Both the position numbers and the translations under genes were made by a program. This document shows, piece by piece, positions 1 to 64,000 of a stretch of DNA of 64,000 bases. The stretch is from contig OZ260664.1 of the NCBI GenBank assembly GCA_965285935.1, forward strand, positions 72,354,001 to 72,418,000, read 5' to 3'. The notes under the pieces were generated by a model. The model was not told where the DNA came from and did no database searches. It saw only the letters and a list, made by a program, of their open reading frames with translations. Position 1 is the first letter of the stretch, and each line of letters opens with the position of its first letter. Source of the stretch: Ophelia neglecta. Its lineage: Eukaryota.

Positions 1-109
1 AATAGTGAAGACATAACAAGGTAGTGATAACACAGCATCAGTGACAACGTACAACCCTTACGGGTATTTATTATGTCTGCAATGTTTTCAACTTCATTGT
101 TAAACCGAC

Positions 110-235
110 CTGTGTCAGAGCTTTGATGGCCGCTTGCTCGTCGATTAACATATCTGCCAGGTTAAATAGCATATCTTCCTGTAAGGAAAGGATGGATTCT
201 TCTTTCACTCCAAGCCCGCACATAAGGGTTATGAC
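110..235 (-). CDS. RdRP coding exon (VITLMCGLGVKEESILSLQEDMLFNLADMLIDEQAAIKALTQ), not in the ORF track
   Basis: Acceptor ATTGCAG at 236 and donor CAG|GTCGGT at 109; 126 bp. Continues the conserved NRQ.I..L..LGV motif. Confidence 0.88.
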
Positions 236-3200
236 CTGCAATGCTTATACTTATGTATTATTCTTCAACGACGAAGGATAGCAAGGAGAGGACGTCAGTC
301 AACATGACTGCAAAAACTCGCTTGGCATAGATGAACATTTCACAGTGAAAAACGCATTATACACAATTCGTGTATGACCTCTTTCACGGAATACCCATAT
401 AGGTAATTAACTGCAAATGTTGAATTTTTCGCAAAACTACAGAAATAGATAAATTTAATAAGGGGCTATATACATTTTATTTCAAGTATAGGGGCATAAA
501 TTTAGAACAGTTTATATTTATTTGACCTTGGAAATGTACAATGTAGATCGAGTACATAAATACCTTTATTGACTATGAATATTTGAACTTTTTACTACAG
601 ACTTAAGGGCATTTTTCATTGGTCATGACCCTAAATTGACGATTAAAATCACTTTATTTTAGTTAAGGTGTTTCCAAAATATTATTTCTCCACTACAATT
701 GTTGTTAAAATTGGCATTCATGAGGCAATAAGGTGAGGACACAATTCAATAACTTTCCTTTAAAAAATGCGTCACCATTGTATCTGTTTCAGTAAATAAT
801 ACCAGATGTTGCGAAAATAAGATAAATGAGCCACAAATCAGCTAATATGGGGATATTTGTACTAGTGATTGATTATTCAAGTCCGTTTTAATAAGAAGAA
901 ATAAAAATGTTTTTCGTTTGGTTTTTAGAATGTGTAATGTCTACATAACAATTTTGAACAAAAAAGCAATATTATTATAAATGCAAAATTTAGGGTCAAG
1001 GAATCATTCCAAAACAAAAGAATTCCCAATAAAGGTGTGTAAGGTCCAAAAAATTTAATCTGTTCTAAATGTGTGCCCCTAAAGCTTGAAGTAAACGATA
1101 TCTAGCCCCTTAAATGGAATTTCAGTGAAATTCTAAATATTAGATTGATACTCAATGTACATTAAATACACTCATCTAGTATTATTCTTCAAGGTCCTAT
1201 AAAACTTGGCTTAACGGTCATTTTACCTGGCGGTTCATAAATAGTGCTCCTGGGTGGGTTGCTTCAATGACTTCTAATTTTGAATGAGAAGATTTAAATT
1301 TCTCCATACTTTCCCGGACACATATCTTTTCTGTTTGGATGGTGGGGTCCATAGCCAGAACTCCTTTGCACCCAGCATATCTTATTTGGAAAGCTGAAGG
1401 CGTAGGATAGAGACCCAAAGTGTTTGAAACCTGAGTAAGAAAGTATAATATTATGGATAATAGGTGGCTGTGTGAGTAGTGAATAAACATTTGATATATT
1501 TGTTTACATATACGAAAACGTTTCAAAACAAAAATGCGGCACGGGTGATGTGTTGTGACGTTTCCACAAAAGAAACTTACCTTATCAGCGAGCGGTTGAG
1601 ATATCTTTCCAATTCCGTCTGTGAAACAATAGGAATTTCTCCCAACGTCAGATATACGCTCGACCATGCCACCCTGGACGTCCACCTCTACTGTGTCTTT
1701 TGTGGATGAGAAACACTGGCCGAGACGAGAGACGTAAGTGGCCACACAACGCTCTCCCACCAGGTCCCCCATCCAGCCCCTTGCTTTTTCAACCCCTCCC
1801 ACTTCTTCTGGTGCATACATCCAAAATCCATGCTCACGAAGCTGACTGTTAGAAGCGGCCAGGAATTGATAATGGCGATTATTGATTGTAATTCCTTGGA
1901 TAAGAACCTTGCGAATCCTATCCAGTGGCTTAGCAAGGCTGTCGGGACCACTGGAGGGAGTCAGTTTCTGGAAGTCTTCATCACGAACAGCAACGCGAAG
2001 GAATCGGTCAGGGCCGTAATGGCGGATGACCCGGTTTTGGATCACTAGTTCGGGTCTCAAGAAGAATGTGGTAGCCGGGGTCATAACCAGCCGGCGTACC
2101 ATGGAAAAGTGCGCAAGAGCAGTTTCTTTCACACAATACAATTCCTTAGCAGTCTTCTGGCTAATCTGGTCAAGCATCGTTTCTAGGCATTGCTCTATGT
2201 TCATCATCAGTCCATCGTCGATGTTATCAGCTAGCTTCAGTAGTATATTTGCTACTTCGGGGTTTTTCTTCTTGAGGCCATCCGATATCATAGAGTAACA
2301 TTTTTCTGTGAGTTGGTCAGTTACTTGGTAGCCTCGGGAGAGGAGACACTCAAGGGCGTAAGAATCATCAAAGCATTCAAATTTTGGTCGCTGTAGATAG
2401 TTAGATGTCTGCATATCTCTTTTAGAAACCCATTTGGGATTCCCATATACAATGGAAAATCCAGTCCTCTCTAACCTGTACAGAGCATCGTTACCGGCCA
2501 TAGCTAACTGAACGTGTATAGCATTTATTTGCCCCAGGCAGCTTTGTTCACAATTGTAGAAGGTGGTGTCTCTATTCCATTGCCTTAGGCTCGTGTCTAT
2601 GCTGACGTTGAACATATCATTTTCAAACTCATCGTCATTGAGATCATAAAATGGCACGCTAAAATCATCTTCTTCATCTGAATCGCTGTTCAGAAAGGTC
2701 TGTTCCTTTTCTGATTGATTATTCCATAGGCTTTCCGAGATTTTCCTGGAGAGTTTTGCCGAGTATATTTTAGGCTGTCTGTTGGTAAAAAAGTACAAAT
2801 CGGCACTCGAGTCCCTGTTGCGCTGATGTACAAGGACTCTAGTGCGAATGCTGTCAAATGGCAACTCCAACTTCCACTCCATACCTTCTGATGGCTGGAG
2901 ATATCGAGCAGTAATGTTTAGCAGTCGAGTATCGAACTCAAGCGTGGTTTTTATCTTCGTACTGTTGTTAATTTCTGGTCGGATTTCTGTGGATGAGTCC
3001 CAATGGCAGAAATATTTGCCAGGAGACACAAAAGCACCCAACGTCAAATGTCTGAAGTTTAGTTCAATTTTTGAAGGCTGATTCCTCCAACCGTCGGAAT
3101 AACGGTAGTCAAATACTCCCCGCGCGATCTCCAGCCACAAAGCACTCCCCTTAGGGATAAGGTTTTGGGACCACTCATTTCTCAACCAACGTGGCCATGA

Positions 3201-3658
3201 CATCTGACTTGGGGCCATCTTACCATCACAGCTTATGAAAACTGTTGCCTCTATGGAATCTACTAACCTAGGATGACCTATGGACGAAGAAAACAATAAT
3301 CGTTGATAGCGTACATGCTATATAACGCACACAGACCATCATACTTGTAAGGTGATGGGTGCATTCAGACGCTGACAATAATTGTTCAAGAGATATTACC
3401 TGTTCCATCAGCTAGTTCTACACCCTGTACCTCCACGGCTGCATGGTCTGCCAGTAGGTTTTGCAGCTGTACTAGAACTTCGTCTTGACCTCCAGTTTTC
3501 TCCAAATTGTGAATAATACAACGAAACTTTATTCTGGTTTGCTTTGTAACCTTTTCATGTTGTTGCTGGTCTGTCCCTGGTTTCAGATTCATGGTCCCAG
3601 GGTCGACTGTGGGACAGCCAGTATTGACCGGATCTGCATTTGATTGTTCAGAGGCCAT
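110..3658 (-). CDS. Cellular (RNAi-type, RDR/EGO-1/RRF-like) RNA-dependent RNA polymerase, 5' part of spliced gene; join 3658-3400, 3277-1581, 1430-1227, 235-110; continues beyond window start
   Basis: The translation carries eukaryotic RdRP motifs: RRLVMTP, NRVIRHY..DRFLRV, YQFLAASNSQLREHGFW, RLGQCFSST, YCFTDGIGKIS, PSAFQIRYAGCKGVL and MNRQVITLMCGLGV. All introns are GT-AG with compatible phases (1, 0, 0), and there are no stops in 762 spliced codons. Confidence 0.95.
462..1109. mobile_element. Non-autonomous DNA transposon (MITE) with long imperfect terminal inverted repeats and TTAA-type flanks (Kolobok-like), in an RdRP intron
   Basis: Left end GGGGCTATATACATTTTATTTCAAGTATAGGGGCATAAATTTAGAACAG matches the reverse complement of the right end, GGGGCTAGATATCGTTTACTTCAAGCTTTAGGGGCACACATTTAGAACAG. 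Further matching blocks are CCTTTATTG and TGACCCTAAATT. Flanks are ATAA (458-461) and TTAA (1110-1113). The superfamily call is inferred. Confidence 0.75.
1227..1430 (-). CDS. RdRP coding exon (VSNTLGLYPTPSAFQIRYAGCKG...MNRQ)
   Basis: Acceptor TTTCTTACTCAG at 1431 and donor CAG|GTAAAA at 1226; 204 bp, phase 0/0. Confidence 0.92.
1581..3277 (-). CDS. RdRP large coding exon (1697 bp)
   Basis: Acceptor TTTTCTTCGTCCATAG and donor GATAAG|GTAAGT at 1580. Encodes the N-terminal region and the start of the RdRP domain, up to DGIGKISQPLADK. Confidence 0.93.
3400..3658 (-). CDS. RdRP first coding exon (MASEQ...ADGT)
   Basis: ATG at 3658. The donor ACAG|GTAATA at 3399 is phase 1 and joins the acceptor CCATAG|GTCAT at 3278 to give G-H-P-R in frame. 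An upstream acceptor TTTCTTTCAG at 3675 implies further 5' UTR exon(s). Confidence 0.8.
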
Positions 3659-4779
3659 GAAGATGGAGTTCGATCTGAAAGAAACCAGTCGACCATTTTA
3701 ATAGCAATAAAAAGGTGTTCAAAGGAATGGCCCAAGTTTTTGATATTTAATATGGGATGTCACTCGAGAATTGTAGTCTATTCTCGCAGTGGGATTCATT
3801 GAAAACGAACCCATCTGAGTTCATCGTAGTATGAAACATTTTGGTCTAAAATTAAGTCATTAGCCACTGATTCACTGAATATGGCTTTCAACCTTGGACT
3901 TATTCCAATCTTTCATAAGACGGGTATTATAGTGATTCGTCAGGAAAACTTATTAACTTGGCAATACATATCATAAAGCGCTGTAGACTATAAAATGTGT
4001 TATTAAAAAACTGCCAAATTTATATCGTATAGCCTAAAATTGTCCTTATTCATAAGTTTGAGATATGCTAGGGAAATTTATGCTTATATATATTAACATG
4101 TGGCTTTGGGCCTAGCTCAAGAAGTCGCCTCTTATGTTACTAAAGATTGGGATTTATTTTCATGCCAGGACACACAGTCCCCTGATATATGCGGAATTCC
4201 AATGACAAATCTTTGGGGTGGTCAAACTTATTATAATTCCTGTAGCTTGCTTATAACTGTATCCGATGGCTTCTCCACGAAGACCCACTTTATATGTTTC
4301 GTAAAATTGTAGTATCCTTAAATGCTATTTTAGGACAGAATAAATAAAAAGTGAGGTAGTCTGACTGGGATGACGACAATAAATATAATCTAAATTGAAA
4401 ATTATACCAGGGCAACAACAAAATGTTATCAGAGATCCATCTGGTACATATAGCCTTTAAAAATGTGGTAATATTATCAAGGGTTGGGTGGATTGAAATC
4501 TAACAGTTGTCCGGAAAATGTGGGTGGTTTAATCAAATAAAACTTCAGAATTTGCTTGTACAGTATTTTTCCCTGAGGTATAATCATTCAAATAAAAACT
4601 GTGGTCTTTAAATTTATATGGACTACTAAATATGCATAAATTATTGTCTATACAGTAATATATATAAGGGAATATTGGGAGGATGACCTTAATGTGATAG
4701 AAATTAATTATTTTTATAAGCAGTTTTTTTTTTATTGATATGAGTGGGAGAACCGAGATTGTATAGCAATGAAACGTGG

Positions 4780-5257
4780 ACTATTATTCCAAGTGCATTA
4801 TATAGTCAACCTATGATATGGTGTGAGTGTATTCGAAAGTTTTGTTAGATATGAGACGCATGCACGTCCTAGATACTGGTCATACCTGATACAACACTGT
4901 TGCAAGTGCTGTCAAATTTTTGTTTTATAATGTTTTATTTTTCTACATGCTTATTTATGATTTTTTTTTGGAGCTGGAAACTGATGCATTGATATGTGTG
5001 GGGAAGCTGCTGCTGGTTCCTGATGAAGATTTGGCTTTGACTGCGGGGTATCCGTTCCCGTTTTTACTCAGGAATTGTCTTTGAAAAGGTTGGACATACT
5101 TGAATGTCCTGACATTGACACTTGGATTATTATTCCAAGTGTATATTTTAGTGTATTAAGTTATGGTTAAAGGTATTTAAACGTTTTGTTGTAAATAAGG
5201 ACTTTAGGAGATTGCCCCATGCTCGTGCTCAATACTGGTCATTCCTGGTACAACAAG
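4780..5257. repeat. Degenerate interspersed repeat with two related subunits (about 4780-4897 and 5124-5257)
   Basis: Both subunits share TATTATTCCAAGTG and ATACTGGTCAT(A/T)CCTG(A/G)TACAACA. The 4900-5030 part matches 31833-31980 in inverted orientation. Confidence 0.6.
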
Positions 5258-5566
5258 GAATCAACAAAATGTCAATGAAAGAAATGATATATAAAATACT
5301 ACTGGTTATTCATCATGAAATTCGTATTTTCAGTACTAAATGATATTAAATCAGGTTAGTTGCACTTATCCCCCATTATCAAAAGTTTAAGGTAACTAAT
5401 TTAAATTACTTCAGCTAATACCTTCAGCCGGGAGAAGGAAATTGTTTGAGACTTATTCAGTATTTAATTTTGCAAAACCAGAATATTCCCCGTTAATTCA
5501 TTTTTCCTTTTAACCATGAACGTTGTTACGTCCATGGGGTAACAGCATATTTGTTGCTCTTTCTTT

Positions 5567-7950
5567 TAATTGAATTGAATTGAATTTATTTGGCTCAAAT
5601 AATATACAGAAGCAGGCTTAAAATTTAGAAGAGCTTGATACAAAATAGCTTGAGAGCCGAGGAGACCCATGCTAAGGATTTTTAAAAATCCGCTATATGA
5701 AGGCCACCCGGTGCAATAACTCCATTGAATTAACAAGCTTTCTACATATAGTAACTTGAATTTATGAAGAACATCTAAATTTATCAATTATAAATAATAT
5801 AAGATTTCCATAGCAAGCAGAAAGTATGTAAGTTAATTAAGTAAAACTAAATTGCTATGAATAAGAAGAAAAAAACAAAACAAAAAGAAACAATCAGTTA
5901 TAAAGTGAAGAAAAGAAAAAAAATATATATTTATATATAAATCGAAATATATGCCTGTGTGCAACAGCAGTTATATTACAGATGCAATGATTGCATGCAT
6001 GACAATTTGCAGAAATTTTTCCACTTATAATAGCATGAATTTGTGGAAAAAATGTAAATTTAACATATATAAATGATACTGGCAATCAATAGCAAGCAGA
6101 AAGTGTATAAATTAATTTAATAAATAACTGGCTATGAAAAACAATTAGTTATAAAATGAAGAAAAAGGAAGGAAAAAAGAAAGAAAAAAAAATATGCATG
6201 TGCAAACAGCAGTAACATTTCAGGTGCAATGGAGGTGGATGAATAAGCGGATGTAATTATGATGTCATCTAATCTTTAACATTTAATAACATTTATTAAT
6301 GTGACGGAATTAAATAATTTAGGATGCTTGATTATAGTTGATGCATACATCACAATTTACAATCTGACATATATCAGAATAAGAATTGAGATAAAAATGT
6401 TTTATGTAGAGCATATAGCCTTTTAATGAATGGGTGTGAACCTTTTCCAGCATGGATCTGGGTATATTATTCAGTAGAGTTATTATGCTATGTCTGATTG
6501 ACTGATTAACAAACTTATGTCGACTTGATTCTGGATAAAATTTGTGTCGGTATCTTGTGTTGTAAGTGTGTATATCTGAATGAAGTTGAAAAGGATAAGA
6601 TTCAAAATAACCCGGCAACTGATTATTGACAAATTTGAAATAGAATTTCAAAAGGTTCTGATTATAAATGTCCTGAACCTTCAAGAGACCTAACTGTTAA
6701 AATATAGGTTCAGAATGAGAAATATATCTGCTAAAAGAAATTATCCTTACAGCTTTCTTCTGTAAAAGAAATAAGCGAGATGTATTGTGACCCCAGGCCG
6801 AAATGCAATAGGTAAGTTGAGGCTGTATGAGGGTACTGTATAGGGTCTTAAGAATCTTTTGTGGCAGAAAATGTTTTAATTTGTTCAAAATACCAATAGG
6901 TTTAGAATTTTTTGTTGCAATTTTGTTAATATGCGGAGTCCAGGATAAATTCTGGTTAATAGTCAATCCAAGGAAGTTAAATTCATTTACAATTTCAATA
7001 ATAGTACTATTAATTTCAATGATAGGCTTAGCAATTTTGTTCTGCGGGGTATGAAATAGCATAGCTTTAGTCTTATTTACATTTAAAGAAAGTTTATTCA
7101 ACTTCAACCAATCACTCACTTTTGCCAGTTCTCTGTTTATATTGGTGTTGAGGTCAAATGAATTATCAACATTTCGTAGACACTGCAGAGTGGTGCTAAG
7201 AGTAGAATCATCAGCAAATAGTACAAAACTGAACATCTGACTGACCTTGTTAAGGTCATTTATATAAATGATAAATAGTAATGGCCCCGAAACTGACTCT
7301 TGTGGAACACCAGTTGATATATTACGAAAAGAAGAATTTGTTTGATTGTATACAACATACTGTTTGCGTTCAGTAAGGTAATTTTTAAGTAATGCTAGAG
7401 CAGTGTTTGAAAGACCGTAATACTGTAATTTACTAATAAGGATGGAGTGATCAATTGTGTCGAAAGCTTTTGACAAATCCATAAATATACTTAGAGGGAC
7501 GAACCCTTTATCCGTGGCTTGAGTAACTCTATCGACCAATTCTAGAGCGGCCAACTCAATAGAGTGGCCGACTCTAAATCCATACTGACCTTTAAAAAAT
7601 AGTTGATTGTCTTGAAAATAAGCATAAAGCTGGTTGAAGATAGCTTTTTCGAAAACTTTTGATATGGCTGGCAATAAAGAAACTGGTCTATAATTATCTA
7701 AAATTGTATTCACACCCTTTTTAAACAGATGACTTATTTTTGCAATCTTCAGTTTGGATGGAAAAATACCAGATTTAAACGACTGATTAATAATGCACGA
7801 TATTGGAAAAACCAATAAATACTTGGCTTTTTGCAATATCATTGTAGATATGCCATCAAAGCCCGAGCTGGTTTTTGTTTTCAAGTTGGTTATAATGACT
7901 TCTTGGGAAGTAATCTCGCAGAAATTTAGCTGCGTGTTAATCATTATCAT
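5567..7950 (-). mobile_element. 5'-truncated non-LTR retrotransposon (L2/CR1 group, Crack/Daphne-like): RT, C-terminus, 3' UTR and (TTCAA)n tail
   Basis: RT motifs NYRPVSLLPAISKVFEK, QYGFR, MDLSKAFDTIDH, GVPQES.GPLLF and FADDS, followed by a C-terminal C..NC.VC. The 3' end reads AATAAA then (TTCAA)3 at 5567-5590. No endonuclease domain and no clear TSD. Confidence 0.92.
6319..7950 (-). pseudogene. LINE ORF2 (reverse transcriptase) remnant with one in-frame stop
   Basis: ORFs 6697-7950 and 6319-6684 are in the same frame, separated by TAA (6697-6699): HSEPIF*QLGLLKVQDIY. The canonical GVPQGSILGP is altered to GVPQESVSGP. Confidence 0.88.
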
Positions 7951-8332
7951 TTGATCATGTCTACTTAACTCGGAAATTGAACCTTTTCCCGTCTGAATAA
8001 ATTTGATTGTGTTGGAACTTAAAACATTACAGTCAAATAGTAGAACCTTTAACCATATTTCGAATTATCGCTCATGTCATTCTGGCATGACTCATTTTGA
8101 TTTTTATAAGTATAAATATCAATTGCATGCGTCCCTACTTACAATTTCCTATACGTGCAATCCGCAAACAGTTAAAGTATGTTGCACTCCTGACATGATA
8201 ATAATATGCCTAGGCCTTAGACCTAAGTATCTGCATAACATGAAGTAAAGTGAATATATGTGTCAGTGGCAGTCTAGCGTGTAAGCTTAAGCTACTAACA
8301 TAGATATGGCATTGAATGCAGATGTAGTTTAC

Positions 8333-8445
8333 CTTGAAAGTGGATTCAATCGGACCACGGTCGCAACACCTCAAGACACTGAAGACTATTGTTGGGTGTT
8401 CATCAATAATCTGCTACATACACCGGCCTGTGTTGTTGTTGCAAC
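8333..8445 (-). other. Candidate non-coding 5' UTR exon of RdRP
   Basis: Acceptor TTATTCTCTAGCAG (8446) and donor AAG|GTAAAC (8332), with stops in all three frames. It would supply the donor for the orphan acceptor at 3675. Inferred from splice signals only. Confidence 0.4.
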
Positions 8446-10039
8446 CTGCTAGAGAATAACGCGCGCCTCCTTCGGGTTTGAAGAACACTGTTTGTATGTG
8501 CATTCAAACGATTTATATACATGTGTGTGACATGTAGTTGTCATAACATCGTACGGAGCTAAAACTTATCCTTAACCTGACATTAAACCGAACTGACTTA
8601 TTAAGTTCTGTAAGCAGTGCGAGTATTGGTTCCTGTTTGTTATCACTGCGATGATTGGTTTCGTGTGATTCGGCGCAAGCCACTGGTGGAGTAACTACTA
8701 CGTAATCAATATGAGCATAGCGGCTTGTTAATGGAGAAAGAGGGTATTTTCCTCGCTCATGGTTTCGGCGGAAGGTCCCCCTTTAGAAAGAGGTTTTTTT
8801 CAAAGTCACGGTTTCGACTCTTGGTTTAGGTTTAAGGGCCAATTCGATTGACGGTATAGTTTGGGGGCGCTATATAGTGCACGAATAACTGGCATCAATT
8901 GAGTTCCTTGACATAATAAACAACGCCAAATAAACTTTGTCCAGGTTTCAATAATACCGCCCCCACCCTACAATGTGGCGCAAAATACATTTAAAAACAC
9001 CACATAGGGAAAAGAAGGTAAGATCTGTTTGTGGATGTTTAAGTTTAACGACACATCACCATGCGGGCCATTTAGTGCCTATAGGTAAGATATACTTCAT
9101 ATGTCAGAATTGAATTTTATGTAATAACATATAGTAATGTTTTCCGTAACATAATATGATATTTTTGTGTTTCTAGCATAATAATGATCAAATGTTCTCT
9201 GATCACGGTGCTTATAATCTCTAGGCCATAAATCGTTAAACATGTGTAACTGTCTGCTTGCATTGCACTGTTTTGATTACTTTTTATTTGGTTGCATTCG
9301 GTGTTAATGTGGAATGTTCATTTATTGCTCTAAAGTGAAACAATGGTTAAGAATGTAATCGTCTATTATATTAAATGTACGCCCCTAACGTCACTATTCC
9401 CAGTCTACAATCTAAAGCAAACGTACAATCAGGGCCGTACATGGTACCAGGTCGTCTTCTTTTTTGTATGGAAGGAATGTTGAGGGTTTGCCAAGGGAAT
9501 TCCCATTAGATCGGTGACGCCAGTCGATGCGCACCAGTGGAATCTTACATTTCGAGGTAAACAGTCGCTCTGTGTAAAAGCTTCGTAGCATATGTTTGTA
9601 TCGAATGCACTGTGATAATATCCTTTTGAAACGTAGGCTTGCATGTGTCAAAGCAACTTCATTTATCGTATGAGAACACTCTAAGTAGAGTATTTATAGT
9701 TTACTAGACAGACGAACACAATCAAGTAGGCCGTTTAAAGGAAAATAAAATGAATAACGTGTTACTTACCAGCTGGTAAGGACAAATTACAACTATTTAT
9801 TCCCATTTCGAACCTGTCAAGCATTACAAAATACATACGTTCCCTTTTTTTAGTAATTTTCTTTAACTTGATGAAACGGAAGTGGAAATAAACCGTAGAT
9901 TTTGTAGATGTAAGTCTTGTATCTAAAAACGACCAACATACGCGTTGACTTAACGTGACCAGTTCTTAGGATCGATATCGGATACCTCTCTTCGTATATG
10001 GAGTTGATGCAGTATATTCTTTTGACCGACATAACCTGT

Positions 10040-10113
10040 ATGCCCATACAGTTATGCCCACACAGTTATGCTCACACAGTTATGTCCACACAGTTATGCC
10101 CACACAGTTATGC
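10040..10113. repeat. 14-bp tandem repeat (CACACAGTTATGCC) x about 5
   Basis: Directly visible near-perfect tandem units. Confidence 0.92.
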
Positions 10114-11176
10114 TTTTTAAATCGATACAATGGTAAATAGTCATTTTCACTGCAGCAAAATGAAGATTCAGCCCGATTCAGCACCATTACCTACACATGT
10201 GTTTAATCATGTATAATACCTAAATGACAACCAATATGGCAGGGTGATAGCTGAACATTAACATTAGCGTCAAATTGGTTCCTGTTTTCCTATTCGATAT
10301 TCTTCACTTTACTTTCTTTACCAAGTGAGTTCCTGTTTCCCTAGTGAACATTGTTTGGATTCGAGTCAAAAACATACTGTGTCAAAAGTACAGGCATCCT
10401 TTGATGAAGAAGAAATACTATTATGAAAAGTATGATAGAAAACCTTTTGCCCTAAGTTACTAATGGCGGATGTTCACATAGTCCAGAAAGAGCGTTAATG
10501 AGCATTGTTTTTCGGATCTTGGTAAAACATGGTTACTTCATCGGTATGAGAACTTTTTCTCTAAAATGGCTAATTCCTGACAAGATTGACTGGATTATTA
10601 CAAAAGAAGGGTAACAACTGTTTGCTGTGTGTTTATCACCATTATTTATTACTCCATTGTCACACTTCAGTACTAATTTTAGCCATCTCATTTTTTAGTT
10701 ACTACACCCAAACTTTAATAAAGGCACTTCTATAGGGATTTTAAATCACAGGTTTTCCTCAATCTGGTTTTCAACAAAATATGGCATGTTTATGTTTTTT
10801 GTACCAAATTTCTGATACTTTTAAACTAAGTTAGTCTAGTCATCCGAGCGATCCAATTTTTTTTAATTTTATATAGTTTCAGTCACGAGTCATAACCAAA
10901 TCTTACCATGTTACTTTATCATTTAGTACAACGCCCTCCTCTCAGCTTGGGTGCCTGGGTTGACAAACCCCATGAAGAAAAGAAACTTACATTGCGGATC
11001 CCTTGCGCGGGGGACTTTCTGATGGGCATGATTCTCCATTGATGCCTGGCATAGTTTTATGCATATGTATATCCGTGTTATAGTTAGAACTGCGCTCGGT
11101 ATTAGCCACCTTTGGCAGCTGGTTACACTCTCCATTGCTGGTTTTCGTGTATTTTCAAATTATTAAACATTTGATG

Positions 11177-11326
11177 CGCTGTCGTACAAGTACCCTAGCG
11201 CGGATGCTCTCCAATGGCAACTCCAACTTTCCCTCGAAGCCTTCTGATGGTTGCAAATATCGACCAGTTGTGTTGAGTAGTCGAGTATCGAATGCGAACG
11301 TGGTGAGTATTTCCGTACTACTGTTA
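11177..11326 (-). pseudogene. Fragment of a diverged RdRP paralog (matches 2821-2970)
   Basis: Ungapped alignment of 118/150 nt by manual count. It translates as NSSTEILTTFAFDTRLLNTTGRYLQPSEGFEGKLELPLESIRARVLVRQR versus NNSTKIKTTLEFDTRLLNITARYLQPSEGMEWKLELPFDSIRTRVLVHQR in the gene. An in-frame TGA follows 6 codons later. Confidence 0.9.
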
Positions 11327-11536
11327 TACGACGAACGTTGTCAGACATCTTTGGCCCCACCACTTTTTCTCGATATATTTCATTGCGTTATGAACAAAAA
11401 TGCAAACAATGCAAATATGGTTTTAAATTGATCATTAAACAATAAAAGCATAAATTAATGTATGTAATTATTTTAAGCAGTTGTTTCCAAATTCGTTTTT
11501 CAATATAAATCAGGATCAAGGTAGCTCCTGGCATTC

Positions 11537-11700
11537 TATATATATATATATATATTCTTTATTGCCTCCATATTAGGAGAGTAGTACAAGGTTACAAAAC
11601 TAAAACTAGGTTTACACAATTACATTTTAAGGGTTTTTCAAGTTACAATATGACATTAGCTTTCACCTGGAGTGAATATCCAGGAGGCAAAACAAAATCT
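11537..11700 (-). mobile_element. Probable 3' end of a retroelement: AATAAA followed by a (TA)n tail
   Basis: The minus strand reads GGAGGCAATAAAGAA(TA)n. An 8-bp inverted pair TTGCCTCC/GGAGGCAA lies about 115 nt apart. The family is not identifiable. Confidence 0.35.
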
Positions 11701-14700
11701 TTAATCAGGAAATGTTAATTTAATCGTCATAAAAACGTTAAGATTGATCTCACTATTCAGTTATCAATATATCTTGGCGTGTGCCAGCCCACAAAAACCT
11801 AAATAGAAGCAACAACCTTATTGGCTTGTCTTCTTTAGTATAAAGAATAAAGAAGCTTACAATACGTATTATACTATTCTAAAGCTGAAAAGGATTCTGC
11901 CTCCTCATATTGGATGAGGCTTCCTTATTGCCTTTCTAATAGCAGGGAACAAGGAAACAGACGTCTCAGAACGCATCTCTGCTAACCCTTGATAAGCCGT
12001 CTGTGAGCTGAATGCAATAATGCTCAGTCAATTTCAAGGGCACTTTTGGATATAATACTAGCTTTATCGAGCAATGATGAAATGGGTGTGCACAAAATAA
12101 TAATGGAAAATAACAGAGAGAGAAAGAAAGACAAAGTTATATAGATAATTTGCCTTGTCGAAAACTGTTCACAGGAATTGAAAACAAACTGACTTATTAC
12201 CAATGAAAGTTGTTTTTTTCCGTTTTGAAGAAGGCAGTCTCTATTTGCATTCAACTTATAAAATGATTTATAGTAGTTATTAGCCAAATGTTCTTCAACC
12301 TAACTTCATCGCAACACATGTAGTATAGCCTTAGCCAATTTTGAATCTTGCCTTTTAACTTTAATTGACATAAGCCGTACGCAAGAAATCACAATTCATC
12401 AGTACAGCATAGTAAGCAGTGCTCTTTCCTTTGCTCACCCTGACTCAAGGCATGCCATCTGGGGTGATTGATTGTCTGAACCAACCCTGCATATTACGCT
12501 TTACCATAATCGCGTCTTCAGCTCCAATGAATTCGTCAATGATTCAGTGAAAGCCGACCCTCTTCGCCACTGACACTTTAAAGGAAATGATACCCCGTAT
12601 TTTCACGGTCAATAAAGCTAGCTCCTCTTGGCTGTCAATTTAGAAGAACTTTACCGTAAAAAGCCTACCGTTACTGAAACACTTTTTGAATAGCAATCGA
12701 CAATTTGATGTTATTTTTATGCTATTCTTTTGAGAAGGTTTAGCCTTCATGCTAGATCTATGGAATGTTTCCATGGGGATGTTTTATCACATTTGTCAAA
12801 CCATTAAAGCCCACAACATGTTTAACGAATGTTGGCGAAGCGGTTTGGACGCTTGAATTTGTTTCACTTAATGTCTGTGAAGCAGTATGCGTCTTGATAA
12901 GTTGTCATTGAGGCGATGGTTTAAGTTCGAAGTTAAGGTAAAACCAATTGTGCGGTAAGCCATGTTTCAGGCTGACGTGGCATAATCTGTTTCCAACTCA
13001 CATATTAACTGTTTTTTATTGAGCTATCTCAACTCCCCAGCCAGCATACACGTACAAGAACAATGACACTACCGTTGAGATCTACAAATCGATAACACTG
13101 GCTTAACGGTATATCAAAGTCGCACCTCCTTGGAAGAGGACCGTTCCCATTGAGGAGCTGGATGATATCTTGGGCTTAGTGATATCTCACCGTATGAAAC
13201 CTAACTTCATACACGATTTATCATTCAGAGATTGAATAACTTAAGTTACAATAAATAGGAACAAGCAAAATATCTATAGGTAGTCCATACGTTTTGGTTA
13301 TCATTTCGAGACTGAGGAATCCATAACCATCTTCCTATTATCAATAACTAGAAGATAATAAACTGGAAATGATACCCAGTAATCCAGATCCGCCATTGTT
13401 TGCGACTAATCTATTGCAGTATCTTAGTAGATGCTATAAGTTTGATTCAAAAAAGGGCAGAGTATCGCAGACTGTGGTAAACAAAATATGTTTTGAAGCA
13501 GTAGGACTAGTTAGGACGGAGACGCCTAATATATTTGTATCCCGTTTATTGATTAGGATAATATTATCGATCGGGGCACAAATCCTTCTCATACCAGGCT
13601 CGTCAGTTGTTGCATAACTTCCAGTCCAGATTCAGGTCAGGCCATTTCCCTAAGATTTATTATTCTCGTTTTGCCAACGACCCTCTAAACTTCTAAAAAG
13701 AAATACGTGAAGGCAATTGGTGCTGAAGCTATTGTTAACATATGCCCCCATAAAAGTGGGTCAAAAACTTAGCTTTCATGGTTCAAGTGCATATTATGGA
13801 AATATTGACATGTTAGTAAATGGCTCATAATTAAATATTATTCATATATTTTATTGGGGAGAGACGCTTGAAGTTATAATATAGTTTTGATATTGGGTCT
13901 AAAAGCAGGCAATGACTAATTAATTATGATGGCTTAAAGAATTATATAAAATAAAGCCCCCTTTCTAACCGCACACAGCCATCCAGAAGTTGACACTTTA
14001 TTGGAACCAATGAAGGACTCAACAGTTTATGATGCCCTGAAAAAAATGTCTAGTAGGCCTACTATTACTAGAATAGTTTATGGGTTGCTTAGTTACATTT
14101 GTACGAATAAGCATGCATTTATTTTTGATGAACAGCCACTGTGGAGACATAATTATGCCATATTATGATGTGACGCATATTATGATAAGTATATACATTT
14201 ACTTCTAATAAGGGCAGTTCAAGTTCTGAATCACGCCAGAATATATGAACAAATCGATGTCACTGCGATTATTTCACATGGATTTCCTTGCCTTCCGCTG
14301 AAGTCCAACAAGTGGAGTGGAATGTCAACCAATACTTAAATAGATATATCGAACACATGAGAGCTTACCCGTACGTGAAATCTAGAAAATACATAAACAC
14401 CCCGGATTAGTATATAATGGCGTGTAGATGGTCGTATATTCCCTAGAGAAAAGAAAGGCACTGATCACTTGAACAGGCCCAGCGAAATGGAAGGTAATTA
14501 CTTAGGCGTGACAGCATGTTTACCTCTACCAAGACTATAAACATATGCCCACTTTGTGCTTAGCTAGCGTAATGGTCCCTGTTAGCCACTACGCAAAATG
14601 CCCATGAAATGCAGTTAAAATTGGCATGAAAAGCAAAAAAAAAAACATTTCTTCCTTTTAATAGTTAAATAAATATTGGTGTGACGATGAACGATATACA

Positions 14701-17700
14701 GTAGAATATTGCATATGTGTTGTTTCGAATATATTATTTATCTGAAAATAGATTTAAATAGTTCTGGAGCGTTAGCATAAAAGATAAAGTACACACAAAG
14801 CGCATTAATAACTGTTTATTATGCTATTGTCTCTGTAATTGCATGAGTGTCTTTTTTGGCGGACGACTTTGGCGTATCCATCACAGCCTGACAAGGTTCT
14901 GGGTAGTTAATTTCGTACACGAGGCTTAAATGAGCAAGGTCACGCCCTTTAAAGTCGTTTAACGGGTGACCCTCATTAATCATGCTCTATTCCCCTCGCT
15001 AAGCTCAACCCTAGGTCAGTAACTAGCGGTAATTAATTCAGAGGAGTGGCTGGTCATTTTGAATTTGAAGACGATTTGCCAATAATGCACGACATCATTG
15101 GTTCGGTTTTGCAGATTTATTTTCTGCTTTGTTTCTGCAGAATTCCTTGAGGCCACCTCTGCATGCAAAATTATAAATATCAATGTGAAGTTGACGATTC
15201 CGAGCACGGTATAATGGCTAAGCCGCACTCTTATTGGTTAATTTACCAAAGGTATCATTACATTATCCAGGAAAATTTTTATACTTATTATAATAATTTA
15301 CCATTTTGTTCTCAATTTATTTATCGCACATTGCATTTCAAAAACATCATAAAACCCTAGCGGAACCACAACTGTCTAACACCAACACACTTTTATCCTG
15401 TTCATAGACGATTTGGTTGTCATGTTAAGAACAACTTGCGCAAATGAAGTACGTGTTTGGTGCAGGAAACGGCAAGTAAATGTATTGTAGCTACAATCAG
15501 AATTGGTTTTTTGCGTCTATGGTGAAATGAAATTACAGGAAAAGACAGGAATTCTTGCTATCAACAATTTATTAGTTTGTAAAATATGACTCCTGTGTGG
15601 CCCTTGGCTGTCTCGGCATGTAGGGCTCTTTGATATGACACTTATGACACATGGAATTTGTATCATTGTGGGCCTGCAATACTGTATGGCAGTGCTGTTT
15701 TACGTCATACGAGGATAATTGAGTTGTTTAAGGTGAAGAAGCGATATTTGGGCCCACAAATTGACGTCTACCTCTGGGTTGTGATGTGAGATGGATTGGC
15801 TCTCTCCAAACGGAGTCGTTATTTAAAGAGCTTGGAACATATTTTTGTGCATGTACGATGGCCGTTATACGAGTTGTATCAACTTTAATGCCGTTAATAA
15901 AATGTGCAATTTTCGCAAGGGAATATATTCATATCTGCATCGAATCAAGGGCAGCTGGTCCCAAATGCAATATTAATAATTTGGCGAAACAGCTTACTGC
16001 CCACCTAGACAAATGAAAAATGTTGTAAGGCGAGAAAAGTGCCCCGACCAATTATGGCGCATTAAAATTAAAGTTGCATTGCGCATTTTGTGTTATGATA
16101 CCTACCCAACTCGTTATGCTATACGAGACATGAGTTACGTCGAAAAACTGGTCATTTGCTTTTTGTCACAGTAAGGAAATTTCGGCCAAGCTATGGACTA
16201 TTTGCCTTTCCTTGTCATGTAATTTTATTTAATTAATTTTCACCAAATTACACAATTAAACATTTCTATAATTTGGGCGTTGGCTTTTGACGTTATCTGT
16301 AATGCATTACATAGACCGAAATGAACTGGATGGGATTTGCTACGGTGTAATTCAATTTCAATGACGTTTATACCCAAAATGACCATATTCCATGAGTGGA
16401 TGGAAAGGCTGGAAGATGTAGCCTATTCACTTCATGTGTTTAGCCCGGAGAGCAGTTTTAGAGAACATACTAACACATAATGATTGATCGGGGGCTTTAC
16501 TAATTTTGTATTGTCAATACCCAAAATGGCGTTTTCTATCCTTTAGAGTCATTCTAATAGAAAATCCCCCGAATTTAAATGGGAAAGATGAAATACCTAA
16601 ACTGATCCCCGCAGGAGTGTGGCCTAAGTTTGAAAATCACAGTGGCAGCACCTCATTTATTACCAAGATCCTTCTTGACATCGCGAATTAAATCGAATCA
16701 CGAATGTCATTCTTGAGGACACATCCACTTCTCTTCCAGAACCATTTTAAATACACTGCATCAGGTTCGGTCAGTTAATCTGCAGTTTCAAATGTTAATG
16801 CCGTGCCTTTTTTCTTGTTAGATGGCAATTGAATAAAATGAGGTACGGATAAAAAGCAAGACGCAGCTAATAAAGCACTCGGTAAATCAGAAATAGGCTT
16901 TGAATTTGAAATGCGGCCTAACACAGGCATATTGAATTTCTAAACCGGATGTAAGCGATATTAGGGAAATTGTCACCAAAATTGCCCTGTAATTTTCCTT
17001 TGTTAACGTTTTAAATCAATCAAATTTTCGGTAACTATAAAATACTTAACAAAACGAAATTGTATATCCAGTAGACAAATCCTAATCATTGACCTAAAAT
17101 AGTTCATTTAACCGTCCGAAATAATCAGGAACTAGCAGCCACAGCTCCCCAAATATCCATAAACAATCTCCAGCTCATAAAATAAGCAGAGGGGTGATCT
17201 CTTCGGTTTCTAGTAGAAGATTTATACAGCTTAAGACTACGACTTTCTTATGAAAATGTCTTATTTCCTTCGAAAATATTTCCTGCGATCGATTCGTAAA
17301 ATAGGTTGCAATGTCATTAGAACAGCTTGTGGAGCAAGTTTCTTTCATCCCACTCAAATGGATGTGGTCCTTGTAAACAACAACGGGCGGAAGAACGTTT
17401 GCTGTGTAAATGATAAGCGTAGCGGTATCGTTGTGCGGGAAACAGTAAGAGATAAAAAGTCATTTTTGGAGCAAATATTGTCCCCCGACTCTTGTTTTTT
17501 CTTTCAGAAAAATGAAAACTCTACAGTGTGCTTCCAGCAGACAACGAATGAAGCATGATTCCTCTTGTATATTGCTAGCATTAACTAATGACAAGATATT
17601 CGCGTCGCAATACCACTCGAATGATCATTTTTCCTTACCTAAAAATTTGCTAATTATTAACGGATGCCAATACAGTAGTTCTTCAGCAATGCATTTTACA

Positions 17701-17749
17701 GTATATAGCTGCCACTTCAGGTGCCTGTATGAAAACAAGAATTGACATA

Positions 17750-18540
17750 CACAATTAGTGTGTCTATAATTGGTGTGATGTGGCGGGTTTTTGGCCGCGT
17801 GTCCAACTTGACGTACTTAGAAAGGTATTGCTCTTGTGATTCAGGTTTGGAAAAGGACGTTTGAAACCAAATCAGTTATGGGATTGGATATATATGTATG
17901 GACGGTCTCAGCATTAGTTAAGGCGGTTGATATTGTACTTAAACGGTTAAGGTTCACGAAATAGTAGTGTAGATAAAATACAAAGGGCGATGGCCTTAGG
18001 ACAGGCGATATGTTACCAGATCAATAACACCTCAGTGTAAGCACATTACGGAGACGGAATGTTGTTTATTTAATAACGGTAAACACATAGGAATCCATGA
18101 TTTGTGATTTGCCAACAATAATTTCCACATTTAGAGCTAACAATCTGGTGCCATCTACAAGAATCTATTATTGACCTATAATAGATGTGTAGATTAAACC
18201 TAATGTGGCGTATTTGGATTCTCAAGGGCAGTTGATCTATAACGAAACTATTTATCAAGAGGACTGCAGCATTTCGGATCCCGCGACGGAAAATGCAAAG
18301 AGATCAAAGATGCAGTTCCAATGTGAACCGCCTAAATTTGGCGTATGAGACCGAAAAACCCAATAGGGACCTACTAATAATTTTGTATTCTTCGATATTA
18401 GCAAGGCTAGGGCTTAAATCAAATACGACTAGAATCAGAATGACTTCCTCGTGCGTGACTATGAGCATGTCGCTTCCAACAAGAACAGAGCTGTCTCGAT
18501 AAAATCTCAGTAGCCTGGAGAGGCTTGTGGTGGCCATGTT
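17750..18540 (-). mobile_element. Heavily decayed L2-like LINE ORF2 remnant
   Basis: Degenerate matches in the expected order: ILVVFDLSPSLANIEEYKIISR (LVLLDLSAAFDTIDH.IL.RL), IRHIRFNLHIY (IRRHGL.FH.YADD) and RHITPIIDTL (HITPVL..LHWLP). Confidence 0.5.
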
Positions 18541-19204
18541 CAAACAAATTAATATCTAAACAATTGCTTTCGAGCCCAGATTTTTACATTGCTCGTAAAA
18601 CAGCGGTTTGGATACCCGGCAAACAATGGAAGCGAAATCAATAATCCGGGATAGTCCAGTAAATGGACCAGATAGCGTCAAGAACTACCAGCTGCAGTCT
18701 CACAAATAAGAATCTCCAGCACCCCAACAGTGAATTTACTTAAAATACAGTTTTAAATTGATTTCACTGGCAATGTGAAGTAGTCAACATTTTTCTATGA
18801 TGTGAGTCGAAGCACAAAACAAACGAGTCAGTGGTTGCAGAGGACAGAGAGGAATTATCCCTGTGGCATTTCCAAGAACACGTACTTCAATGCTTTTAAG
18901 TTGAATGGCATGTCACCTGAAAGTCTGCAGTCTTCAATTACTGTTATGTTAAGCCTTGACCCGGAATCAATTCTTTTCTAGGACAACCTTCATGAACTCA
19001 AAGCATGTGTTACACTTACATTTATCTGCATAGGACACAATGTGATGACCTATTTTCCTTTATCTTAACGATTTCACCCCCCCCCCCCTCGATCAGCCCC
19101 TTCCCCACCTGTCCTTTTCGATATTTCAACTCTTTCACTCTCAATGTTTATCCCAGCTGCATACCTTTGTGTGCCAATTTATTTGGCGCCTTGCTGTAGG
19201 GTAA

Positions 19205-19405
19205 TCTGAATTTTTCAAAATATCTGTATGACATTGTGGTGCAAGATATGCATAATACCTCTATTGAACACTAAAATGAAGTCATACATAGGAAATATTT
19301 TGACGGCTACAAACTTGACCTTGATCTCTGCTTGAAGGTCAAATGATGTGATCCAAATGTTCAAATCCTCTGTATATAGCTTCCACGTTTCCAAAATGGG
19401 AGACA
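19205..19405. repeat. Fragment of a TGACCTTGA/AGGTCAA-motif interspersed repeat
   Basis: TTGACCTTGATCTCTGCTTGAAGGTCAAA inverted motif, of the kind common in non-autonomous repeats of marine invertebrates. Family not verified. Confidence 0.35.
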
Positions 19406-21335
19406 CTAAATCCTAAATATGTGGGCCTGAAGTTCGCAGTGCAATATATATCAATCTAAAATGACATTGTCTTAATAATATATAACCACGAGACAAAATC
19501 AAGAATGAATACCCAGCAGAAAAGCAGTCATAAATTAAAAACAGCCTATCAAAACCCGTTCGGAATCGACATGAAGCTTTAGCTGAATTGAAGGCCCACT
19601 AACACCAATCCCCAGTTTTCTAACCAAGGAAGAAAGGAACATTCCAATGGGCCCCGCTATATAAACTAAGGTTTCAAGTCTGGTTTGCTGGTAGAATTAG
19701 ATAAGATTTTGGGTTCATAAACTGCAATCTGCGTCATAAGTCGAAAACTTGCGAAATATGTGTTCATGGATTGTAACCCCGCAAAGCAGTGCGATCCAGG
19801 TTATTAAATAATATCATAAATGACATAAACACCTTAGCGAAAAGAAAAATAAGTACAAAGAATAGAAAAGCAGCAGTTGCAGGTATTATCAGTAATTTAA
19901 AATTAAGATTGGCTATTTGTTGCTTGGGTAATACCACGTCCGCATCTGATTGTATGTAGCCCTCAGTGTTTGAATAAAAAAGGAAATACGTTTAAGATGG
20001 AGCTCATTTTAATCCGGGTATGATCAGGCTTAGCTTAGAAACATGTAGTGTATGAAGCAGACCACCGGCTTGTTTGTGTAGATTGATTTATTGCTTACTC
20101 CACTAACGATGTCATTCAGTTCATATGGGGAGATTGAACCGAGCTCTCTCATCCTCAAAGATTCCCTCTCGAGAACCTTCTGACGGAAGGAGCGATCGTT
20201 CTTTCCTTGTTTTCAATAAACTTGCTCTATAATCTAAATAAACATGTTGTGATAATCTTCTGTAAATTGACGGCTTATTATATTGAGTTTATTTTTAAAA
20301 TACTGCTTATCGACCTGTCCCTGAAGAGGACAAGTGGTCAGGCCACATGCAGGAAGACTGCACTCGAGGCAAACGGTTAGATTTTAATTAAAAGTGCCCA
20401 TGTATGACTTATTTGAACAACAAATCGAGCTAAATAAGTATTTTGTGTGAGATGTGAATTAAAATCAGGTAAAGCTTTATAAATAGGACTTGTTGTGCAG
20501 GCTCTGGGCTCTGGAGTTTTAGACAGAAACGGAAGATGGCAGTTCCAAAAGGGATAATTTAATTCTACTTTCTCTGCAGTAAAAAGATTCTAAAGGAGCA
20601 GTATTTGAACCGGTGACGCTGTAAGAATGGATTTCACGGGGCGCACGCCGCCATCACGCAGGTTAAGTTAGAATTATTTCAATATTTCATTACTGCCTGA
20701 CGTAGTTCAGCGTCATGTACAAAGACTGTTGGTCGCTTTATACTCTGTACAAGTGTACACAAGCTTTACAAGAGATATATACAACTAAGAGATTTTACAC
20801 CTGAACCAAATGTTTGATTATCTGAACTAGCATTTATTGTAGGTGGTGGTTTCTCAATCGTAGAATCTTAGGCAACATATCTTTCCATTATTTAATATTC
20901 AGTTGGACAGTACCAGGCTTCATAAAATCATTTTCGGTTTTAAAACAAAGTGGCCAAACACTTAAATATTTATGCAGCGGCCGAGCTCAGTTTTGTCGTC
21001 ATCAACTCAGGCATAAAATAATCAGGCATTTGTCTCTCATGTGTTGTCCGGACAAACTTCAAAGGCATACCTGAAACTAACAGCATGGAGCACATCTCAT
21101 TTGATTTATCAGTTCTGCTGGCCCCAGAAGTAGTGCTTTGTTCACACAAAGAATATCTCATAGAAAATGTGTTTTCAGTGGTAAACAGAAAGAAAAATTA
21201 CGTTTTTGCTTTGCCAGGCCGTCGTTCAGACCTGAAGGTCTTTACCAATGTACATGTATAAGCTTTGAATCCTCATGAAATACAGCTCGATACATGTACT
21301 TCACTTTTATCGAAACCGCTACGGCGAATACTTTG

Positions 21336-21960
21336 TTTGCGACGAGATGGCAGTTCACTTTTCAGTTTGCCCAGTATGATAGGAATGAGTAAAGTGTAAT
21401 AATTAATTTTGCTGTTTCGATGAGTCCACTTTTATTCCATTTTATAATTGTTCATGCATGGCAAATACAGTATATGCCGAATGCGCAAAGCGAAGACCGC
21501 ATACGACCCATGGGTTTTAAGATGATTGTCTGACGTTCAACTGACACATGGGCAGCTCCCAAATTGCCCTCAAGGCAAATTAAGTCTTAATTGAAATGCG
21601 TGAAAAATTGTTAGAAACGTTGACGTATGATCTAAGAAATGACGATATCTTAAAGATGAATATGGATGACTTAATAAACATTCGAGGGTACAGTTAGCTC
21701 TGGGTATAACATGCAAGTTTTATTAATTGCCAAAGCAAATGAACCAGCAGAATATATTGCTTAATTGGTAATCACCAGCTCTTTTCAAATTATGTTACGA
21801 GATTTGCATTCAAATGGGCAGCTACCTGTTCTTAACTCTAACGCATTCTTCACGCGGTAACTACTGGCACATTTCCGCTCTGTCACGCAACGCAGTTTCA
21901 TTATATTAAAGGATGGCAGCATCCCTAGCAGGAACCAGTGAACTGCCATCTCGTCGCAAA
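21336..21960. repeat. Perfect 24-bp inverted repeat pair (21336-21359 and 21937-21960)
   Basis: TTTGCGACGAGATGGCAGTTCACT and its exact reverse complement AGTGAACTGCCATCTCGTCGCAAA, with a 577-bp spacer. Confidence 0.9.
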
Positions 21961-24900
21961 GATAAATGGTTCATTTCAAGAAGTTCAATGCTTCGAGAAC
22001 CGAGTAATTGCATACCGTCAAAGCCGTTGGGTGGCAACATTTTATCATTGCTTCTCCGGAGCAAGTATTTGCCAACTATGCTACAACAAATGCCATGTTA
22101 AGTCCTCATTCCTCTTTATGTACCTAAATGAATATTATATCAGACTAGAAAAACATTATTCAATGAATAATTTCTTTGTGCAAAAGCAATCGGGGACATT
22201 AAGGCCTAGGCTGTTTGCGTAACTCGTTTGTTGGCATGATTTTCTCGATCTCCTACTTTCCTCTATGGTGTTATTCGTTATCACAATATGTTGATTGTTA
22301 TTAACTTGGGTATCATCTGCGGAGCTGAATATGTGTGGTAAATATCTGGGTTACGGGCATATTATTTGCTAATATATAACGTCAGGTTGTCTTCAACCTC
22401 CCAAATACCCTAATCGGGAGAGAGAAATCACTGTCATTTCCTGAGATATCGGAATACTGGCAGATTCTTACTACTAGGTTAACCCAGTGATTGTCTCCTG
22501 TGTGCAGAATAAACATATCCCAATGTATCGTTTTTCCATGCAAGACGTTTGCCAGATACGCGAGAATCTAGATCATGTTTGGCAGTTTATTTTATTAATT
22601 TCAAAAGAGTGATGAGTAGTAAATTTTACCATTGCTGCTGAACTGTAAGACACAGACACGAAATATCAGTGTCTCAAACGAACATACAAGAAAAAAAAAT
22701 ATATAGGGTTTCGCCCTTATATAAAATGGTGCAACATTATGCTGTGTGCTACCATTTTTTCAAATGTAAATCTGAATGGAGGGTAATACATTATTTAGTA
22801 AACTATAATATGCCTTAAAATTGCTTATGCATTGCTGCGGGGGATAGATAAGAATGACAATGCCAGTATTGCTTTTACCTCATTACTCATGTAGAAAAAA
22901 TGATTTTGACAGAAGCTGAATATATAAAGAGGTTGTTGCAAAGACCAATGGTATATTCATATTGTGGGTGGTAAATACGGATGACAATGTAAGTACTGCT
23001 TTACATCATTACATATATAGAAAACTGGATGTTAACGACTGTTGTTGCAAAGACATCCTTGCATCTTATATATAGAGCAATAAAATTAATACAGCATGAA
23101 ACAATGCCTATACTTGACGAATTCTCTAACTAAACTAAGTATATTTAAGATGCAAAACAGTTATTCAAATCAGTCTAAGCGATTTTTGTTTTGCTCACGC
23201 TTAAAAAAGATGGATATTTTCATATTCAGATTATCGTGGTTATTTTACGTTGTTTGTTGTTTCTTGCTCGAACAGGATTTGGACTAATGTTGACCAAATT
23301 GTATATTCATTGCGGATACATAATATACTCATACAGAAGGGCAGCTCATGTTATGAATATTTTAACATGTGTCTTCATCATCTAATTTAGTTAGGCACGG
23401 TTAGGATGACGGAATTTACACAATAATACAGGTTCCATTTCATCTGGTTTGTACGGCAGAAAAACTTCAGCGCAGCATTAAATGAATAACCGATATGCCA
23501 GATTGGTTTTATTGAAAAAGTAATTCTTTATATTATTAATTTGTATTATTAGAATCAACATATGCCAAGAGACTGCGTGCCTCTCACTGTTTGCGCTATT
23601 TTTTCTTCATAACAGAATACCCTCTACCCTACCCCAACCGTCACTCCGTCCTTGCCCACTCACCCGTTCAGTGTCCGTGATGAAATTACATGATCGCTTA
23701 ACTGAAATTGCCAGCAGTTACCCAGGCTGGATGGCATGCATGGACACGATAACGCGATCTACAACTAATCCGAGGATCAACTGAACATAAAGATGCACAT
23801 ATTTACATAGTTTGAATTTCCCTCGAGGATTATTTGCAGGGACTAAACACCGTCAAGGACTTGTTTTATGACAGCGTAACCAGGCAATGCATTGTTTAAC
23901 AATTCTTCAGAAATAACGAGCGTTAGCTTGCCTAGCTCATATGAAAAAATTCCCATCTCGATATCTTCACGAAGGCTACAATATCATTAAGCAATGATTA
24001 ATGTCTCTTCTACGTCTAGGTGGGTCATTATTTTCAAGGAAATCAGCTTCGAACCTTTAATTTGAGACAAAATATTTCGGTCTATATAGACTTCTAGGAA
24101 ATACATTGCAGTGAAGTTAAGCAGGACATTTTGTTGTATGAAGCCGTTAGGAGAGTCTGAATATTAGTCATGCTTGTTAAAACAAGATGTGATATTTCCC
24201 TTGGTTTTCCTTCACTTGAAAGAATACGAAATATGGTATGTTCCTGTTAGCAAATACGTTAACCTGGAATTTTTGTACTTTCTCCATTTTTTTCTGACAA
24301 TATTCGTCCTCTAAATATCAGCTTTAAACAAAGAATTCCCTGCTAATTCAGTAAACCGAGCTAAGTCCACAAAAGGTCTGGTTCTTGTTTCGGCTTTCCC
24401 ACCTAATCCAATTGGGAACTCAACACACAACCTTCATCTTTCACAATTGAATTCAATACTGCGTGTAAAATAATAAGATAAAATAATAAAAGTTTGTGTC
24501 ATAAAACCAACATATTTTCGTGCTTTGTCAATTGAAACAAAAAAAAACAAAGTAATAACGGAGAAATAACTAATGTATGTACCTTCTCGATAATGTAGAA
24601 CTGGAAGATGGGTTTAGACAATCATGTTACGCGATAACTAAACATTAAGTTCGGTGTTCTTATTTTTAAGCCAATTCAACAGAGAAGACTCGTCCGCATT
24701 TTCCCGTTTAACGAATAATGATTTTTTTCTCAAAAAGCTCATAAGCGCAGCACAATTATTTAAGTTAGCATAAAAAAGTGTAAAAACATTGCTGCTTAAA
24801 CTAAAATCTAAATAGTAAAATAGTAAATGATATGCCTTAAGGTTGAATTTAAAAGTTTCCAGACAAGTTCTACTATTGATTGGCATATGTTCAAAAGTTC

Positions 24901-25214
24901 AGGACCGCTATGAACGAACCAGAATTTACAATGAGGTATTGTATACCAAGACCAGCCAGTTAAGTAGTCCACCGACAAAGTTTGTACAACCAGCTAGAAC
25001 ATCACGGTATCTGATTTTGAATTAAATACTGCATGTAACGTACAACGAATTTCGATAGCTTTTAATTGATATTCTAGCATATGGTCGCGATTCAATTCAA
25101 CGCTGTGCCTTTCAGGCCTATTTCACTGTTCATTCGAATAATCAGACTTGCATGATGGATCAAGTAAACAGGGAAGCTTATAGAGCTGAGAGATTTCTCT
25201 TTTTTTCCATTCGT

Positions 25215-25295
25215 TCGTGGCTAAAACTTTCTTAATCAATTTCTGCATGAAAGATAGGTTGGAGACCGGACGATAGTTCTTTAATGACGTGAGTT
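25215..25295 (-). mobile_element. Short L2-type RT fragment
   Basis: Translates SLKNYRPVSNLSFMQKLIKKVL, close to the L2 consensus LKNYRPVSNLSFLSKLIEKVV. Confidence 0.7.
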
Positions 25296-27649
25296 TATAC
25301 CCCGCAGATTGATCGTATTCCTCGAACACGAATAAATCGGTCCCAAATCCTCAGCAATCGTCACCCAAAAGTTCATAAGCAGCAAACTTGAAGGTTCTTA
25401 AGACTAATACGAATGTGTTCTTACTGATCTACAAGGCAATTCTATTTATTTCAATCTAAATGCAGTATGAAAATCACACTGACGTACTCGAATGGATAAT
25501 ATCACCTGTACCAGTTGGTCTTGGTTTACGGGTGTTTTTCTACTCACCAGTGATATTTCATTGCATCGAAATATTTCTAGAAAATATAGTTTTATTAGTG
25601 CTTGCTTAACAGGGAACCATCTAACGCAACACATTGAAAAAAACCCAGTATTTTTGATGAAAGTTTTCTAATAGTTAACATCTTACCCCTTTTGATTTGG
25701 GATTACCCAATAGTACCTACTATTATGCGTTTTGTTTCCTTTGAACTGCGGCCGATGTAAGCTTATCACTGTAATGTTATATTTAACAGCTGTTTTTCTC
25801 CATTGGTATCATTACTTATTTCTATGCACGTGTCTTAGAATTAGGGATTTGGTCGTTGGCGTGTTTTACGATTTGTGGTTGATGAAGGCGGTCATATTAA
25901 TTGATAATACATGATAAATTTAATACAGTTAGGTGAAATATTATAAGAAACTTATTTCAAAACGTCTCATGTGCTATGCCCTTAGCTGACGCGATACTAT
26001 ATTTCAGTGTTTAGGTTTTTTTCTGGCCAGGTTATTGTGGTTAGGAAACTTCCTGCCCACACATTCCCGGGTACACCACTCTTAAAATGCTGCTTATGTT
26101 TTCGCTAGTCTATATTCTTAGGTACCAACCTCCGTAATATCCACAGCCCCCTCTAACACCGTTGAGCGTTTGGTGTGCACGGCAATGAAATCCATACTTG
26201 TAAGGCTAAGGCTGAGAATTTTTTTGTTCCAATTGAGCGCTGCCTGGCAATTGCTTCCTAAAATTGGTGACAGAGCAAACAGACGCTATGGGCAAGTTGG
26301 TGTCAATTATCACAGCTTTTTTGTTCGCGACAACAGATAGAGCCATGGGCAATCTTTTAGCGGAGCTCGAGAATGTTTACTTTGTAATGACAATAGACTT
26401 AAGGCATCTTGCTGAAACACAATTTCTACTATTACAGCAGATCCGTTTCACTGTGGCCAGGAATAAATGGTCGCTGGTAGAGAGATAACTTCATCGATGA
26501 AACTGGTATTGATTATGAATTTCTTGTAGCTTGAACGTTCCTTTTCTTTGTGAAAGCAGCAAGGTGTTTTTTTCTGTTAGTAATATCAGCATGGGAGCGT
26601 GGTGTTATCTGCTTTAGTTCAAAAAAGAATATTATAAACTCACAAGCAGACCTTGTGTTGCCGCCTTTCATTATTTGGCCAAATATCATATTTAAAGTGC
26701 TCTCCCGGTATAATTGGCGGAAAAGCCCTGGCCCATTGATACATTGAATTTATTGACGTCCATTATATTTTAGGTTAAACCATCAGACGTTGGCAACTAA
26801 CATAAAATTGATGATGATAAAATCCCATGAGGAGAGGAAATAACATACTCTACACCATATAATTACGTGAAATGACCTATGCACCAAGTCATTCAATACA
26901 GATTATGACGTCATATTACAAAGATGCTATTTCGGACTGAGTTAAGTCAAAATGGCAGAGCTTATTTTAAGCTACCAAATTCAAGTCGGATTTTCATAAA
27001 ACTACTGCGCTATGCAATGAATACAAAGCAATACCGCATACAGCATTAAGAGTTCCGCAGATGCTGTTTAAAAATTTTAGCTTTCAAAGCCATTTAGAAC
27101 CAAATCGTTCTTTTTGCAGTCTGTGTTCCTGAAATAAATACTTGCAATAATATTGGATAGAACGGCTTAAATCATCCACGAAGAATTAAGGTGTTGCGGT
27201 ATTGAAGGCAGGGCCGCCTATTCCTGTTGGTAAACAAGTCCCATAACGAATTTTTAAAGCGATGCCTGATGATATTGGCAAATGCTAGACCATATTGTTA
27301 TCATCCTTATTTGAGTCCGTGTTAAAATCCCACAGTGTCACCATCATGATGATGGATAGTCAAACAATCGATTCTCCAGGGCCTTCATTAAACTTCAGAC
27401 TCACGCGACAAGCCATTGTTACATTCTTTACAGACACAAACTACTCAATCACTCAGTGCATCATTGTGGATATCCTGTGTCTTTCTGGGAACTGCTAACC
27501 CCGGTCTTCACTAGTCTATATTATTATTATTTAACACTTCCATGTTTCTGCAAGCCAAACATTTTAGAAACGTACATCTATAATAAGTGGATTCAATTTC
27601 AATGGAATGACTATTTGTGGCATTATGAGTGTACATACTTAGACATAAT

Positions 27650-28560
27650 CGACAGAATGGCAGCAACTTAAGGACATATGTTCTCCCTAGATGTTGGAGA
27701 GAATGTATTCTAGATTATTTGAGTTGGTTAATGCGAATAAGATTTTCTTTGAAACCAATGCAGTTTCTGAGAAAAAAAGGTACAAATTCGTTATTAATTC
27801 TTCTTCTTAACAAATAGCTAATGCTCTCCAGAACAACGATATAGGTCTGCGATTACTTTTGGATTTTTCTAAATCTTTCAATACGGTTAATCAGTTGATG
27901 TTGACATTCTTAATCATGTTGTCTCTTCGCATCAATTATGATATCTATACTTGGACTGCTGTGCCAAGGGTTTGTTCGAGAGGAGCATGGATTGAAGTGT
28001 TGCCTACGGATGAAATTAATATGTACATCCAAATAATTACCCACTGATAATATGTATATTAATGCGCAAACGATAATCACCTGAAATAAAAACGAAATTA
28101 ATATAACTCAGTTAAAGTGACACAATGAAAACTGAACAGTTTCGCACAAAAGAAAAACGCTGATGAAGAATTGAAACTTGGGTATTTTGGAAACCCGAAT
28201 ATTACAATATATTATTATAATAGTGTTATGCAGATGAAAGCATGAACATTATTCGATTCCATTATGTTGATATGAAGCGGCTGACTTATGCTGCGAGTTA
28301 AATTTGAGACATAAATTCAATCAATCAACCAATTAATCAATCGATACTCTCTCAGACAGTTCACCCATTACTGGCGGTGTTCTTCAGGCGTCGATATCGC
28401 GTCTCTTGTCCTTTAACTTATATATCAAGGTATGGCACAATGTGTCCCCTGCTTTATATCCGGTATTTTTGACCACGACACACAGACGCTTGGAACTTCG
28501 ATTACAAAATTAACTTGAAACCTACAATATTGAATGGCTTAATGTTGATAACCTTTCAGC
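27650..28560 (+). mobile_element. Decayed L2/CR1-group LINE RT remnant (frameshifted, interrupted)
   Basis: Ordered degenerate motifs QFLRKKGTN (QYGFRK.HST), LLDFSKSFNTVNQ (FLDFSKAFDTVNH), ITGGVLQASI..L.FNLYI (GVPQGSILGPLLF.LYI) and EWLNVDNLS (WL..NKLS). Confidence 0.7.
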
Positions 28561-31500
28561 TTATATACATTTTACTTCTTTGATTGTGTCTACTAATGGC
28601 AAGTCTATGGAAAGAGTTTATTAAACTAAATTCAACAGTCTCATTATAGATTCGAAGTTAAAATTGATGGATCACAATTTTTTAATCTAATATCAAAACT
28701 ATATAGCTATATTGAATAAATGTAATACTGTTGGTCTATCATCCAATCTCACTTCTCTTACTCTTTGGTCTATTAATATCAGACCTATTATATTGGAGTT
28801 CTGCCTATGGTTCTGTATTAGTTGCACACTTTAATACCCTTTAATAGCCTTTTATGGACGATTCTCCATTGGATCAACGATGCCAGGTTCTCAATACACA
28901 TACGTTTCGATCGCCGTTTTATGGGACATGATTTTTACGAGACGAAAGTATATGAATTGGCTCCTATCTTTTGTATCGGTATCAACACGTCGATTTACTA
29001 AAATATGCACACAATAAAGAACGTAGCTGTAATGTAACAATATAAGAGATGTATAAACAAGTTGATACATTTCATTTAAGGAGAGTCATTCATAATAGGC
29101 TATAAGGCAAGTAATGGACTATGAATCACAAGAGCTTATCAGGGCTAATTAATTTATATTTTGTCTCTAGGAACTGTGCATTGTTAGATCTCGTTGGTTG
29201 GTCGAAATGATTTTGATAGCCTTCAAATTAATCTTCCTCCAGTGGCAGTATTGTCAGTTTAAACATTAACAACTCTTCTTGTATGGACCAAACTAGTTAG
29301 GGAGCACGGAGGGGCTGATACTCATCGTGTAATTTATCCTTTCCGTCTCCAACATTTATTCTTTGAATATTTATCAATATAATAAAAATTCTGTTTTTAA
29401 TGATGATATACCGAGCTACGCATCACCTTTAGGACTCGACTTGGGAATAAGCTGATCACGTTTGCTCGGTGGGAACCGAAAGAATTAGCCTTTTGGCCTA
29501 TGCAAAAAACAATGTTGTAGCGACTAAATTGTACCAAATTACATTGTTTGCTATTTATAATAATAGTGAAAAGGTGATCTTGGGGGAGGGACGAGGGGAA
29601 GGTTCATCCGCATTGTAATGTCGACAATGTTCTAACTTAGTACTGCCAAATAAAGGTCGCGCTATTACCTAGGCACATAAGCTATGGCAACTTGCTAACA
29701 GTTTTTTTTATAAGAAGGAAATAGTAGATTTATGTTCACACTGTACGTTTCTATGCTTAAATTTTCCTCCACCCACCTTTCTTCTACTAACGATAGCACG
29801 TACCATTAAACACTGCATCAATAGGCAATTTCTAAAACATAAAAAATAAAGAAGGCCAAGGCAAATGAGACGAGGGAAGGTTTAGTTGTGGAACTTTGAG
29901 TACCGGGCTGACAAAGAAAACTCTTTAATCAACAACAGCATATCAAGTCGGTCAGAAAGCTTCAGGAACCGACAGTCGCAGATCCACAATATCAACTCCC
30001 ACTTCCCTAACCGATAACTTCCGAAAATATGCGACTATAAAATGTACCCATATTATTCTTTAGTATGGGTCTCCCTACTCAAAACAAGCCGCAAAAAGTC
30101 CTCGAATGAGTCATTATCTTGCCGATCGATTGTAGCTGCTTCAAAGAATAACTACGAAGCGAAAATCTTTAAGTAGGAACCCAGTTTATTTACAGATATG
30201 ATTGAAGACGGTCGCCTCGTGGAAGAACAGCAAGCCTGCGAGTAAGGTGATAGCGCCAATATCTAGACAAAGAGTAAAACCATTAACGTCTGACAGATAT
30301 GTACGCTATCCTTCTGTTTATATCTAACCACACTATGAGACAGCGCCATAAGGATGGTACAAGTACGTCCAGCTTATAAAAAGAATAAAAAAGTGGCCTT
30401 GAATTCAGTTGTCGTCCTTGGTTGTCGGCAACGTGCTGTTCAAATTTCACGCTTCCAAAATCAAAATCCTGCTCCATTTTGTTTTAGGAGTAGTGTTGAC
30501 ATCCATATATATTTCAGAATACCGGTATTAGATTCCTTCGCATTATTGACCTTATGTTGAAGGTTTATTCTTTCAACAAATAAAAATGGTGAATAAACGA
30601 GTTACTTGAATGGCAGCTGGAAGCAAATCTTGGAATAGAAGGGATAGGAAACTAACTGAAAAATCATCAACAACCTGTAGTGTTGGCACAAGCTGTGTGT
30701 CATTTCAATCCAATACTCGAATTAATTGGCTATAAGGTCAGCAAAAAAGGTTCATTAATAAATATTATTGATCGCCATGAGACATTTATACACAGGATGA
30801 CCAGTGTCGAGCATATGATTTGAGCAATATATAATGCAAAGAAAATATCAACCAATGGAATCTGCTGCAACATGGTCCCAACTACGTAGAAAATTAATTT
30901 CCTGATATAAAGTCACCTTTGGAGAAAGAAAGTTATTACATGACAGCGCAATGAAAAATGTAATCACAAAGAAACAAATGAAACTGTTTTATCTTTAGAC
31001 GGTTAGAAATCGTTTAACCTTTAAACGTTCTTTTATTCAAATAATTTGAATATTTGATTAATATTACTTGTGAGCAAAGAATGGGAATATCCGTAGAAAC
31101 CCTATTTTCAGGCGTTCTCTGATTTAAATAGACGGATACCATGGTCAATTTGGTGAATTTGTTTATCATAGTTTTTGCAGCCGTGCTTGTAAAAATAATG
31201 TTCGCGGATGTTAGCCAGTCGTGTAATGGAGGGGGGGGGGGGGTATATGCCATATTCAATTTATATTCAATTAATGTTAGCCTCAGGTTGCTTGCTCCTG
31301 ACGATCTAGGACTGATTAAATTGCCTATTGTTGATTGAATTTAGTGCGAGCATCCACTCCCTTTTATATAGGTACTTTGAAAAAACTAGCATTAAAAGAT
31401 ATCATTTATGTTAAAAAACATATTCAACAACAAAATGTCGTCATTTCCTCCTGAGTTCGCACACTTATTTCAGGGGTTTATATATCATCCGCATTTCTGA

Positions 31501-31832
31501 TGCAATGGAACAGTTATATTTGCTATATTTTCAATTCTGTAACCAGGAAAGCCTTTTCTATAAGGGTGTGTATCACAATAAAATATGGGCGATTACACTT
31601 GCTGTTACAATTGACTACAGACGTTGATGTCCAGCATACTTTCCCATTGAAACACACATTGATAGATATGTTGATTAGATTTTTTTGCGCCTTCACCAGG
31701 TGGCCTGGCCGCACGTTTCCTTTGCACCTTTCATCACAAATTTTTAAGCCCAGGTTAATAAATTAGGCAGATTCGTAAATCTGATTCAGGAGGCTCTCCA
31801 TAAAAATGGTACATGTAGATAGCTGAACCGAA

Positions 31833-31980
31833 CTCATCAGGAACATCAGCATCCACAACTCACATCCATCAATAAATCGATATCCAACTCCAAAGAGGAA
31901 AGAAATAACAAACATGTAAAAATAACAAACATTCCTAAACAAAATAATGATATTACTTACAATAAGAAGTAGTCAGCAGT
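31833..31980. repeat. Diverged inverted copy of the repeat at about 4900-5030
   Basis: TCATCAGGAAC..CAGCA...ATCAAT...TCCA.CTCCAAA...CATGTA.AAAATAA..ACATT matches the reverse complement of 4900-5030. Confidence 0.55.
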
Positions 31981-32519
31981 TATCAATGATGCGAGCCATA
32001 TTACAAAACAGCCCATTAGATAGGACAGAGTTGAAATATACCCCAAGAAAGACTATGATGGTGTAAGCTCTCTCTTAATATTAAGATACTATTGGTGCCT
32101 CAGTAACGCGAGGCCAAAGATCGAGAAAGGGCCTCTGCATACTAAATTAAAATGGTACATTCTCCTCGATATTACTATGTAATGTTAACCAGTGAACCAG
32201 TTACGCATTTACTGTGATTGAACGCAGGGAAGTATTTAGGACCTATTTTGTTTCTTATATACAAACTTCTTCTGGGGATATTGTACGATCTCATCAAAAC
32301 TTCCTAAAACTGAATGATTCGGGAACAGATTCTTGCTCATTGGCCTAATATATTCCGACCAGTCTAGTGATCATGCTGTCATTGCCATTGGAGAAACAGA
32401 AGTAATTTCGTGTAATTCAGCATAAAATCAGGTAATTCATTAAAGAGATGGCGCCATGAGTAAGCATATAAATGACATATGTTCTAGTGTATACTTCCAG
32501 TTAAGAATTAATATCTAGC

Positions 32520-32760
32520 ATGAAACGCAACATTCCACCAGAAATTTTACATCCCGTACTTCATGCTTTAGTCATTGCCAAGCTAGAAAATCTAAATTCA
32601 ATGTATACAGGACTACTAATGGTTCTTTTGAATAAATGCAAGAAGTGCAGAACGCGACTCCAGGTGATGGCTAAACATTTACGAACTAAAGCAGGAATAA
32701 ACGGATATATACGGCCTTGGACACGCAGTGTACAAACGCTACGCTCCCAAGTTTAGCGTG
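32520..32760 (+). mobile_element. Decayed L2 ORF2 C-terminal remnant
   Basis: VLHALVIAKLENLNSMYTGL resembles the L2 motif LVHALVISRLDYCNSLL.GL. Confidence 0.55.
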
Positions 32761-32955
32761 TTCACTCCAAATAAGATTGCCAATGTGCAACTGGCTTGAA
32801 ACCGAAGTGTGATTCCATCCAGCGTAGGCTGCAAACATCACAAGGCTCTTTAATCTGGGCTAATCGCTAGATTAGGACTACCAGCTGATCTCCAGTGGCA
32901 GATAATCTGATATATTGTCAGTGATTCGTGTCGGTTCAGTTGCCTGGAGCAAGCA

Positions 32956-33039
32956 GAAAAATAGAGAGGAGACCAATATGTTATGGCATCGAAGCGAAAA
33001 ATAGAGAGGAGACCAATATGTTATGGCATCGAAGCGAAA
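32956..33039. repeat. Perfect 40-bp tandem duplication
   Basis: GAAAAATAGAGAGGAGACCAATATGTTATGGCATCGAAGC x2. Confidence 0.92.
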
Positions 33040-33202
33040 GAATAAAAGTAGGATATAATCCCAAACACATAGCAGTTCCCACAGGAGAGCAATCATCAAC
33101 AGTAACTGGAACAAAATGATTGTTTTCAACCTCAGTGGTGCAGTGCGCTCACAAGACAGACAATGCCCTTTGTTGACACACTGACACTCTAAGACTTGTG
33201 CA

Positions 33203-33250
33203 AGGAAGAATAAATAAATAGAAATAGGAAGAATAAATAAATAGAAATAG
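33203..33250. repeat. 23-bp tandem duplication (AGGAAGAATAAATAAATAGAAAT x2)
   Basis: Directly visible. Confidence 0.85.
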
Positions 33251-36200
33251 TTAAAAGGCTTGGCTGCATTAAGGAAATGATTATTCAGAATGCTAATATA
33301 AAACGGATGAATTGTAAGGATAAAGCAGGAGCGGAAATCCGCAACTTACCGAAATTGACGATCGAAGACAGACTTGGATACCCAGCAGAGAAAGCAAAAT
33401 CATTTATTGATAACAGCGCACTAAATCGGTTCAAAATAATTAGAAACCACCTGCTAAAGGTCCATATACATCAATCTCCAATCAATTACCCAAAGGCTAC
33501 CTGCATCTCACAGAATGCTCGTAATGCCTAAAGCTAAGGCTCCATTGAATGGATTTAATGATTCAGGATACTGTTAAATAAACTAGTCAAATACGTTTAC
33601 AATGCAAGCCCGACTCATCAGCAGGTTCACTACAATTAAGAATAAGATCATTAATCATCTGCATTAACATGCGAGTGATTGTTTTAATTAGCATCATTTA
33701 ACAATAATTCAAATAGAACATTATGATAGCATAGCTTGAAATCAAATCATATAGGTGAATGATATGGCCTTTACTATTTGAAAAAGAAGTTCTAACATAA
33801 TCACCATTGTTGTTTGATGAGATTCCTTGCATTTCAAAGGATGGTACTTGTTTGGAAGCGTAACGGTATATAGGCAAGTGCTTAATTTTTTTGGGTTATG
33901 TTTTTTTCTTGGCACGGTAACAGCGGCCACAATTAATGCCATATTCTATTTTAGCTTTTCTGACTTCCTAGTATTTTAACGAGAATGGAGCCTGTTATAC
34001 ATCAATATTTTACTGGTCGTGTCTTTGGAAAACAAGGATTATCCGGAGGAAAAGTAAAGCAATTGTTCAAGAATATACCATCAAAGGGGTCCGCATTCAT
34101 CAACAGAGGTATTCATCCCTACGAACCAAAAACGTCGATTTTAAATGCATTTTGCCTATTTCGGGGGGCAATCATCCTATAACCCCTGTATCCAGATTGG
34201 TTGAAAGAAACGTCAACACACTCCTTAAGCAGCGTTCGCAATCTAATCACGACATATCCATTTGATGTGATTACTGTTCTCACCTCGGCCACTGATGAAG
34301 GTTAATCTCTTTCGGTGAATATCACACGTCCGCCTTTATAATCATATGATCAAAGGCTAATCTAATTTTCCAATCCACATTGTGATTAGTGGTTATTTAC
34401 AATTTCGTTTAAACATGAATGAGATCAGTATGCCTTCAGGGATAACTTGGGTGCTGGTAATTACTCATCTTGCCATTTGATTCACACAGGGGTTCAACAG
34501 AATGTACAGGTGAAACCAAAATATAAATGTTCAAAATAACAGGATGTATTAAGTTCACGTCGACGGGCTGCATTAGCATAACATTGCTTTTACAATTTAA
34601 ACTACTCTTGTATTGTATTTGTCACCATTTACGCACAAAGTTAAGGAAGATTGTGTTTTCCGAAGGCTAGGAAACGAAGTGATAGAAATGAAGTATGAAT
34701 AGGTAGGAATGAATAGATTGCCTACAGAGTAGGAAAGTCAACAATAATGTGTTGCGTCTTTTGTGAAATAAGAGAACATTATATTCCAATGTATACGTTT
34801 GTATTTAACGAACAGCAATAATGTAAAAGTTTTAAAAAATAAGCAATTTAATAATAAATAATACACTTTCTTAAGAAACTAATTCTCCTTAAAAAAATCA
34901 ACATAATTAAAACATTGCAAACATGTACTCACAGGCTGTCATTCCTAGTTGAATAACCTTAGCCGGTATTCTAAAATTATGATAGAGCATAGACCTGGGC
35001 TATATATCATTTCTGTCCTATATGTCGACCAGTGGAACGTTTATATTGTGTTCTGATTCGCATAATGTTAAACTCTTTATTAATAATCATTGCCCGTGAT
35101 ACAATATTTAAGTTTTCATTGTGTTTTTTTTGCATTACAAGTTAAATTTCTATGGGTGCTGGTTTCTGATCCTATCGGACCCGTTTATGGTTTCAATGAT
35201 TTCGCTTTGCTTTGCTTTGCCTCCGGATATCCATCCTTGTTTCTTACATACCCAAAACTATGTATTTCATTTAATAGATATCTAACAGTGATCATTGTTT
35301 TATCTGATTTTAAGTACAGCAACACAAAATTAAAAATCTAATGGTGAAATGTATATCCTCACGCACATATTTGACAGTTTGGAATAGCCAAATAATGTGC
35401 TTATTATAATTTGATCATACCTATTCCATAAATTGCTTAAAACTAGTCGAGATGCTAGTCAGATGAATGGATACACAATTGTATATTAGCTAATGAGCGC
35501 CCATTAAAAAAAATGTATAATTATCAACGAAGAATGGAATAGAAATATGCTGATTATTTTATTATAAAATTGCTAGTACATTCTAGTTTTTAAAGGATGT
35601 GATATATTTAAGCTATAACAAAATAATTTCATAGCCCGTATCACTAAGCAGTTTAATATCTGTGTCGAATTATCTCAAGCCACGACCTATTTAGTTATGA
35701 GATGAAAGTATTTATACATCTATGACGATGGGCACAGTTTGAACACCGAAATTTGTCATTGACAAAAGCTCCCAAAAATCAGTTGTAACATTTTTTCTGC
35801 CAAACCTTGGTCATACTGTGCTGTTCAAAAGAGAACTATTAGACTTGACATAGGTTTTTATAGACTTATTCGACAAGAACACTAACACTTATAACCTTTA
35901 ATACGGTGAAACCAAAAATTCATTGACTACCGTAGTCGAGTTGTTATGGGTAAAGCTTTCAGTCTTGCACTTCAGCTATCCAGCATAAGTCTATAGAGGT
36001 ATTGTTATTGTTTATATTTCATATCTGAGTCAATAATAACAGCACGATTTGCAGGAAATAATAAGCACAATTTCAACAAAGCATTGGACGTGTAAACTAT
36101 ACAGAAGAGACTGGTCCATTATGCTATCATGAACACTGTTATCCGTGGTGTATAATTTATTTGTGAAAGAATCCAGTTCCAGTTGCATAAAATGTCACTA

Positions 36201-36442
36201 TTCCTTATACCTCGATTCGCCAATTGCACTCTTCTTTAACATCAATGAGTAAAGGGGCTGATTTGCGGATTCACACTCAAAGCATTTATATTAACACAAA
36301 TAACGGGATTTTTTAAGTATCAAATGGTCCCTTGGTCTTAACAGTCCGGTGCGAGTTGCTTGTGGACGTGTGGCATGAAAACAGGAGAGCACCGTCCGTA
36401 TCGTACACATTTCATCGTAATGTCCATACGGTTCTCCAAATG

Positions 36443-36465
36443 TTAGCTCATGTCCCAGATATTTG
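36443..36465 (-). CDS. CA10: CARP terminal coding exon (ANIWDMS*)
   Basis: TTTGTTTCAG acceptor at 36466, phase 1. Gives YQANIW, matching the Y..N.W C-terminus of CARPs; TAA at 36443-36445. Confidence 0.75.
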
Positions 36466-39400
36466 CTGAAACAAATGAAGAAACCTTATTGTAATCAGAT
36501 TCAGAAATAAATATATACATTTTGAACAGTATGCACTATTTTCGAGGTAATAACCTGAGGGACCACTTAAAAAATGATAATTAAAAGCTTATAATGGCGG
36601 CTTCCTTCATACGTAAACCCTGTATATCCTTATGAAGGCTTGTGATAGACATGATTAGCTTACTGTAAGGCATATATGACAATATTATAGTGCGCACACA
36701 TGTGGGTAAAATGAACAACTTTTGGGTACAGTGGTATGAAATATTAATAAAAATTATTTCAGTACATCAAAAGTATTGACAACACTCTCAGAAACCCGAT
36801 ACCTGCATTTGTCATTTTGATATTAAGTATGTGCTACAGATTATGAGTTAAGGCATTGTTTTTCGAATTCCTATTCGAAACATATTAACAACCAACTTTG
36901 GTCTATAACAAATAACACGTTACTAATTGACTGTTCATTTACCTGATATGAAAAACCGGATAATGGCTCACTTATATCACATGTTATATACTTCTAGGCT
37001 ATATTTTATGGTATTTGGTGCGACATTTAATGGGTTTTGTAAAGGATAAAAGCAATGGCATTACGCATTTTGGATACTCACATTATACCACAACTAACGC
37101 TATTTGGCTCTGTAAAACCCCGTACAAATGCAACCTCTTCTACCTTATTTCAATAATTCGCCTTAAGCAAAGCCCAAACAACGTCTAAATAATCACGATT
37201 GCACTGTTAGGCACTAACACGCTTGACATAATATAATAATGGAAATAATTTTCGCGAAACACGTAAATACAGTGTGCATAAATTTTGATATGATTGTACA
37301 CATGGAAGGAAAACGAATGGTGTATTGGTGTAGGATAAAATGAAAACATGTGATGCGTACAACATATAGCACATCTTTCCTTCTTTGTTCTCGTGTATAT
37401 AATGATAGTTGGTCATGTAATTAGATGGATGTAATTATAAAGTAGTTGTATAATGGTGAAAATATGCAAATATCTTGTCCTTTTACTTTTTAAAGCATTC
37501 TTGTCAGCATTAAACTTAAAATCGATCTCCCTACGTTACAGTCGATAGGAACCGGTAAAAGCAAATACTGGGCTACATACGCGAGATAGTATCGTCAACC
37601 TGTCGGTATTCAATTCTTTAAATGCCTTACTTAAAACCCCTAACTTCCTTTTTTGAAATATATTTGTTTTTTTTATTTTAAAAAAGCGTCATTTGTCAAC
37701 TGCTACTGAACCGACATCATTTAAAATGGCCACCATTTATGTTTTTGTTTTGCTTTTATTGATAATGTGGGTGTTTTGAATAATATTTCGATAATATTCA
37801 TATAGGCAACCAATTAAATGAGAATTTTGCCGAGTTGAAATTAATAATGAATCATCCGCCCATAGCAACCTGTAACCTTCGAATGATGAATATACAACAC
37901 GGCATATCACGAGTAACGATATAGTGCAGAGGAAAGAAATGTGGTGAAAATTGATAAAGCAAAGTAAACATAATAAAACATTTAGTTGGAGCAGAAATAA
38001 ATGGAGTGTTGAAGGTTAACATGCAGTACACAAACTACCAGTTATTCACTAAGAATACGTGTTTTACAAAATGTGGTTATCGTTCCGGTTGTTCAGCACA
38101 TGGATTTCAATAGGCTCAAAAGATATTCCTTATAGAATATTATATTATAATGAAAATTAATGAATTAAATACTGTATTAAACAAAAAGAAATTATCGGTG
38201 GATGGACAGGCAGCAGACCAGCGGTCACTTTAATGTAATGAAGGGTCTGTTTCACGCGTTATGAAGTTAACATTCTTTTATACTGTTGATTAGTTCGAGA
38301 AAATATTCGCATGGCTTTGTAGAATAAATGAGTTAGTTAAAAGGACTAAATTTGTCGTGGATTTTTCACGGAGTTATTTTAGGTAGCGAAACTATTACGG
38401 GTAAGATGCAAAAGCAAACTGATGCATCCGATCTATGAAACTTAACCAATAGATTACTGACAATGACCTTAAATGACTTTCCATTTAGTGACAAGGAGAC
38501 AGGTTACGATCATAATGTTTGATTGCTGTATCAGAAGGCCGTTGCCAAAAGACCAGGAGGTCAGCAGGCTAGTATCATCTCGCCTACCAGATACCGTGTC
38601 AACGGTTACATCTGCAAAGCCAAATGGAAAATAAATGATGTTATTGTGGATGGTATCGAGACTTCTAGTCAAGTTTGCTGTGAGCCTATGAAATTCAATA
38701 AAAGAATGGGCCGAAGTCATCGGTGTGATTTTACATATCTTTGAGGAAAAGGACTGATTAGTGTTCCATTTCATTGCTTATCACAAGAAATACAACTACT
38801 TTGAATATTGTTATCATTCTCTTTTTATGTTTAACCTCCCACTTCAGGGGAAATGGATGAATTTCGTGACATCATGAGGGTTGGACTGACACGAAGATTA
38901 ACATGAGACAGATAACAAACATCACGAACAGCTAGAACTACATTAACAACATTATTTTCGTACGAAATTACTTCTGACAAAAACACTCATCGAGTGTTGC
39001 CTGTTGCACTAGAGAAGATAAAGAGCCATTCACACTTCACACTCATTATAGCTTATATATTTGACCTGACCGGGTATGTATCATATATTATTGTTTTATA
39101 GATATTTTGGTTTGTGGAGTGTGTGTGTGTGTGTGGGGGGGGGGGATAGTAAGTGAAAATACTTTTTTTTAACACCAGGTAGTACCAGAGTCGATTAAAA
39201 GAAATTAGGTATTCCGAAGACCGACATTATTCATTGCATAACCTCCCGCGATACGGTGTACAGGAGTTTCCTGCTGGTAGGAGTCCGCCAGTATTGGAAC
39301 ACTAGTTTTTAAAGCCGCCGGTCCAGAAATCCTAGTATATAAGGCCCTCGTTCTGGAAATCATTTAAGTCCCCCTGTAGCATAACACTGGTTTAATACTT

Positions 39401-42400
39401 CAACGGGGTTGTGTTACCCTATGGTTTAAAATTGGTGGGACCTTTCGGCCAGCGGTGTTTATATTCTTACACAATTATAACATATAAAAATCTCTTATAA
39501 CCGTCTCGGCATCTGAATTAAACCATAATTCAACTGTAGATTTCTGTCTAAGATAATACTTTTTTCATGGTTAAAGTCCAGATACTTCCAGCAATAAAAA
39601 CACTTGCCTCTGTCATGTAAAACTAATTACCATGTTCGTTTTTGTTGGACACAATTACAGAACAAATGCTGGCCAAACGTGATATTTATCAATGGACATG
39701 AGTGTCTTTAAATTGGGTAGTGTATGTCTTATTCAAGATAAATTATATATATTATATGTAACTGGCTTCCCCAAAAAAGAATATCGAAATATCGGCCTAC
39801 CTTGATAATTCATTTGTTTTTCCATCGTGCAACCCTTTGTCTGAAATGCACAGATAACAACATTACAATTACAATACGATTAGAGAATATAATCATTTAA
39901 TTACTTCTATATAGTGCAACTGCAGAGACCCAAGATTTTTTATTCTCTTTATGAGCTCCCTCTGTTAAGTATTTATTTATTATTATCAACTTACTGGCGC
40001 CAGTGGAGTAAAATTTATATTCGTTCTGACGGGTCGGTTATTTAGAGGCATGGGTCGCCGATAGTTATTTTCGATGCCGACCTTTGGGCTTTCTTCGTCC
40101 CCTTGCATAAGTTCCCGCATAAGCATCATCTTAAATATATAATTGTTAAATTTTATGTTTAATTAGGTTATTTCAAATCAGCGTTAAACGCTGAGATAGA
40201 CATAGTGGTTTGCACGCATAATTAAAGTGTCTTCTTCAATCTCTTGGTGTAATAAATAGTGACAGAAACAAATGTGACACCTAAAAAGACAATAAATTGG
40301 TCAACCTACGTGTTCGTATGTGATGTATATCGGTTTATTTATTACCACCCATGTAACTGTTTCGTGGCACCCAGGTTGCGTGAGAGACCCCTCGTAGGTC
40401 AGGTAGTCCGTAGTTGGCGGAAACAGACCTGCTATTGATATATGACGGATGCGTGTTTGTTGACCTGAAAGATGCAGGAATTCGTTTATCAAAGGGCGCG
40501 TATGATTTGTCTACAAAACATCACCCAACGTAACGCTGCCTTCTATTTTGGCATCTGATTGAATTAAGAATGAGCTCATAAGCATGTTTATTTTCACTCA
40601 TAGTGCTATGACACTGTAGAATCAGAGATGTTTTTTATGGCAGCGCTCACACCATTTCTTTATTTAAAGCAGGTAATTTATCATGTACTAATATCATGTT
40701 TAACTTTATTAACTTGTAAAATATAAGTTAGTTTAAAGTTACCTACCTCTGTATCTGACTTGTTTTAAATTTTGAGCAATTATATCAAATTCCTGGTTTG
40801 GCCTGTTGCCTATCTGTAAATATAGATACACTTAAAATGTCAAATCGCCTTAAGGCCGGATCACACTGACCAAAAGTCGCGTAAACGCATGAATCACGCA
40901 CAAATTTCGAGCCTTACGCGATACATCCGCGATTTGCGCATTTCATCAGTGTTTCTGACGTGGAGCCTCCGTAGTTGTCCGTCGATGTTTGCCGGATCGG
41001 TGCTTTACGCGATTCCAGGTTTTAAACAGCTCAAAACTCGGCTTCACGTAAGAATTTACTAAATAGAATTCTGTATCCAAAATTGAAAATATGAATGAAC
41101 AGGACGGTATTAATTGGCGAAGACGCTATATCCTTACCTGCGCTAGAATTCCAACCATTGCCAAACCATAGGCTGAATACAGTGACTGAGTCATATTGCC
41201 ATACAAGTCTGTGTTGTACCCTATTATCTGGATCTTAAATGAAAGAAGAAAGAAATGCATTTATTTAATGTTTGCATGCATTAAAAGCAAGATATTAATA
41301 CATTTTTTTTTTCGTACAAGCTTTCATACTATATGTCATATTTATAGAAGCACTTTTTCTAAGCCAAAATACTGACCACAACGATCAGTGGAGCAATGGG
41401 TCAGAAACGCCACTCCCTGACTAGTTAGTACTAAATGGTTATACCACTGAATATGTATGTATGACGTTTAAAATAGACGCCCCAAAATCCGTTCTTTTCA
41501 GCTTTCTAACAGTTCGTATAGTCATGGAATTGACTGATTTTTATGTAAGCCTGCAATTGCGCTTAGGCGGCGGCGTCGAACTAAGCTAGCATATTGTTGG
41601 CATATTTCTGACAGGTGTTTGTATTGGATTGGTATATATTTGCTACGAGGTAAGGGTCACGATGACTAGAAAATCCTAGACTGACAACGGACTCATCGTT
41701 ATTTGGCCGCATGTATTGCGTCATTAATTAGATTTAATGATTTCAAGGGTAAATGTTTATTAAAATAGTGAATATTTTTTTGCAAGAGAAGGCATCCCGT
41801 CATTCCTGTCTGTTCGGATATTCCTTCATTGCATTGTTTTCCTATATAACGACTCAAAATAGGTTGAATCGTACAAAAACAACACAAATACCTCAATACT
41901 CATATTGGATTATCTGGCATTTTCCTCCTTGATAAATCATCACGTTAAATATAATGAAACATACCTCTGCTGGAAAGGATTTTCCGTCTATTGTGTGCTC
42001 GGAGCCGAGGCTGTCAATGCTGCCAAAATGAAGTATGACCTCGGCGATACGGTATTGGTAGATAAACGAACCTCCCGAGATGTTGATGTAGTGCGGACTG
42101 GGTTCGTCTAATACAAGCTTAATGTCATGGCCAGTGTTGATCAAATTGCCACTTATCTGAAAGTATGAGTTGTTGTGCAATTAAATGGAAGTCATCGGTC
42201 ATACAAAAAGTTGACCATTTAAGGTACTTATTCCATGAAGTGCAATCACCTAGAAAAAAGCGTATGAATGTGGCACCAAGGGTAAGCAAGACCGATATTA
42301 TATCTTGGTCACCTTTCTCATGGAACGATAGTAGTTGACATCTTGCATTTGTAACGTAATTCCTACGTGTCCATGACTTCTAGAAAAAGACAGACGCAGC

Positions 42401-45400
42401 ACACAAAGCAAAATTCAAGTCTACAGATTCAAGGAAATATACCAAAACTCGCTTTTTATCACACCCCCCCCCCCACGAAAAAAATGGGAAAACGGGGGAG
42501 GAAACTCGGTTACCGAATCATTATTCCATAAATAGTCCATTGGATCGTGCCGGAATCTTCAGGAACCTGAAGCCACCTGGTACTTCTAAAACAAAATTTC
42601 CAAGACACTGGATGTCTAAATTTGCCATTTTTTAAGAATTCACACAAAGTGTACACTGTTTACATAGTATCTGGTACGATTGACCAAACGTTAAATTTAT
42701 GGCACGAACTTGTACCAAACTAATAAAGTACTACTACACTAAAAGCTGCAAACGTGTTAACGTTTCGTTATCAATACATCTTGACTAGCTGTTATGCCTC
42801 TTCGTCATGTTAAACTGTGATACTATAATAAAAGTGTGCCTTTTCTCAAATATGTGATCCATCAATGTCAACCAACAATTTAACATAATCAATCAGATCC
42901 TTTCGGGGATAACCAAGGTCTGCCAATTTCTAATTGTCAAAACCATACACGCAACGGAAATTGACAACTATCATATTTATTTAGATAACAAAAGACGTTT
43001 GTAGACTTAGTTTTCGCTTAAAATAAGCCCCTTTATTAGCATATTGGATATGGCAATTCACATTTTTATTATGACTGTTGGGTAAAGGAAGCTACCTATT
43101 CACCGTTTTTTAATTCCAATGAAATGTACTTTAAACTAAATAAACATTGAATAACCTTTGCAATACGCTTCTTCTATAACTTCTGATAGATGACAAGGAT
43201 CGACCAACCAAACCTTGTCTTCCTTACACAGCCAATTACTTCGCCCCATTTCCAAATCACTTTTGCACGGAACTCGAACCGTGCGGTGGTTTATGGAGCG
43301 AAATTGCAAGAGAAAGGTGACACTCTCATGAGAAAAGTTATGGATCTTGGCAAATCATCTATAATTGAAGTCTGTAATTGGAGCCTTCAAGCCCTATTGC
43401 TCTCCCTAAATCTACAGGCCTTTTCATCTACTAGCATTTGCACAAAGATGATGAAAGAGAAAGGGCATTCCCTGTCATTAGGCAGAGACTGAGAAATGAC
43501 TCTATTTTTCGAAATAAAATAGGATTTATTTAATGTTGATATATTGCATCTGGGCTGTTTTTAGTATTCAATGCAGAATTGAATATACAGAAAGCATGCG
43601 CCTTCACCGCAATATAAGTTTGAAAACGTATATTATTTAGGTTTTTAAACCTTGATCTGTCATTACTCTGTGCCGTTTTGCAAAATAAGGGAAAGTAATA
43701 GACTATTTGAAAATTATATCCGCGAACTTTGATTTTACTAGAATAACTGTTAGTGATTGGCGTTAGCGTAACATTTTTCATTCCCGTAATTAATTTATGT
43801 TTTATTTGCATAGGTAACGCACTTCCTTGGGATAAAAAGGATTGCCATTGTCCTGAATGTAAGATGGGGTCTGGTTGCTAACTCTTATATTTATACCGCG
43901 AAGCCACAGCGTATGAATCAACTTTCGAAGAACTAAGTTTAACACTTTGAACAACAATAGAATGATATTTATCATACCCTATGCTTGTCAATGTGTATAT
44001 GTTTGAGATGCGGATCATACAGCAACTGTTTCGGGTCGATGTTGATGGGAGATTGCTTCTTTCCTTTGCTGCAAAAGTGCCATTCTGGATTCACGAGTCC
44101 CCAAAAGTCTGGACCTAGCAAAAATGTAATTGAAACAAGTTGTAGTTTGTGATTGAACATATTGACCGAATGTTAAATGGAAAACGCCGATCTCATTAAT
44201 TTCATTTCCATCTGACGAAAGAAACAAAATGATACCAGCATCATAATGATTATAAACAGATGTGGATACCCAGAAGCCCCCAAAAATCCAAATTGGTACA
44301 ATTGTTATCTATGATGCGAGTCAAAGCTCAAAATCTAACGCGGCAATGGTTGGCTTATGAAAGAGATGAAATACGCACGAGAAGAATAAATGGTGGTCCT
44401 AGCTCACACAAAATATAGAAACTAAAGATGACACCGCCTCCTTATAAACAGAACAAAGTAGGATGTAAAAGAATACTTTTAAATCTCTTTGACCGAGCAA
44501 TAACATGTACAGTGTGTAACCTAGACGTGTTACGCTTTTATTTTGACTGAAAACATGCATCTTCAACATTTGATCTTACAGTATAAAGCAGATGCACATG
44601 GCCCCTAAAATCAACGCATTGAATTCCATTTTGATATGATTAAAACAGGTATGACAATACTCTTAATTATCAAAGGAGATAAAACACGTCAACGAAACAA
44701 CGGTTTTTGAGCCAAGCGCTTGTATCCACTCAGGCTGGGAGTGTGTACTATATTCCATAGAAATGCCGGTATATCATTTAATATATGAATTTTCTTACAT
44801 GAATGTCTATATCGCGCGCTTTGTATGCACTTCAGAACATGTTTTTTTTGTGTGTTTTTTGTAGTGGATTTAGAGGTTTTGGTAAAATGCAATAGATTAA
44901 ATATAATTATGCTTCTTACTATGTGTAGAGAAGTAGTACTTTTTTTAACTAGCGTTGACCTTCGACCCATAAAGTTATTTTAGTAATGCTACCGATTGAG
45001 ATCAATTAACCTCAATTATAACTCTTGTACCGTTATCAGTTTCACATCGCCTTGCGAAAATAAAATTGGGGCAAAACCTAATGTATTATAAAATCTAATA
45101 AAAGTATAGACTTAAGTTTTAGTTTGCAACTTTAATTAATCTATTAATCCAGTTAAGATGCTAATATAAATTTGGTCCAAAAAATGTAACAATTAATTCA
45201 TTTATATTAATATTACGTGCTGGACTGCATTAATTGAGAAACATGTTTAATTCATTTGAGGGCTTCTTTGTCGCAAACTACAGGTCAGTTTTACCGTTCG
45301 TAATTATTTCTTAGGAAGCGAAGCAAAGCTCTAAGATATTCTCTGAGGAAATTAGATGTAACCCTCAGGCCAACACCCCCAAATCCCCGACCCACCCTAC

Positions 45401-48400
45401 CCCCGCCTTCCCACTACCACCTCGTATATACAATCTCAACAGTTAGATGGAAAATACAACTGGAAGATGGTACCAACTGTCATATCTAAATAGGTTCTGG
45501 TTGAGAATAACTTTGAATCATTCGCAGTGCAATAAATAATTGCCTTCCGAAAACAAGGAGCATCTGCCGGTATCAACTCGCCCTAGAAACGCTGCACTTT
45601 TATCATAAATCCCTATTGGTAAGCCGCCACGGCTAGTAAATGACTCAATATCAGACAGCACCCTTCATTCAACTATATAAAGCCGCATTACGGTTGATTA
45701 AATCTGTTAAAAGGATTCATTGATTGGCCGTCAACGGTGTCTACTGTTCATCGGCTAGTAGAGGGACGCCCCGCCGGGAAGGGTTATCGAGTCCTGCCCT
45801 TTGCTGCCGGGTAAATCCCCCTGGTTGTCTGCTAGACTGCGATAAGCGATTTGCTTCCTATACTGTCGTGCTATCGGATGATTAATGCGGGAGGGCTGAA
45901 GCAAGCGATTGTGTGATTCTGTCTTGTTATTAAAAACCGCTTGCCCATAAAGATACTAAAATGAAAGTGAAAGAACAATTGAGATTGTTTTATCAGGATA
46001 ATAACAAGCACTGAAGGAAACACGAAATTTATATAAACCAAATATGCGAAGAGGTTTGGAAGCATACCAAAGTTAAACGAATCGGTGCTGTTGAAAATGT
46101 GATGGTACATGGTTATTCACATACAATAGCACGCTAATTATGGTAGATATAACGTATTGTTCATAGCATGACAAAACCCACGGCCACGAACGACCTGACG
46201 CACCTTTACATTTGCCAAGCATATACTTGACATTAATAGGCTGTCCAACGTATGCATCTAGTGTCATACCTTCACCTTCTTTTGGTGGAACAAGCTCACA
46301 TGCTCATTTTACCTATATATATACTTGTTTAATTATGGCATGCTTAAGCTAAAGACCTTCGTGCTTGAAACATAATGAAAAGGGAAGGGACTTTATTGCC
46401 TTCCTGAAAAGAGCACGACAACAACATAATTTGTTTGATTGAGTTAATGGTGATGTCGATCAAAGGATGGGGACTGACAATAGCAGGACACGGGCCTGAA
46501 CGAAATAATACTAGATCAATACACTATAGAAAAAAAACATAGTGGACACCGGACGACAAAGCCAAATCATTAGTCGAGAATAGAACATTAAATAGGTCCC
46601 AAATCATCAGGAAACAGCAACAATCCCTAATACATAAACAACAATCTCCGCCTCTCAAATAGTAAATACTTCTGTAATGCAAATAATAGTATATGAAAAA
46701 ATAAATTTGATGTCACTTGTATTGAGAAGTAGTCACCAGATCTCCATGAAACGAGGGCGATTTGGTTTTCTTATTTATTGCATGCTATTTTATGATTTCT
46801 ACTTATGTTCTACTACACTGTTTATCTGTACATACCCCTTGGCAATAAACAACAAGAATATCAATGATGGAGGAGAGACCACAAAACAGACGTGTCAGTG
46901 GTCAACGTAGGACAGAGGTGAAATATGGCCTTGTAGAGTATATGATGGTCTACCCTTCCGCAACATAATTAGATTAATGATGAAATATTCTCAAAAAGCG
47001 AGTCCCTGCACCCGGCGGCATAAATGCGGTCTGTCTGGCCCTGCCGTCCATCGGGCAAAGCTTGCGACAAGGCCATTTTAGGGCTATTCTATTTATCTCG
47101 GCAGTGCCGATAGCGCAGCGCCGGATACCAGGACTCCGATAAACAGAAGACAAGAAAAGGATGCAAAAGATCATTGCATATTAAAGGGAAAAGGGTATTA
47201 AATCTTCTCGATGGTGCTATAAAATGTAATTCATTAAATTAAACCATTCACGCTTTTATTATGACTGAAAACGTGCATCTGCAACAAACGATATTTTATC
47301 AGTATGTTGCCGATGAACATAGCTCCTAGCGCTAGAATGAGCGGAATTGGTCATTCATAGCCATTGCCTATGAAAAGTTCACGGGGAAACCACAAAAGGA
47401 ACCAAGGTAGTTCAGTTGCAGAACAATGCTACCACTATAGCGTGACTATTGAGTACGAGATATATCTTTCCTCAATTAAGATTCCTGCTCATTTTGCATA
47501 TGAAAAAAATTATGTAGAGGAGTACTCATATTTTAGAAAGAAGGCGACAATGGTTTTACTAGTGTTCATATGGATAGGAGGGGTATAGTACGCACTGCTA
47601 CACTTGGGTTAAAATTCTAATACATACTGTTGATACGAAATATTGTAATTAATGAAATTCTATAATCTGAAACTGATGCTATATCTTATACCGTATGATG
47701 CTATATCTGGAGAAGTCAGGAATTGATATATGAGGGCCTGCAGGTGGCGGTCCTTTATGTTGATTTGTTCGAACAGACTTTAGGGACGGTATATACTAGA
47801 CTTGTCAGTGTACTGATTATGATTAGTTGCGGGGAATGCGCCCTAGTTTTATTTCACGCTAACAGTTGACATCCTATTCAGCCCTACGTGTATTCCGATA
47901 ATTTTTCTCTGTATTCCGACAACAATAAGACCATATTCCTTCGTTGACTGCTATGGTGCATAAGAAATATGTTCCATTGACTCGTCGTTTAGTTTGCGAA
48001 TGAAGCCATCAAATAACTATTGGCTTCATTATCATTGCAATTGGTATAAAAGTATATTTGTATTCTTTCACAAGATTGCTTACATTTATGAAGCTTGGGA
48101 TGATATTTCTGTGTCTTCCGCCAAAGATTCCTAATAAAGTTGGGCAGATATTATGAATTGTTCGCGATAGCTGATTTTCGTCCTTATGCCCAGGAAAACC
48201 TGGTGATTTTCACATGATGCTTCGTATTAATAATATGCTCCGGTGTAAGGTGTAAATGTAGATTATTATATTAACCTAAATTAAGATTTACAAAATGACT
48301 TCTATGATTTTCAAACAAACAAGAGTTACTTAGGCAAAGAATGGAATGAATGATGCCAGGCAAGACAAACAAAATTGTTAACATACCAGAAATGCCCTCA

Positions 48401-51400
48401 TATGTCCACCATTCAGACCAAGTGGACCCAAATCCTGAAAAGAACATAAATCACATATAATTTGATTCATGATAGATGTGAGTGATTATTTGCAATGGAA
48501 ATAAACAACAAACGCAATTTATTTGGTCCAACTTGTAGTTAAACAGATTTGTTTCTCAAAGTCGTTAGAAAATGTATTTGTCCGATACATTTTATTGAAA
48601 TCAACAAGGAACTAATTAAAAAGAAAGTTTTCAAATTGAATTCATTGTAAGATAAACACGGACGGTGCACATAAAGGCTTTGGGATCCATTGTGCCATGA
48701 AGAATTGCCAGTGGTAAGCGATGCCCCTGTAAACAAATTGCTCAGAGGTGACGTTCCAGCACGGCAAGATGGTCGTACATCCCGTCTTTAGTGGCATTCT
48801 CTAGGCCAATGAGGTCCTGATCTATCCAGAACACGCTACCAAGCTGTCTTAGAAGAGGAAGGAAGGCGGTGTTTATTGATCCCATGACAGACGGCTAACC
48901 ATGGTTTTCGCCTATTATTCCCAGCAAGTGAACCATAAGGACATATTAGCCTACAAACTGAAGCGTCAAATAGAAACTCAAATAGCCAGCTAGCGAGGAA
49001 AGCTCCGCTTGAAGTTTAACAAATAGGAAATAAACTGAAATTTATTTCTCAATATCATTAGCGATAAAATACACCAGTATACGTAGTCAGTATTTTGCCT
49101 ATACTCGTGTTACATGAATAATGACTACACTTTGTATATAGTTTGGTTTGTCTTTTCAACGTCCCTTTTGGTTTTATCCCCTTCAAATCGATCAGCCATC
49201 ATTATTCAACTTGTCGCAGTGATATTTAAATAGAAAGCATTAGACAATCGGATTTAAATATGAGCAATTGGGGACACCTACTCTATACTCATCTAATCAA
49301 CTGGTCTGAAATTGTGTGCTTTTAGTGCGTAGCCCTACTATAAGAGCTTTTCGACTTTTTAATATCTGTTGATTAACATGGCTAAGGTTATGATTAATAC
49401 GTTTGACCTTAAGGTTCACACTGGTCAAACGAAACGTGTCCTTGAATGTTTCAGCGATTGCGTAATCAAGAAGGTTATTGTGGGGGATAATAACTCCAGC
49501 ACTTTTTTTTTTACAGCACGACATTAAAACTTAGTTTTGTGTAACCAATGTTACCTACTGTAGATAATACTGGCTACGTTCGCATATCTTTACAGGCAGC
49601 CATTCCTCGATTCCCCAATCGCCCCATGGCCTCGAATCTCCGTATCCCTATTATACTTCACGGGTTATTTATTTCTAAGCCTTAAAGTTAATGTTGATCA
49701 ACATGAAAGGCCATCATACGCTTCGTAGAGCAGAACAAATACGTTCGAGTACCCACTGACAAAATTTAACTATGGTCGGGTTTCTTCTGCCTGTCCTTTC
49801 CAAGAAATGACATACTGATGTTCAAAGCATCCATAACAGACATTTGTCACCAAAATAGGTGTCTGCTATATATGTTCAAATATAGCCTATGCTATATGTT
49901 TGGTTCCGTTTAACGGTTTAAGCAATCAGCACCATAATTTTAGGTCTTTGTTTTCAAATAGCCGAGTTTATAAGCAGTCAGCATTGTGAATAAATATCAC
50001 AACGTGTCTATCAATATATGCGAAGCCATCCCCAAGTCCCATCCCCTTTCTGTATTGTAACAGTTGCGCAGTGGAATCGTTAATTCAACATGTCTGACAA
50101 TGAAATGAAAAACCTGTTATCCCAACGTCGGGATCACCTCAGTGTTCAATGTTGTGTTCTAACGCTGCACGACAGATTGATGTATTTGTTTTCATTTCAT
50201 GAAGATTTTTCCCGATTTAGACTGCACCGCCTCCTTGGGAATCGCATTATTTACATTAGGTCGCAGCTGCTAGGGATACAACATTCGGGATTGATATATT
50301 GTGTTCCTAGTACCATTCAGGTACTTCGTCAAAAAAAAAACCACTGGGCGTTTTGCAACTTGTACCCGCTGTATTACAACAAAATCCAAAAACTAACAAC
50401 GGTTCTAAGTAGTTTTACATCCTACATGCAAAAACATAGAGGACATTTTAATGGTCATGAATGTGTTTACAATTTCTGTGGTGAGATTTGAAGGAGGCGA
50501 TATATATTTTATGGATTTTGGCCAGTATTGCCTTTGTATCCCTATAAAATATGCATATGGCAATGTATATTATTTTTATAAAATGCACAAAAAGCAACCT
50601 GAATGAAAGTAAATTCCATGTATACAACGGATATCATTCTTTTTAATATTAACACATATTGTTTAGACATATATTTCGGCCATATACATCGTATGTTAGT
50701 ATTCTATGTGTAAATACGTTTTAAATCGTTCAACTGCACAGAGATTAATGGACTAAATGAATAAAATATGTCAGCCACTGTAAGAAGAACCTGTCAATCG
50801 TAATGAAATATGATTGCCCTTGTAAGGGTAACCTGTAAATCTTAATAAAATGTGCTAACACTTGTAAGGAGAACAGGTCAATCGTAATGAAATGTGCCAG
50901 CCCTTGTAAGGAGAACCTGTAAGGAGAACAGGTCAATCAACGCATGTGCCAGCCCGAGTATGGTAAACCTGTCAATTTAAATGCAATGCGCTCGTCCTTG
51001 TAAGGTTAACCTGTCTATTTTAATCTAATGCGCTCGTCTTTGTAAGGAAAACCTGCCAATCGTGATGAAATGTGCCAGCCCTTGTAAGGAGAACCTGTCA
51101 ATGGTATTGAAATGTGCCAACCCTTGTAAGGAGAACCTGCCCAGCCCTTGTAAGGAGAACCTGCCAATCAAAATGAAATGTGCCAGGTCGTGTTAGGCAA
51201 ATCTGACAATCGCATTCAACCTAGTTATTGATACCACAGGACACATGTGTTTGTGGTCACCTTGGGAAATAATTATACCTTTCGATACTCAGAATCTGAT
51301 ACGAAATCAGGTTTCTTATGATAAATTAATAATGAATGTTAAACAAATGTACAGCCTAAACAAAAAAAAAGCCCTATCCCTCCACAATATAGAATGCAGG

Positions 51401-54400
51401 CAAAGGGAAATACGAACCCGCATAGTTTTTTTAAAAATATATTCTGTTCCGTCTTAGGGCTTAAATCTGATATATGACACAATGTGCCTTTTGAAGTTAC
51501 TCCTGTTTCTTCTGGCTATTGCTATTTTTCGAGGTTGCCAGTGGCGGCCTCTGACGCATCTGGATGTTATTGTTCTTGTTGACTTACAATATTATTCCAA
51601 GAGTTCGTACATAGCATAGTACACTTTGCAAAGTGCTCTGTAAAGACAGAATATATCTTATGCCTAGGGATTAAAGTTTATCGTTTATTCGGATTGCTCC
51701 CTGGTCATACTCTCGAGTAAATGGGAAAACAAGAATTGCGACAAACTGAGGGGGACTACATTCGAATAACTATGCTGTGGTAATCCTTAGACAAAATGAT
51801 ATTTACGATCACATGAACGTGAGAATAATGGTTTAGGCAGACGGGTCTTGACCTTATAAATACCGCCCATCAGAATGATCGACTGTTTCCTCAGAAACAG
51901 CCAAATCCGGAAGCAGTAATTTTTTTCTTTTGGTTATAGTGCCAACGACTGGATGTAGTTCTATCGATTCCTGACCATTGCCTTGTCAACTTGGTGCACC
52001 TGGCTTTGGAGAACACAAATTCAAGACCCTATCCATTCGACAATAATAAAAACTGTTTCAACCGCAACCTCAACCGGTAGGTTCCTGATTTTATAATGAA
52101 GAAGTTACTTAAAATAATGTTATGATGCATTTAGATTTTTTGTAAGTATGTGGATTGTTATATTAGAGTTAGGAATCGGATAATAAATCATTCAGGGTTA
52201 GAGAGAGAGTTATGATTATTAGAAGTCTTGAATTGTGTAATAATCCCATTTTTGCATCCATGAAAGCTCCGCGCCTGTGCTTTTAATCAAAACCTAGTAT
52301 TTATGTATTTGGCGGAACATCCCCTATATAACCAAGCGAACTTACAAATGTTTTTCAATAATAAACACTTCCTATGGCGTGCCATTATCCGGTCCTGGAG
52401 TACACATGCCTTCCGCTTATAAATAACATAAACAACACAACCATCCATCCGGCTGGCAATCGCGGATGGCATAACACTACTGTAACACTAGACTTAGAGT
52501 GGATGAACCTGCAGTGCCTGTAGGATAAAAGAAGAACTCATGGCCCGTTAATGAAGGACATAAAAGGATAAAAGGGGGAAAATAAATGTCACCATAACAG
52601 CAAGGTTAAGTACGACTACGTGCTTGATACAAATCACAGCTCAGTGCTTTAATCGTACTACAAACACCATTTTTTCAAAATATCGAGTCTGATATGCAAT
52701 GCATAACACAAGTATATTAACAGTGTGACCCTAAAAACAATTAACCTTTACTGAATAGTGCTTTAACTCTCGAACAAGTTATACGGCCTATCAAATACCC
52801 CCTTCCCCCCCAACAATATTTTAAAGTTACAGCTATAGGCCTCCCCCTGAAAGAAGGTAACACCAGAATAACCCAAAAACAATAATAGTCTCTCCGGAGG
52901 TTATCACCCCATTAACTGATTACAATAACTATATAATAACCAGATGACAAATTACATTTTGAAAGTACAAGATGTGTCACACATCGTTCTGTCAGTGTCA
53001 ATACCCTCTATGTTCGGCTCTTAGATTATTTGATAGCGACTACTTAATGCTTCTGCAGGGAAGGTTGTAGGGGCCTCATATCATAGCCATATGACTCTAT
53101 TACTTGCCAAGCTTCATTAGAATGTGTCTATAATTTCTGTGGTGAGATTTGAAGGAGGCGATATGTATTATATGGTTTTTGGCCAGTATCGCCTTTGTAT
53201 CTCTATAAAATATGTATCATTGGATTCAAACCTGCCTTTTATCTGCTCTGGCACATTTAAGAGCCTTGGTGAAATGCAATAAGTAACAATTTCTTCGTAG
53301 TCAAATGATATTGAAGCAAAACCAATTATATATGTTATCATTGATTAGTAATAAAAGCAATATTTCGGAGTAAAGAAAATACATTTAAAATTAACTATTG
53401 AAATGCCCTATGTTCAACTTCTTCTAGCAAAAGTATTCTACAACCAACCCCTATCAGCTATGAAGACTAAGAAACTGCAGGAAATACCGATTCATCTTAC
53501 TGGTCATGTTGTTGATAAATAGGGCATACATTTGTTGTATGACTTCATGTGAAGTCTAAGAGGTTTCAAATACATCTCTTGTGTGTTATTTGTTCTCCTA
53601 CTGGTACCGATGGTGTATCGCATTTAACAACAGCAATTTTGATTCACAACAACGTTATTTATTGTAGATTTGACAACATGAAACGCGAAAAAGCTCCAAA
53701 TCACTCTTTTCCAGCTATTAGCAGTTACCAGACACGATCATGTCCTTTTACGAAGCAAATGGTTGTTTTATCACTGTGAATGTTTGTCTTCGATCATATT
53801 TCATTGCTGTGGAAAATTTGGTTCATTGTACACAAATTACTGAATGCTGTAAAGTATGTTTGGTCAATTTCCCAGATCGTCAATATGGGTATAATTACAT
53901 CAAAAACTTTGAAATGGTCCAACATGAATATTTATTATCACTGATTGCATTCAACGTTAATTACAGAACTAAAATAATGGTTATAACGGGTAGTTCATAA
54001 GCATTGTTTACTCTGAAAGTTACTTTGTTCATGTCGATGCGATGCAAACAGCACCATTGTATACCGTCAGGAAAACATTGCTTATTATTTCCTTTATAAC
54101 CGGATGTACCTAATGACATCCGGGTCTCCTCGTTATTTGTGAAGTGTCTTTTTGCTTAATGGCTATACTGGACTATGAGATGGTATCATACTTTTGAATA
54201 ATCATCAGATTAGGCTCTACCAGATCCGTGAATGGCAGACTGTTTTTTTGTCCTATTTTTAAGTACTGAAATAATTTATCTGTATTCCCCTACTAGCTCT
54301 TCATAACCAATGAAATAAATTTGTTCTGAAGAATTCCAATCTGGGCCCTTTGAATACAGGTCTTTGAGTCAGAATTAGGCTGTGGACTTGGCCTTGGTTG

Positions 54401-57400
54401 AACGAACTAATATTTTGTCAGAAAATTTCATATTCACGGACATATAGATGGAAATGTCCCATATATTTTTAAGGCATATTCACGATTTCACGAACGTGGG
54501 ATTAGTTGTGATGAAATAATAAGTGATCGCAGACAATGGCCATGAATATTATTCCAAACAAAAGTCAATAAAACTGGTCCTTTTCCCACGTTTTACGCAG
54601 TTTTTAACCACGTTATGAAAGTGTGGGCAAGGATAGGTATAAATATAAATAAATAAAAAATAAATAAAAAAGGCATTCGACAATACAAGCACAACTTAAG
54701 CATATAACTAAGTTTTCAATCTTAGGCTTCAGGATTTCACGGCTATTACACACCAATGACTATTGCATCTGTAACGGTTGACGATCAGTGCCAAAACGAA
54801 CGCAATGTATATATCTAGACGAACATCGTGCTGGTTAATCATTATTTGACACGCTGCCTTAGGTAAATCGGAACACAAAGGCTCAGAAGAAATCGTCACT
54901 TTTTCAGGTACAAGACTTCAGAAAGTCTGCCTTATTGTTGGACTCACTTGGTTGAGCTACTTTTGAATCCCATATTTTGGAAGCCATCCTCAGTTATACT
55001 TGGTAAGTGAATTTTCACTACAACAAAATTCATTTATGAAGAAATGTCTACGTAAGATTATTAAGATTTAATTACCAATGGCTAATAATAACAGGCCATA
55101 GATGTAAATTAAAATACACGCCGTCTATGACGCCACTAGCTAGTAACTGGAGTAATCTTTCAAAAAATCCAGCCACTGATATCCTGTTAATTGTTATCAC
55201 CAACATTCCTCTGACGTATTTTTAGCACATCTTGATGCGTAGACGTCACGCGGGAGACCGTAGCAGGGAATACTGGTGTCCTATATCAACGTGACGGGTG
55301 AGGTTAATTATCCGTCTGCTGCAGCAGTAACACCGAATGATAAGGACTGCCGTGCGTCACTTGTATGTCATATTGCCTCAGTGACATTTTGGGATTGACT
55401 ATTTTTAGATTCAAAATACGTTATCCAGAGGCTGGAAAATATCTCTTGGGGAATTGACAGACGCAAGGCTATAGGCTCTTGCAAACGTCAATACACGTTA
55501 ACGAAACCTCGATGTCACATAAGACAATTGATAAAAAATTGACTTAAATAGTATTATAAAGCAGCTTCTTCCATTTCAATTGCCAAAAGGCTGCATTGCA
55601 TAATCATGGTGAATGTGTATGGTCTGTCCCTTGAGGAATTTGGTTAGTCGACCGGCTTCTTCGTATAATCATTGACATCAACCTGACAAGAGACTCTATT
55701 GGTGGTGCCGACTTTATGGCATAACAATTGGAAACAAGCATAAATGACTCCCAAGGGACGGATTGCTTTGAAGAGGCTATATAGATGGAAATAAAAGGGA
55801 GAGCCGACGCGGAAGAAGCATGGCGTGTGGGGAAAACCGTCAGGTGTTGAATGATAATACCTGCTTATGTATGATATATAGATAGGGAAGAAAGCACCAA
55901 TTACCCAAAAGGCAAGGAATATAAACATCGTGTCCAAAACCTCGAAATAAGATGGAAACAAATTGACAAATAAGTTGCTTGTCTTGTGCCCTACTTTACA
56001 ATTAAACTATGACAGTGAACAGACGCATTCTAAGAGTAATAACAACTTATTTTCGGCCGGGTGTGAGTCATTATCGATAAACAGAAATGTTCGCGACTAG
56101 GGTTATACTCAATAAAATGATACCATGTCCTATATTTCAATTTTCGAGATAAATGGACCCTAAAAAAACACACACATTATCCAAGGAAAGATATGCCAAT
56201 TGTATAATCGAGAATATTTTTCATATAAGTCGCCCGTCATATTACACTTAATATATTCGATAAAACTAGCTTAATTCCCAAATGGAGGCATGTTTCATTG
56301 ACATATAAAGCGGTTTAATATACAATTTGGACAGAAAAACAAACCAATTTGGTACTGTTCGCCCACTAGAAGCGAAAAGGCTAATAACTTCATAGCTTGA
56401 TCACGAACCAACCTACATGAAAACAAAACTACAATTGAAAATTACGAGTAGTTGATTGCTGCTTGTTTCACATATCTCCGCTGGTTATATAAGCCAAATG
56501 AATATTGTTAGGAACGAGAGTCATCTATTAGGAGGTGATCTGCATTATATATACTCTACTGCGGAAAACAACAGACCTGCTTTGTGTGAACCTATATTTA
56601 TCAATATCATGATATGATGTACCTTATTATGCAGTGACAAGAGTACTGCTAAATTAACTGTTTTTTATAAGTTAGAATTAGAGATCACATGAACTAAGAA
56701 GCAATATCCGATAGCAAGCTCATAGAGCTGGTAAATTAAGACGATAATAGAGTTCAGGTACATTTTATGCCCTCATTGTGTTCTACAAATTTTTTTTTTT
56801 TGCAAGAAAATAAGGAATTGTTTGTCACTGGTAAGATAAATGGTAATTGCATCATGCAATAGCATCTTCAACTCATGTCAACTGGATTGAAGTAGGAAAG
56901 GCATGACGAGCACTTCTTTACTGCACACAGTAATCGGGACCACGATAACGTGTGTATTTCTAAACTAGAACTAAACAATAATATGAACAGCATTGTAAAT
57001 ATTTGTATATTGCATAGTGTTTGTCTAGTTAATCCATTGTGCTTGTCTGAGATGGTTTCAGCCAAAGCAAATGCACAATGAAAAATATCATTGCAAGGCC
57101 GGCAAGTTAATATGATAAGCCCTTCCAATTGTTGGTTTGCCTTTTTATTGAATAATTGCAATGAAATCGAAACTACCTACATGGCATTCTTAATCTTCAA
57201 ATAGTACTAAAAGAATTGCTGATAAATAAGTACACAATAACATGGCTGTTAGTGCCTGATTGCACTAGGCATATCGTGTACGACATAATTCCAATATAGA
57301 AAACAACTTTTTAAAGGATAGCTTGTATTCTGCGAATGTAGATAAGACCTAGAGGAAGGGATTGATAGGTGTTTTCGAGGCAAATGTTTGCTCAGGAACT

Positions 57401-60400
57401 AGTCGTCCTAAAAGTAGCTTTGGTTAAATTCCTTATATTGAACAGATGGTAAAATTTGCCAAGTTCTCAACGAAATTTAATATTTTGCTCCACGAAGCAA
57501 TATCAAGTGCAGACCATTTGCCGAATCGAGTTTCCTATGAAGAAAACCACGAAATGACTTGATTTTGTGATCCGAAATTAGTAAGAGAAATGTGGAATAA
57601 GCCACTGGTTATTCCAATGTCCAGCTTGAAAAGCATCAGTTACCAATGTAAAATTATCTGAAATATTCTTAGGCACAAGATGACCAGTGTAAAAGGTTGA
57701 TGTTTATCGATTGGTGTCCACCATGCACTCAATCCTTAGCAGGAACAATTTATGCCAGCCAAGCGTACGGACAGATAAAGTCGGTAGATGAAGCGTGAAA
57801 AAAGCCCCTTCTTCGTAGATCAGCCCAGTAAACGGCTTTCAAGGCTAACGTTGTCGGATCCGCTTTAAGATTTAATTAAAATGTGAACCAATGTCCCCTG
57901 GATTAAATGAAGGGGCTCTTGGAAAGCTATGGTTCTCAACCTGGTGTTTTCAAGATTGGTACGTGTTTATTGCTTACAGAATATGTATGGGATTGGCAGG
58001 ATGTTCCCGGAAAATCTGGTTTGTGCATCAAATCGATGCATTTATACTTATACTCTTCACTTTTTTCTCATATGGTGATTGAAATAAACGATATAAATCA
58101 ATCATGCATAGTAATTACTAAATTAAACCCGGAATAATTATTTGGAGCAATTTTGCCATAGTTATCCGCTACAAGCATCATTATATGGCTAATGTTAGAA
58201 ACAACAGCATTGAAAAATTAAGTAAAGCATGCATGAAAATGGTTTATGCATCGCCCTTATTAATGTTTAGAAATGTGTCAGAAATACTGGTGCCTGTAGA
58301 ACGCCAATGTAAAATACGGCCAATGCTATTTTCATTATAGTCCATGCAAATACGAAATTTTCCCTATTTCCATTTAATTGGATTCTATGGAGCCGCTCGT
58401 TTAGCCCGTGGTTTGAAGTGAAAGACAGTCGACCAGCCAATATCGGGTAATAAACGTAGTTAGGGTAACAATGAATACGTCGGACCAGGCGAACTCATAA
58501 GAGACGCCTCCAATAATTTAAAAGCACAAGATGTGGACAGATGCTTGACAAATACACGCTGTGAATATTAGCAGGGTTCCGAGGTTTATACCATGATATG
58601 TCAATGGTTTCCTCAGAAGCCGTTGACTACTACCTACCCNNNNNNNNNNNNNNNNNNNNNNNNNNNNNNNNNNNNNNNNNNNNNNNNNNNNNNNNNNNNN
58701 NNNNNNNNNNNNNNNNNNNNNNNNNNNNNNNNNNNNNNNNNNNNNNNNNNNNNNNNNNNNNNNNNNNNNNNNNNNNNNNNNNNNNNNNNNNNNNNNNNNN
58801 NNNNNNNNNNNNNNNNNNNNNNATAACTTTCACCGGCACAGTGTCCTGTCATATATAGTTAGACAATCTTTAAGGGTCGCATTTGGTTTGACCGACAACC
58901 TTTCGGAAATAAGTCCACCCCCAATCTAGCCTCAACCTTCTGCCAGAGGTCGGAATATATGCTAGATTGGCATGTGGTTAAATAACAGAATACAGAGAGA
59001 ACGCCATGTCAGTTCTATCATTGTCATTTAAGGTCACACTTTAAAGTATCTAAACAGTTATTATAACAAGCATTGAAATCTATCAAATGGAGACCAGGCA
59101 AAGAGCAAATAGTGTCTACAGATATGCCCCATTATCAAACATTGTGGGTAACAGCAATATACACAAAAAGGAGATGAATCTGCCGGTTAAAAGAGCAAAT
59201 CCAAAGGTATGACTTTTATTTTTGTCTTTCCTTGCTCAAATCCAGGGCACTGCATATAAAATGGAAGGCTTGCCTGCTGAGGTTTGACGGCAGTTGTCCA
59301 GATGTTCTGTTCATTTGCAATGTCCTCGACAGGATATGAGAAAGCGGCTAGCCCCTATCCATCACTTCTTTGTAGTAATACAACAAAAGCAAGAATAATG
59401 GGTACATTTCTACAGCGTCGTAAGTATACATTTGCCCATTTGTTTATATTTTGAAGCACCGAGTAAAATTGTCTTTCAGGATTAGGAGGCCGAGAGCCGT
59501 TTGCATATGCAATATAAAGATCTGTCCGTATTGGACGCATAAATTATGAAAGTTGTCCATGATCAGAATCAAGTCTGAGCATAACTTAGTTGAGTAGCCG
59601 CTGCATATTTGAGATAATTTGTGGGTTTTAAATCAAGACGATTGGCTTGACGACAAAAATCCTTTTATAAGGCACGATCGCCAAAGTGAGTTTGCCTCGA
59701 CAGCGAAACACTTTAAATAGTCCTTGCCCTATCTCTATGCACACTGCATGACAATTCTCTAATATAGAAATGACACTACCATCTCCCCTTTTATATAGAG
59801 ATACTTGTGCCTCGTCTATATGATAAATAGCATTATTTCATTTCGTACCATATATTGCTCGGTTGAAGATCATTTCTGTTTTATTGACCTGAAAGTTATT
59901 AGGTCTAATATACGTATTGGAAAAAAGAGAGTTGGCATAGGCTATTTCATAGATAGTTTTCTAAATTTCTACAATCATCAAATTTTCTAAGCATATGATA
60001 TGCAAAAAATATTTCATACGAAACATATATTACCACACAAATCATCTTCAAGGAAAAGAAAACAATGCCACCTGAATAGTAGGGATGCAACAAGGAGTGA
60101 ATCCATCATGGAAGCTGGTGTGTGTATCTTCTACTGGTGTTTATTACTGCGCTGGTCTGGTATCTATTATTCATTTTGATTGAAAGTCCTTTGTTTTAAA
60201 GATTTTTAGCCAGTAGTCCTGGATTCCTACCAACATGAGTAAGCAGATAGCGCGATTGGGAAAATATAGAATTGTTAAAACAACGTGATTTTGTTCTGAT
60301 CTTTCGTCATCGGCAAAAATGAAATCGGTAATGTAGACGGATACACTTACACAGCGGCGAAGAGACTGAAAATGCCAGCCCCATTCAGAGAGATTCAGTA

Positions 60401-62553
60401 GAAAGCGTGCACTACAAACGTGCTGACTCTACACGGTACCTCTTATGGTTTATTTTAACTTATGAGGAATGTTGAAAAAAAAATGGAGGCATCCCCCCCC
60501 CCCGACCCCACCAATAAATTTGACCATTTCAGAAAGAACAGCATATTTTATGCAACAAGGATGTCATACCTTTGTTGTACCCAATCTTTCCATTTAAAAT
60601 ATATAGAATGTGCAAAACATGACTCGATCTAATAAATTTAGCTTTGCTCAAAAAAAAAGAAAACATTTTCCCCATTTTTAGAAGACGCTGGTTAAACAAG
60701 ATTTTTGAACTTGGTAAATCTGTACCCACTTGTGCAGTTTAAGGAAATATATCTAAAAATAGTGTCGTTCTTATCATGCTGTATTTGATGATTGGACACA
60801 AATTAAAGTAAGTGACATCTATGGAAAAGACCGCAAACTGTGGTCACTGTTTTTCGAACACAAAATGCTGCACCGCCGTCAGTATATTACTGTAAATTAT
60901 CGTAATGTTCCTCGGTATACGAAGAGATATGGGGTGCATGATGTCAATTAAATAGACTGGGTTATTATTTGTTAAGAGTTGGGATCGCCTCTCAAAATCG
61001 CAAGAATCGTTACTGGGCCACTGCACTGGTGGAGATATGACCAAATGGCATGCTGAACAACATCAAATCAAACGTTAAACACACCCAGGTCGATTAACCG
61101 CTGCTCATGTTTTAGTTGCTCTCTAGCTCTACATAACTTTAACAGCATGATGCAGTGTGAAACGGAATTCTGTGGCGGAAAAGTCAAATTGGAGCTCATT
61201 GTGATTGATGTAACGAATCAGATCCATAATGAATGTATAGCTTAACATTTCAACATTTAAATAAAAATGAACCTTTAGCCTTTTTTCTTGCCATTAATGA
61301 TGATGCATACCTTTCATCTATCAAAATGTACTAACATGTTAAGATTTGAGGCAATAACGATCGACTTTACCGTGCTTCATCAAAATGAATAGGAAACATT
61401 AGCTCCTTTATTAAACTGACTTTTTCTATATGTGAAGACGATATACGAATAAAAACCCACGGGTACATTCCTACTCAAATAATACTTTGTACCATATAAT
61501 GATTCAGAATTATCAATAGAGGTTGGACGTGGCCCTGTATGCTTCCCATATTGAACATCTAACAGTGTATGTTTAAAAGTCGGCGAATTATCCAAATTTT
61601 GATGAAACTGTTCGGTCACAATCTGTAATGAAATAAAATACATTCCGTTGGTTTTGTCTGACCGTTTTTCAATATAGTGTGCAATCTGACGAGGCCCACA
61701 TGGGCTGCCTAACCAAACCATTGTTTCGTGCATGAACACTTCCGCTGCTCCCAAATGTACTCTGGTGGGCTGCCTACCTGCCGTGTCTACATGAATCGAG
61801 AGACGGGGTCCCAATTTCCCGCCATTCACAGTAATGTCATCTTGTTAGTGTCGTTTGGGTCTGGCCGGTTGGCACGTGAACATATGACTAACATTGCTAT
61901 CAACGTCGATATAAAATACAGCACAGGGCCAATTGATCACCATAATAAGTGTGGTTAGTACTCTATTACAACCTGAATATATAAAACGGTGCTCTATAAA
62001 GGACAATTCATTTCTTGACAAGGGTTTGAACAGATCTCATTATTTCGTTTGGAATTCGAAGAAAAACGCAAATCAATCCATAGAGCCCGTTGCATTACAT
62101 TTAACACATTTTGCAACTTCATTCATTATAACATAGTGAGGGTTTACTGTGGTGTAAGAGCTGAAAGAAAAGGCATGAGAATTATGGCCATTCGTGTCTT
62201 CATTGTCTATGTCTTCTTAACTTTATCTAGTCAATGGTCAGCACCCACATTACGATTTCATTTCTCTGCATTTCTACCTTAAATAAATACCGGCACTGAA
62301 GCATTGAGCACTTTCCAGAAAGATTTACTCTCCACTCAATGCTTGACAAAATCCTTTCTGGACGAGTTTGAAACATTATGCTTACTGATGAGTACCTGAC
62401 GGAATATTCATTCTCATGGGAATGGTCATTATGAGACATGCTCAAGTTTATTAGCTCTAAATATAGCAAAGTAAGCTTACCTACGCCACAGTAGAGTAAA
62501 AGCTGCAGAGTGTGCAACACCAAGCTATTCCAATAGGGAACCATTGTCAGCAT
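36443..62553 (-). CDS. CA10: Carbonic anhydrase-related protein (CA10/CA11-like CARP, acatalytic, secreted), 321 aa; join 62553-62481, 48434-48387, 44114-43978, 42156-41965, 41233-41138, 40813-40747, 40464-40310, 40129-39995, 39840-39801, 36465-36443
   Basis: Ten GT-AG exons with consistent phases sum to 966 nt. Motifs: [78 protein letters not shown] and NNYR...LNNRPVRTNINF. The symbol marks the CA10/CA11 family rather than proven 1:1 orthology. Confidence 0.92.
39119..39145. repeat. (GT)n microsatellite plus poly-G
   Basis: Directly visible. Confidence 0.9.
39801..39840 (-). CDS. CA10: CARP exon 9 (TKGCTMEKQMNYQ)
   Basis: CATTTCAG acceptor and AAG|GTAGGC donor; 40 bp; contains the C-terminal Cys. 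Confidence 0.82.
39995..40129 (-). CDS. CA10: CARP exon 8 (MMLMRELMQG...NNYRRPMPLNNRPVRTNINFTPLAP)
   Basis: ATTTAAG acceptor and CCA|GTAAGT donor; N.R..PLN.R motif. Confidence 0.9.
40310..40464 (-). CDS. CA10: CARP exon 7 (GQQTRIRH...[16 protein letters not shown]...EH)
   Basis: CTTTCAG acceptor and CAC|GTAGGT donor; GSLT.P.C.E.VTW motif. Confidence 0.93.
40747..40813 (-). CDS. CA10: CARP exon 6 (IGNRPNQEFDIIAQNLKQVRYR)
   Basis: TTTACAG acceptor and G|GTAGGT donor; 67 bp, phase 0/1. Confidence 0.88.
40854..41050. mobile_element. One end of a PIF/Harbinger-like MITE in a CARP intron
   Basis: TAA followed by GGCCGGATCACACTG, CG-rich subrepeats and a TTTTAAACAGCTCAAAA quasi-palindrome. The second end was not found. 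Confidence 0.45.
41138..41233 (-). CDS. CA10: CARP exon 5 (IQIIGYNTDLYGNMTQSLYSAYGLAMVGILAQ)
   Basis: TTTCATTTAAG acceptor and CAG|GTAAGG donor; 96 bp. Confidence 0.9.
41965..42156 (-). CDS. CA10: CARP exon 4 (ISGNLINTGH...FPAE)
   Basis: CTTTCAG acceptor and GAG|GTATGT donor; GSEH motif. Confidence 0.93.
43978..44114 (-). CDS. CA10: CARP exon 3 ([12 protein letters not shown]...DKHR)
   Basis: TTTTGCTAG acceptor and AGG|GTATGA donor; QSPINI motif. Confidence 0.93.
48387..48434 (-). CDS. CA10: CARP exon 2 ([17 protein letters not shown])
   Basis: TTCTTTTCAG acceptor and G|GTATGT donor; 48 bp; CARP-typical WWTY.GISG. Confidence 0.9.
50459..53217. repeat. 98-bp direct repeat pair (50459-50556 and 53120-53217)
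   Basis: GAATGTGT.TA.AATTTCTGTGGTGAGATTTGAAGGAGGCGATAT...CTATAAAATATG.AT; 8 mismatches by manual count. Confidence 0.9.
50770..51215. repeat. Minisatellite with a unit of about 42 bp (GCCCTTGTAAGGAGAACCTGTCAATCGTAATGAAATGTGCCA), about 10 degenerate copies
   Basis: Recurrent CTTGTAAGG.GAACCTG.CAAT cores at about 42-bp spacing, with some partial units. Confidence 0.9.
55700..55960 (-). mobile_element. Possible very decayed L2 RT remnant
   Basis: Weak ordered resemblance: FWVIGAFFPIYISYIS (FGI.G.AL.WF.SYLS) and GSPFYFHLY..IRPLGVI (GP.LF.LY..PLGDI). Confidence 0.3.
58640..58822. other. Assembly gap (183 N)
   Basis: Run of N inside CARP intron 1. Confidence 0.99.
62481..62553 (-). CDS. CA10: CARP exon 1, signal peptide (MLTMVPYWNSLVLHTLQLLLYCGV)
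   Basis: ATG at 62553, a hydrophobic stretch, and a strong phase-1 donor GTAG|GTAAGC that matches the phase of the 48434 exon. Confidence 0.7.
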
Positions 62554-63634
62554 TGTTTCACAATCAGCATATGGTCATGCGAAACATCCATCCGTATATA
62601 TGAGATTTGACCATTCTTCTGCTTTGTAGAGTAATTACAAAACTCACCAAAACGTAGAATCCTATACGAAATGACGATTAAATCATTCTAATTCTTGTAA
62701 AATAACGTTTGATGGCTGATGCAGTTCCAAAACCTGAAGACCTGGTATAACACTTAGTGAATGGCAGGGATTGTGAAAACGCCCGTCCCTTAAATAAGTA
62801 TCTTACTCTTGAAATGACATGTTAAAATCCCCTTAATAAGTGAAGAACACAGTACGTACGGATCACCGACCGCCTTGCCAATGACAATTGCGAGCAGCAG
62901 AAGCGGATTTTGCTTGTTTGTCTCTCGGGCGTGCGCCAGCCTAAAGCGAGGGCACCTCCTTGTCAGTCTGACTCGTACTTTTTCCGCCTAAATAATGAGC
63001 ACGCGTGGTTAGAAAATAACGAGCCTGACCTTTAGCTAGTTGCAGCATTATCATCATTCGTCTGGTATAGTTCCATCATACATACCGTGTGTATATCCGT
63101 TTAAAACAGAGCTCGAAAGGGACTGTGCTGTGTTTAACCCATTATATGTGATCACCATCAATTTGTTATCATCTTATATAATCATAGAATTTAACATTGT
63201 GCCTTAAAATGTTAAAGAAACGCAAAATATTTGGTGAATTGGTACATTAAAGATTATTAGTTCCGGATAAAAAGGGAACACTGTATAGTAGTCACTGACA
63301 CTCACATGCTGATATCAAATTCCCCTATAAAGGCTTCTCTTGTAAATGTTTTAAAATAAGCACACTGAGCACACTGGGAACAAACACAATCTTTCCATAT
63401 TTCAGACTTATTCCGGAAAAAATTGCAAACAAATGGCACGTTGGATTGAGCAAGGCCATACCTGTTCTTGATGAATTAAGGATGGGTAGACACAACAACT
63501 GTAGTTTTGACGTCGATATCTGTCCCCTGAGGCGGTGAGTGCCCGTAGCAATCAGAACATCCAATATGGAACTTTTATATGGATGGAAGTCAATGGAGAC
63601 ATGACTGATAAAACAAGATTAGAGGATTTGTCAC

Positions 63635-63678
63635 CAAGAGAGCTATATGCTGTGTTCAAGAGAGCTATATGCTGTGTT
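63635..63678. repeat. 22-bp perfect tandem duplication (CAAGAGAGCTATATGCTGTGTT x2)
   Basis: Directly visible. Confidence 0.9.
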
Positions 63679-64000
63679 AACTTTGACATAAACATGTGCT
63701 CACACGTATTTGATTTGCATATAGTTCCCAATAGGGCAGAGTTTGTGTTCGGATGCGCCTGCTCTTTATTGCCTTGACAATACCATCACTAAATCATTGT
63801 TTTAAATTGAAATACTAAAACAGACTTATTCATAGCATTTCAGCAGAGAACATATTTATGGGCACTCATGTTGTAATACAGAGACACACTGACTAATATA
63901 TTAACAAAAAACTATCCTATGATATTAGGAAGCAGACGAGCTGGATTCAACAAGACACTCTTTGTGTGAGGAGATAAACACCAGAGGTTTATGTCAATGG

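Follow-up and report, generated by a model that had tools for sequence, protein, structure and literature searches.

An intact cellular RNA-dependent RNA polymerase gene of Ophelia neglecta with a conserved C-terminal tail predicted to end in a triphosphate-tunnel barrel

The window analysed here is a 64-kb stretch of Ophelia neglecta DNA (64,000 nucleotides), and four of the five exons of a gene for RNA-dependent RNA polymerase (RdRP) lie at its left end on the minus strand. When spliced, these exons gave exactly the 762 codons that the first-pass annotation had reported, with 0 stops and canonical introns. The first-pass annotation had also placed a metazoan-type CA10/CA11-like gene on this scaffold, and a carbonic-anhydrase-family exon was recovered. 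The features are as follows (window positions unless stated otherwise).

3400..3658, minus: exon 1, 259 nt, ATG at 3658; aa 1-86, within aa 1-150, which are without domain assignment
3278..3399, minus: intron 1, 122 nt, GT-AG, phase 1
1581..3277, minus: exon 2, 1697 nt; aa 87-652; PH-like barrel, helical bundle and RdRP domain onset
2424..3086, minus: PH-like domain, aa ~151-371, resembling plant RDR1/RDR2
2616..2684, minus: acidic tract D285-D307, a low-confidence loop within the PH-like domain
2081, minus: onset of the RdRP domain at aa 486, in exon 2
1431..1580, minus: intron 2, 150 nt, GT-AG, phase 0
1227..1430, minus: exon 3, 204 nt; aa 653-720; RdRP domain
236..1226, minus: intron 3, 991 nt, GT-AG, phase 0
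110..235, minus: exon 4, 126 nt; aa 721-762; RdRP domain
1..109, minus: start of intron 4 (109 of its 204 nt, GT-AG), the rest lying left of the window
G000:C7:72353905-72350198 (locus L004:6198-9905), minus, outside the window: exon 5, the last, 3,708 nt; aa 763-1997
Parts of exon 5: DLDGD, aa 902-906; RdRP head, up to ~1205; degenerate nucleotidyltransferase (predicted), ~1235-1532; KH (predicted), aa 1534-1613; triphosphate-tunnel barrel (predicted), ~1621-1997; Arg/Gly loop, ~1745-1770
11176..11337, minus: isolated relic of exon 2, 54 codons, 70% aa identity
41896-42180: carbonic-anhydrase-family exon (PF00194, E 2.5e-14)

The complete five-exon gene encodes 1,997 aa and ends in its single stop. 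The downstream exon, on which the first-pass annotation had made its reading depend, was free of stops and frameshifts, and the catalytic DxDGD expected in the adjacent DNA was intact there as DLDGD. About 800 aa follow the RdRP as a C-terminal tail, all encoded outside the window. Three contig sets from one sample, with no RNA among the sequencing runs listed, contained unspliced sequence and no exon joints.

A second intact five-exon copy (G000:C7:72335699-72328269) was found 22 kb from the first, with 96.7% aa identity and the same DLDGD loop at aa 902-906. Purifying selection acts between the two copies (dN/dS 0.24 overall and 0.29 in the barrel), while their introns differ by 4-5% and dS is 0.06. 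Heterozygosity in marine invertebrates can reach such divergence, and the second copy might therefore be a haplotype assembled in tandem rather than a true paralogue. However, the assembly is gap-free between the copies, flank identity drops to ~85%, and short-read contigs span both ends of the junction region, where repeats preclude one single path; we consider the haplotype explanation rather unlikely. The 54-codon relic of exon 2 is likely the remnant of an older duplication.

Exons 2 and 3 both carried the PF05183 domain (E 3e-42 and 3e-18, respectively), in line with the cellular RdRP motifs noticed earlier, and the scores on three exon pieces (145, 66 and 314 bits) cleared the cut-off of 23.8. 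The protein is thus almost certainly a cellular RdRP, whose RNA-templated synthesis is itself a prediction. A viral insert or contaminant was rejected in view of the introns, the 110-Mb contig, intron 2, whose position and phase are identical in a distant paralogue at G000:C5:56.75 Mb, and the invertebrate relatives. With DLDGD also present, the host gene proposed at first reading is supported: a cellular RdRP, intact and encoded by the animal itself. The nearest named relatives were invertebrate RdRPs; the RdRP tree knowingly included no nematode, fungal or RDR6 sequence, since none was among the named matches.

The first-pass annotation had singled out a ~470-aa N-terminal region, with its acidic tract, as unexplained by the catalytic domain. 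This part did not survive: aa 154-632 superposed on maize RDR2 (Z 21.7, rmsd 3.9, 384 residues), so that on the predicted model, which left out exon 1, the N-terminal region is mostly an ordinary RDR2-type PH and helical region and only aa 1-150 are left over. The PH-like domain matched PF25359 at E 8e-5, below that family's cut-off, and was recovered by HHalign with a probability of 97.6%; PH folds were matched at model positions 64-284. When aa 31-150 were compared as a possible RRM with the plant RDR1 N-terminus, no match was obtained (HHalign probability 1%). The acidic tract, inserted locally in the PH-like domain, was modelled with pLDDT <50 (model 203-214); it is absent from most relatives and entirely gapped in 8 of the 10 listed. 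Plant RDR2 and RDR1 (PDB 7w84, 7eu0, 7roz; PF05183) share the PH-like/helical N-terminus, the two-barrel DLDGD core and the head domain. Whereas 21 of 23 plant matches stop 255-345 aa past the motif, the O. neglecta protein runs 1,095 aa further. The unusual feature of this gene is its C-terminal tail, not its N-terminus.

From the structural model (mean pLDDT 76.5, mostly 75-98 over KH and barrel), three domains are predicted in the tail: a nucleotidyltransferase of the GLD-2/TUTase-like type, in degenerate form, then a KH domain lacking GxxG, and lastly a barrel of the triphosphate-tunnel kind. The nucleotidyltransferase N-lobe was poorly modelled (pLDDT <50 at model 99-172); its C-lobe matched CutA, TUT1, Trf4 and GLD-2 with Z 9.6-9.8 among 48,161 chains, and the whole-protein family profile matched GLD-2 across the tail columns (E 1.4e-7). 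The two-lobe fold is that of GLD-2/TENT/TUTase enzymes, placed here directly after the RdRP head. In contrast to those enzymes, many relatives have Ser or Thr for the first catalytic Asp, and the O. neglecta copies lack the GS and both Asp. The active motif hG[GS]x(7-14)DxD was absent from both copies and occurred as a pattern in 5/65 relatives, being clearly correctly placed by eye in P0130 only; the tail nucleotidyltransferase is likely inactive. The next segment showed a type I KH fold in the predicted model, aligning to Nova-1 KH (Z 8.8, rmsd 2.8, 74 aligned) and to three further KH entries (Z 7.9-8.2), and none of 86 relatives had the GxxG loop. A two-copy prediction of KH plus barrel, made without an alignment, left the fold uncertain.

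The terminal barrel very probably has the triphosphate-tunnel (TTM/CYTH) fold, as judged from its model. Its six best Foldseek matches were all trypanosome RESC1 or RESC2 (E 5.9e-11 to 2.3e-8), followed by yeast Cet1 (8.5e-5), and an independent structure aligner run on 48,161 chains gave RESC2 at Z 20.9 (rmsd 3.1, 240 aligned), RESC1 at the same Z and Cet1 at Z 15.8. At the sequence level, a profile of the barrel placed RESC1 first among 177,635 PDB sequences without significance (E 0.069), and PF25477 (RESC1_2) scored 16.6 bits (E 0.0039), below its cut-off of 27. An ESM Atlas search returned no usable match, and no account of an RdRP fused to a tunnel barrel was found in the literature searched. 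The barrel shares with RESC1/RESC2 (PDB 8cdp, 8fn4, 8fn6) the preceding N-terminal strands, the lost metal glutamates and an apparently basic lining; it differs in having 11-15% identity and in being fused to a polymerase, whereas the RESC pair is a free mitochondrial heterodimer.

Cet1/Pct1 and giant-virus RNA triphosphatases have the same fold (Z 11-16), but the O. neglecta barrel is without their motif-a ExE. In a register anchored on the conserved FG and the strand ends, motif a reads R-x-I; both motif-a acids were found in 0/101 relatives, and the third metal position (motif c) was Glu in 4/92. The set of three metal-binding glutamates of Cet1-type enzymes was thus not found, and because the motif-a ExE is absent, the barrel is predicted to be inactive, a conclusion we hold as probable. 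Could it instead be catalytic, its metal site rewired (E1943, E1962, D1858, D1846), and act as an RNA 5'-phosphatase that trims the products of its own RdRP? Such an activity would account for the absent triphosphate small RNAs in these animals; active RNA triphosphatases come next after RESC in the matches, E1962 (91/94), E1943 (88/96) and D1858 (89/108) are conserved, and E1966 is present in both O. neglecta copies. However, tunnel RNA triphosphatases leave a diphosphate end, not a monophosphate, and, beyond the missing motif-a pair and third Glu, loss of any single metal glutamate inactivates Cet1-type enzymes according to a preprint (bioRxiv 10.1101/2023.02.01.526499). We regard this activity as very unlikely.

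Tunnel-facing side chains were assigned by strand alternation, not from coordinates. Arg or Lys was nearly invariant at R1860 (108/108), R1912 (104/107), K1914 (98/108), K1841 (99/110) and R1960 (90/96); a further family Lys (K/R in 83/108) is Ala1862 in both O. neglecta copies. In the same preprint (bioRxiv 10.1101/2023.02.01.526499), RESC2 retains just one of the three metal glutamates, but its RNA binding requires a 5'-triphosphate and K311 together with R402, while RESC1, with Ser and Asp at these positions, is inert. Of the four RESC2 gamma-phosphate ligands, K311 and R359 but not R402 or R424 could be mapped, through the single, weak alignment obtained, which was to RESC1, and both mapped positions were non-basic: the K311 position is mostly Thr/Ser (Lys in 9/106) and the R359 position mostly Gln/His (85/109), with other invariant Arg/Lys nearby.

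We give about an even chance to a barrel that is non-catalytic and binds 5'-triphosphate RNA ends. It might otherwise be an inert, RESC1- or Med18-like scaffold to which partner proteins bind (Dicer, Argonaute, or else a helicase or active nucleotidyltransferase), and the tail a fused module for complex assembly. The tie of RESC1 and RESC2 at Z 20.9, the two non-basic ligand positions and the degeneracy apparent in all three tail domains are consistent with this. The barrel fold also matched Mediator subunits by Foldseek and the independent aligner; the Mediator subunits with this fold are known as pure scaffolds, and both S. pombe (Cid12) and Tetrahymena (Rdn1/2) have RdRP complexes that include a nucleotidyltransferase. 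Near-invariant Arg/Lys on polar strand faces in relatives of ~25% identity are nevertheless better explained by a bound phosphate, and we take the scaffold as possible but not probable.

The tail is conserved across the family. The barrel was present in 69 of 97 non-plant RdRP matches (bivalves, amphioxus, cnidarians), all 69 with DLDGD, in 0 of 23 plant matches and in one record assigned to the green alga Caulerpa. The long RdRPs of Branchiostoma floridae/belcheri, Pecten, Ylistrum, Ostrea, Crassostrea and Nematostella (P0002, P0005, P0010, P0014, P0017, P0023, P0012; 46-53% identity in the RdRP C-half) have the identical architecture including the barrel; they are uncharacterised and annotated as just RdRP or RdRP plus head, with the barrel unannotated among the Pfam matches listed. 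In deuterostome RdRPs of middle length (Saccoglossus, Ptychodera, Glandiceps, Amphiura and other Branchiostoma paralogues), NTase-like and KH-like segments, though weaker ones, likewise come after the RdRP (the DUF7752 region); these proteins differ in that most stop ~520-680 aa past DLDGD without a barrel. A word-index search with the tail alone gave 0/7,998 candidates at E<=0.001, a sensitivity limit, because full HMMER gave 72. The barrel-alignment search for stand-alone relatives gave 1/5,438 candidates, already in the alignment. Three barrel-only records (P0172, P0174, P0178) may be proteins in their own right or the last exons of genes.

The first-pass annotation suggested a possible secondary-siRNA pathway. 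An ordinary enzyme of the nematode kind, which amplifies short siRNAs and whose tail is incidental, would fit the intact catalytic core, a genome with at least 5 Piwi-domain loci and one Dicer-domain match, and the 22-nt RNAs supported by tick RdRPs (PMC10062562). However, the tail is retained from cnidarians to chordates and is therefore not incidental. Amphioxus RdRP genes are intact and expressed, yet no siRNA products were detected: B. lanceolatum libraries made to capture mono-/polyphosphate ends yielded no RdRP-type siRNAs (PMC6396948). One RdRP class of Branchiostoma bears the same tail. We consider an ordinary amplifier unlikely. Small RNAs of tick RdRP1 derive from Pol III transcripts; a Pol III link through ticks was rejected, because the tick RdRP1 ORF of ~4,320 nt (ORF lengths of 4,320 and 4,416 nt, from primer names in the supplement) is likely too short to contain the barrel.

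Nematode RdRPs initiate without a primer and make 5'-triphosphate products. If the O. neglecta core likewise starts chains unprimed, its products would therefore carry a 5'-triphosphate, which the barrel would grip instead of cutting, holding it in cis and acting both as a shield, much like a cap, and as a handle, in the way that RESC2 does with guide RNAs. The dead nucleotidyltransferase, the KH fold and the Arg/Gly loop may assist in template holding, and the products would more likely be long duplexes than free 22-mers. In a second form of the same mechanism, the barrel would select templates that lack a cap (RNA of viral or Pol III origin). Because the tail is predicted to fold like a trypanosome binder of uncapped RNA ends, these animal RdRPs may well bind or shield 5'-triphosphate RNA. 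More tentatively, they could form an old, unrecognised RdRP class (cnidarians, bivalves, amphioxus, perhaps non-animals) with its own 5'-triphosphate sensor. Enzymes of this class would single out viral or Pol III RNA that lacks a cap, or would cap the RNA they make, and so yield long dsRNA for Dicer or RIG-I-like receptors.

If such a triphosphate-sensor class exists, non-nematode animal RdRPs would act outside classical siRNA amplification, and an ancestry shared with RESC1/2, the guide-RNA binders of trypanosomes, would be indicated. The RESC1/2-like barrel, previously described from kinetoplastid RNA editing, would now extend to RNA silencing enzymes. For the role of RdRPs in non-nematode animals, a conserved tunnel domain on the same chain offers a concrete handle: a single ~380-aa domain with a few invariant residues, suited to a simple binding assay. 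Since the barrel is present in oyster, scallop, amphioxus and Nematostella proteins, the proposal is testable in tractable species.

The first-pass annotation had read four minus-strand exons in the window as 762 stop-free codons of a cellular RNA-dependent RNA polymerase (RdRP) gene, and this model, with its GT-AG introns of 122, 150 and 991 nt, proved correct; the spliced exons were also matched by the Pfam RdRP profile. Beyond the left edge of the window the gene continues through a 204-nt intron into a 3,708-nt final exon, and the complete product of 1,997 aa carries an intact catalytic motif, DLDGD, at aa 902-906, coded outside the window. None of the stops, frameshifts or motif losses named beforehand as arguing against the gene was found in the sequence. 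When the 762-Mb assembly, in which the window occupies 72354001-72418000 of the 110-Mb contig C7, was searched with the RdRP profile, 14 matches at four loci were obtained (two copies on C7, and contig C5 at 56.75 Mb and 112.9 Mb). The paralogue at C5:56.75 Mb has intron 2 at the same codon and phase as the window gene although the proteins are only 41% identical, which is the pattern expected of an old host gene and bears out the proposed host origin. Piwi-domain matches in the genome numbered 21, at five loci, with one match to the Dicer dimerisation domain. The RdRP loci and their surroundings were as follows.

Window 110-3658 and beyond the left edge, minus strand: the RdRP gene
Window 6697-8064, minus strand: LINE-type reverse transcriptase ORF (PF00078), upstream of the RdRP gene
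Window 11176-11337, minus strand: relic of RdRP exon 2, 54 codons, 70% aa identity
L005:7914-9785, between the RdRP copies: very high-copy repeat, summed contig depth 3-4 orders of magnitude over the flanks
G000:C7:72,315,703-72,323,855 (L007, L006), just downstream of the second RdRP copy: young LTR retrotransposon insertion, 561-bp LTRs 99.8% identical, with protease, RT, RNase H and integrase
G000:C5:56,747,167-56,752,532 (L014), plus strand: RdRP with DLDGD and a larger number of introns, its tail shorter and lacking the barrel
G000:C5:112,884,245-112,896,845 (L020, L021), minus strand: divergent RdRP, DLDGD within a small exon, followed by same-strand SF1 helicase pieces (AAA_11, AAA_12)

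The second complete copy on C7 lies about 22 kb from the window gene in the same orientation and with the same five exons; the two are 96.7% identical in amino acids, with 78.5 synonymous differences against 69.5 non-synonymous ones (dS 0.063, dN 0.015, ratio 0.24). On C5, the L014 gene adjoins a myosin heavy-chain cluster, where a muscle myosin exon has its highest scores with the scallop myosin-head entries 1dfk/1b7t, in keeping with an invertebrate host other than an arthropod. The L020/L021 gene is likely an RdRP-helicase fusion resembling amphioxus BL02069; directly upstream of it are Mab-21/cGAS-like and ankyrin ORFs.

An N-terminal region of about 470 aa had been considered unexplained, which no longer holds for most of it: aa 154-632 match the PH-like barrel and helical bundle of plant RDR2, and aa 1-150 fall outside the match. 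The predicted exon 2 model (pLDDT 78.5) matched RDR2 in Foldseek (E 9e-20) and in a second structural aligner (Z 21.7, rmsd 3.9, 384 residues), and profile comparison with plant RDR1 gave 97.6%. The same two elements have been described in RDR2 and nematode RRF-3 (PMC13650160). In the model the acidic tract forms a loop of low confidence, and eight of the ten relatives shown are wholly gapped there.

The C-terminal tail is what sets this protein apart. Among plant RdRPs, 21 of 23 matches stop 255-345 aa past DLDGD, whereas the window RdRP runs 1,095 aa past it. Pfam gave no match above cut-off on the tail, the sole sub-threshold one being RESC1_2. In a predicted model of aa 1193-1997 (mean pLDDT 76.5), the top six Foldseek matches in the PDB were the trypanosome editing proteins RESC1/RESC2 (E 5.9e-11 to 2.3e-8), followed by the yeast RNA triphosphatase Cet1 and other tunnel enzymes; among viral structures the matches were chiefly triphosphatases of capping enzymes, at weaker E-values. 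The second aligner, which does not depend on Foldseek, likewise gave RESC2 (Z 20.9, rmsd 3.1, 240 aligned), RESC1 (20.9) and Cet1 (15.8), and placed predicted aa 1355-1532 with TUTase/GLD-2 enzymes (Z 9.6-9.8) and predicted aa 1534-1613 with KH domains (Z up to 8.8). Sequence profiles pointed the same way (GLD-2, E 1.4e-7; MTPAP-like matches in relatives), RESC1 being the top PDB match for the barrel at a non-significant E of 0.069.

The last ~500 aa are conserved, the tail search recovering many of the 120 listed RdRP matches, and 72 proteins were found among 1.84 billion representatives. Of the 97 non-plant matches, 69 reached at least 25 bits with the barrel profile, against none of the 23 plant matches, a count that is partly circular as the profile's alignment already contains most of the 69; four proteins outside that alignment score 104-150 bits. 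Among named sources, the barrel occurs in two Branchiostoma species, scallops, oysters, Tegillarca, Pinctada and Nematostella, in Acropora (partial, 26 bits) and in a Caulerpa record, whereas hemichordate, echinoderm and other amphioxus RdRPs end before the barrel. The Caulerpa lentillifera protein (P0153, EukProt), a green-algal RdRP with barrel that does not retain R1912/K1914, may be contamination, with ancient origin or transfer as alternatives. P0169 (2,438 aa) combines an N-terminal DEAD/Helicase_C, a central RdRP and the same C-terminal barrel; Helicase_C is also listed for Acropora P0089. A quick tree of 110 rows was built with 19 left out (17 plants, one near-duplicate and one short row) and with no nematode or fungal RdRP among the named ones. 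In it both C7 copies fell within a starred group of 37 rows and barrel carriers were scattered across several non-plant branches, the deep order being unreliable owing to long branches and an arbitrary outgroup.

From their residues, each of the three domains in the tail appears to be either non-catalytic or non-canonical. In the nucleotidyltransferase, FGS is kept in the family, with the first Asp replaced by Ser/Thr in many relatives, and the motif is lost in the window RdRP; P0130 retains GS and DxD, and some members may thus be active tailing enzymes. The KH GxxG loop was absent in 86 of 86 relatives. Barrel motif a is R-x-I against E-x-E in Cet1, in a register set by the conserved FG, strand ends and the Cet1 motifs rather than by coordinates; none of 101 relatives has both acids and 12 have one, and we consider an active phosphatase quite improbable. 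Near-invariant are the basic positions R1860 (108/108), R1912 (104/107), K1914 (98/108), K1841 (99/110) and R1960 (90/96), counting either Arg or Lys, and also E1962 (91/94) and E1943 (88/96), and a loop has a net charge of at least +4 in 77 of 98 rows.

RESC2 is without two of the three metal glutamates, binds RNA only with a 5′-triphosphate (bioRxiv 10.1101/2023.02.01.526499) and is proposed as a protective 5′-end binder (same preprint; review PMC12936278), and direct RdRP products bear 5′-triphosphates (PMC6396948). The simplest joint reading of this behaviour and these products is that the barrel would hold the triphosphate end of the enzyme's own product or, alternatively, select uncapped templates; we give 5′-triphosphate binding an even chance. 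What speaks against it is that, in the alignment to RESC1, the family positions corresponding to RESC2 K311 and R359 are mostly Thr/Ser and Gln/His, that one family Lys is Ala in the window RdRP, and that RESC1 itself is inert. A scaffold role seems less likely than triphosphate binding.

The window RdRP is a real gene of a known enzyme family, and its presence in an invertebrate is not in itself surprising. In the available portions of the literature, animal RdRP genes are widespread but patchy, AAA_12 is the only extra domain named, and amphioxus yields no RdRP-type small RNAs even in libraries made for polyphosphate ends (PMC6396948); tick RdRP1 supports 5′-monophosphate 22-mers, but neither it nor RdRP3 is likely to be long enough to include the barrel (PMC10062562); a section on the poly(I:C) response names Nematostella RdRP1-3 (PMC8476169), and four snail genomes are without RdRP (10.64898/2026.07.10.737666). 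Titles and abstract openings, with subscription literature mostly outside coverage, gave no description of an RdRP carrying a CYTH, tunnel or RESC-like domain; the barrel may already have a newer Pfam or InterPro entry. The novelty is the conserved nucleotidyltransferase-KH-tunnel tail, apparently undescribed so far, and it offers a direct way to test what tail-bearing RdRPs do.
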